Source: Candidatus Corynebacterium intestinavium (GTDB lineage: Bacteria > Actinomycetota > Actinomycetes > Mycobacteriales > Mycobacteriaceae). Taken from it: a stretch of 64,000 nt of DNA. The DNA lies in contig DWUR01000100.1 of assembly GCA_019120635.1 (NCBI GenBank), positions 1,667 through 65,666 of the forward strand. Reading direction: 5' to 3'. Both the position numbers and the translations under genes were made by a program. Positions 1-64,000 of this stretch are shown here, one piece after another (the stretch's first letter is position 1; each line of letters begins with the position of its first letter). Under the pieces are notes generated by a model that was not told the origin of the DNA, did no database searches, and was given only the letters and a program-made list of their open reading frames with translations.

Positions 1-99
1 GCCGCCTCGCCATTTCTGTCGAGGGTGGCGACTATGCTTTTTATGCAACCCGCCCGCTGGTCCCCCGGCGGGCTCGTCAACGGCAAAAGGAGAAAGCCT

Positions 100-1299
100 G
101 TGAGCACCTCGCCGACATCGGCGGCACCGGCCGACCAGGCGCCTGCACCGGGTACCGCGCCGCACGGCAGGAAGGCGAAGGCGACGCGCCCCAGCAAGCC
201 CCGCCGCGACCTGCGCGCGGTCTGGCTCGTCGGCCCGGCCATGCTGCTGCTGGCCCTGGTCATCGGCTACCCGCTCCTGCGGGCCATCTATCTTTCCTTC
301 CAGGCCAACCGTCACCTCGACCCGGACACCGGCATGTTCGTGGAGGGTGGCTTCGCAGGCTTCGAGCACTACCTCACGTGGATCGCCCAGCGCTGCATGA
401 GCCCGAACGGCACCGTGGTGGAGTGCACCTCCGGCATGCTGCCGACGGACTTCTACCCCGCGCTCGGCATCACCCTCTTCTTCGTAGTGGTCACCGTCAG
501 CCTGGAGACCCTGCTGGGCCTGTGGATGGCACTGGTGATGAACCGCAGCTTCCTCGGCCGCGGCCTGCTGCGCGCCGCCGTGCTCGTGCCGTGGGCGATC
601 CCCACCGCCGTGACCGCGAAGCTCTGGCAGTTCATCTTCGCCGACCAGGGCATCATCAACTCCCTGCTCGGCACCCAGATCCACTGGACCACCGACCCCT
701 GGGCCGCCCGCTTCGCGGTGATCATCGCGGATGTGTGGAAGACCGCCCCCTTCATGGCGCTGCTGATCCTCGCCGGCCTGCAGATGATCCCGCAGGGCGT
801 CTACGAGGCCGCCTGCGTGGACGGCGCCTCCAAGTGGCAGCAGTTCACCCAGATCACCCTGCCGCTGGTCCGCCCGGCGCTGATGGTAGCGGTGCTCTTC
901 CGCACCCTGGACGCGCTGCGCATGTACGACCTGCCGGTCATCATGATCTCCGAGTCCTCCAACTCCCCCACCGCCGTGATCAGCCAGCTGGTGATCACGG
1001 ATACCAAGCAGGGCAACTACAACTCCGCCTCCGCCCTGTCCACCCTCATCTTCCTGCTGATCTTCGGGGTGGCCTACGTGATGGTGAGGTTCCTGGGCGC
1101 CGATATCGGCGGGACCCAGGAGGCGGGCAGCAAGCCAAAGAGGTCCCTGCTGAGCAGGCTGCGCGGCGGACGCGTCGCCACGAAGAAGAAGGACGAGCAG
1201 GCTGAGACCGACCGCGGCGACGTCCCCGACAAGGGCAACGCAACGAGCGCGAAGAACGCGAACACCGTGGCTACCGCAGCGACGGGAGGACAGCGATGA
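100..1299 (+). CDS. Sugar ABC transporter permease (MalF/SugA/TusF-like, probably trehalose uptake)
   Basis: EAA loop (YEAACVDGASKWQQF), multiple TM segments; GTG at 100 follows an AAAGGAG RBS (the ORF track starts at 25); stop overlaps the next permease start (ATGA). Confidence 0.88.
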   Translation: MSTSPTSAAPADQAPAPGTAPHGRKAKATRPSKPRRDLRAVWLVGPAMLLLALVIGYPLLRAIYLSFQANRHLDPDTGMFVEGGFAGFEHYLTWIAQRCMSPNGTVVECTSGMLPTDFYPALGITLFFVVVTVSLETLLGLWMALVMNRSFLGRGLLRAAVLVPWAIPTAVTAKLWQFIFADQGIINSLLGTQIHWTTDPWAARFAVIIADVWKTAPFMALLILAGLQMIPQGVYEAACVDGASKWQQFTQITLPLVRPALMVAVLFRTLDALRMYDLPVIMISESSNSPTAVISQLVITDTKQGNYNSASALSTLIFLLIFGVAYVMVRFLGADIGGTQEAGSKPKRSLLSRLRGGRVATKKKDEQAETDRGDVPDKGNATSAKNANTVATAATGGQR

Positions 1300-2126
1300 A
1301 GAAGGCAACCCAGACTCTGCGTAACTACCTCGCCGTCATCGTGATTCTGGCGTGGGGGCTCGCGCCCTTCTACTGGATGGTGGTCACCGCCCTGCGTGAC
1401 AAGCGCTACACCTTCTCCACCAACCCGCTGCCCAGCCACCTGACGCTGGAGAACTTCCGCGACGCGCTGGCCACCGACGCGGGCAATAACTTCCTCCGGG
1501 CGATCGGCAACTCGCTGCTCATCGGTGCGGCGACCACCGCGATTGCGCTCACGGTGGGTGTGTTCACCGCCTACGCGCTGGCCCGCGTGGACTTCCGCGG
1601 CAAGGGGCTGGTCACGGGCATCATCCTGGCGGCCTCGATGTTCCCGGGTATTGCGCTGGTCACCCCGCTGTTCCAGCTCTTCTCGAGGATCGAGTGGATC
1701 GGTACCTACCAGGCGATGATCATCCCGAATATCTCCTTCGTGCTGCCGCTGACGGTGTACACGCTGACCAGTTTCTTCCGCGAGCTGCCGTGGAAGCTGG
1801 AGGAGGCCGCCCGCGTGGACGGCGCCTCCCGTGGCCTGGCTTTCCGCAAGGTCATTCTGCCGCTGGCCACGCCCGCTCTGTTTACGACGGCCATCCTGGC
1901 GTTCATCGCGACCTGGAACGAGTTCATGCTCGCCAAGCAGCTGTCCACCCCTGCGGTGGAGCCGGTGACGGTGGCGATCGCCCGCTTCTCCGGGGCCTCG
2001 GCCTACGAGTTCCCCTACGCGGCGACGATGGCTGCCGGCGCGCTGGTGACGGTGCCGCTGGTCGTGATGGTGCTGGTCTTCCAGCGACGCATCGTCTCCG
2101 GGCTCACCGCCGGTGGCGTGAAGTAG
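1296..2126 (+). CDS. Sugar ABC transporter permease (MalG/SugB/TusG-like)
   Basis: EAA motif LEEAARVDGAS; C-terminal FQRRIVSGLTAGGVK typical of MalG/SugB. Confidence 0.9.
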   Translation: MKKATQTLRNYLAVIVILAWGLAPFYWMVVTALRDKRYTFSTNPLPSHLTLENFRDALATDAGNNFLRAIGNSLLIGAATTAIALTVGVFTAYALARVDFRGKGLVTGIILAASMFPGIALVTPLFQLFSRIEWIGTYQAMIIPNISFVLPLTVYTLTSFFRELPWKLEEAARVDGASRGLAFRKVILPLATPALFTTAILAFIATWNEFMLAKQLSTPAVEPVTVAIARFSGASAYEFPYAATMAAGALVTVPLVVMVLVFQRRIVSGLTAGGVK

Positions 2127-2132
2127 GGGTGG

Positions 2133-2429
2133 TTGATCGTGTCGAAGCCTGAGCACGTGGCGCGGGACGTGCGCGAGGACCGGCCAGTCGGCGGAGCTGC
2201 CAGGAGTGGCGCTCCAACCGGCGAGGTGAACCCGGACGGCCAACGCAAGAAGCTGGTCTGGGAGTCCGCCCTAGGCTTCGTGGGCTTCTTCACCCTGCTG
2301 GCCGGGGTGCAGGCGGTGTGGAATGTCTTCCAGCCCGAGCCCTCACCCTGGCCCGGCGTGTTCTTCGCGGTCCTGTTGCTGTTGAGCTGGCTCGTGTGGC
2401 GTGGTTACCGCCGCTACCGGGAGTACTAG
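2133..2429 (+). CDS. Small hypothetical membrane protein (2 TM)
   Basis: Two hydrophobic segments and a basic C-terminus; start uncertain (TTG); followed by a terminator. Confidence 0.6.
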   Translation: MIVSKPEHVARDVREDRPVGGAARSGAPTGEVNPDGQRKKLVWESALGFVGFFTLLAGVQAVWNVFQPEPSPWPGVFFAVLLLLSWLVWRGYRRYREY

Positions 2430-2477
2430 AGCCGAGCTCACGCAGGACAACGGTCGCCCCTGGCGGTGATGGAAAAC

Positions 2478-2503
2478 AAAAAGCGCCCTGAGGGGCGCTT
2501 TTT
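2478..2503. terminator. Bidirectional intrinsic terminator
   Basis: AAAAAGCGCCC-TGAG-GGGCGCTTTTT between convergent genes. Confidence 0.85.
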
Positions 2504-2567
2504 CTTTGGATTTGCCGGGAGGAGCGGCTCGGCAGCCGCATTGCCCGGCAGCTGCGGCGGTTGTTAA

Positions 2568-3095
2568 CTACTCGCCGAGGAGCTTGCGCTTGAGAGCGGC
2601 GTCCTTCTCCATGACGCTATCGCGCATATCCTCCTGGTACTTCACCATGCGCGCCATGAGCTCCGGGTCAGCCACCGCGAGCATGCGGACGGCCAGCAGG
2701 CCGGCATTCTTCGCACCATCGATGGAGACGGTGGCGGTCGGGACGCCCGCCGGCATCTGCACGATGGAGAGCAAGGAGTCCAGGCCGTCGAGGTTCTTCA
2801 GGGCACGTGGGATGCCGATGACCGGCAGCGGCGTGGCTGCGGAGACCATGCCCGGCAGGTGCGCAGCACCACCAGCGCAGGCGATGATGACCTTCACGCC
2901 GTTCTTGTGCGCCTCGCGCGCGTAGTCCAGCATGCGCTCCGGGGTGCGGTGCGCGGAGACCACACCGATTTCCATCGGGATGCCGAACTCCGCCAGCACC
3001 TCGGCGGCGGGCTCGACGGTCGGCCAGTCGGAATCGGAGCCCATGATCAGGCCGACCTGTGGGCCGGTGGGGACAGAGTTCTTGTTATCAGTCAT
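2568..3095 (-). CDS. purE: N5-carboxyaminoimidazole ribonucleotide mutase
   Basis: [25 protein letters not shown] and PVIGIP motifs; start re-set to ATG 3095. Confidence 0.97.
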
Positions 3096-3124
3096 GTTGT
3101 GCGCCTCCTGGGGCTGATCGTTTT

Positions 3125-4447
3125 CTAGGCCTCGGTCCAGCCGTCGGACCACTCGGCAGCGACGAGGAAGTCCGCAGCCAGGCGGGCGTCGCGGCGCAGC
3201 TGCGCCACCGCTTCGTCGGTCGCGGGCTGGTCGGCGGGCAGGGAGAGGTTCACGTGCCCGATCTTGCGGCGCGGGCGCCAATCCTTGCCGTACATGTGGA
3301 TCTTCGCCGCCGGAAAGCGGCGCCACACCTGGCCCATCCGCTCGTGCATCGGCATGGCCGGGTCGGCATCGTCGTGCCCCAGCACATTGGCCATGACCGT
3401 GGCCGGCGCGGTGAGATCCGTGCTGCCCAGCGGGCGGTCCAACACCGCGCGCAGGTGCTGCTCGAACTGGCTGGTCACGGAACCGTTCTGGGTCCAGTGG
3501 CCGGTGTTGTGCGGGCGCATGGCCAGCTCGTTGACGCTGATCGCCAGCTCACCGTCCGCGTCGCGGAACTCGAAGAGCTCGACGGCGAGCACGCCGGTGA
3601 CGTCCAGCTCGGTGGCGATGGTGCGGGACAGTTCGCGAGCATGATTGAGAACCTCGCCGTCGTGACCCGGTGCGGGGGCGACGGCCTCCACGCAGATGCC
3701 GCGCTCCTGCACGGACTCGGTGATCGGCCAGGCCTTCGCCTCCCCCGACGGGGTGCGGGCGACCAAGGCGGAGAGCTCGCGAACAAGCTCAACCTTCTCC
3801 TCGGCCATCAGCGGCACGCCCCTGTCCAGCAGCTCGGCGACCAGCTCTTTGAGCTCGGCCTCGGAGCCCGGGAACCACACGCCCTTGCCGTCATAACCGC
3901 CGCGGCGAGCCTTGAGGCAGACCTTGCCGCCGGTGGTAACCCAGAAGGCGGCGGCGTCCTCAGCCTTCTCGATGGCCATGAAGGCCGGGACCGGGGCACC
4001 GAGCTCGGAGAGGCGCTGGCGCTGGATCAGCTTGTCCTGCGCATTGATCAGGGCCTTCGGCTGCGGCTGGACGTTGATGCCGGCGGCGATGAGCTCATCG
4101 AGGAACTCGTTCGGCACGTGCTCGTGGTCGAAGGTCACGGCGTCGGCGTCCTTGGAAACCTCCGCGACGTGCGCTTTATTGGTGTAGTCCCCCAGCACGA
4201 CGTCCGCGGTGACCTGCGCGGCGGAGGCATCGGCGGAGCCGGCGAGCACGCGGGCAGAAAGGCCCAGTTCCACGGCCTCCTGCTGCATCATGCGGGCCAG
4301 CTGGCCATCCCCAATGATGGTGACCAACGGGGCGCCCGGCGCGTGGGCGGCCGCCCGGGCGATGGACCAGTCGGCGGCGCGGGTCATGCCGGAATCGGCG
4401 GTGGAGTCGGAAGCGGATGGTGCAGAAGAATGAGCTGAATCTTTCAC
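3125..4447 (-). CDS. purK: N5-carboxyaminoimidazole ribonucleotide synthase
   Basis: [43 protein letters not shown]; start uncertain (GTG 4447 or ATG 4387). Confidence 0.95.
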
Positions 4448-4455
4448 ACGGCCAA

Positions 4456-4998
4456 TCATAGTGCCCGCGTGTAACTGCGGATCAGGCGGACGAAGCGTTT
4501 GGCGTAGGGCACGTCCCGCAGCACGATCGGATTGCGGGTTCCCATCACGAACACGGAGACAGTAGAGCCCTTCGCCCGGGCATCCACGATGTACTCCAGC
4601 GGAACCTGTGCCGTCTGGCTACGCCAGTGCCCGGTGGCGGTGATGAGGCGCTCGTTGGTGAGCATCATCCGGCTGCGGGCGCGGAAGATCATCTGGCGCC
4701 CGCAACGCCGCCAGGCCAGGAATAGCCACAGCACCACCAGGGCGCGCCGACCCCACTGGGCGGTGAGATACAGCGGATCGTTGACGTGCAGCGCCAGCTG
4801 GCTGGGCACGGGCAGGCTATAGCCGAGCAGGCGGAGGGCCTCCGCGTCGAGGAAGTGGTCGATCAGCCCGATCAGCGCCCAGGTCACCCCGGTGATCAGC
4901 AGCAGCTCCAGCACGGGGAAGAGCAGGGAGCGGCGATTGGGGCACAGCTCGGCGAGGATCCGCTCGCCTGGCTCGAAGGTAATTTTCCCGAAGTCCAT
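4456..4998 (-). CDS. Membrane protein with bacterial PH-like (YdbS/YdbT-type) domain
   Basis: Two TM segments then MMLTNERLI...VPLEYI...LRDVP; start overlaps the birA stop. Confidence 0.65.
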   Translation of the reverse strand: MDFGKITFEPGERILAELCPNRRSLLFPVLELLLITGVTWALIGLIDHFLDAEALRLLGYSLPVPSQLALHVNDPLYLTAQWGRRALVVLWLFLAWRRCGRQMIFRARSRMMLTNERLITATGHWRSQTAQVPLEYIVDARAKGSTVSVFVMGTRNPIVLRDVPYAKRFVRLIRSYTRAL

Positions 4999-5879
4999 CA
5001 GCTCTCCCCTTCCGCGGGGCGCAGGTGGGTGACGTCACCGGCGGCGACGACCAGCTCACCGCCACCGTCGACGTCCACGACCAGCGCACCGGTGCCCGCC
5101 ACGTCGCGGGCGACCCCGTGGGTGGTCGTGCCGTCCGGAAGGTGGACCACAACCTTCGTGCCCAGGGTGAGGACGACCTGCCGGTAGCGCGGCAGTACGC
5201 TCTGTGGCGCCCCGCCCAGCTGGATGAAGCGGCGCAGCCCACCCACCAGCTCGTCGATCAGCGCGATGGCCAGGCGGGTGCGCACGCCGGGGCCATCTTC
5301 GGTCGACTCCTGGTCGCCCGGCATGCCCTCCAGAACCAGGGAGGTCGCGTGCGGCACCGGCAGCTCCGAACGCTGAAGATCCACGTTCAAACCCAGGCCG
5401 ATCACCACGATCGGTTCGGGTCCAAGCTGCACGGCCTCCACGAGGATCCCAGCGAGCTTCCGGCCGTCCACCATCACGTCATTGGGCCACTTCAGCTCCG
5501 CCGGGACCTCCGCACCGGCTGCCCGGCTCACCGCGCGCACCGCGTCCACCGCCGCGACACCGGTCAGCAGCGGTAGCAAACCCAGCCGGGTCGCCACGTC
5601 CACCCCGGGCAGCCGAACGGCCACAGAGACGATCAGCTGGCTGCTGCGCGGCGCGCCCCACGCCCGGTCCAGCCTCCCCCGGCCCTGGGTCTGTTCCTCG
5701 GCGAAGAGCACGGAGAACTCCGGCACCTCCTCGCCTGCCGCCAGTGCCGCCCGTACCTGCTCAGCGAGCTCGCTATTGGTGCTCGTCGTCTGATCGAGCA
5801 CCTCCACGGCCCCACAGCCGAGGGCGGGCAGCACCTCGCGCAAGGTGGCGGCGTCGAGAAGAACACGGGAAGTTTGCAT
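4998..5879 (-). CDS. birA: Biotin--[acetyl-CoA-carboxylase] ligase (class I, no HTH)
   Basis: TTSTN, AEEQTQGRGRLDRAW, LKWPNDV and KLAGIL motifs; ATG 5879 lies 7 nt after a TAACAT -10. Confidence 0.95.
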   Translation of the reverse strand: MQTSRVLLDAATLREVLPALGCGAVEVLDQTTSTNSELAEQVRAALAAGEEVPEFSVLFAEEQTQGRGRLDRAWGAPRSSQLIVSVAVRLPGVDVATRLGLLPLLTGVAAVDAVRAVSRAAGAEVPAELKWPNDVMVDGRKLAGILVEAVQLGPEPIVVIGLGLNVDLQRSELPVPHATSLVLEGMPGDQESTEDGPGVRTRLAIALIDELVGGLRRFIQLGGAPQSVLPRYRQVVLTLGTKVVVHLPDGTTTHGVARDVAGTGALVVDVDGGGELVVAAGDVTHLRPAEGES

Positions 5880-5981
5880 GCCCTTGATGTTAGAACACGG
5901 CGCGGACACGCCCCGCCGCCCGCAGCTGCCCAGCCCGTGTGGCGTAGGGACTGCCCCGCCACATGATCTAGACTGTGTGCC

Positions 5982-7478
5982 ATGAATCCTCAGAATGACA
6001 CGTCCACCACGGCCGGAAAGATCGCGGACCTCCGGGACCGCCTGGCACAATCCCGCCAACCCGCCGGGGAGGACGCAGTGCGCGCCGTGCACAACGCCGG
6101 TCGCCTCACTGCCCGCGAACGGGTGGAAGCACTGCTGGATGATGGCAGCTTCGTGGAGATCGACGCCCTGGCGCGCCACCGCTCCAAGGCCTTCGACCTG
6201 GAAAAGGAGCGCCCGCTGACCGATGGCGTGGTCACCGGCCACGGCACCATCGACGGCCGCCCGGTCTGCGTCTTCTCGCAGGACGCGACCCTGTTCGATG
6301 GCAAGATCGGCGAGACCACCGGCGCGAAGATCATCAAGGTACTGGAGCTGGCTCTGAAGTCCGGCACCCCGGTGATCGGTTTCTACGACGGCGCCGGTGC
6401 CCGCCTCAAGGAAGGCATCATCGCCCTGGACATGTACTCCCGCATCCTGCGCCTACAGACCCAGGCCTCCGGCGTGATCCCGCAGATCGCGGTCGTGGCC
6501 GGCGAGTGCCGTGGCATTCAGGTGCACGGGATCGCGATGTCCGACGTCGTCATCTCCGTCGACGGGCAGGGTTCCCTGTCTATGGACGCCAACCCTGGCG
6601 GGGTGGCCGAGGCCCAGGAAACCGGCACCGCCCACATCGTGGTTCCCGACGAGTCCGCTGCACAGGACACGGTTGCCGACGTGTTGAGCTACCTGCCCTC
6701 CAATAACCGGGCGATCGCCCCGGCCACGGAGCCCGTGAACACCGAGCTGGCAAACCGCCGCGCCGAGGTGGGCTCCGATGACACCGCGCTGAGCAACGAA
6801 ATCGACCACCTCATCCCGGACTCCGCGTCCGAAACCTACGACGTACGCGATGTGCTGGCCGCAGTGCTGGACGAGGACAGCCTGCTGGAGCTGGGCCTGA
6901 GCTTCGCGCCGAACATCATCACCGGCTTCGCCCGCCTTGAGGGGCGAGCAATCGGCGTGATCGCCAACCAGCCGACGGTTAAGGCCGGTGGCATCGACAT
7001 CGACTCCGCGGAGAAGGTCAGCTACTTCATCCAGCTCTGCGACGCCTTCAACGTGCCTCTGGTCTCCTTCGTCGATGCCCCGGGCTTCCTCCCGGAGGAG
7101 CCGGACGCGCCAGTCATCCGCCGCACCGCGAAGCTTTTCCACACCACGGCTGCAGCGTCGGTCGGCAAGATCACGGTGATCACCCGCAAGGCCACCGGCT
7201 CCGCCTACCTGGCCCTGGCTGCGAAGCGGATGGGCACGGACCTGGTCTTCGCGTGGCCGACCGCGGAGGTCGCGGTGGCGGACGCGGATACCTTCGCCGC
7301 CGAGATCGGCGTGGAAGAGGCGACCCCCCAGGATCCCTACGAGGCCGCCGCGAGCGGGCTGGTGGATGCGGTGCTGCCGCCGAGCGAGACCCGCCAGAAG
7401 CTGGTGGAAGGCCTCGGCCTGCTGGAGCGCAAGGTTGAGGACGGCTACTCGCGCAAGCACAGCATCGTCACGTTCTAG
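5982..7478 (+). CDS. accD: Acyl-CoA carboxylase carboxyltransferase (beta) subunit, DtsR/AccD5 family, divergent active-site loops
   Basis: TTAGKIADL, GRLTARER, DGVVTGHGTIDGRPV, QASGVIPQI, LPSNN, GVIANQP, CDAFNVP, WPTAEVAV and RKH motifs; canonical position next to birA and accE. Confidence 0.9.
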   Translation: MNPQNDTSTTAGKIADLRDRLAQSRQPAGEDAVRAVHNAGRLTARERVEALLDDGSFVEIDALARHRSKAFDLEKERPLTDGVVTGHGTIDGRPVCVFSQDATLFDGKIGETTGAKIIKVLELALKSGTPVIGFYDGAGARLKEGIIALDMYSRILRLQTQASGVIPQIAVVAGECRGIQVHGIAMSDVVISVDGQGSLSMDANPGGVAEAQETGTAHIVVPDESAAQDTVADVLSYLPSNNRAIAPATEPVNTELANRRAEVGSDDTALSNEIDHLIPDSASETYDVRDVLAAVLDEDSLLELGLSFAPNIITGFARLEGRAIGVIANQPTVKAGGIDIDSAEKVSYFIQLCDAFNVPLVSFVDAPGFLPEEPDAPVIRRTAKLFHTTAAASVGKITVITRKATGSAYLALAAKRMGTDLVFAWPTAEVAVADADTFAAEIGVEEATPQDPYEAAASGLVDAVLPPSETRQKLVEGLGLLERKVEDGYSRKHSIVTF

Positions 7479-7525
7479 CGCCCCGCTGCGCCCCCAGCCC
7501 CGCCGAGCCCCCGTTTGGAGCACCC

Positions 7526-7858
7526 ATGAGCAGAAAGTTTTCCCGCGCCCGCCGCAGTACACAGCCAACAGAGCTCACCAGCGCACGGTTGACGCACCGC
7601 ACCGGCGCGGCGTCGGCTGAGCAGGAAGCGGCTCAGGCGGAGCCACAGACCGCCGTCGAGGTGGTGAAGGGCAATCCCACGCCCGTCCAGCGCCAGGCCC
7701 TCGAACAGCTGGTGGGTGAGCTCACCGAGCAGGCTGAGGAGCGCCGCCGCGCCAAGCCGAACACCCGCGGCTGGTACGGCGTCACCGACGAGCCCTTTGC
7801 CAACGCCCCGGAGCCGAACCCGTCGGGCTTCCGCAACCCGAATTTGCCGCAGGCCTAG
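7526..7858 (+). CDS. accE: Acyl-CoA carboxylase epsilon subunit
   Basis: VEVVKGNPT motif, small size, located between accD and maf. Confidence 0.75.
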   Translation: MSRKFSRARRSTQPTELTSARLTHRTGAASAEQEAAQAEPQTAVEVVKGNPTPVQRQALEQLVGELTEQAEERRRAKPNTRGWYGVTDEPFANAPEPNPSGFRNPNLPQA

Positions 7859-7917
7859 CTGCCGCACCGCGCGCCCGCACGCTGATTTTTCATCCCGTCC
7901 CATTCAAGGAGCGAGAC

Positions 7918-8568
7918 ATGCCTGAATGCCAGGCCACCCCACGCATCGTGCTGGCGTCCTCCTCCCCCTCCCGGCTCTCCATCCTGCGCAGCGCCGGGGT
8001 GGAGCCGGTCGTCCAGGTCTCCGGCGTGGACGAGGACGCCGCGATGCAGCGTTTGATCGATGAGGCCACGAGCCAGGGGCGCGCCCCCACCCCCGCCGAG
8101 AAGGTCTGCCACCTAGCCAAGGCGAAGGCGAACGCGGTCCTGGAGGATGGGCTCCGGCTGGGCGAAGGCGACGTCCTGATTGGTGGGGACAGCATGCTGC
8201 TGCTCGACGGGGAGCTGCAGGGAAAGCCGCACACCGCGGAGGAAACCGTGCGCCGCTGGCAGCAGCAACGGGGCAAGCGGGCGGAGCTGATCACCGGGCA
8301 CGCGATCTATCACGGCGGGGAATGGTTCGAGGGGTCCTCGGCCACCAGTGTGTTCTTCGCGGATGCCAGCGATAAGGACATCGAGGCCTACGCCGCCTCC
8401 GGCGAGCCCTGGGGCTGCGCGGGCGCGTTCACGCTGGAGGCCCTCGGCGGCTGGTTCATCGACCGCATCGAGGGCGATCCCTCCAGCGTCATTGGGCTTT
8501 CCCTGCCGCTGGTGCGCCGGGCGCTGGAGCACTTCGGCCTCAGCGTCTCGGACTTCTGGAACCGCTAG
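7918..8568 (+). CDS. maf: Maf-family nucleoside triphosphate pyrophosphatase
   Basis: IVLASSSPSRLSIL, SGVDE, LQGKP, AGAFTLE, SSVIGLSL. Confidence 0.93.
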   Translation: MPECQATPRIVLASSSPSRLSILRSAGVEPVVQVSGVDEDAAMQRLIDEATSQGRAPTPAEKVCHLAKAKANAVLEDGLRLGEGDVLIGGDSMLLLDGELQGKPHTAEETVRRWQQQRGKRAELITGHAIYHGGEWFEGSSATSVFFADASDKDIEAYAASGEPWGCAGAFTLEALGGWFIDRIEGDPSSVIGLSLPLVRRALEHFGLSVSDFWNR

Positions 8569-8619
8569 CGGCGACCAGGGTGGCCGATACGGTCACCTCC
8601 CCCGGCGCGCCGCGGGTGC

Positions 8620-8680
8620 CAGCTTCGCTGACTAGTCGGGCTATCAGCCTCGCTGTGTTCTCTGGCTATCAGCTTCGCTG
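8620..8680. repeat. Three copies of CAGC(T/C)TCGCTG at a 25-bp period, one containing the prpC stop
   Basis: Copies at 8620, 8645 and 8670; copies 2 and 3 extend to GGCTATCAGC(C/T)TCGCTG. Confidence 0.8.
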
Positions 8681-9856
8681 GGCGATCGGCACGACCTTCC
8701 GCTGCTCGGGTCCGTTGTAGGCCGACAGCGGGCGGATCAGCGAGTTGTTCTCGTACTGCTCCACGATGTGCGCCGTCCACCCCGCCACGCGGGCGATGAC
8801 GAATAGTGGCGTGAAGAAGTCCACCGGGAAGCCCAGCAGGTAATAGGCAGGGCCAGCCGGGAAGTCGAGGTTCGGTTTGATCCCGGTGCGCTTGTCCATC
8901 GCCGCGGCGAGGTTTTCGTACATCGCCACCCACTTGGCCCCGTCGTGGCGCTCGGCCAGCGCGCGGAAGGACTGCTCCATGCTCGGCACGCGGCTATCAC
9001 CGTTCTTGTAGACGCGGTGGCCGAAGCCCATAATGAGCTCCTTGTTATCGAGCGTTGTGTTCACCCACTCCTCCGCCTTCGCCGGGTCGTCGACCTCCAG
9101 CATGGTGTGCATGACGAACTCGTTGGCACCACCGTGCAGTGGCCCCTTCAGTGCGCCGATCGCACCGGTGATCGCGGAGTACACATCCGAGCGGGTCGAG
9201 GTGATCACGCGGCTGGTGAAGGTGGAGGCGTTGAAGGAGTGCTCGGCGTAGAGGATGAGGGATTTCTCGAAGTCCCGCACGTCCTCCGGGTTGCTCGCCG
9301 GCGAGTCAGGCCCATTGCCGAAGACCATGGCCAGCAGGTTTTCCGCCACCCCCTTCTCCGGGTCCGGGGCGACGATGTCCTCGCCCTTTCGGCGGCGAAT
9401 GTCCATCGCCATGGCCATCGGCAGCTGGGCCAGCAGGTTGTGGCCGACGTGCGTGATGTGCTCCCGGTTTGGGGTGAAGTGCTCCGGATCCTTGGTTCCC
9501 ATGTAGCTCACCGCGGTGCGCATGACGTCCATGGGATGGCAGTCGGTGGGCAGGGAGTGGATCAGCGAGATCAGCCCGGCATCGAGCTTGCGGTAGGAGC
9601 GGCCTGCTTTGTTGAACTCGGTGAGCTGGGCTTCGGTGGGCAGTTCGCCGTTCCACAGGAGGTAGAACACCTCCTCGAAGCTGCAGTTTTCGACAAGGTC
9701 CTGGACGGCGTAGCCGCGGTAGGTCAGCGAGTTCGTCTCCGGCATGACCTTCGAGACGCTGGTGTAATCGGCGACCACACCGTAGAGCCCCTTGCGGACC
9801 TCCGGCTGCTCGACTGCGGCGTTCTCGGCGTTGGCGTTCTGAGTGTTCGTGCTCAT
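8669..9856 (-). CDS. prpC: 2-methylcitrate synthase
   Basis: KGLYGVVADYT, YAEHSFNASTF, GPLHGGANE, MGFGHRVYKNGDSR, PNLDFP; downstream of prpD. Confidence 0.93.
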   Translation of the reverse strand: MSTNTQNANAENAAVEQPEVRKGLYGVVADYTSVSKVMPETNSLTYRGYAVQDLVENCSFEEVFYLLWNGELPTEAQLTEFNKAGRSYRKLDAGLISLIHSLPTDCHPMDVMRTAVSYMGTKDPEHFTPNREHITHVGHNLLAQLPMAMAMDIRRRKGEDIVAPDPEKGVAENLLAMVFGNGPDSPASNPEDVRDFEKSLILYAEHSFNASTFTSRVITSTRSDVYSAITGAIGALKGPLHGGANEFVMHTMLEVDDPAKAEEWVNTTLDNKELIMGFGHRVYKNGDSRVPSMEQSFRALAERHDGAKWVAMYENLAAAMDKRTGIKPNLDFPAGPAYYLLGFPVDFFTPLFVIARVAGWTAHIVEQYENNSLIRPLSAYNGPEQRKVVPIAQRS

Positions 9857-9878
9857 GATGGAAGCTCCTTTGCTCCTC

Positions 9879-9995
9879 GTTGCTGTGGCTCAGGTGGGGC
9901 TGTTGGTCTTTGGTGTTGCTGTGACTCGGGTGCTGCGTGGAATCGGTTGCTGTTGCTCGTCGTTCCCCGCGCCCTTCGAGGTTCCGCTGTGGCTT
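9879..9995. repeat. Four spaced copies of a 13-bp motif (GTTGCTGTGGCTC consensus) in the prpD-prpC gap
   Basis: 9879 GTTGCTGTGGCTC, 9915 GTTGCTGTGACTC, 9946 GTTGCTGTTGCTC, 9983 TCCGCTGTGGCTT. Confidence 0.7.
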
Positions 9996-11517
9996 AGAAG
10001 ATGCCCCGCGGGGTCTGTGGCGCGCGGGCCAGGGTGTCCGCCGAGAATCGGATGTTGAGCTCCCCGAAGTCCGCAGCGCTCATCGACGGCAGGTTTTCGG
10101 CTGCCTCCAGGAAGCGGTTCTGTTCCGCCTCGTCGATGACGCCCTCCGCCAGGGTCCGGAACTTTTCGACGTAGTTGGCGCGCTCGAAGGGACGCTCGCC
10201 CAACGGGTGCGCGTCGGCGACGGCGAGCTCGTCCTCAATGACGGTGCCGTCCTTCAGGGTGATCACCGCGCGTGCTCCGAAGGCCTTCTCCGCGGGGTCC
10301 TCGGAGTGGTAGCGGCGGGTCCACTCCGGGTCCTCCACCGTGGAGATCTTCCGCCACAGCTCGATGGTCTCCGGCCGCTGCGCCCGCTCCGGGGCGTAGC
10401 TGTGCTCGTGGTGCCACGTGCCGTCCTCGAGAGCCACGGCGAAGATGTACATCACCGAGTGGTCGAGGGTCTCGCGCGAGGCGTGCGGGTTGAACTTCTG
10501 TGGGTCTCCGGAGCCGGTGCCGATGACGTAGTGCGTGTGGTGGCTGGTGTGCAGCACGATGGATTCGATCTGGCTCAGGTCACCGACCTGATCGCGCATG
10601 CGCCGGGCCAGGTCGATGGGTGCCTGGGACTGGTACTCGGCGGAGTGCTCCTTGGTATAGGTGTCCATGATCCCGCGCTTGGGCTCCCCCGGCTCCGGCA
10701 GCGGAACCGTGTACTCGCCCTCCGGCCCGTCCAGGAGCCAGGCGATCACGCCGTCCTCGCCCTCCCAGATCGGGGCGGGCGCGCCCTCTCCGCGCAGTGC
10801 ACGGTCAACGGCCTCGATGCCCATCTTCCCGGCAAAGGCTGGTGCGTGTGCCTTCCAGCTGGAGATCTCACCCTTGCGGGACTGGCGGGTCGCGGTCGTG
10901 GTGTGCAGCGCCTGGCCGATGGCCTGGTAGGTCTGCTCCGTATCCAGCGACAGCAGGGTCCCCAGGCCCGCAGCCACACCCGGGCCAAGGTGGGCCACGT
11001 GGTCGATCTTGTGCTTATGCAGGCAGATTCCCTTTACGAGGTTGACCTGGGTCTCGTAGGCGGTGGTGATCCCCCGAACCACGTCCTTGCCGCTCAGCCC
11101 CAGGTCCGCACCGCGGTGCTGGGCGACCGCGAGCACGGCGGGGATGTTATCCCCTGGGTGGGAGTAGTCCGCAGCCAGGAAGGTGTCGTGGAAGTCCAGC
11201 TCTCGCACCGCCACCCCGTTGGCCCAGGCCGCCCACTCCGGGGAGACCCTTTCTTCGACCCCGAAGACGGTCGCGCCCTCCCCCTGCAGCGGACGGCCGA
11301 CCGAGAGGGCCTGGGCGCGGGCAGAAGATACCGGGCGGCGCAGCACCGAGGCCACCGCGACGGCAGCGTTATCGATGACGCGGTTGACGACCATCTCCTC
11401 GACGTCCTCGTCGACGGCGACGGGGTCGGCGGCCATCGTCGCGATCTTCCAGGCCAGATGTTCCTCCCTGGGGAACTCTTCGGCAGACTTTCGGGTACGG
11501 ACAACGTGGTTTTTCAC
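9994..11517 (-). CDS. prpD: 2-methylcitrate dehydratase (MmgE/PrpD family)
   Basis: [47 protein letters not shown] 11517 follows a GAGGAGG RBS. Confidence 0.95.
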
Positions 11518-11755
11518 TATGAGCCTCCTCACAACTCCTTAGCTTGGCGAAAATAATAGACTGCATAGCGGACACGCGAAGCGCTTTCCCAAAGCCAGTG
11601 AGTGAGAGAATTCATAGTTGGCTTGTGAGAGCACGTCAGCCCCACCCCAGTTCAGAAGAGCTTGAGCGAAACACCGCGCGCCAGGTAACAATTCAACAAC
11701 AAATAGCGGTAGGGTGATGAGTTCAAAGAAGACCCAAATTGGAGGAGTTAACGTC

Positions 11756-13591
11756 GTGACGGCCAAGACGGATCAGGTGTCGAGCGCGCCAGCTGAAGAT
11801 GCTGCTGCGACGGCGAGCTCCGAGGGCATCACCCCCATCAAGAAGGTGATGATCGCCAACCGCGGCGAAATCGCGATCCGCATCATCCGCGCCGCACAGG
11901 ACGAGGGCATCGCCTCCGTCGCGGTCTACGCCGAGCCGGATGCCGATGCCCCGTACGTCCGCATGGCCGACGAGGCCTTCGCGCTGGGTGGGCAGACCTC
12001 CGCCGAGAGCTACCTGAACATCGACAAGCTGATCGCCGTGGCCAAGGAGTCCGGCGCCGATGCCGTCCACCCCGGCTATGGCTTCCTCGCAGAGAACGCG
12101 GACTTCGCCCGCGCCGTTATCGACGCTGGCCTGAACTGGATCGGCCCGCCGCCGGAGGCCATCGACCGCCTCGGCGACAAGGTCACCGCACGCCAGATCG
12201 CCGCGATGGTGGACGCCCCCATGACACCGGGTACGAAGCACCCAGTCTCCAGCGCCGCCGAGGTCGAGGAGTTCGCCAAGGAACACGGCCTCCCGGTCGC
12301 GGTGAAGGCCTCCTTCGGTGGCGGTGGCCGCGGCATGAAGGTCGCCTACACGATGGAGGAGATCCCGGATCTCTTCGACTCCGCCACCCGCGAGGCCATC
12401 GCAGCCTTCGGCCGTGGCGAGTGCTTCGTCGAGCGCTACCTCGACCGCGCTCGCCACGTGGAGGCGCAGGTCATGGCCGATAAGCACGGCAACGTCTTGG
12501 TCGCCTCCACCCGCGACTGCTCCACGCAGCGCCGCTTCCAGAAGCTCATCGAGGAAGCCCCGGCCCCGTTCCTGACCGCCGAGCAGAATCGCCGGATCTA
12601 CGAATCCGCCGAGGAGATCTGCCGCGCCGCGGGCTACCAGGGCGCGGGCACCGTGGAGTACCTGGTTGGTTCCGACGGCCTGGTCAGCTTCCTGGAGGTC
12701 AACACCCGCCTGCAGGTCGAGCACCCCGTCACCGAGGAAATCACCGGCTGGGACCTGGTGCGCGAGCAGTTCCGCATCGCAGAAGGCCGCCCGCTGTCCC
12801 GAACGAGCCGCCCGACGCTGCGTGGCCACGCCATCGAGTTCCGCATCAACGGCGAGGACGCAGCCAATAACTTCATGCCGAACCCGGGCATGGTCACCGG
12901 CTACCGTGAGCCCTCAGGCCCTGGTGTGCGCATGGACTCCGGCATCGAGGAGGGCGCCGTCATCGGTGGCCAGTTCGACTCCATGCTGGCCAAGCTCATC
13001 GTGTGGGGCGAGGACCGCGAGCAGGCCATTGCCCGCTCGAAGCGTGCACTGCGGGAGTTCCAGGTTGCTGGCCTGCCGACGGTCATCCCCTTCTTCCAGC
13101 AGATGCTGAACAACCCGGACTTCACCGCGGAGGATGGCTTCAAGGTCTACACCCGCTGGATCGAAGAGGAATGGGACGGCTCCCTGCCCGAGGCCGCCGA
13201 GGATGCGTCTGCAGCGGCGGGCGGCGAGGAGAAGCTGCCTCGCCAGCGCGTCACCGTCGAGGTGGAGGGCCGCCGCGTGGAAATCACCGTCCCGGGTGAG
13301 CTGATGGCCGCCGGCGGCCGCACGAAGCGGGCCCCTCGCCGCCGCGCCGCCGCGGGCGAGGCCGCCATCACCGGTGATACCGTGGCTGCCCCGATGCAGG
13401 GCACGATCGTGAAGATCGAGGTCTCGGAGGGCCAGCGCGTCGCCGAGGGCGATACCCTGCTGGTGCTGGAGGCCATGAAGATGGAAAACGCCCTGCAGGC
13501 GCACAAGTCGGGGGTGGTCACCGGACTCGCTATCGCCCCGGGCGATAGCGTGACGAAGAACCAGGCGCTCTTCGAGATTCTCGACGACTAG
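11756..13591 (+). CDS. accBC: Acyl-CoA carboxylase alpha subunit (biotin carboxylase + BCCP)
   Basis: [40 protein letters not shown], biotinylation motif EAMKME; GTG 11756 follows GGAGGAG. Confidence 0.96.
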
Positions 13592-13625
13592 CGCCCCTTC
13601 TACCCAGCTCCCGCCCTCTTCCGCA

Positions 13626-13670
13626 CTGCCGTTCCCGACTCCTTCGACGCTGCCGTTCCCGACTCCTTCG
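13626..13670. repeat. 21-bp direct repeat, 24-bp period
   Basis: CTGCCGTTCCCGACTCCTTCG at 13626 and 13650, just after the accBC stop. Confidence 0.85.
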
Positions 13671-13906
13671 GCAGAGTATCGCCAGGCGCCACAGGGAGCT
13701 AGATCGAGGGTTGCTTACCCACCGGCACCGGCGTCTGTTTAGAATGGATTAGTAGATCTGGTCCACGCCGGGGGTCACCCATACCCCAGCGATGAGGCCT
13801 GGCCTATGCCTAGGGGCGGCGCTCCTGGCTGCGAACGTGGCTTTGAGTTCGCGGTGCGGTTCGCTTACTCCCGGTACCCACCCTGTTTTGCGGAGTTTCA
13901 AGAGCT

Positions 13907-14485
13907 ATGACCGATAACCACCTTCAGCCCGAGGACCAGCCGGACCTGGTGACCGACAAGCCAACCGAGGCAGAAGAGCACGACCGCGACACGCGACGGG
14001 TCTCCCCCAAGTTGCTGGGAATCATCGGCGCCGTGTTCCTGGTCATCGGCGCGATCACGTGGATCGTCAGCCTCTCCTCCGTCAAGGGCTTCTCCGAAGA
14101 CCACCCCACCGCAGTGAAGGCGGACACCTCCTACTACCTGCTCGCCGATGAGGACGCCCTCGAGGCCACCGCCTGCGGTTTCTTTGGCCCCGGCAGCAAG
14201 CCCATCCACGACAAGGTCAAGGACCTGGAGGACCTCACCGACGAGGACGTCAAGATCAAGGACATCTCCCTGCCGTTCTCCAAGGTCAAGGGAGTGTACG
14301 CCCGGGTGGAGTTCACCGAGAACATCCAGGGCGCGCACATCGCGTGCAACGAGGGGAAGAACTACATCTCCACCAAGTCCGGCGGCTCGCTGAATACCCT
14401 CCGCTGGATCTCGATGATCGGCGTGGGCAGCGGTATCGCACTGCTCGTCGTGTCCGCAGTTCTCCGCGGCCGGGAAAATCGCTAG
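13907..14485 (+). CDS. Hypothetical membrane protein (2 TM flanking an extracytoplasmic domain with two Cys)
   Basis: High-GC3 codon usage; N- and C-terminal hydrophobic helices; 18 bp upstream of glpK. Confidence 0.75.
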   Translation: MTDNHLQPEDQPDLVTDKPTEAEEHDRDTRRVSPKLLGIIGAVFLVIGAITWIVSLSSVKGFSEDHPTAVKADTSYYLLADEDALEATACGFFGPGSKPIHDKVKDLEDLTDEDVKIKDISLPFSKVKGVYARVEFTENIQGAHIACNEGKNYISTKSGGSLNTLRWISMIGVGSGIALLVVSAVLRGRENR

Positions 14486-14503
14486 GTCCCGCAGCCGCAC
14501 ACG

Positions 14504-16129
14504 ATGGACACTCTCGCGAATCAGTTTTCCAACCAGGTCGCTGAGCAATACGCCCGCCTCACCAACTCCCGTCGGGGATTCGTCCTCTCCATCGACCAGG
14601 GGACGACCTCCACGCGCTGCATCATTTTCGACGGTCGCGGGGAGATCGCGAGCCGCAGCCAGCTGCCACACGAGCAGATCTTCCCGCACCCGGGCTGGGT
14701 GGAGCACGACCCAGAGGAGATCCGGCTCAATATCCGCCGCGTCATAGCCGACGCGGCCGCCTCCGAGGACACCACCCCGGAGGAGATCGCGGCCGTCGGC
14801 ATCACCAATCAGCGCGAAACCACGGTGATCTGGGACCGGGCCACGGGCGAGCCGATCTACAACGCGATCGTCTGGCAGGACACCCGCACCTCCGACCTCG
14901 TCGACGCTCTCACCGACGAGGAGCAGGAGCTTATCCAAGAACGCACCGGCCTGCCGCCGTCGACGTACTTCGCGGCGTCGAAGATCCGCTGGGTCCTGGA
15001 CAACGTGGACGGCGCCCGCGAGCGCGCAGAACGCGGCGAGTTGGCCTTCGGCACCATCGACACCTGGGTGATCTGGGAACTGACCCGCTCCTCCCGCTCC
15101 CGTTCCGCGGACCGTTCCGGTCGCCGTTCCGGGGCCAAGGCAGGACGCCAGCGCGCCAAGCACGTCACCGACGTCACGAACGCCTCCCGCACCATGCTGA
15201 TGGACCTGTCCACCCAGCAGTGGGACGAGGAACTCTGCAAGATCTGGGACATCCCGATGTCCCTGCTGCCGGAGATCGTCTCCTCCAGCGAGGTCATCGG
15301 GCGGGTGCGCCGCTCCGGCCCGGTGCAGGGCGTGCCGATCGCGGGGATCCTCGGCGATCAGCAGGCCGCCGCCTTCGGGCAGGCCTGCCTGGAACCGGGC
15401 GACGCGAAGTCCACCTATGGCACGGGCAGCTTCCTGCTGCTCAACACCGGGGACGAGCCGCAGCGCAGCAAGCACGGGCTGATCACCACCATCGCCTACC
15501 GGCTGGGCAATCAGCCGCCGAAGTACGCGCTGGAGGGATCCATCGCGGTGACCGGCTCGCTGGTGCAGTGGCTCAGCGACTCCCTGGGCTTCTTCAACAC
15601 CGCCGACGAGATCGAGCCCCTCGCCCGCTCCGTGGACGACAACGGCGGCTGCTACGTGGTCCCCGCCTTCTCCGGGCTGCTCGCGCCCCGCTGGCGCCCC
15701 GAGGCTCGCGGGGTGATCACGGGGCTGACCCGCTATGTCACGAAGGCTCACATCGCGCGCGCCGCCCTGGAGGCCACCGCCTTCCAGACCCGGGAGGTCG
15801 TCGAGGCGATGAACGCGGACTCCGGCGTCCCACTGACCAGCCTGAAAGCCGACGGCGGCATGGTGGAAAACAACCTGCTGATGCAGTTCCAGGCCGACCA
15901 GCTGGGCGTGAGCGTCACGATCCCGAAGATCACGGAGACTACCTGCCTGGGTGCGGCCTATGCCGCGGGCCTCGCGGTGGGATTCTTCCGAGATGAGGAG
16001 GAAATCCGGCGGCTGTGGCAGGAGGAGCACACCTTCACCCCGCGGGCATCCGAGGAGGAACGGGACGAGCTCTACCGCATGTGGAATAAGGCTGTGGAAC
16101 GCACCTTCGGCTGGGCCACGAAAGCGTAG
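14504..16129 (+). CDS. glpK: Glycerol kinase
   Basis: SIDQGTTSTRC, GWVEHDP, GITNQRETT, WQDTRT, TDVTNASRT, GDQQAA, YALEGS, PAFSGL, DGG. Confidence 0.96.
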   Translation: MDTLANQFSNQVAEQYARLTNSRRGFVLSIDQGTTSTRCIIFDGRGEIASRSQLPHEQIFPHPGWVEHDPEEIRLNIRRVIADAAASEDTTPEEIAAVGITNQRETTVIWDRATGEPIYNAIVWQDTRTSDLVDALTDEEQELIQERTGLPPSTYFAASKIRWVLDNVDGARERAERGELAFGTIDTWVIWELTRSSRSRSADRSGRRSGAKAGRQRAKHVTDVTNASRTMLMDLSTQQWDEELCKIWDIPMSLLPEIVSSSEVIGRVRRSGPVQGVPIAGILGDQQAAAFGQACLEPGDAKSTYGTGSFLLLNTGDEPQRSKHGLITTIAYRLGNQPPKYALEGSIAVTGSLVQWLSDSLGFFNTADEIEPLARSVDDNGGCYVVPAFSGLLAPRWRPEARGVITGLTRYVTKAHIARAALEATAFQTREVVEAMNADSGVPLTSLKADGGMVENNLLMQFQADQLGVSVTIPKITETTCLGAAYAAGLAVGFFRDEEEIRRLWQEEHTFTPRASEEERDELYRMWNKAVERTFGWATKA

Positions 16130-16138
16130 GCTCGGTAT

Positions 16139-16696
16139 ATGACTTTTTCGAATGACTCGCAGAACCGGCCGGGGGCACACGGTTCGCGGCCCGATCCCCG
16201 AAGCGCTGTCCGCATCGGAAATAAGGAGCGCGAGGAGGCCATGGACCTGCTCTCGAAGCACCTCGAGGCAGGCCGGCTAGACATTTCAGAGTACGACGAC
16301 CGCTGCCGCCACATCGCCAATGCGAGGGTCCACGGCGAGCTTTCGGAGGTCTTCCTGGACCTCCCCCGCATCCCACGCGGCGACCAGGCGCAGCAATCGC
16401 AGGTGGTTGCGGTGCCCGGCTATGGGCAGCTGGTGTACACCGCCGAGGAGGTCGCCGTGGCCTCCAAGCGGGGCCGCAATATCCGGGGCGGAATCATGGC
16501 GCTTTCCGTGGTCAGCGCACTCATGCTGACCACCGTGTCGGGTTTGTTCATGTGGATCATCCCCGTCGTGGCGATCCTGCTGTACATGCTCAAGATTGGC
16601 CCGGATTCCTGGTACATGCCGACGAATCGGCAGCTCGAGCGCGAACAGCGCCACGCCGTTCGCCAGCTACGCCAGCAGCGCCGCCTGAACCGCTAA
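16139..16696 (+). CDS. DUF1707 (SHOCT-like) domain membrane protein
   Basis: RIGNKEREEAMDLLSKHLEAGRLDISEYDDR matches DUF1707; C-terminal TM hairpin. Confidence 0.85.
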   Translation: MTFSNDSQNRPGAHGSRPDPRSAVRIGNKEREEAMDLLSKHLEAGRLDISEYDDRCRHIANARVHGELSEVFLDLPRIPRGDQAQQSQVVAVPGYGQLVYTAEEVAVASKRGRNIRGGIMALSVVSALMLTTVSGLFMWIIPVVAILLYMLKIGPDSWYMPTNRQLEREQRHAVRQLRQQRRLNR

Positions 16697-16806
16697 TACT
16701 GCCCCATGGGTTGATGCTCCCCCGGCGTTCCGAGGCACTGCCTCTAGCGGACTCCGCCCACCACCCGCGCCGTCTCCCGGGCTAGGAGTACAGCGCGGGG
16801 ATCCAG

Positions 16807-18018
16807 TTAGGGACGGAACTGGTCGATGACCCCGGCGAAGAGCCGCACACCGATGCCCAGGGCGCGCTCGTCAAAGATGATATTCGGCCGGTGCAGGTCC
16901 GGCTTGTCCCCTTCGCCGGTCCACGTGCCCAGGCGCGCCATCGAGCCCGGCACGTGCTCCAGGTACCAGGAGAAATCCTCCCCGCCACTGGACTGCGGGG
17001 CCTCCACCAGGGCGTGCGGATCGACGTTGCGCACGGACTGCGCGAGCAACGCGGTCGCGACGTCGTCGTTGGTCACCGGCGGCACGCCCTTCGTGTAGTG
17101 CAGCCCCGCGGTCGCACCCGTCGGGGCGACAATCTCGTCCAGCAGCTCGCGGACGATCGCCTCGCTCTCCCGCCAGACCCCGACCTCGGCGGTACGGAAG
17201 GACCCGACGAGGCGGACCTCCTCAGGAATCGCGTTGAAGGCCTGCCCACCGTGGACCGAACCGAAGGCAGCGACGGTTCCGCTGCGCGGGTCCACCCGCC
17301 TGCTCAGCAGCTGCGGCAGCATCGTGACGACCAGGCCAGCGGCGTTGATGAGATCCGCCGTCAGGTGCGGGCGCGAGGTGTGGCCACCGGGGCCGCGCAG
17401 GACGATCTCCATGACATCCGTGGCGGAGGTGATCGCGCCCACGCGCACGCCGATCTGCCCGCAGCGCAGCTTCGGCTCGCAGTGCACCGCGAAGATTTGG
17501 TTCACACCGCGCAGGGCGCCGGCCGCGATGACGTCCTTGGCCCCACCGTCCAGAACCTCCTCAGCGGGCTGGAAGATGCCGCGCACCCGCACGCTCAGGG
17601 CGTCCTCGCCGTACTCTTCGACGTAGGCAGCCAGGGCGACCATGAGCCCCAGCAGGATGGTGGTGTGCATGTCGTGGCCGCAGGCGTGCATCACGCCGGG
17701 CACGGTGGAGCTGAAGTCCAGGCCGGTGGTTTCGGTGACCGGCAGGGCGTCGATGTCCCCGCGGAAGGCGATCATCGGTGCAGTGTCGGGACCGATGTCG
17801 ACGATGGCTCCCTTGCAGGTCATCTCCTGCGGTGTAAGGCCGGCGTCGCGGAGGATTCCCATGATGAAGGCGGTGGTGCCGTCCTCCATGTGGGAGAGTT
17901 CCGGGTTCCGGTGCAGGTGGCGCCGCCACTGGATCAGACGGTCCACGTTCTCGTTCAGCCACAGGGTGACGAACTGAGTGAGATGGGCCGCCTCAGAGGT
18001 GGGTCCGCCGTGTTGCAC
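16807..18018 (-). CDS. M20 family amidohydrolase
   Basis: RRHLHRNPELS, RGDIDALP, MHACGHDMH, FQPAEE, GGEDFSWY, LHRP. Confidence 0.93.
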   Translation of the reverse strand: MQHGGPTSEAAHLTQFVTLWLNENVDRLIQWRRHLHRNPELSHMEDGTTAFIMGILRDAGLTPQEMTCKGAIVDIGPDTAPMIAFRGDIDALPVTETTGLDFSSTVPGVMHACGHDMHTTILLGLMVALAAYVEEYGEDALSVRVRGIFQPAEEVLDGGAKDVIAAGALRGVNQIFAVHCEPKLRCGQIGVRVGAITSATDVMEIVLRGPGGHTSRPHLTADLINAAGLVVTMLPQLLSRRVDPRSGTVAAFGSVHGGQAFNAIPEEVRLVGSFRTAEVGVWRESEAIVRELLDEIVAPTGATAGLHYTKGVPPVTNDDVATALLAQSVRNVDPHALVEAPQSSGGEDFSWYLEHVPGSMARLGTWTGEGDKPDLHRPNIIFDERALGIGVRLFAGVIDQFRP

Positions 18019-18161
18019 TGCATGCCTCCCGGCTTAAAGCCAATAATTGTCGATGTCTGCTGATTGTGGCGCCTCAAGACCGAGTTGTCTAGTTACGCCG
18101 CATAAAACACCATTCTATATGCCCACCCCTGTGGCGCGTGACTTCGCGGTAGCCTTGGGCC

Positions 18162-19010
18162 ATGTCTAGCCACAATGCGCAATCCTCGCCCGCTGAGTCG
18201 AATCCCGGGCAGGCCCCCTACGAGCTCGCGGAGCAGGCTGCCGCGGCGTTGCTGCAGAAGACTGGTTCTTCTGCTTTCGACGTCGCCATCGTCCTGGGTT
18301 CCGGTTGGCGACCAGCTGCGGACGTGGTCTGCGAGGCCGCGGAAAGCGAGGTCCAGGAGTTCCCGATGTCCGACCTGCCGGGCTTCCTGCCACCCACCGC
18401 AGAGGGCCACGGCGGCACCATTCGGGCGCTGCGCATCGGCGAGCGCAACGTGCTGATCCTGCTGGGTCGCACGCACGCCTACGAGGGCCATGAGCTGTGG
18501 CGGTGCGCGCACGCTGTGCGCACCGCTGCCGCCGCGGGGGTGAAGCAGGTCGTACTGACCAATGCCGCGGGCGGACTGACGGAGGGCATGTCTGTGGGCG
18601 AGCCGGTTTTGATCAGCGATCACATCAATTTCACGGCGAAGACCCCGCTGGTGGGCGCGAACTTCGTGAACCTGGTGGATGCGTACTCCCCCGAGCTGCG
18701 CGAGAAGGTCAAGGCCCTGCGCCCCGGCATTCGTGAGGCGGTGTACGCGATGATGCCGGGGCCGCAGTACGAGACCCCGGCGGAGATCCACATGCTGCGC
18801 ACCTTCGGGGTGGGCCTGGTGGGCATGTCCACGGTCTACGAGACAATCGCCGCCCGGGAGGCCGGCGTGGACGTGCTCGGCATCTCGCTGGTCACGAACC
18901 TGGCGGCGGGGGTGACCGGCGAGGCGCTGAATCACGAGGAGGTGCTGGCCGCCGGCCAGGCCGCGGCCCAGGAGATGGGTTCTCTGCTCGCGAGCGTGAT
19001 CCAGTCGTGA
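18162..19010 (+). CDS. punA: Purine-nucleoside phosphorylase (trimeric type)
   Basis: [50 protein letters not shown]. Confidence 0.95.
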
Positions 19011-20614
19011 GCCCCTCCCCGCAGGAAACGATTCCAGCCCCGCAGGACAACAGTTCCGAACCGGGCCTGAGTTTCGGCACCGCGGGGCTGCGCGCCCCGG
19101 TGGGTGTGGGGCCGGACCGCATGAACGTCGCCACCGTCACCCGAGCGACCGCCGGGGTGGCCGACTGGCTCATCGCCCAGCACCCGGAGCGGCCCGCGGC
19201 TGATATCGCGGTCGCCGTGGCTCACGACGCCCGCTACGGTTCCGAGACCTTCGCGCGAGCCACCGCCGAGGTGTTCGCAGCCAAGGGGTTCACCGTCACC
19301 CTGCTGGGTGGCAACAACCCCACCCCGGTGCTGGCCTGGCTGGTGCGCGACCGGGGTCTGGACGCCGGCGTTCAGATCACCGCCTCGCACAACCCGAAGG
19401 GCGATAACGGTTACAAGCTGTACCTTTCTGGTGGCTCCCAGCTGGTCTCCCCCGCCGATCGCGAGATCGAGGCAGCCATCGCGGCCCAGCCGGTGGCCGA
19501 GGAGGTCGCCCGCTCCCGGAGCGTGCAGCTGGAGCTCGGCGCTTCCCAGGGCTACGAGGCCGCGATCAGTGGACCGGTTGTCAGCAGCGAGAACGCGGTG
19601 CTCAGCGCCCGGCGCTCCCTGACCATCGCCTATACCCCGATGCACGGGGTCGGCGGGGACACGCTGGAGTCCGTGCTGCAGGCCAATGGCTTCGCGGATA
19701 TCCACGCGGTGGCGGCACAGCGCTGGCCGGACCCGGAGTTCCCGAGCGTGGACTTCCCCAACCCGGAGGAGCCCGGCGCGACCGACCAGCTGCTCGCACT
19801 GGGTAAGGAGGTCGGCGCGGACCTGCTGATCGCGCTCGACCCGGATGCGGACCGCTGCATGATCGGCGTGCCCACCGGTAACGACCCGGCCTACCGGATG
19901 CTGAGCGGAAACGAGGCCGGCCCGCTGCTGGCCCGTCGCGTGCTCTCTGGCGTGGCGGCAGACGCCGCTGCCCCGCCGGTGGTCGCGACGACCTACGTCT
20001 CCTCCCAACTGCTGGGTGTGATGGCCCAGGCCAGCGGGTGGGAGTACGTGGAGACGAAGACTGGCTTCAAGCACCTGGCGCGCGCGGCGGAAGGTCGCCC
20101 AGGGGAGTTGGCTTTCGCCTACGAGGAGGCCATCGGCACCTGCCCGTCCCCCGGCATCGTCGCAGATAAGGACGGCATCGCCACCGCGTTGGTCGCGGCC
20201 GCCTGGGCGGCGGAGCTCGCCGCAGTTGGGCGGAGCCTGGCGGACGAGCTGGCGGCCATCGAGCAGGAGTTCGGTTGCTTCCGCTCCAGCCAGCTCTCGA
20301 TCCGCTTGGAGTCCATTGCTCAAGCCACGGACGTCATTAAAAAATTTGCGGCCGCACCGCCGGAAAACCTGGCGGGGGCCGCGATGAGCGCCGAGCTGCT
20401 GGGAGAGGAAGCCGCGGAGGGGCTGCGCCTGGTGGGTAATGCAGACGGTGTGGCGCTGCGGGTCGTCGCCCGACCGAGCGGGACGGAGCCGAAGGCGAAG
20501 TTCTACCTGGAGGCCGTGGGCGAGGCCGCGGGCCGCGAGCAGGTGGAGGCGGCGCTAGCGGCTCTCGAGGTCGATATTCCGCGGGCCGTAAAGGCGGTCG
20601 CCGGCGTCGCCTAG
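19007..20614 (+). CDS. Alpha-D-phosphohexomutase family protein (PmmB-like; possibly phosphopentomutase)
   Basis: FGTAGLR, phosphoserine loop ITASHNP, metal loop [26 protein letters not shown]; start overlaps the punA stop. Confidence 0.9.
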
Positions 20615-29222: not shown

Positions 29223-30596
29223 TTACTCCTTCTCCGCGGAGTCCTCGTTCACCGAGTCCTCGTCACTGCCGGGCTCGTCGTCGAGGCTCAGGCCGAGCTG
29301 CTCCAGCTCCGCCTTGAGGTTCTCCATGGACAGCTCCAGGTTGGCATCCTCCCCGAGTGTCCCGGCTGCGCCGTTCGGGCTGTGCAGGCCCTGCAGGCCC
29401 GCGGAGATGCCCTGGCCTGGCCCGCCGATGTGCTCGTGGTCGTGGCCGCCGTGATCGTGCTCGTGGTCGTGACCGGCAGCCGCGCCAGCAACAGTGCTTA
29501 AGCCGAGCTCCTCCCCCAGCTTCGCGTAGGCCGGGTAGATCACGGTCTGCTCCAGCTCGGCGCGCAGCGGGGCGTCACAGAAGGCGTGGTCCAGCGCGTT
29601 GGTGGTCAGCTCCAGCATCTGCCAGTACTCCAGGTCGAAGACCTCAGCGAGGCGCTCGAACTCCTGGGTCATCGTCGTGCCGGAAACCAGGCGGTTATCG
29701 GTGTGCACGGTGCACACGAAGCCCAGCTCGTAGAGCAGGTTGAAGGGGTGGTCGGCGATCTCGTCGGCGACACCGGTCTGGGTGTTGGAGGTCGGGCAGA
29801 TCTCCAGCGGAATGCCGCGGTCGCGCACGTGGCGGGCCACTGGGCCCAGCTCGATGCCGGAGAGGGTGGCGTTCAAGTCCTCGTAGATGCGCACGCCGTG
29901 ACCCAGGCGGAGGGTGCCCTGAACCAGGGCGTCCTTGATGGACTCCACGCCCGCAGCCTCGCCGGCGTGGATGGTGAAGGGCACGAGGTTCTCGCGCAGC
30001 AGCTGGAAGGCCTCGGCGTGGTTCGCGGCCGGGAAGCCAGCCTCCGCGCCTGCGATGTCGAAGCCGACCACGTAGCCCTCGCCCGGGCTGGAGATCGGGT
30101 AGTTATCCACGGTCAGCTGCGCGATCTCGGTGGCACGATCGGCGTGGCGCATGGCGCACAGGATAAGGCGGGCGTGGATGCGCTTGCCCTTCGCAGCGGC
30201 AGCGCGCTCGCCCTCCTTCGCGCCCTGCACGGTGGCCTCCACGACCTCCTGCAGGCTCAGCCCATTGGCCTGGTGCTGCTCGGGGGCGTAGCGCAGCTCA
30301 GCGTAGACCACGTTGTCCGCGGCCAGGTCCTCGACAGCCTCGCGGGTCACCCGGACCAGCGCTTCCTTCGTCTGCATGACGGCGGTGGTGTGGTCGAAGG
30401 TGGTCAGGTACGTCGGCAGGTCGCCCGAGTTCGCGGCGTCGTAGAACCACTTCTCCAGCTCCGCCGGGTCCGTGGTGGGCAGCTCGTAGCCGATCTCGGC
30501 GGCCAGCTCCACGATGGTGGCGGGCCGCAGGCCGCCGTCCAGGTGGTCGTGGAGCTCGACCTTGGGCAGGGATGCAATGACGTCCGAATCAATCAT
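29223..30596 (-). CDS. add: Adenosine deaminase with a His-rich/acidic C-terminal extension
   Basis: PKVELHDHLDGG, YAELRYAP, GFDIAGAE, TIHAGEA, RLGHG, EICPTSN, TDNRLVS. Confidence 0.93.
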   Translation of the reverse strand: MIDSDVIASLPKVELHDHLDGGLRPATIVELAAEIGYELPTTDPAELEKWFYDAANSGDLPTYLTTFDHTTAVMQTKEALVRVTREAVEDLAADNVVYAELRYAPEQHQANGLSLQEVVEATVQGAKEGERAAAAKGKRIHARLILCAMRHADRATEIAQLTVDNYPISSPGEGYVVGFDIAGAEAGFPAANHAEAFQLLRENLVPFTIHAGEAAGVESIKDALVQGTLRLGHGVRIYEDLNATLSGIELGPVARHVRDRGIPLEICPTSNTQTGVADEIADHPFNLLYELGFVCTVHTDNRLVSGTTMTQEFERLAEVFDLEYWQMLELTTNALDHAFCDAPLRAELEQTVIYPAYAKLGEELGLSTVAGAAAGHDHEHDHGGHDHEHIGGPGQGISAGLQGLHSPNGAAGTLGEDANLELSMENLKAELEQLGLSLDDEPGSDEDSVNEDSAEKE

Positions 30597-30686
30597 GGGG
30601 CACAGCTTACTCGGCAGCTGTGCCCCATGGTGGCGGGCGGGGAAGGTTATCAGCCCCGCCGTCGAAGCCCGGTGAAAACCGGCGGA

Positions 30687-31784
30687 TTACTTGAAGATCG
30701 AGCGGATGGCCCCACCCAGGACCACACCCGCGGCGGCCCCGAGGCCGACCAGCCCGGCACGGCCGGCGTCCGTGGAGCCGGTGCGCACCTCCTGGCGAAC
30801 GCGGATGACCGCGGCCGGCGGCACCGGCGGGGTCATCATGGCCAGGGACTCCGGCGTGGTGGCTGCCCACGCGGAGCAGTACAGGGTGATGCGCCAGATG
30901 AAGTAGAACAGCACCATCACACCGATGATCGGACCGAAGGCAGCGCCCGCCGGGTTGCTCAATGCGTTGGAGAAGAACAACGTGGCGAACTGCTTGAAGA
31001 TCTCGAACACGACTGCGCCGATGATGGCTGCCTTGAAGGCAGACTTGCGCGGCACCTTGGCGCGCGGCAGGTAGACCATCAGCCAGAAGAAGACCAGCAG
31101 GTTGGCCAGCAGCGCGACCAACAGCGCGACGAGGAAGGTGATGAAGCGGATGCCCGGAACCTCGTCCAGCCCGACCAGGCCGAGCAGCTTCTCGGTCAGC
31201 CCCGAGTTACCGATGGTGGTCACGGCGAAGGCCACGACCAGTGCCAGGATCAGCCCCAGCAGACCCAGCAGGTCGGAGAGCTTGCCCTTGATGAAGTTCT
31301 CCGGGCTGTTATCGACCTTCCACATCTCGGAGGCGCCGATGCGCAGGTGGTTCATCCAGCTCAGGCCGGACCACAGGGCCAGCAGAAGACCGATGGAGAA
31401 CACGGACTTACGCTGATCGATCGCGCCCTCGACGATGGTGCCCAGGGTGTCGCCCATCTCGCCGCTGCCCATGGACGTCACCTGGTCCATGACCTTGTCC
31501 AGCAGATCCTGATTATTAGCCAGGATGATCGCGACCGTGGCCAGCACGAGCATGGTCAGCGGGAAGATGGACAGCACGGAGAAGTAGGTAATGCCCGCGG
31601 CGAACTGGTTACCGCCCTGCTCGCCGTAGCGCTCGTTCATCCGCATGATGTGGTCGAACCACGGCCACTTGTCACGGAGCTTGACCAGCGCCCCTTCATC
31701 GTCTTTGCGGCTGCGTTCCACGCCGTAGGCGTCGAGCTTGTCATAGTCGGGCGTCGTTGATGTTTTCGCCATCAGCGCGTCCAT
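30687..31784 (-). CDS. YihY/YhjD (virulence factor BrkB) family inner membrane protein
   Basis: GGNQFAAGITYFSVLSIFP, AFGPIIGVMVLFY; multi-TM. Confidence 0.85.
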   Translation of the reverse strand: MDALMAKTSTTPDYDKLDAYGVERSRKDDEGALVKLRDKWPWFDHIMRMNERYGEQGGNQFAAGITYFSVLSIFPLTMLVLATVAIILANNQDLLDKVMDQVTSMGSGEMGDTLGTIVEGAIDQRKSVFSIGLLLALWSGLSWMNHLRIGASEMWKVDNSPENFIKGKLSDLLGLLGLILALVVAFAVTTIGNSGLTEKLLGLVGLDEVPGIRFITFLVALLVALLANLLVFFWLMVYLPRAKVPRKSAFKAAIIGAVVFEIFKQFATLFFSNALSNPAGAAFGPIIGVMVLFYFIWRITLYCSAWAATTPESLAMMTPPVPPAAVIRVRQEVRTGSTDAGRAGLVGLGAAAGVVLGGAIRSIFK

Positions 31785-31920
31785 CCTTCCTTAGGCAGGC
31801 TTTCGGGGCTTCGGGTTCTCGATCCGGGGTCGGATCATTCTGTGGCACGCGCCGGACGGCTGGTGGCCGACCTGGGCACGTACCTCATTATGTCGTTTTC
31901 GTCGGTCTCGGTGTGCCGGT

Positions 31921-33866
<1,946 letters not shown>

Positions 33867-33883
33867 GCCGTCTCCCGGTGGGC

Positions 33884-34918
33884 TTAGCTGAACTCGAGGA
33901 TCACGGGGCTGTGGTCGGACCAGCGCTGGTCGTAGGTGGGCGCCTTGTCGACCCGGGCCTGGGCGGCGTGTTCCAGCAGCCCGCCGGTGACGGCGTGCAG
34001 GTCGATGCGCCAGCCCGCGTTAGTGTCGAAGGCCTTGCCGCGGTAGCTCCACCAGGAGTACGGGCCGTCCTCCTCGGGATGGAGGTGGCGCACGGCGTCG
34101 TGCCAGCCCGGCTGGGTGGCGGCGCCCGCGGCGATGCGGGCCTTGGCGAGTTCGCCGGGTTGGTAGTCCACGGCGCCGAAGAAGTCCTCGGCTGCCCCAG
34201 CGGGGTTACCGACCCGGCCGGAGTCCTCAGCATCGCCCACCTGGGTTGCACCGTCCGGGTAGGTGCCGAGCACGTGGTCGAGGAAGGCACGCTCGGCGGG
34301 CAGGAAGCCGGACTTGTTGCGGTTGGGCTTCCAGTTCTTCAGGTCCGCGCGGCGGTGACAGATGTTCCAGTCACCGCCGATGAGCATCTGCTGGCCGCCG
34401 GCCTCGGCAGCGGCGGCGCGCTGGTGCATGAAGGGCGCGAAGGCATCCAGGAAGCGGAACTTCTCGTCCTGCTTCTCGGTGCCGCTAGCGCCACTGGGCA
34501 GGTAGAGGGAAGCCACGGTGATCGGCTGGGTTGTGCCCCCAACCTCGGCGTCCACGGTGGCCTCGATGTAGCGGCCGGATTCATCGAATTCGCGGGCGGC
34601 GTCCTCGGCGCCCGGGTGCTCCGGGTTGGCCTGGTGGCCGAAGCCGATCTGCACGTCCCGCAGCGGCAGGCGCGAAAGGATCGCCACCCCGGCCCGGCCC
34701 TTGGCCGCGGCGGGGGCCTGGGCGAGGTGCCAGCCATCCTCCAGGGCGGGAGCGATGGCCTTGGCGGTCTGCGCCTCGTCGGCGCGGACCTCCTGCATCA
34801 GCACCACGTCCGCCGGGTGGCTGGCCAACCACGGGAGGATGCCCTGGTTGTTCTCGTGGCGCACCTTCGCGGCGGCCCTGATTCCGTTAACGTTAACCGT
34901 AGCGACAGTAAAACCCAT
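33884..34918 (-). CDS. xthA: Exodeoxyribonuclease III / AP endonuclease
   Basis: TVNVNGIRAA, LMQEV, YLPSG, GGDWNICH, SGFLPAER, YSWWSYRG, GWRID, WSDH. Confidence 0.93.
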   Translation of the reverse strand: MGFTVATVNVNGIRAAAKVRHENNQGILPWLASHPADVVLMQEVRADEAQTAKAIAPALEDGWHLAQAPAAAKGRAGVAILSRLPLRDVQIGFGHQANPEHPGAEDAAREFDESGRYIEATVDAEVGGTTQPITVASLYLPSGASGTEKQDEKFRFLDAFAPFMHQRAAAAEAGGQQMLIGGDWNICHRRADLKNWKPNRNKSGFLPAERAFLDHVLGTYPDGATQVGDAEDSGRVGNPAGAAEDFFGAVDYQPGELAKARIAAGAATQPGWHDAVRHLHPEEDGPYSWWSYRGKAFDTNAGWRIDLHAVTGGLLEHAAQARVDKAPTYDQRWSDHSPVILEFS

Positions 34919-34972
34919 GCCCACCAATATAGGCCGTGGCCCAGACACACCAGCAGCCGCGCAGCGGACGGG

Positions 34973-36190
34973 CTAGGCGGCGGCGAGCTGGCGACGTCGT
35001 AGCAGGAAGGCGAGCAGCCAGACCACCGCACCGGTGGCAGCCAGGGCCGCACCCGCTAGTGCTGGGGCAGCATAGCCGAAGCCAGCGCCGATGACCGCGC
35101 CACCGATCGCGGCACCGGCAGCGTTGGCCATGTTCAGCGCGGAGTGGTTCAAAGCGGCGGCGAGGTTCTGGGCGTCCCGGGCGACGTCCATCAGGCGGGT
35201 CTGCAGGCTCGGGACCAGGCAGGAGCCCAGGAACCCGATGAGGCCGAAGTTGGCGATGCCCGCGATGGCGTTGGTGGAGGTGAAGTAGAACGCGCCCAGC
35301 ACCACGATCAGAGAGATGAGGCTGCCGGCGATGGTGTACTCCAGGTTCCGGTCGGCCAGCACGCCGCCGAACCAGGTTCCGAAAACCATGCCGATGCCGT
35401 AGACCATCAAGGGGATCCAGATGAGGGTTTCGCTGAATCCTGCACGCTCGGTCAGGGTCCAGGAGATATAGGTATAGACCGCAAACATGCCGCCGAAGCC
35501 GACCGTGCCGATCGCCAGGGTGAGCAGTACCTGGGGGTTGATCAGGGCGCCGAGCTCGGTGATCGGGTTGCTCTTCGGCATGAGAGTCATGTGCGGCAGC
35601 GAGATATACAGCGCCACGAAGGTCACCAGGCCGATTACTGCGACGAGCAGGAAGGCGAAGTTCCAGCCGAAGTGGGTGCCCAGCCACTGCGCGGCGGGCA
35701 CACCTGCGACGGTGGCTACCGAGAGTCCCAGCCCGGAGAAGGCCACCGCCTTGCCGCGCTGCCCCGGCGGGGCCATCGAGGCGGCGATGAGCGCGGTGAC
35801 GGAGAAGTAGGCGCCGTGCGGCAGGCCGGCGATGAAGCGGCTGATCAGCAGCATGTTATAGCTGCCGGCCAGCACGGTCAGCCCGTTACCGATCGTGAAG
35901 GCGATCATGAGCACCAGCGCCAGGCGACGGCGCGGCACGGTGCTGGTCAGCGTGGTGATCAGCGGGGCCCCCACCACCACGCCGAGGGCGTAGGCGGAAA
36001 TGACGTGCCCGGCCGTGGCCTCCGAGATCTGAAAGTCCTCGGCGATGAGGTTCAGCAGCCCCATCGCCACGAACTCGGTGGTGCCGATGCCGAAGCCACC
36101 CAGCGCGATGGCCAGCATGGTGATGATTCTCCTGCGGCTGCCCATGGTGGTTTGTGTTGGCACGGGGCGGCGATTCGGCATGGTTGGCAC
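34973..36190 (-). CDS. MFS transporter (AraJ/DHA1-like)
   Basis: GFGIGTTEF, ISAYALGVVVGAP, RFIAGLPHGAYF; about 12 TM. Confidence 0.9.
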   Translation of the reverse strand: MPTMPNRRPVPTQTTMGSRRRIITMLAIALGGFGIGTTEFVAMGLLNLIAEDFQISEATAGHVISAYALGVVVGAPLITTLTSTVPRRRLALVLMIAFTIGNGLTVLAGSYNMLLISRFIAGLPHGAYFSVTALIAASMAPPGQRGKAVAFSGLGLSVATVAGVPAAQWLGTHFGWNFAFLLVAVIGLVTFVALYISLPHMTLMPKSNPITELGALINPQVLLTLAIGTVGFGGMFAVYTYISWTLTERAGFSETLIWIPLMVYGIGMVFGTWFGGVLADRNLEYTIAGSLISLIVVLGAFYFTSTNAIAGIANFGLIGFLGSCLVPSLQTRLMDVARDAQNLAAALNHSALNMANAAGAAIGGAVIGAGFGYAAPALAGAALAATGAVVWLLAFLLRRRQLAAA

Positions 36191-36414
36191 GGGGCACGCT
36201 TCCTTAAATTCTTTGGCTGGGCTGGATGAATACGAAGTAACGAAAAAGAATCAATATTTTTAATAACTTTTTTCGCCTTTCGCAAGCGAAGTTGCGACAG
36301 TACCCGTATGATTCACGATTTTTCTACTTCACGTAAGCTGGGTAGCGCGATAAAAAACGAGTGAATTTTGACGGTTCACCGACAGACGATGTGAAAGCAG
36401 GGAGATACCGCCTT

Positions 36415-38652
36415 ATGGCCAAGATCATTTACACCCGTACCGACGAGGCCCCACTTCTGGCCACGTATTCGCTGAAGCCGATCGTGGAAGCTTTTGCATC
36501 GACTTGCGGCGTGGACGTGGAAACGCGCGACATCTCGCTGGCAGGTCGTATCCTGGCCGCTTTCAACGATAAGCTCCCGAAGGAGCAGCAGGTCAACGAC
36601 GCCCTCAAGGAGCTCGGCGAGCTGACCCAGTCCCCTGAGGCCAATATCCTCAAGCTGCCGAACATCTCCGCATCCGTCCCACAGATGCGCGCAGCCATCG
36701 GCGAGCTGCAGAAGGCTGGCTACGACCTGCCGGACTTCCCTCTCGAGGTCAACACCGAGGAGGAGAAGGACGCCTACGCCCGCTACAGCTCCGTCATGGG
36801 TTCTGCCGTGAACCCGGTGCTGCGCGAGGGTAACTCCGACCGCCGCGCGCCGAAGGCCGTGAAGAACTACGTGCGCACCCACCCGCACACCATGGGTGAG
36901 TGGACCGCCGACTCCAAGACCAACGTGGCGACCATGGAGGCCAACGACTTCCGCCACAACGAGCAGTCCGTCATCATGCCGGAAGAGGATGACCTGCGCA
37001 TCCAGCTGGTGAAGGCCAACGGCGAGACCACTGTGCTGCGCGACTCCCTGCCGGTGCAGAAGAACGAGATCGTGGACGCCACCGTCCTGCGCGCCGCCGC
37101 ACTCGACGAGTTCCTGCGCGCCCAGGTCGCCCGCGCAAAGGCCGAGGGCGTGCTGTTCTCCGTGCACCTGAAGGCCACCATGATGAAGGTCTCCGACCCG
37201 GTCATCTTCGGCCACGCCGTGCGCGCTTACTTCTCCGACGTCTACGAGCAGTACGGCGAGGAGCTGCTGGCCGCCGGCCTCGACGGTGAGGACGGCCTGG
37301 CTGCCATCCTCGACGGCCTGTCCGAGCTGGACAACGGCGAAGAGATCCGCGCCGCATTCAACAAGGGCCTGGAGGACGGCCCGGATCTGGCGATGGTCAA
37401 CTCCCACCGCGGCATCACCAACCTGCACGTCCCGTCCGACGTCATCGTCGACGCCTCCATGCCGGCCATGATCCGTGACTCCGGCAAGATGTGGAATAAG
37501 GACGACGCGCGTCAGGACACCCTGGCCGTTCTGCCGGATTCCTCCTACGCAGGCGTCTACCAGGTCGTCATCGACGACTGCCGCAAGAACGGCGCATTCG
37601 ACCCGACCACGATGGGCACCGTCCCGAACGTCGGCCTGATGGCGCAGAAGGCTGAGGAGTACGGCTCCCACGACAAGACCTTCAAGATCGAGGCGGACGG
37701 CAAGGTCCAGGTCCTCAACAAGGCCGGCGACGTGCTCATGGAGCACGAGGTCTCCAAGGGCGACCTGTGGCGCGCCTGCCAGGCCAAGGACATCCCGGTT
37801 CAGGACTGGGTGAAGCTGGCCGTCGAGCGTGCCCGCAAGACCGGCGACCCGGCCGTCTTCTGGCTGGACCCGGAGCGCGCCCACGACCGCAACATGGCAA
37901 CCCAGGTCGAGAAGTACCTGAAGGACCACGACACCGAGGGCCTGGATATCCGCATCCTCTCCCCGGTCGAGGCTTGCCAGCTTTCCGTGGACCGCATCCG
38001 CGAGGGCAAGAACACCATCTCCGTCACCGGTAACGTTCTGCGTGACTACCTGACCGACCTGTTCCCGATCCTGGAGCTGGGCACCTCCGCGAAGATGCTC
38101 TCCATCGTTCCACTGATCGCGGGCGGCGGCCTCTTCGAGACCGGTGCTGGCGGTTCCGCGCCGAAGCACGTCGAGCAGCTGACCGAGGAGAACCACCTGC
38201 GTTGGGACTCCCTGGGTGAGTTCCTGGCGCTGGCCGAGTCCCTGCGCAAGCTGGCGGACACCGACAACAACCCGCGCACCCCGGTACTGGGTGACGCGCT
38301 GGATGTTGCTACCGAGCGGATCCTGGAGGAGGGCAAGTCCCCGCAGCGCGAGGTCAAGACCCTCGACAACCGCGGTTCCCACTTCTACCTGGCGATGTTC
38401 TGGGCTCGTGCCCTGGCCGACCAGCAGGACGACGCCGACCTGGCTGAGCTCTTCGCACCGGTCGCGGACGCGCTGGAGGCTGCCGAGGACGAGGTCATCA
38501 AGGAGCTCAACGACATCCAGGGCAAGTCCGTGGAGCTGGGTGGCCACTACCACCTGGATGAGGAGAAGGCGAACGCTGTGATGCGTCCGGTCGCTGCATT
38601 CAACAAGATCATCGACGATCTCGCTGCAGCGGATAACTCCCTGGAGGGCTAG
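36415..38652 (+). CDS. icd: Monomeric NADP-dependent isocitrate dehydrogenase
   Basis: [60 protein letters not shown]. Confidence 0.98.
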
Positions 38653-38715
38653 TACCCCTCCCCGCTGGGCCTGCAACAGGCCCGACCCCCAGGGGTCAGC
38701 GGAGGGATATAGCCG

Positions 38716-38755
38716 ACTGGGCCTAGCGCGCTAGAGATAGCGCGCTAGGCCCAGT
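38716..38755 (+). terminator. Intrinsic terminator of icd (perfect 18-bp stem)
   Basis: ACTGGGCCTAGCGCGCTA-GAGA-TAGCGCGCTAGGCCCAGT followed by T-rich run. Confidence 0.88.
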
Positions 38756-38798
38756 TTTTCTTTTCTATCGGCCGGGACCCCAGGCCCCGGACTGGCGG

Positions 38799-38859
38799 TC
38801 TCAGTTCAGCGGGCGGCCCCGCTGCTCATGTCTCAGTTCAGCAGGCGCCCCAGCTGCTC
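38799..38859. repeat. Diverged tandem duplication of the MOSC gene 3' end (29 nt, 32-bp period)
   Basis: TCTCAGTTCAGCGGGCGGCCCCGCTGCTC (38799) versus TCTCAGTTCAGCAGGCGCCCCAGCTGCTC (38831). Confidence 0.8.
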
Positions 38860-39513
38860 GTGGTGGTGGCCGGGCAGCACCCCGGCGTCGAAAACCTTGC
38901 GGGCAGCTTCCTTATTGCCAAGCTTGGCGGCGAAGGCCTCCCCCATCGTCACGCCGTGCTCCGGCACCGGCCCGAAGCGGATCTCGTCCAGCGGGCGGAT
39001 GCGGCCGGCAGTGATCACGCGGAAGTAGGCGCCACAGTCGCCGTGCTGCGCGAAGCGCTTGACCCAGCCCTTCTCATCGAGCCAGGCGGCGAAAGTCGCG
39101 CACGGGGTGCGTGGCACGCTCACCTCAAGCTCAGCGCTGCCCATGGACACGCGCTGACCGATATAGACCTCCGACCACTTCACCCCGGCGGTGGTGATGT
39201 TCTCCCCGAAGCTGCCGTAGACCAGTTCGCGGCCGAGCTCCCCCTCCCAGAAGTCCAGCTCCTCGCGGGCGAAGGCGTAGACGGCCTTATCCGCCCCGCC
39301 GTGGTGCTTATCGTCGCCGATCGTATCCCCGACGACGCCGCTGCCGTCGCCGTAGTCCGGCCCCGGAGCGAGGATGTCGATGTGAGCCTGCGGCAGCTTT
39401 TCGATGCCGGTGTGCTCGTAGGTTCCGGCGGGGTTGGGTTGCGGGCGGCCAACCGCCACCTGGAGCACGCTCGGCTCTGCGTCAATCAGGAATGCAGCAT
39501 CTGTATTAGCCAT
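38833..39513 (-). CDS. MOSC domain protein (YiiM-like)
   Basis: HHGGADKAVYAF, GSFGENITT, VSVPRTPCATF, GAYFRVI. Confidence 0.9.
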   Translation of the reverse strand: MANTDAAFLIDAEPSVLQVAVGRPQPNPAGTYEHTGIEKLPQAHIDILAPGPDYGDGSGVVGDTIGDDKHHGGADKAVYAFAREELDFWEGELGRELVYGSFGENITTAGVKWSEVYIGQRVSMGSAELEVSVPRTPCATFAAWLDEKGWVKRFAQHGDCGAYFRVITAGRIRPLDEIRFGPVPEHGVTMGEAFAAKLGNKEAARKVFDAGVLPGHHHEQLGRLLN

Positions 39514-39810
39514 GGTGCGGGTCCTTTCTGGCACCTTATGGGCCCGTGTTGTGCTCGTTGCGCTGGAATTCTTTCCTCAGCCCGTGTACCACCCCACCCT
39601 AGTGATTCAGCGGCACTTGCTGGCGCTGGCTGCAAATAATTTTCCCAGCAAAAGATACTTCCCGCAGCCACTCACCCCCAGCGGGTCGGAAAGAAACGCT
39701 CCCCCTCTGCGCCATTGTCACCCGGTACGCGAGCACGTACCGAGCGGTACTTAAACATGACCCCGAAGGGGTAAAAACATGCGCCCATCACCCCTGAAAA
39801 CGCCCAAAAA

Positions 39811-39826
39811 TAGACCAAGTGGTATA
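39811..39826. promoter_or_regulatory. McbR operator upstream of metY
   Basis: TAGAC-CAAGTG-GTATA versus the corynebacterial consensus TAGAC-N6-GTCTA. Confidence 0.8.
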
Positions 39827-39877
39827 AATTTTTAAACCCCCTTGAACTGCACTTTTAGTGCGCAATACCGCCAAAAC

Positions 39878-39893
39878 TAGACAGAGCGGTTTA
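39878..39893. promoter_or_regulatory. Second McbR operator upstream of metY
   Basis: TAGAC-AGAGCG-GTTTA, placed near the likely -35 of a TAAAGT -10 at 39913. Confidence 0.75.
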
Positions 39894-40021
39894 CTTTTTT
39901 CAACGCGGACTATAAAGTGAGTCACCACACAGCGATCGAGCGGCACAATCCACCCGGATCCCACCCGGATCGCCACGATTCACAACACCGCCTCAACCAC
40001 ACGAAAGAGACAGGAAAAGCC

Positions 40022-41344
40022 ATGACAAAGTACGACAACTCCAACGCGGCAGAGTGGGGCTTTGCTACCCAGCAGATCCACGCCGGACAGACCGTGGACC
40101 CGACCGGTTCCCGTAACCTGCCAATCCACATGACCACCAGCTACGTCTTCGACAGCGCCGAGCACGCCAAGCAGCGCTTCGCCCTCGAGGATCCGGGCCC
40201 GATCTACTCCCGCCTGACGAACCCGACCGTTGAGGTTCTCGAGAACCGCATCAACACCCTCGAGGGCGGCGTGCACGCTGTCGCCTTCGCTTCCGGCATG
40301 GCCGCCATCACCGCCGCGCTGATCAACGTCGCGAACTCCGGTGACCACATCGTCGCCTCTCCGCGCCTCTACGGCGGCACCGAGACCCTGCTGCTCGTTA
40401 CTCTGCCGCGCCTGGGCATCACCACCACCTTCGTTGAGAACCCAGATGACCCGCAGTCCTGGCAGGACGCCGTGCAGGACAACACCGTCGCCTTCTTCGG
40501 CGAGACCTTCGCCAACCCGCAGGCAGATGTCCTGGACATCCCGGAGATCAGCAAGGTTGCCCACGAGAACAAGGTCCCGCTGATTATCGACAACACGCTG
40601 GCTACCGCAGCACTGGTCAAGCCACTGGAGCTCGGCGCCGACGTTTCCGTCTCCTCCCTGACGAAGTTCTACACCGGCAACGGCTCCGCTATCGGCGGCA
40701 TCCTCGTCGACGGTGGCAAGTTCGACTGGACCCAGGAGCGCAACGGCAAGCCGGTCTTCCCGGGCTTCGTCACCCCGGACCCGGCGTACCACGGCCTGAA
40801 GTACGCGGACCTCGGCGAGCCAGCCTTCGGCCTGAAGGCTCGTGCGGGTCTGCTGCGCGACACCGGCGCCACCCTCTCCGCGTTCAACGCTTGGCTGGCT
40901 GTCCAGGGTCTCGACACCCTGAACCTGCGTGTCAAGCAGCACAACGAGAACGCCAAGCAGGTCGCCGAGTTCTTGGACAAGCATCCGAAGGTCGCCAGCG
41001 TCGCCTACGCTGGCCTGGAGTCCAGCCCGTGGTACCAGGTCAAGGAGAAGCTGAGCCTGGAGTACACTGGCTCCGTTCTCGCCTTCGACCTGGCCACCGG
41101 CGACGCCGACCCGCGCGAGGCTGCATGGAAGTTCATCGACTCCCTGAAGCTGCACTCCGACCTCGCTAACGTCGGTGACGTACGCTCCCTGGTCGTCCAC
41201 CCGGCAACCACCACGCACTCGCAGTCCACCGAGGAGAACCTGCGCAACGCGGGCATCTCCCAGGCAACGGTTCGCCTGTCCGTCGGTATCGAGGACGTCC
41301 GCGACATCATCGCCGACCTCGAGCAGGGCTTCGAGCAGATTTAA
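40022..41344 (+). CDS. metY: O-acetylhomoserine aminocarboxypropyltransferase (sulfhydrylase)
   Basis: MTKYDNS, YSRLTNPT, FASGMAA, LYGGT, PLP lysine in SLTKF, ANVGDVRSLVVHPA; ATG 40022 follows AGGA. Confidence 0.96.
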   Translation: MTKYDNSNAAEWGFATQQIHAGQTVDPTGSRNLPIHMTTSYVFDSAEHAKQRFALEDPGPIYSRLTNPTVEVLENRINTLEGGVHAVAFASGMAAITAALINVANSGDHIVASPRLYGGTETLLLVTLPRLGITTTFVENPDDPQSWQDAVQDNTVAFFGETFANPQADVLDIPEISKVAHENKVPLIIDNTLATAALVKPLELGADVSVSSLTKFYTGNGSAIGGILVDGGKFDWTQERNGKPVFPGFVTPDPAYHGLKYADLGEPAFGLKARAGLLRDTGATLSAFNAWLAVQGLDTLNLRVKQHNENAKQVAEFLDKHPKVASVAYAGLESSPWYQVKEKLSLEYTGSVLAFDLATGDADPREAAWKFIDSLKLHSDLANVGDVRSLVVHPATTTHSQSTEENLRNAGISQATVRLSVGIEDVRDIIADLEQGFEQI

Positions 41345-41359
41345 CTCACGAGGTTTTCT

Positions 41360-42526
41360 ATGCGCTCCGACTTGCTGCCCGCCTCCGGTTCCTACGCCGA
41401 TATTCCCATCGGCGAGGTACTCACCGAGGCGGGCGCAAGCATTCCCGAAACCTCACTGCGGCTGTACGCCTTCTACGACGCAGCCGAGCAGGCGGCGGTA
41501 CCCACGCCGCCGGAGGAGCGCCCCATCGTGCTGATCGAGCACGCCCTCACCGGCGACGGCAACGCCACCGACTGGTGGGCCGACATGGTCGGCGTGGGCA
41601 AACCGATCGACACCTCCAAGTACCTGGTGCTCTGCGCCAACGCCCTGGGCGGGTGCGCGGGATCCACCGGCCCCGGTTCCCTGCACCCGGAGGGTGGGTT
41701 CTGGGGCTCCCGATTCCCGGGGCTATCGATCCGCGACCTCGTGCAGGCCGAAAAGCAGCTGCTCGACGTGCTGGAGATCCCCCGGGTCCACGTGGTGCTC
41801 GGCGCCTCCATGGGTGGGGCGCGCAGCCTCGAGTGGTCGCTGCTCTACCCGGAGATGATGGACGCCGTCCTTCTCATCGCCGTCTCCGCCCGCGCCTCCG
41901 CGTGGCAGATCGGCATCCAGTCCGCGCAGATCCGCGTGATCGAGGCCGACCCGCTGTGGCACGGCGGGGACTACTACGAGGCCGGCATGGGCCCGGTCTG
42001 GGGCCTGGGCGAGGCGCGCCGCATCGCCCACTTGACCTACCGTGGCGAGCTGGAGGTCGACGAGCGCTTCGGCGCCGAGCCGCAGCGGGGAGAGAACCCG
42101 CTGGGCAAATTCCGCTCCCCCAATCAGCGCTTCTCAGTCGAAGGCTACCTGGACCGGCAGGCGATGAAGCTGCGCAACCGCTTCGACGCCGGCTCCTACG
42201 TCACCCTGACGGACGCCCTGAACCGCCACGACGTCGGCCGGGACCGCGGCGGCATGAACGCTGCCCTGGGTAACTCCACGGTCCCCACGATGGTCTGCGG
42301 CATCGACACGGATATCCTCTACCCCTATCACCAGCAGGAGCACCTCTCCCGCAACCTGGGTGCCTTCCTGGGGCTGTCCCAGATCACCTCTCCCACCGGC
42401 CACGATGGCTTCCTCATCGAGGCGCGCCAGATGGGCAATGTGCTGGAGAAGTTCCTTAACGCCGCCGAGGAGCTGGCCAAGAATCCGGAGCAGCGCGCGG
42501 AGATCCTGCAGCACCACAACCGCTAG
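41360..42526 (+). CDS. metX: Homoserine O-acetyltransferase
   Basis: HALTGD, NALGGCAGSTGP, GASMGG nucleophile elbow, TYR, GHDGFL. Confidence 0.95.
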   Translation: MRSDLLPASGSYADIPIGEVLTEAGASIPETSLRLYAFYDAAEQAAVPTPPEERPIVLIEHALTGDGNATDWWADMVGVGKPIDTSKYLVLCANALGGCAGSTGPGSLHPEGGFWGSRFPGLSIRDLVQAEKQLLDVLEIPRVHVVLGASMGGARSLEWSLLYPEMMDAVLLIAVSARASAWQIGIQSAQIRVIEADPLWHGGDYYEAGMGPVWGLGEARRIAHLTYRGELEVDERFGAEPQRGENPLGKFRSPNQRFSVEGYLDRQAMKLRNRFDAGSYVTLTDALNRHDVGRDRGGMNAALGNSTVPTMVCGIDTDILYPYHQQEHLSRNLGAFLGLSQITSPTGHDGFLIEARQMGNVLEKFLNAAEELAKNPEQRAEILQHHNR

Positions 42527-42634
42527 GACCCGCTAAGGGCGGCCACCGAACAACCGCCACCCAACCCCCGCACCCTGCTTCGCGGGATACCCAGCTCCGC
42601 GCCCCCCCGCGCAGGGACTCGGTCCGGATGCCCC

Positions 42635-43006
42635 CTAGCTGCCCAGCGTGTCCACGCTGATCGCCAGGTACATCATCAACAACCCCACGCCGCCGGCGAA
42701 GAGGCAATCAAATTTGCGGCTGCGGACCGCGAAAATCCCCAGCACGTCGGAGTCCACGACCCACCGGATCGCGGCCAAAAACACCAGGCTGGCCCCCATC
42801 GCCGTGGTGCCGCGGCGCCACCGGTCCGCCGCGATGAAGAACACCCCCACCGCCAGAAGCAGCAAAAACACCCCGATGAGCGCCCGCTGCGCGATCACCG
42901 GCAGCGGCGAGGCGGGCACGTCCCGGTCGTGCGGGTTGGCCAGCAGCTCGCGGCGGTAGGTGCCGATCTGCGCGGCCTCCGCCCGCTCCTCCGGGGTATC
43001 CGGCAT
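42635..43006 (-). CDS. DUF3017 membrane protein
   Basis: DRWRRGT...GIFAVRSRKFD motif; directly downstream of folD. Confidence 0.8.
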   Translation of the reverse strand: MPDTPEERAEAAQIGTYRRELLANPHDRDVPASPLPVIAQRALIGVFLLLLAVGVFFIAADRWRRGTTAMGASLVFLAAIRWVVDSDVLGIFAVRSRKFDCLFAGGVGLLMMYLAISVDTLGS

Positions 43007-43034
43007 CGTGCCCAGCTCCTCTAGCTCTAATCCC

Positions 43035-43898
43035 CTAGTTCTCGCCCTGCTCGGCGAGCAGCTCGGCGCGCTCCACGACATTGTGGACCAGGAAGGCACG
43101 GGTCAGCGGACCAACGCCACCCGGGTTCGGCGAGATCGCGCCCGCGACCTCCCAGACGTCCGGGTGCACGTCGCCGGCGAGCTTGCCGTCCAGGCGGGAG
43201 ACACCGACGTCGAGGATCGCCGCACCCGGCTTGACCATGTCCTTGGTCAGCATGTGCGGCTTACCTGCAGCGGCGACGATGATGTCGGCGTTGATGGTCT
43301 CCGCCTTCAGGTCCTTCGTGCCCGTGTGGCAGAGGGTGACGGTGGCGTTCTCGCTGCGGCGGGTCAGCATCAGGCCGATCGGGCGGCCAACGGTCACGCC
43401 GCGGCCGATGACGACGACCTTCGCGCCGTTCAGCTCGACGTCGTAGCGGCGCAGCAGGCTGATCGCACCGTTCGGGGTGCACGGCAGCGGGGCGGGCTCG
43501 TTGAGCACCAGCTTGCCGAGGTTCACCGGGTGCAGGCCATCGGCGTCCTTGGCCGGGTCGATGCGCTCCAGCACCGCGTTTTCGTCGAGGTGCTTCGGCA
43601 GCGGCAGCTGCACGATGTAGCCGGTGCACTCCGGGTCCGCGTTGAGCTCGTCGATGACGGCGTTGAGCTCCTCCTGGGTCACGTCCGCCGGCAGGTCCTT
43701 GCGGATGGACTTCACGCCGATCTGCTCGCAGTCCTTGTGCTTCATCCGCACGTAGGAGTGGCTCGCCGGGTCGTCCCCGACCAGGACCGTTGCCAGGCCC
43801 GGGGTGATCCCCTTGGCCCGCAGAGCGTCGACTCGTTGCTTCAGGTCCGCGAAGATCTCGTCGCGGTACTTCTTTCCATCCAGGGTAATCGCAGCCAT
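43035..43898 (-). CDS. folD: Methylenetetrahydrofolate dehydrogenase/cyclohydrolase
   Basis: [48 protein letters not shown]. Confidence 0.97.
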
Positions 43899-43983
43899 GC
43901 CAGCCATTATTCCACAGGCCTACCGCTGCCCCACCGGCGTGCGCCCCGGTTCCCCCACTTCAGGGCGGGCACCCGATCGCCCG

Positions 43984-44592
43984 CTACAGTCCGCCCGGGA
44001 AACCGAGCTGCCTCCAGGCCTCGTAGGCCGCCACCGCCGCCGCGTTCGAGAGGTTCATGCTGCGCCGGGCCGGCAGCATCGGGATCCGCAGCTGCGCGGT
44101 GATCCGGGGGTCGGCCAGGGTGTCCTCGTCCAGGCCGGTGGTTTCGGGACCGAAGAGGAGGACGTCGCCGCGGCGGAACTCCACGTCCGTAAACCAGGTT
44201 TCCGCGTGCGTCGTGAAGGCGAAGATCCTCGCCCGGGGTTGGGCGCCACCCTCCGCCTGCTTCCGACCCAGCTCTGCCTGCTTCCGACTCACCCCAGTCA
44301 GGTGCGCAGCTGCGGCCTCGAAATCCTCGTGGAGCTGCACATCCGCCAAGTCGTGATAGTCCAGCCCGGCGCGGCGGACGTGCTTCTCCTCGAAGTTGAA
44401 ACCCAGCGGGCCCGCCAGGTGCAACGCCGCCCCGGTGCCCGCGCACATGCGGATCGCGTTGCCCGTGTTTGGCGGGATCTGCGGCTGATCGAACAGGATA
44501 TGGAAGGGCGGGTCGGCGGCCGGCCGGGGTGACGTCGTCAAAGAAGAAGAGCGACCTGAGGCGGAAGCGGGAGTGGAAGGCTGCGAAGACAC
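43984..44592 (-). CDS. trmL: tRNA (cytidine(34)-2'-O)-methyltransferase
   Basis: QIPPNTGNAIR, RRAGLDY, LLFGPETTGL, RIPM...RSMNLSN; start uncertain (GTG 44592 or 44601). Confidence 0.92.
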   Translation of the reverse strand: MSSQPSTPASASGRSSSLTTSPRPAADPPFHILFDQPQIPPNTGNAIRMCAGTGAALHLAGPLGFNFEEKHVRRAGLDYHDLADVQLHEDFEAAAAHLTGVSRKQAELGRKQAEGGAQPRARIFAFTTHAETWFTDVEFRRGDVLLFGPETTGLDEDTLADPRITAQLRIPMLPARRSMNLSNAAAVAAYEAWRQLGFPGGL

Positions 44593-44711
44593 GCCACTCA
44601 CCTTATCCGCGCCCGCGGGGGCTCACGGCACCGGAACACGGTAAGAATGGAGGGGAAGAACCCGACGATCGGGCACGAAGCCCATCAGACGATGAAAGAG
44701 GTCGATCAGAC

Positions 44712-46052
44712 ATGGCTGATGCACCGAAGGACGCAACACCGCAAGGCAAGAAGACCGCGAATGGCGGAAAGCAGCACCCGGTGGACATCACCCTGTTCGG
44801 CGCGACCGGATTCGTCGGCAAGATCCTCGCGGCCTGGCTGGCAGAACACGCGCCGAAGGATGTCACCATCGCGCTGGCCGGCCGCAACCGCGAGAAGCTC
44901 GTCTTCCTCAAGCAGCAGCTGCTGACCGTCCACCAGGGAGTGATGGACTGGCAGATCGTGGAGGCCGATGCCTTCGACGAGGACGCCATGACCGAGCTGG
45001 CGAAGAACACCCGCGTGGTGATCTCCACGGTGGGCCCGTTCGTTCGTTACGGCGAGGACCTCGTGCGCGCCTGCGCGGAGGCCGGCACCCATTACGTGGA
45101 CTCCACCGGCGAGGTGCTGTTCATGCGCAAGATGATCGACAAGTACGACGACGTGGCGAAGGCCAACGGGGCGCGAATCATCCACGCCTGTGGCTTCGAC
45201 TCCGTGCCCTCCGATATCGGCATGCTGCTGATCAGCGAGGCCGCAGCCAAGGATGGCAAGAAGCTGGCCGAGGTGACGAACCTGGTCAGCATGCGCGGGG
45301 CCATGTCCGGCGGCACCGTGGAGTCCGCACGCGAGCAGTTCCAGGCCGCACAGCGCGACCCGGAGCAGGGGCGCGTGCTGGCTGACCCGTACTCCCTGAG
45401 CCCGGCGCGCGAGGCGGAGCCTGAGCTGGGTGAGCAGCCGGATTATGGCGTGCTACAGACCGAGACCGTCGGCGCCCCGGAGGGTTGGGCAGGTCCTTTC
45501 CTCATGGCCTCGGTGAACACCCGCGTGGTGCGCCGCTCCAATGCGCTGAGCGGCTTCAAGTACGGCAAGTCTCTGCGCTACCGCGAGTTCCAGACCACCG
45601 GGCCGGGTCTGAAGGGCCGCGTTCAGGCCTATGCGCTCGGCGGGGTGCAGCAGACGATGCTGACCGCGATGAAGGCGCCGAAGCTGCGGGACTTCATCTC
45701 CCAGTGGGCACCGGAGCCGGGCGAGGGTCCGACGAGCAAGGCGCAGGAGAATGGCTACTTCCGCTGCGTATTCCACGGCTTCGTGAAGCCGAACCCGGCG
45801 CCGAACGTGGAGCCGGATTACATCGCCACCCTGTACTCCCAGGGAGACCCGGGCTACCGCTCAACCTCCCGAATGCTGGGCACCGCGGCACTCACGCTGC
45901 TCAAGGACGAGGCGGAGCTGCCGGGTGCTGAAGGCGGCGTGCTGACCCCAGCGACGGGCCTGGGCATGGTGTACGTGCGTCGCCTCCGCGAGTCCGGGAT
46001 GCGACTGGACGTGGCACGGGGCGGGCTCTACCGCACCTCCACGCCGCAGTAG
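44712..46052 (+). CDS. Saccharopine dehydrogenase-like oxidoreductase / trans-acting enoyl reductase family
   Basis: ITLFGATGFVG, AGRNREKL, STVGPF, HYVDSTGE, CGFDSVPSD, GDPGYRST, GGVLTPA. Confidence 0.85.
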   Translation: MADAPKDATPQGKKTANGGKQHPVDITLFGATGFVGKILAAWLAEHAPKDVTIALAGRNREKLVFLKQQLLTVHQGVMDWQIVEADAFDEDAMTELAKNTRVVISTVGPFVRYGEDLVRACAEAGTHYVDSTGEVLFMRKMIDKYDDVAKANGARIIHACGFDSVPSDIGMLLISEAAAKDGKKLAEVTNLVSMRGAMSGGTVESAREQFQAAQRDPEQGRVLADPYSLSPAREAEPELGEQPDYGVLQTETVGAPEGWAGPFLMASVNTRVVRRSNALSGFKYGKSLRYREFQTTGPGLKGRVQAYALGGVQQTMLTAMKAPKLRDFISQWAPEPGEGPTSKAQENGYFRCVFHGFVKPNPAPNVEPDYIATLYSQGDPGYRSTSRMLGTAALTLLKDEAELPGAEGGVLTPATGLGMVYVRRLRESGMRLDVARGGLYRTSTPQ

Positions 46053-46128
46053 CTGCGGAGTTCGGCGGTCGGGCGGGGCCGTGTGGGGCCCTGCCGTGTG
46101 GTCCCGCCGTGTGGACGGGGCCGGTGGC

Positions 46129-46812
46129 TTAGCTTTCTATCCGGGCGGGGCCATTGGCGACGACGAGGTCCGGGGCAGGGCGCCGGGCGATGTGGGCGCG
46201 CTCTTGGGCGGCCCACATCGCCCACCAGGGGGCGTAGTAGGGGTCTCGATGCAGCGCGCGCTGCTTGCGCAGCTTGGTGGGGGCGTCCAGCACCAGGGTC
46301 CGGTGGGGGATACCGCGACGGCGCAGCACGGCCAGGGACTCAGGACTTAGGGCACCGACGCCTTCGACGATTAGTGGGCGGCCGGGGTCCAGTGGCTGCC
46401 ACTGCGCGGGGGCGTTCTTCTCCCAGTCCCAGCGGCGAAAGCCCGGGCAATTGGGCTGCAGCACCTCGGCGGCGAGCATGCGCGCCGCGGCGAAGAGCCC
46501 GCCCCAGCCGGGGTAGAAATCCTCCAGGTGCACCAGTTGGGGTGCGGTGCCGGGGGTTGGGGACGTGCTCGGTGATGCGCCGGTCTGTTGGCTGGGCGCA
46601 CCGAGTGTGGCCATGAGGCGTTCCGCAAAGTGAGTCTTGCCGGAGCCGCTGCGACCGTCGATGAGGATCGCCCACCGCGGGTCACGGCCCGCGCGGGGTC
46701 GAGGTGCAGCAGCCGACTCGATCTGTGCGGCTCGGCAGCCTCGCTGTCTTGCGACCCAGGTGGAGAGCTCGCGGATGGCATCCGCTGGGGAGAGCTGCGA
46801 AGCGCTAGCCAT
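46129..46812 (-). CDS. P-loop kinase-like protein (nucleoside/uridine kinase-like fold), function unknown
   Basis: Walker A IDGRSGSGKT, HLEDFYPGW, LIVEGVG; start overlaps the ykoC stop by 8 nt. Confidence 0.75.
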   Translation of the reverse strand: MASASQLSPADAIRELSTWVARQRGCRAAQIESAAAPRPRAGRDPRWAILIDGRSGSGKTHFAERLMATLGAPSQQTGASPSTSPTPGTAPQLVHLEDFYPGWGGLFAAARMLAAEVLQPNCPGFRRWDWEKNAPAQWQPLDPGRPLIVEGVGALSPESLAVLRRRGIPHRTLVLDAPTKLRKQRALHRDPYYAPWWAMWAAQERAHIARRPAPDLVVANGPARIES

Positions 46813-47590
46813 TCTGTACTCCCAGCAGCACGAAGTGGCCGGTCCACACCGCGATGCCCAGGGAGAGCAGGCTCAGTGCCAGCGATCCTGCCACCACGGC
46901 CCAGTCCCAGCCGCCGAAGCGGACCTGCCGGGCCCAGGCGCGTTCGATGGGCTGCCCCTCGGCGTTATGCGTGGCACCGAAGCCACGGGCCTCCATCGCG
47001 GTGGCCAGTTTGGAGCCGCGGCGCAGCGCCAGCACGAGCAGGCTGAAAGACTGCTGCACCGCACGCTTCAGCTTGCCCTCATCCCCCAGACCGCGGGCGC
47101 GGCGGGCGCGCTCCACGGCTGTCCAGTCCTCCCGGAACAGGCTGACGAGGCGAACGCCCGCCACCGCGCCGATGACGAAGCGGGTGGGCAGCTTCCATAG
47201 CTGGGCAAGGCCGTCGCCCAGGCGGGTGGGGTCCATGTCCGCGGTGAGCACCACGGCTGGCACGCCCACCGCCAGCACGCGGATCATCACCGCGATGGCC
47301 AGCTGCACCGAGTTCTCGGTGATGTGGATGAAGCCCCATTCCAGGTAGCTCTGCCCGCTGGCCCGACCGTAGAAGAGCATGCTCACGCCCGTCAGCGGGG
47401 CTAGGAGCAGCAGCGGCCAGGCCCGGCGGAACAGCCGGGCGGGCCCGACGCCACACAAGGGTGCGACGACGAGCAGGGTCAGCGCGAAGGACACGCTGGC
47501 GCTCACGATATCGATGCTGATCAGCAGCGGGGTGGTCAGCAACGCGAGCGCGAGCAGCCGGGTGGATGGGTCGATGCGTTCCAGGATCAT
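46805..47590 (-). CDS. ykoC: ECF transporter T component
   Basis: RARRARG and AMEARGFG motifs; in the TPP operon. Confidence 0.88.
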   Translation of the reverse strand: MILERIDPSTRLLALALLTTPLLISIDIVSASVSFALTLLVVAPLCGVGPARLFRRAWPLLLLAPLTGVSMLFYGRASGQSYLEWGFIHITENSVQLAIAVMIRVLAVGVPAVVLTADMDPTRLGDGLAQLWKLPTRFVIGAVAGVRLVSLFREDWTAVERARRARGLGDEGKLKRAVQQSFSLLVLALRRGSKLATAMEARGFGATHNAEGQPIERAWARQVRFGGWDWAVVAGSLALSLLSLGIAVWTGHFVLLGVQNG

Positions 47591-49287
47591 GCCCGCACCT
47601 CCAGGCCGGGGCCCTGGGGCAGGTGCCAGTGGTGCTGGCCCAGGGCGGCGAAGTAGTCCGCGTCGTGGGTGATGGACAGCAGCCCCATGCCACCGTCCGC
47701 CAGTTGTTGCAGCAACCCCACCAGGGCGGTGAACGTGTTGAGGTCCTGGCCGAAGGTGGGCTCGTCCAGGATCAGCAGGCGCGGCTCGGTGGCCAGCACC
47801 GCGGCCACGGAGAGCCGGCGCTTCTCCCCGCCCGAGAGGGTGAAGGGATTGGCCGCCGCGAGGTGGGTCAACCCGAGGGTGCCCAGCAGCTCATCGGCGC
47901 GCCGCTCGGCTGCGGCGGCGTTCATCCCGGCGGCCTTGGGGCCGAGCAGCAGCTCGTCGCGGACGGTGCGGGCGGCGAGCTGGTGTTCCGGGCTTTGGAA
48001 GACGTAGCCGATGCGGCGGACCAGGTACTTCGAGCGCCAGCTTCTGGGGTCCGGGGTTTCTCGGCGCCTGGGCTTGGCGGGCTGGAGCCCACTGGCGTTC
48101 AGCTCCCCGCCCGCCGCGGGAACGAGGCCCGCGAGGGTGAGGGCCAGGGTGGATTTTCCGGTGCCGTTGCCGCCGGTCAGGCAGGTCGACCCTGGCTCCA
48201 GGGCAGCGGTGATGCCGGTGCGGATGGCGTGCTGGCCCCAGCCGATGGTGAGGTCGCGGGTGCGCAGCAGTGGCGCCCCGCTCGCGTGGGAGTTCCCACC
48301 TGCGGGCGAGGACGCAGCGTCGATTAGCGTTTCAGCATCGGTCGGGTGACCAACGGTGCCTCGGTTGCCAGCATGGTTCTGGTGATCAGCATGGCTCCGG
48401 TTGCCATTTGAACCGGGCGCGGCCTTCATCGCGCCCAGCTCGGGCGGCGGGGTGCCCATGCGTCGCAGTGCGGGCGAGATGCCCGGCACCCAGATGCCCG
48501 CCTCGGCGAGCCGGTCGGCGTGGGCGTCCAGGATCTGCCCGGCCGGGCCGTCGGCGAGCACTCCCCCGGCCTGCCGGCCACCACTGACCTGCTCCCCCTC
48601 GCCGCTGGGGTTGGTCTCCCCGAGCACGAGGATGCGGTCGACGTGCCCGGCCCAGGTGGCCGCGCGGTGCTCCACCACGATGAGCGTGGCGCCGGTCTCC
48701 TCGCAGGCGCGGATGACGGCGTCGCGCACCTCGGCCACCCCCTCCGGGTCGAGGTTGGCGGTCGGCTCGTCCAGCACGATCACCCGAGGTCGCATGGCCA
48801 GCACCCCAGCCAGCGCGAGCCGTTGCTTCTGCCCGCCGGAGAGCCGGTGGGTGGATCGGTCGAGGTCCAGCTCCCCCAGCCCGACGGTGCGCAGGGAATC
48901 CGTGGCGCGCTGCCACATCTCCTCCCGCGGGATGCCGAGGTTCTCGCAGCCGAAGACCACGTCGTCGCCGACTCGGGCGGCGATGACCTGCGAATCCGGG
49001 TCCTGCAGCACCATGCCGACCAGCCCGCGCGCCTGGGCGGGATCCTTGCCGTCCACGCGGATGGCACCGCGCTGCTCGCCGTCCTCGGCGTCCCCCAGTA
49101 CCCCGGCGATGCCCGCAAGCAGGGTAGATTTGCCCGCGCCCGAGGCCCCGAGCAACAGGACTCGCTCCCCCGGCTCAAAGCGTGCGGTGATGTTCACGAT
49201 GGCCGGGTTCTTCCGGCCGGCGTGGCGCCAGCCGAAGTCGGTGATCTCCACGACCGCCCCGCCCGGCGGCCGCCCGTGCCTCGTCAT
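47587..49287 (-). CDS. ykoD: ECF transporter dual ATPase (A-A')
   Basis: GASGAGKST/LSGGQKQR/LDEPT and GGNGTGKST/LSGGEKRR/LDEPTFGQD. Confidence 0.9.
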   Translation of the reverse strand: MTRHGRPPGGAVVEITDFGWRHAGRKNPAIVNITARFEPGERVLLLGASGAGKSTLLAGIAGVLGDAEDGEQRGAIRVDGKDPAQARGLVGMVLQDPDSQVIAARVGDDVVFGCENLGIPREEMWQRATDSLRTVGLGELDLDRSTHRLSGGQKQRLALAGVLAMRPRVIVLDEPTANLDPEGVAEVRDAVIRACEETGATLIVVEHRAATWAGHVDRILVLGETNPSGEGEQVSGGRQAGGVLADGPAGQILDAHADRLAEAGIWVPGISPALRRMGTPPPELGAMKAAPGSNGNRSHADHQNHAGNRGTVGHPTDAETLIDAASSPAGGNSHASGAPLLRTRDLTIGWGQHAIRTGITAALEPGSTCLTGGNGTGKSTLALTLAGLVPAAGGELNASGLQPAKPRRRETPDPRSWRSKYLVRRIGYVFQSPEHQLAARTVRDELLLGPKAAGMNAAAAERRADELLGTLGLTHLAAANPFTLSGGEKRRLSVAAVLATEPRLLILDEPTFGQDLNTFTALVGLLQQLADGGMGLLSITHDADYFAALGQHHWHLPQGPGLEVRA

Positions 49288-49307
49288 GGCCCTTTCCCCT
49301 TATCGGC

Positions 49308-49967
49308 CTAGACCAGTTGTTGGCGTTGCCTGCCTGCCGGGAAGCGGTCGAGCGCCCCGGTGGCGGCCAGGCCGCGGACGAGCAGCCAGCCCACCAGCCC
49401 CGCCAGCAGGATGCCGGAGAGAATCATGGTGGACAGGTAGGTGGCGTTGAAGGCCAGGGACTTCGCGTAGTTACCGCTGGTCGCCAGCTCCAGGACGAAC
49501 TCGAAGATGGCGGCCACAGCGCCGGCGGCCATGGCCACTCCCAGCCCAGCGCGGCGGTAGGCGAAGATCGCGAAGACCAGCTCCGCACCCAGCCCCTGGG
49601 CCAGGCCGGAGTACAGGGTCTCGATGCCCCAGTGGTTGCCCAGCAGCGCGGAGACCACGGCGGCGAGCACCTCGACGAAAAGTGCCGCACCTGGCTTGCG
49701 GATGATCAGCCCACCCAGCACGCCACCGAGCAGCCAGATGCCGACCGCGAGCCCGCCGAGGCCCGGGGTGGCGGCATCGAAGACACCATAGGCCGCGCCC
49801 CCGATTCCATTCCATACCCAGAAGATCAGTCCGCAGGCCACACCGAGCACGGCGGCGACGATGATGTCCACGACGCGCCAGGACTTGCTGTGCTGCGTGG
49901 CCTGCTGCTCCCCTGCGAAGCCACTGGTGGCACTGTTCTGTGGTGATTTTTCGGGCGTGATGCTCAC
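49308..49967 (-). CDS. ykoE: ECF transporter S component, thiamine/HMP-related
   Basis: WRVVDII, IIRKPGAA, QGLGAEL; directly downstream of a TPP riboswitch. Confidence 0.9.
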   Translation of the reverse strand: MSITPEKSPQNSATSGFAGEQQATQHSKSWRVVDIIVAAVLGVACGLIFWVWNGIGGAAYGVFDAATPGLGGLAVGIWLLGGVLGGLIIRKPGAALFVEVLAAVVSALLGNHWGIETLYSGLAQGLGAELVFAIFAYRRAGLGVAMAAGAVAAIFEFVLELATSGNYAKSLAFNATYLSTMILSGILLAGLVGWLLVRGLAATGALDRFPAGRQRQQLV

Positions 49968-49970
49968 GGT

Positions 49971-50075
49971 TATCCTCCCTATCGCCGGCATGATCCGGAT
50001 CAGGTTTAACGGTCGGCACCACGATGCTGGCGCCCTCTCAGCCCGGACTTTCTCCCGGACTCCCGCGTTGGTCGG
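49971..50075 (-). promoter_or_regulatory. TPP riboswitch (translational type; RBS GGAGG at its 3' end)
   Basis: Minus strand reads GGGAGTCCGGG...CCGGGCTGAGAGG...GACCGTTAAACCTGATCCGGATCATGCCGGCGATAGGGAG, with the hallmark CTGAGA and ACCTGAT elements. Confidence 0.93.
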
Positions 50076-50105
50076 CTCTAACCCTAGCAGCTGCCCCGGA
50101 CAGCC

Positions 50106-51413
50106 CTATTTCCGGTGCCGGGTGAAGAAGCTCAAGATCTCCGCCCCGGCGTTGACCGCGCGAGTGGGGTTCGCGTTCTGCTGTCCCCCGTCGTTACGCA
50201 CCCCAGCGATCCCGGACTCGCCCGGCCGGGCGGCTTCGCCCTCGCCGGGCCACGTGTGATCCATCCCCTTCACGGCGATGTGCATGACGTCCTTGTCCGC
50301 CGCGCAGTCGCGCCACTGGTAGCGACGGACGACGGGGGTAACGTTGCGAACCGCAGGCGCGCCGAAGCAGGATGCGCGGTGGGCGTACGCGGAGGCGAAG
50401 CTCATCGCCCCGAGGTAGGGGGTGCCGTAGCGAGAGCCGCCTTCGTAGTGGATGCGGCTGTCGGCCTCCCCGTGGATTTCGAGGAAGGACGTCGCCCTGC
50501 TGCCGCGGAACTGTGGGTGTTCTTTGCCGCGCTGTGCCCGTGTTGCGCAGCCCTGCCAGGTTCCCTTGTAATAGGCGCCTGCCACGGAGGCGAAGGCGGC
50601 GAATTCCTGGGGCATCTCGCAGGCGAGCTTCGCGACGAAGCCACCGCCGTTGCTCATGCCCGCGGCATAAATGCGCAGGTCGTCGACCTGGTAGGTAGCG
50701 GCGATGCGGTTGATGAGGTCCCGGACTAGGGCGAGGTCCTGTTTCCCGGTGGCCGTGGCATAAGGCGCGCCCGCCCAGGCCTTGTCGATTCCGTCGGGGT
50801 AGGCGACGATGGCGCCGTCCCGGGCGAGGTCGCCGAAGCGGGCCATGGATGCGCCGGACTGCCCGTAGCCGTGGAAGGCGAGGATCAGCGGTTTGGGACG
50901 GGTGGCCTGGGACTGGCGGGGCAGGGCGTCGGCGGGCACGTACAGCACTGCCTGGCGGTTCAGTCCGCCCGATTTCAGCTGGACTTGGCCGTTGTGCCCG
51001 GGGCGTGGGGCACCCCGCAGCGGGGCGGAGTGCTGGGTATTGCGCAGCACGGGCGCGGGGCTGGTGCTGGTGGCAGGATCCGCGGCAGCTTCCTGACCGG
51101 GCTCTCCCCCGCGGCCGTCCCGGGCGCTGGGCTCGCCGCCCGCCCCTGGGGTGCGGTCGTTGCTAGTGCCCGTGGCCCGGCTTGAGCGCTCCGGGATGGC
51201 CACGGCGGATTCGTGCTCAGTGCGCTCGCTGACCAGGCTGTGCCGACTTTTTCGGGTGAGGTAGTCGACGCTCCAGCCGGTATTTTTCTGCAGCCACACC
51301 CCGGCCCCGGCCGCGAGCAGAATGGCCACGGCTGCCAGCGCGAGGGCGATGATTCGCCGCAGCATATAGCGCCGCTGACTGGTGGGTCGCCCGGGAGGGC
51401 CAGGGGTGGTCAT
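50106..51413 (-). CDS. Membrane-anchored alpha/beta hydrolase (LpqC/PHB-depolymerase-like esterase)
   Basis: LILAFHGYG, nucleophile motif GMSNGG, EIHGEAD, MDHTWPG; N-terminal TM and a long low-complexity linker. Confidence 0.85.
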   Translation of the reverse strand: MTTPGPPGRPTSQRRYMLRRIIALALAAVAILLAAGAGVWLQKNTGWSVDYLTRKSRHSLVSERTEHESAVAIPERSSRATGTSNDRTPGAGGEPSARDGRGGEPGQEAAADPATSTSPAPVLRNTQHSAPLRGAPRPGHNGQVQLKSGGLNRQAVLYVPADALPRQSQATRPKPLILAFHGYGQSGASMARFGDLARDGAIVAYPDGIDKAWAGAPYATATGKQDLALVRDLINRIAATYQVDDLRIYAAGMSNGGGFVAKLACEMPQEFAAFASVAGAYYKGTWQGCATRAQRGKEHPQFRGSRATSFLEIHGEADSRIHYEGGSRYGTPYLGAMSFASAYAHRASCFGAPAVRNVTPVVRRYQWRDCAADKDVMHIAVKGMDHTWPGEGEAARPGESGIAGVRNDGGQQNANPTRAVNAGAEILSFFTRHRK

Positions 51414-51595
51414 TCCTCCGATCCTGGAGGGTGAGCGCGGTGATTGTCAATCGGTGAATCGCATAAGTGTTATTCCCCACGTTTTCGGCCTGACCCGTTT
51501 CTCCCCCCGCCCCGGACCGCGTGCTCCTCCCCACCATCGCAGCCACCCACCTGGGTCGCGCCCACTGCCGACCCGGTGGCCGGCTCCGGGGCGCC

Positions 51596-54500
51596 TCAGC
51601 GGAAATCCCGCGACGGGCTGCCCAGCGCCGCTGCACCGCCCAGCTCCGGCTCCACGGCCTCCAGCAGGTCGGCGGTAACACTGGCCGCGCCCTCCGCGTT
51701 ATGCACGATCCCGCGGACCACCACGATGCGCGCTGTCATCGCCACCTGCCTTTGCTTCTTCCATAAGCCCTGAGTGAGCATCACGTTCGCGATGCCGGTC
51801 TCGTCCTCCACCCCGAGGAAGACGACCCCGCCCGCAGTCGCTGGGCGCTGCCGGTGCGTGATCACCCCGGCCACCCGGATCCGCGAACCATCCGGCACGT
51901 GCAGCAGGTCCACGGCGGGCACCACCGCCGCCCCGCCCCGGCGCTGCCCGCGGCGCACCCCGGCGCGCACCGGCAGGTCGTGCCACTGGGAAAGCTGACC
52001 CCGGAGCAGCTCCACGGGGTGGCCATCCGGGGTCACCGACGTGGCCGCGAGGTCCGCGGCGGCCAGCTCGAAGGCGCTCATGCCGGGCAGCGCGGGCACC
52101 GACGGGGCGGACGTCCCCAGCAGCATGCCCTCCCGCTCCGTGGCCGCCAGCCCCGCGGCCCACACCGCCTGCCGCCGATCCAGCCCGAGGCTCTCCAAGG
52201 CGCCGGCCCGGGCCAGGGCCGCCACCTGCGCCACGCTGAGCCCGGCTTCCCGGGAGAGGTCGCTGACCTGTCGGTACTCCCCCTTCTCCTCCCGCGTGGC
52301 GATGATCCGCTCGGCCGCCTCCTCGCTGATCCCCGCGATGGATGCCAGCCCCAGCCGGATCGCGCCGATGGGCTCCGCGGTGCCCCGCCCCAGCCCGTGC
52401 ACCCCGCGGACGCGGTTGACGTCCTTAAAAGAAGAGGAAGCAGACGCAGCAGAACCGGCCGAGAGATCCGTGTCCGCCTGCACCCCGGAGGCATTGACGC
52501 ACACCGGGAGGATCCGCACCCCGTGGCGGCGGGCGTCCGCGATCAGCGACTGCGGCGAGTAGAAGCCCATCGGCTGGGCACGCAACAAGGCCACGCAGAA
52601 CTCCGCCGGATAGTGGTACTTAAACCAGGCGGAGTAGTAGACCAGCGCGGCGAAGGACTGGGAGTGGGACTCCGGGAAGCCATAGGCTGCGAACGCCATG
52701 ATCTTCTCCCACAGCCGGTCCGCGACCTCCCCGGTGATCCCGTTGGTGCGCTCCAGGCCCTCGTAGAAGCGTTCCTTGAGCCGCGCCATCCTCTCCGGGG
52801 AGCGCTTGGATCCCATCGCGCGGCGCAGTGTATCGGCCTCCGCGGCGGTGAACCCGGCGGCGTCCACCACGACCTGCATCAGCTGCTCCTGGAACAGCGG
52901 GATGCCAAGGGTCTTGCTGAGCGCGGGTTCCAGGCACGGGTGGTCGAAGGTCACCGGCTCCAGGCCGTTGCGCCGCCGGATGAACGGGTGTACCGACCCG
53001 CCCTGGATGGGGCCGGGGCGGATCAGCGCGACCTGCACCACCAGGTCGTAGAAGCGGCGGGGGCGCAGGCGGGGCAGGGTGTTCATCTGGGCGCGGGACT
53101 CCACCTGGAACACGCCCACCGCGTCGGCGCGGCTGAGCATCTCGTAGACCGCCTCCTCGGTCGGGGCCAGGCGCCACAGCTCGATGCGGCGGCCGCGGTG
53201 GGTGGCCACCTGGTCGATCGCGTGGTGCAGGGCCTCGAGCATGCCCAGGCCCAGCAGGTCGAATTTCACCAACCCGACGGCCGCGCAGTCGTCCTTATCC
53301 CACTGCACCACGGAGCGGTTCTCCATCCGCGCCCACTCGGTGGGCACGACGTCCGCGATGGGGCGGTCGCAGATGACCATTCCGCCGGAGTGAATGCCCA
53401 GGTGGCGGGGCTGGCCGATCAGCGGTTCAGCGAGCTGGCGGACCCGCTCGGGCGCCTCGGCGGTGCCTCGGGTCCAGGCATCCACCTGGCCAGCCGGGTA
53501 TCCGAGCGCGCGGGCGGCGTCCCGCAGCGCCCCCTTGCGCCGGTAGGTGATTACGTTCGCGACCTGGGCGGCGTTGTCCCGCCCGTAGCGGCGGTAGACG
53601 TACTGGATGACCTCCTCGCGGCGGCCGGATTCGATGTCCAGGTCGATATCGGGCGGGCCTTCGCGCTCCGGGGAGAGGAAGCGCTCGAAGAGCAGGCCGG
53701 CGGCGACGGCGTCGACCGAGGTAATGCCGAGCGCGAAGCAGACCGCGGAGTTCGCCGCCGAACCGCGCCCCTGGCAGAGGATGTTGTTGCTGTGGCAGTG
53801 GTCGACGATGTCGTGGACGATGAGGAAGTAGCCGGGGAAGCCCAGTTTTTCGATGACGCCGAGTTCCCGGTCAATGACCTCCCAGGCTTTCTGCGCCGCC
53901 GCGGTGGAGCCGCGCCGCCCGTAGCGGTGGGTGCCGTTTCTTTCCACGAGCTCGCGGAGCCAGGACATCTCACTGTGGCCTTCCGGCACGGGGAAGTGCG
54001 GTAGTTCCGGGGCGACGAGGTTGAGGGTGAAGGCACATTCTTCGGCGACGTCCACGCTGGTCGCGGTGGCTTCCGCGAGCCAGTCGCAGTCCCCGGCGAG
54101 CTGCCGCATTTCCACCCCGGAGCGCAGCCAGGATCCGCCAACGGGGTGAGTGACGGGTTCGGCGTGGGCGACGTCCCAACGCCGCCGCAGGGCGGCCTTG
54201 GCCCCGGCCAGCCGGGCCTGGCTGGGGGCCGCGCAGGTGGGCTGGGAGGAGAGGATTTCGCGCAGCCCGTGGGCAGTGGCGAAGGCGTGCAGGGCCTCGT
54301 TGTGGTCCGCGTCCGCCGGGTCCATGCTGATCTGCAGCTGCACGAGGCAGTGCTGCGGGCCGAAGGCTTCGAGTAGCTCCCCGGCCCGGCCGGGGGTGGC
54401 GAGCTGGGCGGCGTCGATGAGGACGAGCCAGTGCCCGCCGGCCGCCTCGGCGAGCTCGCCGAGGCTGGGATATTCGACCGCATCCTTGTCCCGGTGGGTC

Positions 54501-55030
54501 ATCCGGGCGGCGGTGATGCTGCGGCTAAGCCGCCGGTAGCCCTCCTGGCCACGGCAGAGCACCGCCAGGCCTGGGGCCTGTGGCCCGTCGATGCTGAGCT
54601 CCGCCCCGAAGGCGGTCTGGAGCTGGCCCTCTGCCTCCGCGGCGGCGGTGGCGAAGCGCGCGGCGCCATACATGCCATCCCGGTCGAGGCAGGCCAAGGC
54701 GGTGATGCCGAGCGCGACGGCCTGTTCCACTAGTTCCTCGGGCTCGCTGGCGCCGTGGAGAAAGTGATAGCTGCTGGCGGCACGCAGCTCCGCGAATTCC
54801 ACATGTGCCCCGACTGCGCGTGCCTTGCCGCTCGGGTGCCGCGCCGCCGTCTGCGTCCCGCAGGAGCCACCAGGCGGTTTCCCGCGCGAGTCACCGCGCT
54901 GTTCTTCGCGCCGCACTTCGTTCCGTGAGCGGGCCGCTACGCTCTCACCTGTGATTTTCCCCGAAAGAATACGCTCGATCCGCGACCAGCTGAGGGCCTT
55001 GGGGTTATTGAATCCGCGCGTATACGTCAC
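51596..55030 (-). CDS. dnaE2: Error-prone DNA polymerase III alpha subunit
   Basis: LSWSRIERILSG N-terminus, QGRGSAANS, PPDIDLDIE, PRHLGIHSGG, KFDLLGLGML, FPESHS, RQRPATAGG, C-terminal SRDFR. Confidence 0.97.
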   Translation of the reverse strand: MTYTRGFNNPKALSWSRIERILSGKITGESVAARSRNEVRREEQRGDSRGKPPGGSCGTQTAARHPSGKARAVGAHVEFAELRAASSYHFLHGASEPEELVEQAVALGITALACLDRDGMYGAARFATAAAEAEGQLQTAFGAELSIDGPQAPGLAVLCRGQEGYRRLSRSITAARMTHRDKDAVEYPSLGELAEAAGGHWLVLIDAAQLATPGRAGELLEAFGPQHCLVQLQISMDPADADHNEALHAFATAHGLREILSSQPTCAAPSQARLAGAKAALRRRWDVAHAEPVTHPVGGSWLRSGVEMRQLAGDCDWLAEATATSVDVAEECAFTLNLVAPELPHFPVPEGHSEMSWLRELVERNGTHRYGRRGSTAAAQKAWEVIDRELGVIEKLGFPGYFLIVHDIVDHCHSNNILCQGRGSAANSAVCFALGITSVDAVAAGLLFERFLSPEREGPPDIDLDIESGRREEVIQYVYRRYGRDNAAQVANVITYRRKGALRDAARALGYPAGQVDAWTRGTAEAPERVRQLAEPLIGQPRHLGIHSGGMVICDRPIADVVPTEWARMENRSVVQWDKDDCAAVGLVKFDLLGLGMLEALHHAIDQVATHRGRRIELWRLAPTEEAVYEMLSRADAVGVFQVESRAQMNTLPRLRPRRFYDLVVQVALIRPGPIQGGSVHPFIRRRNGLEPVTFDHPCLEPALSKTLGIPLFQEQLMQVVVDAAGFTAAEADTLRRAMGSKRSPERMARLKERFYEGLERTNGITGEVADRLWEKIMAFAAYGFPESHSQSFAALVYYSAWFKYHYPAEFCVALLRAQPMGFYSPQSLIADARRHGVRILPVCVNASGVQADTDLSAGSAASASSSFKDVNRVRGVHGLGRGTAEPIGAIRLGLASIAGISEEAAERIIATREEKGEYRQVSDLSREAGLSVAQVAALARAGALESLGLDRRQAVWAAGLAATEREGMLLGTSAPSVPALPGMSAFELAAADLAATSVTPDGHPVELLRGQLSQWHDLPVRAGVRRGQRRGGAAVVPAVDLLHVPDGSRIRVAGVITHRQRPATAGGVVFLGVEDETGIANVMLTQGLWKKQRQVAMTARIVVVRGIVHNAEGAASVTADLLEAVEPELGGAAALGSPSRDFR

Positions 55031-55050
55031 GTGCGAAACCCTACCCTAAA

Positions 55051-55066
55051 TCGAACACCTATTCGA
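55051..55066. promoter_or_regulatory. LexA (SOS) box of dnaE2
   Basis: TCGAAC-ACCT-ATTCGA, one mismatch to TCGAAC-N4-GTTCGA; just upstream of the TAGGGT -10 of dnaE2. Confidence 0.88.
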
Positions 55067-55161
55067 TATAGCGCGGGGAACGCCCACCTGACCCGCCGTC
55101 CAAAACCGTCTTTTCCTCAAGGCCAAAATCGACGACACCACGTGCATAAATGACAAGAAAA

Positions 55162-55177
55162 TAGACCAAGTTGTCCA
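55162..55177. promoter_or_regulatory. McbR operator of metQNI
   Basis: TAGAC-CAAGTT-GTCCA; shares AAAATAGACCAAGT with the metY site; about 17 nt before a TAAATT -10. Confidence 0.78.
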
Positions 55178-55290
55178 CCACCGCCAAGCGGTGCTAAATT
55201 TGCCTTCAACAATTAGTGACCCGCCAAACCTAAGAAAACACCCACGCCAACGACGGCACCCAGCGGGCCCTCAGATCTAGGAGGATCACC

Positions 55291-56160
55291 ATGTCCCTTC
55301 GACGCAAGGCTCTGGCCGCGACGATCGCCCTGACCACCAGCTTCAGCCTCGTGGCCTGCTCCGGCGGCAACGACGACGACACCATCGTCATCGGCACCAC
55401 CGACTCCGAGCAGAAGCAGTGGCAGGTCTTCAAGCAGGAGCTGGACAACGCCGGCCTGAAGACCGAGATCAAGTCCTTCAATGACTACTCCATCCCGAAC
55501 CGTGCGCTGACCGACGGCGAGATCGACGTCAACAACTTCCAGCACATGATGTTCCTCGCCGAGTACAACAACGGCAACAACACCGACCTCGCACCGGTCG
55601 GCGCCACCGAGATCCTGCCGCTGGGCCTGTACTACAAGGACCACTCCGAGCTGAAGGACGTCGAGAAGGCCGGCGAGGTCGCCATCCCAAACGACTCCAC
55701 CAACCAGGGCCGCGCCATCAACGTCCTCGTCCAGGCAGAACTGGTCACCCTGAAGAAGGAAGGCCTGCTGACCCCGACCCCGGCTGACATCGACACCGAA
55801 AAGTCCAAGGTCAAGGTCACCCCGGTCGACGCAGCCCAGACCGCGACCTCCTGGCTCGACGGCACCCCGGCCATCGTCAACAACTCCTTCCTGGACCGCG
55901 CGGACATCGACCCGGCGACCGCCATCTTCCAGGATGACCCGGAGAAGGAGGAGGCACAGCCGTACATCAACGGCTTCGTGACCACCAAGGACCGCAAGGA
56001 CGAAGAGGACCTGAAGAAGCTCGTCGAGATCTGGCACTCCAAGCCGGTCCAGGACGCCATCGACGAGCAGACCAAGGGCACCTCCGTCGCCGTGACCATG
56101 TCCGGCGATGAGCTGCAGAAGGTGCTGGACAACACCCAGCAGAAGCTCAAGGAGCAGTAA
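55291..56160 (+). CDS. metQ: Methionine ABC transporter substrate-binding lipoprotein
   Basis: Lipobox LVAC; FNDYSIPN, NNFQH, AIPNDSTNQGRA, PYIN; AGGAGG RBS. Confidence 0.93.
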   Translation: MSLRRKALAATIALTTSFSLVACSGGNDDDTIVIGTTDSEQKQWQVFKQELDNAGLKTEIKSFNDYSIPNRALTDGEIDVNNFQHMMFLAEYNNGNNTDLAPVGATEILPLGLYYKDHSELKDVEKAGEVAIPNDSTNQGRAINVLVQAELVTLKKEGLLTPTPADIDTEKSKVKVTPVDAAQTATSWLDGTPAIVNNSFLDRADIDPATAIFQDDPEKEEAQPYINGFVTTKDRKDEEDLKKLVEIWHSKPVQDAIDEQTKGTSVAVTMSGDELQKVLDNTQQKLKEQ

Positions 56161-56171
56161 ACCCAACCCCA

Positions 56172-56227
56172 AAAAGGCGTGTCTCGCATGGCCGGCTCAC
56201 CAGCCCGCCTGCCGAGGCACGCCTTTT
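56172..56227 (+). other. Long intercistronic hairpin between metQ and metN
   Basis: AAAAGGCGTGTCTCG ... CGAGGCACGCCTTTT (15-bp stem with one G-U pair) plus inner pairing; probable mRNA stabiliser or partial terminator. Confidence 0.7.
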
Positions 56228-56245
56228 AAACCGGAAGGCACTCCA

Positions 56246-57337
56246 ATGGCCCAAGGCCCATCCGCCGCCCCCGACGCGGCCGCCCCCGCAACCCAGCGGG
56301 GCGACCGCACGGGAACGGGAATCGAATTCCGCAACGTCCACAAGGTCTTCAAGCAGGGGCGCAAGTCCGTCACCGCGCTGGAGGACGTGAACATCACCAT
56401 CCAGCCGGGCTCCATCGTGGGCATCATCGGCTACTCCGGCGCGGGCAAGTCCACGCTGGTGCGCCAGATCAACGGACTGGACAAGCCGACCAGCGGCGAG
56501 ATCCTGCTCGATGGTCAAGATATCGTCCCGCTGAAGGAACCGGAGATGCGCACGCTGCGCTCCGACATCGGCATGATCTTCCAGCAGTTCAACCTGTTCT
56601 CCTCCCGCACCGTGGCGGGCAACATCGCCTACCCGCTGAAGCTGCAGGGCATGCCGAAGGCCGAGCGCGAGGCGCGCGTCGCCGAGCTGCTGGAGTTCGT
56701 GGGGCTGGCGGATAAGGGCCGCAGCTACCCGGAGCAGCTCTCCGGTGGCCAGAAGCAGCGTGTGGGCATCGCCCGTGCGCTGGCAACGAACCCGAGCCTG
56801 CTGCTCGCCGACGAGGCCACCAGCGCGCTGGACCCCTCCACCACCCGTGACGTGCTCGCGCTGCTGCGCCGCGTCAACCAGGAACTGGGCATCACCATCG
56901 TGGTGATCACCCACGAGATGGAGGTCGTGCGCTCCATCGCCGACCAGGTCGTCGTCATGTCCAACGCCCGCGTGGTGGAGCAGGGCTCGGTCTACGAGGT
57001 CTTCTCCAACCCGCAGACGGAGGTCGCGAAGAACTTCGTGGCCACCTCCCTGCGCAACACCCCGGACAACGTGGAAGCGGACGCCCTGCAGGCCGGCGAC
57101 GGCCGCCTGTTCACCATCACGATGAACCAGGGTGTGGGCTTCTTCGACGCCGTCTCCGAGCTCTCGGCCGCGGATGTGAGCGTGAACATCGTCCACGGCG
57201 GGGTCACCACCCTGCAGAACCACTCCTTCGGCCGCCTGACCGTGCGCGTGACCGCTCAGGACGCCGCCGGTGAGGCCGCGATCGAGAAGTTCTACGCCGA
57301 CCTGTCCCAGCGAACCGATATTGAGGAGATCCGATGA
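56246..57337 (+). CDS. metN: Methionine ABC transporter ATP-binding protein
   Basis: GIIGYSGAGKST, IFQQFNL, LSGGQKQRVGIARALA, DEATSALDP, C-terminal NIL-like domain. Confidence 0.95.
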   Translation: MAQGPSAAPDAAAPATQRGDRTGTGIEFRNVHKVFKQGRKSVTALEDVNITIQPGSIVGIIGYSGAGKSTLVRQINGLDKPTSGEILLDGQDIVPLKEPEMRTLRSDIGMIFQQFNLFSSRTVAGNIAYPLKLQGMPKAEREARVAELLEFVGLADKGRSYPEQLSGGQKQRVGIARALATNPSLLLADEATSALDPSTTRDVLALLRRVNQELGITIVVITHEMEVVRSIADQVVVMSNARVVEQGSVYEVFSNPQTEVAKNFVATSLRNTPDNVEADALQAGDGRLFTITMNQGVGFFDAVSELSAADVSVNIVHGGVTTLQNHSFGRLTVRVTAQDAAGEAAIEKFYADLSQRTDIEEIR

Positions 57338-58092
57338 GCGCGCTGACTACTTTCCCGACCGCCGCGGGCTCCACCGCCACCACAGCCGCTACCGCCCCTG
57401 CCACCGCGTCCCCGGACACCCTCGTGCTCGCCGCGATGGACTGGGACCGGCTGGGCGGCACCTTCACCCAGGCGATCTACGACACCCTCACGATGGTGCT
57501 GGCCACCCTCGTCATCGGTGGCCTGCTGGGCCTGGTGTTCGGCATGCTGCTGTACACCACCCGCCCGGGCGGGGTGCTGTCGAATAAGCCCATCTACTGG
57601 GTGATTAACTTCCTGGTGAACTTTGTTCGCCCGATCCCGTTCATCATCTTGCTCACCGCCATCGGCCCGTTGAGCGATGCCCTAGTGGGTAGCCGTATCG
57701 GCCTGAAGGCCGCGGTGTTGGGCATGGTGATCGCCGCAACCTTCGGCGCGGCCCGCATCGTGGAGCAGAACCTTGTCACCATCGACCCGGGCGTGATCGA
57801 GGCGGCGAAGTCCATGGGCGCTTCCCCGCTGCGAATCATCTTCACGGTGATCATCCCGGAGGCCCTGGGGCCGTTGATCCTGGGCTTTACGTTCATGTTC
57901 ATCGCGATCGTGGATATGTCCGCGATGGCTGGCTACATCGGCGCTGGCGGTTTGGGTGACTTCGCGATTGTCTACGGTTACCGCGCCTTCAACGACGAGG
58001 TCACGTGGATCACCGTGCTGGTCATCATCGTTATCGTCCAGGCTGCTCAGCTGTTCGGTAACTGGCTGGCTAAGAAGGTTATGCGCCGCTAG
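57334..58092 (+). CDS. metI: Methionine ABC transporter permease
   Basis: RPIPFIIL, IEAAKSMGAS, SAMAGYIGAGGLGDFA. Confidence 0.95.
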   Translation: MSALTTFPTAAGSTATTAATAPATASPDTLVLAAMDWDRLGGTFTQAIYDTLTMVLATLVIGGLLGLVFGMLLYTTRPGGVLSNKPIYWVINFLVNFVRPIPFIILLTAIGPLSDALVGSRIGLKAAVLGMVIAATFGAARIVEQNLVTIDPGVIEAAKSMGASPLRIIFTVIIPEALGPLILGFTFMFIAIVDMSAMAGYIGAGGLGDFAIVYGYRAFNDEVTWITVLVIIVIVQAAQLFGNWLAKKVMRR

Positions 58093-58131
58093 AAACTCAC
58101 CCTTCGCCGGGCTTTCTGCCCCTCTTTTTAG

Positions 58132-58176
58132 GACGTCGCCCCCTTGCACTTCGGTGCGGGGGCGGCGTTCTTTTTA
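58132..58176 (+). terminator. Intrinsic terminator after metI
   Basis: GACGTCGCCCCC...GCAC-TTCG-GTGC...GGGGGCGGCGTTC-TTTTT. Confidence 0.8.
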
Positions 58177-58238
58177 TGCCTTGTTGGGGCAGGCGACGGT
58201 AACGAACGGGGCGTCGGTGACGAGCGCGACGTCGTCGT

Positions 58239-58658
58239 CTAGAAAACGAGGTTGACGAGCAGCACGTAGAACACCGTGCCCAGCAGGATGGATTGGGTGG
58301 CGGAGCGGCGCCACAGGTGCCAGATGGTGGTGAAGGCCACCGCGATGAGCAGGGAGGCCAGGCCGCCGGGGGCGTCCATCCGGTCGGCAGCGGTGTAGAT
58401 CACGAGGATGCTCATCACACCCACGGGCATGCCCATGCCGAGCCAGGCGACGAGCTTGGATTCCCGGAAGGAACGCAGGGCGGCGAAGGGCAGGCCGCGC
58501 AGGGCGACGGTGACGATGCAGAGCGGGAGCAGCACGCCGATGGTGGTGCCGAGGCTCACGCCGGCGGGCAGGCCGTAGCTGCCGGCGGCCTCGGCGGCGT
58601 GGAGGGTGTCGGCTGCGTGGACAGCCTCGGTGGCCAGAACAGTGGGTTGGGTGCTCAT
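58239..58658 (-). CDS. azlD: AzlD/BrnE small subunit of a branched-chain amino acid/methionine exporter
   Basis: TVALRGLPF, GMGMPVGVMSILVIY; overlaps the azlC stop. Confidence 0.85.
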   Translation of the reverse strand: MSTQPTVLATEAVHAADTLHAAEAAGSYGLPAGVSLGTTIGVLLPLCIVTVALRGLPFAALRSFRESKLVAWLGMGMPVGVMSILVIYTAADRMDAPGGLASLLIAVAFTTIWHLWRRSATQSILLGTVFYVLLVNLVF

Positions 58659-59425
58659 ACTTCCTGCCTTTCGTCCCCGGTGCGCCAGCGCAGCTGGAGG
58701 GCGCGGTCCAGGCCCGGGAGGTAGAAACGGGCGAGTAGGACGGCGAAGTAGAGCAGCATCGCGATCATCAGCATGTTGCCCGGGGAGACCAGCAGCGCCA
58801 CCGCGGCGGTCACCGCGGCCGTGAGGACCAGGGAGACGTCCCTGGTGGCGAGGAAGGACTCGATCAGCAGCACGACGAACAGGGCGGTGAGAGCGAACTC
58901 CATGCCCTCGAGCTTCCAGGGCATGGCGTCGCCGAAGAGGGCGCCGAGGACTCCCCCACCGACCCAGGCGCACTGCAGGACGATCTGAATGGCGATGACC
59001 TGGCGGCCGGTGAAACGCTGATTGGGGTTGGCGCTGACGATCGCATAGGTCTCGTCCGTCAGCGCGTAGATGCCGTAGGCGCGGGCGAGCCTGCTGCGGA
59101 TGACGTGCAGCGGGTAGTTCAGGGCGTAGAAGACATGCCTGAAGTTCACCAACAGCCCGTAGAGCGCGGCCGAGAGCGGCCCCACTCCCCCGGTGACGAG
59201 GCTGAGCGCCAGGAACTCCATGGAGCCGGCGTAAATCACAAACGAGAAGATCGGCGCCCAGAACCACGCGAAACCCATCTGGGTCAGCAGGATGCCAAAG
59301 GCCAGGCCGAGCGGAACCATGCCAAGGCCCACCGGCATGGCCAGCCCGATGGCATGCCGGATGCTGCCCTGGTCGGGCTTGTGCTGGGTATCGGTTTCGT
59401 GCGTGATGTCGTGCTCGTGCGGCAT
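58655..59425 (-). CDS. azlC: AzlC/BrnF large exporter subunit
   Basis: VPLGLAFG, IYAGSMEF, VNFRHVFY, ALTDETYA, EFALTALF; start uncertain. Confidence 0.92.
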   Translation of the reverse strand: MPHEHDITHETDTQHKPDQGSIRHAIGLAMPVGLGMVPLGLAFGILLTQMGFAWFWAPIFSFVIYAGSMEFLALSLVTGGVGPLSAALYGLLVNFRHVFYALNYPLHVIRSRLARAYGIYALTDETYAIVSANPNQRFTGRQVIAIQIVLQCAWVGGGVLGALFGDAMPWKLEGMEFALTALFVVLLIESFLATRDVSLVLTAAVTAAVALLVSPGNMLMIAMLLYFAVLLARFYLPGLDRALQLRWRTGDERQEV

Positions 59426-59543
59426 AGTCCGGTCGTTCTGAGTGTCGTGTTCGTCTGCGCCGTTGCGGTCCAGCGTCGCGTGCGAGGCGTTGCCCGGCTG
59501 AGTGCGGCCCTGGTCGGGTTGGCCCTGCTCGGGACGCCGCGAG

Positions 59544-60716
59544 TTACCCAAGAATCTCCTCGCAGCTGACCGCGATCCAGGACTTCGCGCGCTTGGGCTT
59601 ATCGCCGCAGGAGGACACGACCATGACGCTGTCCCGGCGCTCCATGCGGACCCGGAAGCGCAGGTCCGAGGCGGTGTCTTCCACGATGCGGACGGCGACA
59701 TCGGCGGCTGCCTGCGTGTTTTCCTCGTCGCTGCCTTCTGGGCTTTCTTCCCAGGACGTCAGCGCGGCGAGGCCGACGGGCAGACCGCGGTCGTCGAGCT
59801 CGTGGGCCACGCGGAGTTCGGCGACCTGGCTGGCGGGGGCGAGGCAGCCGCGGCCGCGGTTGCCCTGCAGCCAGAGCTCCCCGCGTTGGGCGTGTTCCAC
59901 CATGCTGCGCGCCCCGCCCTCGGCCATGCGGCCGAAGGAGTAGTTGGCGGGCAGCAGGAGCATGGAGGGCGCGAAGCGGTGCCCCTTGGTGTGGGAGGAC
60001 TCCCAGATGATCGGGTCGATGGGGTCCGCCGAGGGGTGGTCATCGAATTCCTCGAATTCGGTGCGCTTGGGATCCACCGGCCCGGCTCCCACTCCGGCGG
60101 CGTCGGCGTGGTGCTGGGTGGGCGCGAGGTTTGCGGCGGGCTGGCTCCCCGGGATGGCTTCGTCCCCGTGTGCGGTGGGCTCGTCGAAGTGCTTGTTCAG
60201 CGCGGCGGCGAGCGGGCGGCCGCGGACGGCGCAGCAGCGGTCGCGGCGGCCGTGGGTGCAGACCAGCAGGATGGGGTGCTCGACGCGGCGGGCGCCCGGG
60301 GTGTTGCCCGGGGTGCTCAGGTCGACGTCCAGGAGGGCCTCGACGCTAGACAGGTCCATCCTTTCGAGGATGGGTTCGGTGCCGGTGGCCCAGGCGATAT
60401 AGAGCACCCGGGTGTTGTTCTGGCGGCGGTCCTGGCCTTCCCGGCCGGGGCGGCGGATGAACTGGAGTTCGGCCCCGTTGTCCTTGAGGAAGGTTTTGAT
60501 CTTCGCATTCAGCTCGGCGCCGAAGGCGGTGCCGTCGAGGATGTCGTGCCCCCAGCCGGTGTAGAACTCCAGGCAGAGGACGATTTTTCCGGGTTTTGCG
60601 GTGCCAGCGAGCTGCTCTCCGGTGAAGGTGGAGCAAATGGTGGGGGCGTCGTCGAGCTGTTCGGTGGTGAACTCGTGTGGCGAGACTCCCGCGAGTGGAT
60701 TTCTGCTGGTAGCCAT
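59544..60716 (-). CDS. Sucrase/ferredoxin-like [2Fe-2S] protein (Apd1/Aim32-like)
   Basis: LVCTHGRRDRCCA and ESSHTKGHRFAP motifs; ATG 60716 lies 7 nt after TACCTT. Confidence 0.88.
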   Translation of the reverse strand: MATSRNPLAGVSPHEFTTEQLDDAPTICSTFTGEQLAGTAKPGKIVLCLEFYTGWGHDILDGTAFGAELNAKIKTFLKDNGAELQFIRRPGREGQDRRQNNTRVLYIAWATGTEPILERMDLSSVEALLDVDLSTPGNTPGARRVEHPILLVCTHGRRDRCCAVRGRPLAAALNKHFDEPTAHGDEAIPGSQPAANLAPTQHHADAAGVGAGPVDPKRTEFEEFDDHPSADPIDPIIWESSHTKGHRFAPSMLLLPANYSFGRMAEGGARSMVEHAQRGELWLQGNRGRGCLAPASQVAELRVAHELDDRGLPVGLAALTSWEESPEGSDEENTQAAADVAVRIVEDTASDLRFRVRMERRDSVMVVSSCGDKPKRAKSWIAVSCEEILG

Positions 60717-60838
60717 AACTGACAAGGTACCAAATGGAAGGCCTTAGGCAGACCTAAGCGGCCGGATCGATTGATCGCGGCCGCTTCAGGGTTTACGGGC
60801 TCACGCCCGTGGGGCGGGCGGAAGGCCCACGGGTACTC

Positions 60839-61525
60839 TTAGGAGCTGAGGGAGATGCTGCCGGATGGCTTGGAAGCACCCTTCTTGACGGTGATCTTCG
60901 GACCATTGTCGAAGGTCTTGTAGTTGTTGAAGGCTGCGCCGACCTTTGCGCCACCACCGGTGGCGAAGGTGCCCTCCTCCGAGCCGGCCTTCCAGGTGAA
61001 GTCGACAACCAGGGACTTGTGAGTGCTGACGGTGCTGTCCCCCTGGAAGATCAGGCCTTCCTTCAGGCCGACATTGACCTGCTTGACGCCCTTGTCGGTG
61101 GTCACGCCGTACTGGCTCTGGTCGAGCTCCTTGACTCCGCCGACGAGGAGGCCCTTCTTGAAGGTCTCGACCTTGACCAGCTGGAAGCTCTCCGGCATGC
61201 GCTCGATGAGGTCGCTGACCTTGGTCTCGCCCTTCACACCCTGGATCTTGATGCGGGTCTTGACGGTCGCGCCCGGGCGCACGGTCTCAGCGCCGGTGAC
61301 GAGCTGCTTGTAGACGTCCACGTTCCAGACCGGACCGCCGACGTTACCGAGCTTGTACTCCTTGCCCTGGGCCTGTGGCAGATCCTTCGGAGCGGAGGAG
61401 CCGAGGCTGCCCAGGCTGCCCAGCGGGCTTGCACCTGCGGCGGTGACGCCGCCCATGGCGACGGCCGTCGCTGCGGTGAGGGCAATGGCGGCCTTGCCGA
61501 TTGCGTTGATCTTCTTGGTCGCCAT
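60839..61525 (-). CDS. Secreted protein with a Sec signal peptide and a probable Ig-like (DUF11-like) domain
   Basis: MATKKINAIGKAAIALTAATAVAMGGVTAAGA-SP; strongly biased codons; K...VRPGATVK.RI.I...V.D..P..FQLV pattern. Confidence 0.8.
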   Translation of the reverse strand: MATKKINAIGKAAIALTAATAVAMGGVTAAGASPLGSLGSLGSSAPKDLPQAQGKEYKLGNVGGPVWNVDVYKQLVTGAETVRPGATVKTRIKIQGVKGETKVSDLIERMPESFQLVKVETFKKGLLVGGVKELDQSQYGVTTDKGVKQVNVGLKEGLIFQGDSTVSTHKSLVVDFTWKAGSEEGTFATGGGAKVGAAFNNYKTFDNGPKITVKKGASKPSGSISLSS

Positions 61526-61788
61526 TTCTTTGGACCCTTTCATTCTGACCCGCGCCGGCGCGCTGGCCTTTGTGTCTTTGAGGACTGGAAACTGGGTGCG
61601 CTGGGCGGTCCCGCCTGTCGCTTGCCGAGGTACCTCGCTCTCTAGAATGACCCCGGTTCAACCCCAGTGACCGGCAGCTTACTATTTTCTTAGCACCAGT
61701 ACATTCGTTTGGGAAACTACTCCCGGTTTATTTTCCTCACCACCGCTTTCACCCCCACCTTCCAGCCCTAACGCAACCCAGTCAGCTC

Positions 61789-63447
61789 TCAGTAAGTCGC
61801 CTCGACTCGCCACTTCTGCCCCTTGCATACCAACAGGTAGGCGCCCTCGTCGGTGGCGACCTGTAGGCGCGCATAGCGCTTGCCTTCGGCCCACCACTGC
61901 TCGTCCACGGGCCAGGGGCCAGCCCACCCCCGGATGGGTAGTATCCGGTTACCCCACTGCAGCCGTTGGGGTGGCTCACTCATCAGCCCCCGGCCGGTCA
62001 CGTGCACGGGCTGTGCGCGCTCGCTGAGCACAGCGATCGATGCGGCCGGGTGCCCCGCGCTGGGGTTTGCAGCTTCGCCCACCGTCGCTGGCAGCGGCGC
62101 GGGCAGCTCACCCCGCCACTGGGTCGTGGGCTGCGCGGAAACCTCCTCGGGCACTTCCTCGCCATAGGGCAGCGTGAGCACGCGCCCGCCGATGGCCCGC
62201 CCACCCCGGTGGACAACCTGCTGAACGGCAGCCATGCCGATGAGGGCCTGCGCTCGCCCAGCGGCGGCGCGGGCTGCGCGCAGCCCCTCGTCCGCCCCAC
62301 CCCAGAGCGGTTCGGCGATGGTACCCGCAGGCACCGTCTCGACCGGGAGCAGCTCGATGGCGACCACTCCGGCGGCGGAATCCTCGAAGCCCTCCTGCTC
62401 CGGCTCGCCAACCTTGGCGCGCAGCCGGGTGATCCAGCCGTCGAGTTGCCAGCGGACCCGCTGGGCGGTGTCATCTTCCGTCAGGGGCTCGCGGCAGCGC
62501 CAGGCGCGCTCCACCACGGTGGGGCCGGTGTACTCCGCAGGCGGGTTGAGGTGAACCCGCACGGTCAGCCGGAGGCAGGCCTCCCCGCGCCGGAAGAGCT
62601 CTCCGTGCAGCCGGGCAGCGGCCTGGCGGGCAACGAAGGCCGCGGTTTCGGTGCTCCGAATGGGCTCTTCTACCTGGTGCAGCACCTCGACGGGCTGGGC
62701 GGGGCGCTGCGGGGAGACCTCCCGGCCGGGCTCGCCGCAGGCCACTCTGTGCCAGTACACAGCTTCGGCACCGAAGCGCCCCGCCACGTGCTTTCGCCCC
62801 AGTGCCGCGAAGTCTCGCAGGGTGCGCACCCCCAGCTCCTGCAGGGTGCTGACCAGCTCGGCTGGGGCGCTCAGCACAGACTCCACCGCCATAAACCCGA
62901 TGGGCAGGGTGGGCACGAAGCTGGAGTTTCCGCCGGGCGGGACGTGCACCCCACGGCGTGCTGCCCACACGGCGGGCATCAGGTCGTCGGCGGTGCCGGC
63001 CAGGCACTCCACCCCCAGCCGGGCCGCGGAGTCCAGCAGGAGTTCGACGGCCGCAGCCTCCCCGCCGTAGTAATTCGCCAGCGGCCTGGTGGGCAATGCA
63101 ACGAGACCCGGGCGCAGCGTTTCCACCCCGGCAGCCACCTCCATGAGGGCCGCCACGATGTCCTCATGAATCGTGGCCTCCTGCACTGGGTCGGCGTGCG
63201 CATGCCGTAGCTCCGGGCAGGTTGCGAGCGCGTGACGCTGCTTCATCCCCTGGCGCACTCCCTGCGCCCGCGCAGCGGCGTTACAGGCCTGGACGCGATA
63301 TTCCGCGATCGTGGCGGCAGGCCGCAGCATGTCCCAGCCGCGAGCAAGCCCCACGGCATAGACCGGGAAATCCGGGAACCACAGGACGGTCACGCGTTCA
63401 GCCGCAGCAGCGCTAGCTTCGGCACTGGCCTTTCCCCGGCCAGTCAC
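61789..63447 (-). CDS. imuB: ImuB, catalytically inactive Y-family polymerase of the mutasome
   Basis: VLWFPDFPV, CNAAARAQGVRQGM, RVRWQLDGW, GWAGPWPVDEQWW, VEATY; GTG 63447 overlaps the imuA' stop. Confidence 0.92.
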   Translation of the reverse strand: MTGRGKASAEASAAAAERVTVLWFPDFPVYAVGLARGWDMLRPAATIAEYRVQACNAAARAQGVRQGMKQRHALATCPELRHAHADPVQEATIHEDIVAALMEVAAGVETLRPGLVALPTRPLANYYGGEAAAVELLLDSAARLGVECLAGTADDLMPAVWAARRGVHVPPGGNSSFVPTLPIGFMAVESVLSAPAELVSTLQELGVRTLRDFAALGRKHVAGRFGAEAVYWHRVACGEPGREVSPQRPAQPVEVLHQVEEPIRSTETAAFVARQAAARLHGELFRRGEACLRLTVRVHLNPPAEYTGPTVVERAWRCREPLTEDDTAQRVRWQLDGWITRLRAKVGEPEQEGFEDSAAGVVAIELLPVETVPAGTIAEPLWGGADEGLRAARAAAGRAQALIGMAAVQQVVHRGGRAIGGRVLTLPYGEEVPEEVSAQPTTQWRGELPAPLPATVGEAANPSAGHPAASIAVLSERAQPVHVTGRGLMSEPPQRLQWGNRILPIRGWAGPWPVDEQWWAEGKRYARLQVATDEGAYLLVCKGQKWRVEATY

Positions 63448-64000
63448 AGCGCCACCTCGATCCGGCCCTGATCGACCTGACTGCCTGCACCATCGCGGCG
63501 GCCCGTCAACTCCGCCGTGATGCGCTGCGGCGGCTGCCCCTTGCCCCAAACGCGCCCGGTCACACCGACCGAGCGGATGCGCCCGCTCCCCCGGCCCAGC
63601 CCGTGAACACCAGACACCCGCACGTCAAGGTTCAGCCGCGCACCCGGCCAGGGCGCGCCGCAACTCAGTAATGCGCAACTACTCTTACGCAGCCTCGCCT
63701 CCACGGGGCGCGCGAAGGTGGGCGTGACCCGCCGGACGGGCACGTAGACGACCAGGTCCAGCCCCTCCGCCAAGGTCGAGAGCACCGCCCCGACGTGCGG
63801 TGCAGGGTCCGGCACGATGATCAACCGGGAGAGCTCTCCACCCGCCGCGGCTATGGCCGCCAGCGCGAGTTTCGGATAGCCCACCACCGCCGCACACCCG
63901 CCGTTCGCGGTAACATGCGCAAGAATATCGACGACCGCTGCGGGGCAGTCCGCCATCGCGGTCACCGCCCCGCGCACCAGCCCGCCGCCAGCAAGCTGGC
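63444..64000 (-). CDS. imuA: ImuA' (RecA-like mutasome accessory protein), 5' end beyond the window
   Basis: Frame is open to the window edge (QLAGGGLVRGAV...); GLDLVV, ARLRKSSCALL, GLGRGSGRIR. Confidence 0.85.
   Translation of the reverse strand, partial: QLAGGGLVRGAVTAMADCPAAVVDILAHVTANGGCAAVVGYPKLALAAIAAAGGELSRLIIVPDPAPHVGAVLSTLAEGLDLVVYVPVRRVTPTFARPVEARLRKSSCALLSCGAPWPGARLNLDVRVSGVHGLGRGSGRIRSVGVTGRVWGKGQPPQRITAELTGRRDGAGSQVDQGRIEVAL

What the first reader, a model, noticed from the sequence alone, without database searches (positions are those of the whole stretch)
46129..50075. TPP riboswitch operon ends in an unexplained P-loop kinase: candidate thiamine/HMP salvage kinase
Seen: riboswitch, ykoE, ykoD, ykoC and the kinase are all on the minus strand, and the kinase start overlaps the ykoC stop by 8 nt. 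It has Walker A DGRSGSGKT, HLEDFYPGW and a Trp-rich C-terminal WWAMWAAQE. Known: YkoEDC imports thiamine or HMP-type precursors, which must be phosphorylated after uptake; characterised ThiD, ThiM and ThiK are ribokinase- or choline-kinase-like, not P-loop. Inference: a non-orthologous kinase that traps the imported precursor.
Basis: partly seen in the sequence, partly recalled or inferred. Interest (0 to 1): 0.56.

Follow-up and report, generated by a model that had tools for sequence, protein, structure and literature searches.

The report
Predicted P-loop thiamine kinase (ThiK3)
The last gene of this vitamin-B1-controlled importer operon very probably encodes the so far untested enzyme that phosphorylates imported thiamine in corynebacteria; the idea is sound but was already listed as "ThiK3" in a 2019 supplementary table.

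Summary
On the minus strand lie a TPP riboswitch (48 bits, under Rfam's 54.3 cut-off but E 3e-8), then ykoE, ykoD, ykoC and a 227-aa P-loop protein whose ATG overlaps the ykoC stop by 8 nt (ATGGCTAG).

The protein matches NCBIfam PRK06547 ("hypothetical protein"). It folds like type I pantothenate kinase, uridine kinase and phosphoribulokinase (Z 13-15).

In 95 of 121 Corynebacterium genomes sampled it follows ykoEDC; about 17 genomes lack both. Nine genomes have no ThiE hit, and all nine keep the operon. Five of these were examined further: no ThiD, TPK or E. coli-type ThiK, but ThiL is present. There TMP can only come from phosphorylation of imported thiamine.

A distant family member follows a PnuC-family transporter behind a weak TPP riboswitch in Nanopelagicaceae, which show the same gap (ThiE 0/14, TPK 0/14, ThiL 14/14).

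Best reading: thiamine kinase (thiamine to TMP), confidence about 0.7.

It is not new. Rodionov et al. [quoted passage not shown] This scan also flagged the family on other genomes. I found no biochemical test.

The parts
49958..50076 (-). TPP riboswitch aptamer (THI element). Its 3' end overlaps the probable ykoE ribosome-binding site.
   Evidence: RF00059, 48.0 bits (gathering 54.3), E 3.2e-8, model positions 1-105. It was missed at gathering threshold. Riboswitches at the same position in relatives score 52-72 bits.
49308..49991 (-). ykoE, the substrate-binding S component of the ECF importer. The probable true start is GTG 49967, after GGGAGGA at 49979-49973.
   Evidence: PF09819, 137.9 bits. 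ORF. The start is inferred from the sequence.
47587..49287 (-). ykoD, a duplicated ABC ATPase (two cassettes in one 566-aa protein).
   Evidence: PF00005, two stretches, 175 bits. ECF ATPase models score 289-297 bits.
46805..47590 (-). ykoC, the ECF T (transmembrane) component.
   Evidence: PF02361 CbiQ, 60.6 bits. It overlaps the ykoD stop by 4 nt.
46129..46812 (-). P-loop small-molecule kinase of the PRK06547 family: the predicted thiamine kinase ('ThiK3'), 227 aa, translationally coupled to ykoC.
   Evidence: NF005115, 167.8 bits (cut-off 173). AF2 model pLDDT 89.3. Fold matches to PanK, UCK and PRK at Z 13-15. 8-nt overlap ATGGCTAG. Linkage in 95 of 121 genus genomes.

Best explanation
The operon is a thiamine uptake-and-trap unit. 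When TPP is low, the riboswitch frees the ykoE ribosome-binding site. The ECF transporter YkoE-YkoD-YkoC then imports thiamine. The translationally coupled P-loop kinase transfers the gamma-phosphate of ATP to the hydroxyethyl group of thiamine, giving thiamine monophosphate (EC 2.7.1.89). ThiL converts this to TPP. Shown here: gene order and overlaps, the riboswitch, the fold class, conservation of the linkage, and the pathway gap in relatives. Inferred: the substrate, the product, co-transcription, and the roles of D98 (catalytic base), E150, the arginines R182/R185/R189 (lid) and the invariant aromatic residues (thiamine pocket).
For: (1) Coupling: the 8-nt ATGGCTAG overlap with a GGGAG site upstream. 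No promoter-like site was found in 45800-50400.

(2) Linkage: in 121 Corynebacterium genomes the family occurs in 99 and ykoE in 102. In 95 the kinase lies 2.6-4.1 kb downstream of ykoE on the same strand, and about 17 genomes lack both. The same four-gene order occurs in Agromyces, Protaetiibacter, Rhodoglobus, Homoserinimonas and Salinibacterium, with riboswitches where tested.

(3) When a CLC channel gene splits the operon (G415, G402), ykoD-ykoC-kinase has its own second TPP riboswitch.

(4) Pathway gap: ThiE was not found in 9 of 121 genomes, and all nine carry the operon. In five of them PF08543 gives only 62-66 bit partial hits, against 258 bits for ThiD in G000, so ThiD is missing. ThiL scores 202-224 bits, E. 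coli-type ThiK gives no match, and TPK passes its cut-off nowhere in the genus. Eight of the nine have a single TPP riboswitch in the genome. For seven of these eight it was placed directly upstream of ykoE.

(5) Retention of ThiL argues for TMP as the product, not TPP.

(6) Fold: type I pantothenate kinase Z 14.9 (201 residues), uridine-cytidine kinase 2 Z 13.8 (rmsd 2.6), phosphoribulokinase Z 13.6. These enzymes phosphorylate a primary hydroxyl.

(7) Invariant residues across 46 homologues include Walker A G53/G56/G58/K59, Y100-P101-G102-W103, W128-D129-W130, E150, R182, W200 and E204.

(8) Independent case: 14 complete Nanopelagicaceae genomes have ThiE 0/14, TPK 0/14, ThiL 14/14 and a family member 14/14. 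In the four loci fetched that gene overlaps a PnuC-family transporter; in three of the four a 35-37 bit TPP riboswitch match lies upstream.

(9) The same assignment is published as ThiK3 (PMC6593275 supplement).
Against: The window's own genome has ThiC, ThiD, ThiE and ThiG, so here the kinase is not required. ThiL was not found in this 91%-complete assembly, although the nearest complete relative G325 has it.

In a class-wide sample most family members are not next to ykoEDC: 8 loci in 7 of 139 genomes are. The others sit in unrelated contexts (DinB, MoaA, MOSC, a PabB fusion) with no TPP riboswitch within 1.5 kb. The family may therefore not have a single substrate.

Five Corynebacterium genomes have ykoEDC without the kinase. 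The riboswitch here is below Rfam's gathering score. An ECF S component might also import TMP directly. The protein scores just under the NF005115 cut-off and does not hit Pfam PRK.
Confidence: 0.7

Rival explanations
1. It is a salvage kinase for a different thiamine-related compound. This was the first reader's alternative: HMP or HMP-P, the thiazole alcohol HET, or a thiamine analogue. A variant is that it makes TPP directly.
For: YkoE-type S components are annotated for HMP as well as thiamine (PMC6593275 supplement). The window's genome lacks a convincing ThiM, with 29.5 bits only. The fold class fits any substrate with a primary alcohol.
Against: In genomes without ThiE and ThiD, phosphorylated HMP or HET has no use, yet the operon is kept. 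ThiD is present in this genome, so an HMP kinase would be redundant. ThiL is kept in ThiE-less genomes, which argues against direct TPP synthesis. P-loop kinases transfer one phosphate (established knowledge).
Confidence: 0.12
2. It is a nucleoside or nicotinamide-riboside type kinase that sits next to the transporter for historical reasons and has no role in thiamine metabolism.
For: Databases name relatives uridine kinase, (d)CMP kinase or gluconate kinase. Uridine-cytidine kinases are among the closest folds. PnuC-family transporters classically partner with nicotinamide riboside kinases (established knowledge). Many family members lie in unrelated contexts.
Against: The linkage persists across 95 species, with joint absence in about 17. 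It recurs in a second family. A separate riboswitch is kept when the operon is split. The Nanopelagicaceae transporter sits behind a TPP-like element, not an NAD-related one. The database names are automatic and untested.
Confidence: 0.08
3. It is not a metabolic kinase but an accessory NTPase of the ECF transporter, acting in assembly, gating or regulation.
For: Translational coupling to the T component. Some sources name relatives 'cobalt ABC transporter' or EcfA2.
Against: YkoD already supplies two ATPase cassettes. The same family also follows a Pnu-type facilitator, which uses no ATPase. The fold and motifs are those of small-molecule kinases. G409 keeps the gene without ykoEDC.
Confidence: 0.04

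Closest known systems
[quoted passage not shown] 2019, Front Microbiol 10:1316, PMC6593275, Figure S1 legend and Table S2)
   Same: Same position and regulation. In the Corynebacterium rows of Table S2 the ThiK3 gene number directly follows YkoC2, for example C. efficiens 1137/1138/1139 then 1140, and C. striatum 10/11/12 then 13. The transporter is listed there as thiamine-specific (YkoE2, YkoD2d, YkoC2).
   Different: That entry is a name in a supplementary table, with no sequence family, fold or experiment given. Identity with the PRK06547 family is inferred here from gene order. The ThiE-less genomes, the split operons and the Nanopelagicaceae PnuT pairing are additional.
ThiK (YcfN) of E. 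coli and Salmonella, thiamine kinase EC 2.7.1.89 (NCBIfam NF007620)
   Same: The proposed reaction (thiamine + ATP gives TMP + ADP) and the role upstream of ThiL.
   Different: Unrelated protein. ThiK belongs to the aminoglycoside/choline kinase-like fold (established knowledge). The window protein matches no such model, and NF007620 is not found in the relatives tested.
Type I pantothenate kinase (CoaA), uridine-cytidine kinase and phosphoribulokinase group of P-loop kinases
   Same: Overall fold including the N-terminal helix: CoaA Z 14.9 over 201 residues, UCK2 Z 13.8 with rmsd 2.6. Walker A followed by an Asp-x-aromatic motif after strand 2, and an arginine-rich lid.
   Different: Only 12-20% identity. 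No Pfam PF00485 hit for the window protein. The family has its own invariant YPGW, WDW and W..QE motifs. The genomic context points to thiamine, not pantothenate, nucleosides or ribulose 5-phosphate.
PnuT with thiamine pyrophosphokinase: uptake-and-trap operons behind TPP riboswitches (PnuT mechanism: PMC5749112)
   Same: The logic is the same: a riboswitch-controlled importer coupled to the enzyme that phosphorylates the imported vitamin.
   Different: Here the importer is an ATP-driven ECF transporter. The enzyme is a P-loop monophosphate kinase that needs ThiL afterwards, not a pyrophosphokinase.

Membership tests
ThiK3 (in silico role of Rodionov et al. 2019) | The gene directly follows ykoC in a ykoEDC operon. 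| tested here: met
   8-nt overlap with the ykoC stop. The same order occurs in 95 of 121 genus genomes.
ThiK3 (in silico role of Rodionov et al. 2019) | THI-regulated: a TPP riboswitch precedes the operon. | tested here: met
   RF00059, 48 bits, E 3.2e-8, at 49958-50076. This is below Rfam's gathering score. The position is conserved in relatives.
ThiK3 (in silico role of Rodionov et al. 2019) | Thiamine kinase activity. | not testable with these tools
   Only genomic inference is available.
NCBIfam NF005115 (PRK06547, 'hypothetical protein') | Score at or above the curated cut-off of 173 bits. | tested here: not met
   167.8 bits, E 1.4e-49, profile positions 16-163 of 172. This is a near miss, caused in part by a 19-residue Pro/Ser/Thr-rich insert. 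76 of 121 genus genomes pass the cut-off.
Pfam PF00485 PRK (phosphoribulokinase / uridine kinase family) | HMM match above gathering score. | tested here: not met
   No PF00485 hit at E <= 0.01 for the window protein. The Nanopelagicaceae relative does hit at 30.2 bits. Fold similarity is Z 13-15.
P-loop small-molecule kinase | Walker A GxxGxGK[ST], an acidic residue after strand 2, a Walker-B-like acidic residue, and lid arginines. | tested here: met
   G53-T60, D98, E150 and R182/R185/R189 are invariant or at least 90% conserved in 46 homologues. Their catalytic roles are inferred.
E. coli-type thiamine kinase ThiK (NF007620) | Match to the curated model. | tested here: not met
   The NCBIfam scan of the protein returns only NF005115.
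Thiamine pyrophosphokinase (PF04263) | TPK catalytic domain. | tested here: not met
   No Pfam hit in the protein. None in G000. None over the cut-off in 121 genus genomes.
TPP riboswitch RF00059 | Score at or above the gathering score of 54.3 bits. | tested here: not met
   48.0 bits and absent from the gathering-level scan. It is treated as real because of the E-value, the full-length match, the conserved cores and the conserved position.
YkoEDC group I ECF transporter | A dedicated S component (PF09819), a T component (CbiQ) and a duplicated ATPase in one operon. | tested here: met
   137.9, 60.6 and 175.4 bits respectively.

The most novel reading that the evidence does not exclude
The whole PRK06547-like family is the general, so far unrecognised thiamine kinase of Actinomycetes. 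This would include the many members not linked to any transporter (Streptomyces-size genomes, Micromonosporaceae, Streptosporangiaceae) and the PnuT-coupled ones of the abundant freshwater Nanopelagicaceae. It would be a fourth, P-loop solution to thiamine phosphorylation, with a Trp/Tyr-rich pocket for the thiazolium cation. It would fill the gap 'ThiL but no ThiK or TPK' in thiamine-auxotrophic actinobacteria.
Probability: 0.4. Interest if true: 0.6.

Novelty: new member of a known kind. Interest (0 to 1): 0.45.

Why it matters
Many bacteria that cannot make vitamin B1 have ThiL but no known enzyme that makes its substrate from imported thiamine. If this small protein is that enzyme, thiamine salvage can be reconstructed correctly for corynebacteria (skin, oral and industrial species), for Microbacteriaceae, and probably for very abundant freshwater actinobacteria. 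It would also add a P-loop fold to the known thiamine kinases. In thiamine auxotrophs it would be a conditionally essential step. The claim can be tested with one purified protein and one complementation experiment.

Tried and rejected
- The whole-window Rfam scan at gathering threshold found no RNA family. The riboswitch appeared only in a permissive scan.
- A sequence-only PDB search gave little beyond Walker A matches such as midasin and AAA proteins.
- The idea that ykoC linkage holds for the whole family was rejected. In the class sample only 7 of 139 genomes with the family show it. Twenty unlinked loci have no TPP riboswitch within 1.5 kb.
- I asked whether genomes with ykoEDC but no kinase carry a replacement kinase in the same place. 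G317 has a GCS2/ATP-grasp gene there, G346 a convergent polysaccharide deacetylase, and G356 a convergent FMN reductase. G407 and G350 have small ORFs with no Pfam family and no similarity to the kinase profile. No replacement was identified.
- 'Stops inside' the kinase in G382, G386 and G313 turned out to lie outside the conserved core. Only G408 is frameshifted.
- The weak TPK_catalytic hits in 18 Corynebacterium genomes cover profile positions 8-44 inside ORFs of about 400 aa and stay below the cut-off. They were not taken as TPK.
- Literature searches for PRK06547 and ThiK3 in main texts returned nothing. A 2015-2026 search for 'thiamine kinase' showed no characterisation of this family.
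Full report
**What is in the window**

The minus strand of 46129-50076 carries four tightly packed ORFs:
- ykoE, 49308-49991: PF09819, 137.9 bits.
- ykoD, 47587-49287: two ABC_tran cassettes.
- ykoC, 46805-47590: CbiQ, 60.6 bits.
- A 227-aa P-loop protein, 46129-46812.

ykoD and ykoC overlap by 4 nt. The last junction reads ATGGCTAG, so the start of the fourth gene overlaps the ykoC stop by 8 nt, and GGGAG lies 6 nt upstream of the ATG.

The riboswitch is real but weak by Rfam's standard. It is absent from a gathering-level scan of the window. A permissive scan finds it at 49958-50076 with 48.0 bits against a gathering score of 54.3, E 3.2e-8, over the full model length and with the conserved cores. 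The ATG listed as the ykoE start (49991) lies inside the aptamer. An in-frame GTG at 49967 preceded by GGGAGGA is the likelier start. That places the ribosome-binding site in the 3' part of the aptamer and suggests control of translation (inference). No sigma-70-like promoter was found anywhere in 45800-50400. That scan is of limited value in actinobacteria.

The assembly is a Corynebacterium of 1.98 Mb in 160 contigs, 91% complete.

**What the fourth protein is**

Pfam gives only sub-threshold AAA_33 and AAA_18 hits. NCBIfam gives one strong match, NF005115 (PRK06547, 'hypothetical protein'), at 167.8 bits, just under the cut-off of 173. Public records name relatives hypothetical protein, uridine kinase, (d)CMP kinase, gluconate kinase or 'cobalt ABC transporter'. 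None of these names rests on a test.

An alignment of 46 homologues shows invariant residues:
- Walker A: G53, G56, G58, K59.
- A Y100-P101-G102-W103 block that follows D98.
- W128-D129-W130.
- E150-G151-x-G153.
- R182, W200 and E204.

The AlphaFold model is confident (pLDDT 89.3, pTM 0.87). Its best structural matches are type I pantothenate kinase (Z 14.9, 201 residues, including the N-terminal helix), uridine-cytidine kinase 2 (Z 13.8, rmsd 2.6 over 156 residues), a 'putative fructose transport system kinase' (3c8u, Z 13.7) and phosphoribulokinase (Z 13.6). Adenylate-kinase-type proteins follow at about Z 10. The fold class is therefore that of P-loop enzymes that phosphorylate a primary hydroxyl of a small molecule.

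The 46-residue N-terminal extension is specific to a sub-clade. It stays open and free of indels in two related species, with third-position-biased substitutions. It is modelled as a helix with high confidence. It is probably translated, although public gene calls for the same 90% cluster vary between 161, 179 and 227 aa.

**Is the linkage conserved?**

Within the genus, yes. Among 121 Corynebacterium genomes the family is found in 99 and ykoE in 102. By comparing coordinates, the kinase lies 2.6-4.1 kb downstream of ykoE on the same contig and strand in 95 genomes.

The four exceptions among the kinase hits are:
- One genome with the kinase but no ykoE (G409).
- Three weak hits that form a separate paralogue branch (G364, G368, G401).

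About 17 genomes lack both genes. Five have ykoEDC without the kinase.

TPP riboswitches lie directly upstream of ykoE in at least 36 of the listed genomes.

Two genomes are natural experiments. A chloride-channel gene on the opposite strand separates ykoE from ykoD, and a second TPP riboswitch sits directly in front of ykoD-ykoC-kinase.

Outside the genus the same four-gene order, with a riboswitch where tested, occurs in Microbacteriaceae: Agromyces (two copies in one genome), Protaetiibacter, Rhodoglobus, Homoserinimonas and Salinibacterium. It also occurs in two further unnamed lineages.

The linkage is not a property of the whole family. In a sample of 301 genomes of the class, 139 have a family member but only 7 of them have it next to ykoE. 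One of the 139 is the unpublished genome G035, and no specific claim rests on it. Other members sit beside DinB, MoaA, or a MOSC / alanine-racemase-like pair, or are fused to a PabB-type chorismate-binding enzyme. They have no TPP riboswitch within 1.5 kb. In a tree the Corynebacterium proteins form one clade (support 98/97), and 20 unlinked proteins form another (92/98).

**What it most likely does**

The decisive argument is a gap in the pathway.

- ThiE (TMP synthase) was not found in 9 of the 121 genomes, and all nine carry ykoEDC plus the kinase. One of the nine, G365, is only 87% complete and its close relatives have ThiE, so it should be discounted.
- Five of the nine, three of them single-contig genomes, were examined further. 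They have no ThiD: PF08543 gives only 62-66 bit partial hits of the pyridoxal-kinase kind, against 258 bits for ThiD in G000. They have no E. coli-type ThiK. They do have a clear ThiL at 202-224 bits. Three more of the nine also have ThiL.
- No thiamine pyrophosphokinase passes its cut-off in any of the 121 genomes.
- Eight of the nine have exactly one TPP riboswitch match in the genome. For seven of these eight it was located directly upstream of ykoE.

These organisms cannot use HMP or thiazole. They must import intact thiamine, and they must make TMP for ThiL by an enzyme not yet identified. The only uncharacterised gene in their sole TPP-controlled operon is this kinase. Retention of ThiL, together with the chemistry of P-loop kinases, points to TMP rather than TPP as the product.

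**An independent second case**

Fourteen complete 1.3-1.5 Mb genomes of Candidatus Nanopelagicaceae were examined.
- ThiE: 0 of 14.
- TPK: 0 of 14.
- ykoE: no match.
- ThiL: 14 of 14.
- A distant family member (85-105 bits): 14 of 14.

In the four loci fetched, that 178-aa gene overlaps the end of a PnuC-family transporter (PF04973, 132 bits). In three of the four a divergent TPP riboswitch match of 35-37 bits lies just upstream (E 7e-6 over 300 nt, GGCUGAGA core present).

Pnu transporters are facilitators that rely on phosphorylation to trap their cargo (PMC5749112). A kinase fused into that operon is what the thiamine-kinase reading predicts. The alternative for this locus is nicotinamide riboside uptake with an NR kinase. 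It is disfavoured by the TPP-like element but cannot be excluded at this score.

**Caveats for this window**

G000 itself has ThiC, ThiD, ThiE and ThiG, so here the operon serves salvage, not an obligatory route. ThiL was not detected in G000. The nearest complete relative, G325, has it, so this is most likely an assembly gap.

Nothing here shows transcription, enzyme activity or substrate binding.

**Comparison with what is known**

The reaction proposed is that of E. coli ThiK, but the protein is unrelated to it. By fold it belongs with the CoaA, Udk and PRK group. It fails the Pfam PRK model and narrowly fails the NCBIfam model, so I file it as a close relative of PRK06547 rather than a certified member.

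The functional prediction is not new. The supplement of Rodionov et al. [quoted passage not shown] In its Table S2 the ThiK3 entry of nine Corynebacterium genomes is the gene number directly after YkoC2. C. glucuronolyticum, C. propinquum and C. pseudodiphtheriticum have none, which mirrors the few kinase-less operons seen here. The name does not appear in any main text in the library, and I found no biochemical study.

Earlier notes of this scan reached the same reading on other genomes: e1-2995596, e1-4266440, e1-2746740, e1-4163937 and, for a Pnu-coupled kinase, e1-3332222. They are not independent evidence.

**Verdict**

The HMP/HET variant is unlikely. The finding is a further member of an already predicted, still untested enzyme family. 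Its value lies in the clean genomic argument and in a cheap decisive experiment, not in novelty.

Noticed in passing
L039:696-5335 (G415) and L040:1128-5757 (G402): The ykoE / ykoD-ykoC-kinase operon is split by a CLC chloride-channel gene on the opposite strand (L039:1421-2632). Each half has its own TPP riboswitch (L039:696-827 and 2633-2745; L040:5627-5757 and 3706-3818).
   Followed up: partly
L086-L089 (Candidatus Nanopelagicaceae; e.g. L089:4317-5507): A divergent TPP riboswitch match (35-37 bits) is followed by a PnuC-family transporter (200 aa) and an overlapping 178-aa kinase of the same family, annotated 'Udk uridine kinase'. All 14 genomes sampled lack ThiE and TPK and have ThiL.
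   Followed up: partly
L030:1-2088 (-) (G003; also G208): The kinase domain is fused in frame to the N-terminus of a PabB/anthranilate-synthase-type chorismate-binding enzyme (open frame of at least 696 aa). A UniRef name 'para-aminobenzoate synthase' for a Corynebacterium hansenii homologue (P0084) may reflect this. No explanation.
   Followed up: no
protein P0053 (312 aa): A homologue carries a NUDIX domain (PF00293), which suggests a fusion of the kinase with a pyrophosphohydrolase.
   Followed up: no
L049:3273-4058 (+) (G407): In one Corynebacterium genome that has ykoEDC but no kinase, a 262-aa ORF with no Pfam family overlaps the ykoC stop by 4 nt, in the kinase's place. It shows no similarity to the kinase profile.
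   Followed up: partly
L057 / L004 and L034 (Agromyces sp. MMS24-JH15): One genome carries two complete ykoE-ykoD-ykoC-kinase operons. The two kinases fall on different branches of the tree. One groups with the copy from G101, a genome of the window's own family (98/93), which hints at horizontal transfer of the operon.
   Followed up: no
L045 (G101:C6:491000-498000): This linked ykoEDC-kinase operon, in another genus of the same family, has no detectable TPP riboswitch at E <= 0.001 in the 1.5 kb upstream of ykoE.
   Followed up: no
window 46129-46812 (-); cluster: Public gene calls for proteins within 90% identity of this one are 161, 179 or 227 aa long. The 161-aa call would start after the Walker A loop and is probably wrong. 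The 227-aa form is supported by frame conservation and the model.
   Followed up: partly
window 46315-46374 (-), protein residues 72-91: A Pro/Ser/Thr-rich insert of about 19 residues (low pLDDT) lies between the Walker A helix and strand 2. It is present only in this sub-clade and absent from most homologues.
   Followed up: no
L042, L043, L044 (G368, G401, G364): Three Corynebacterium genomes carry a divergent paralogue of the family (51-71 bits to the profile) that is not linked to ykoEDC. It forms a long separate branch in the tree.
   Followed up: no
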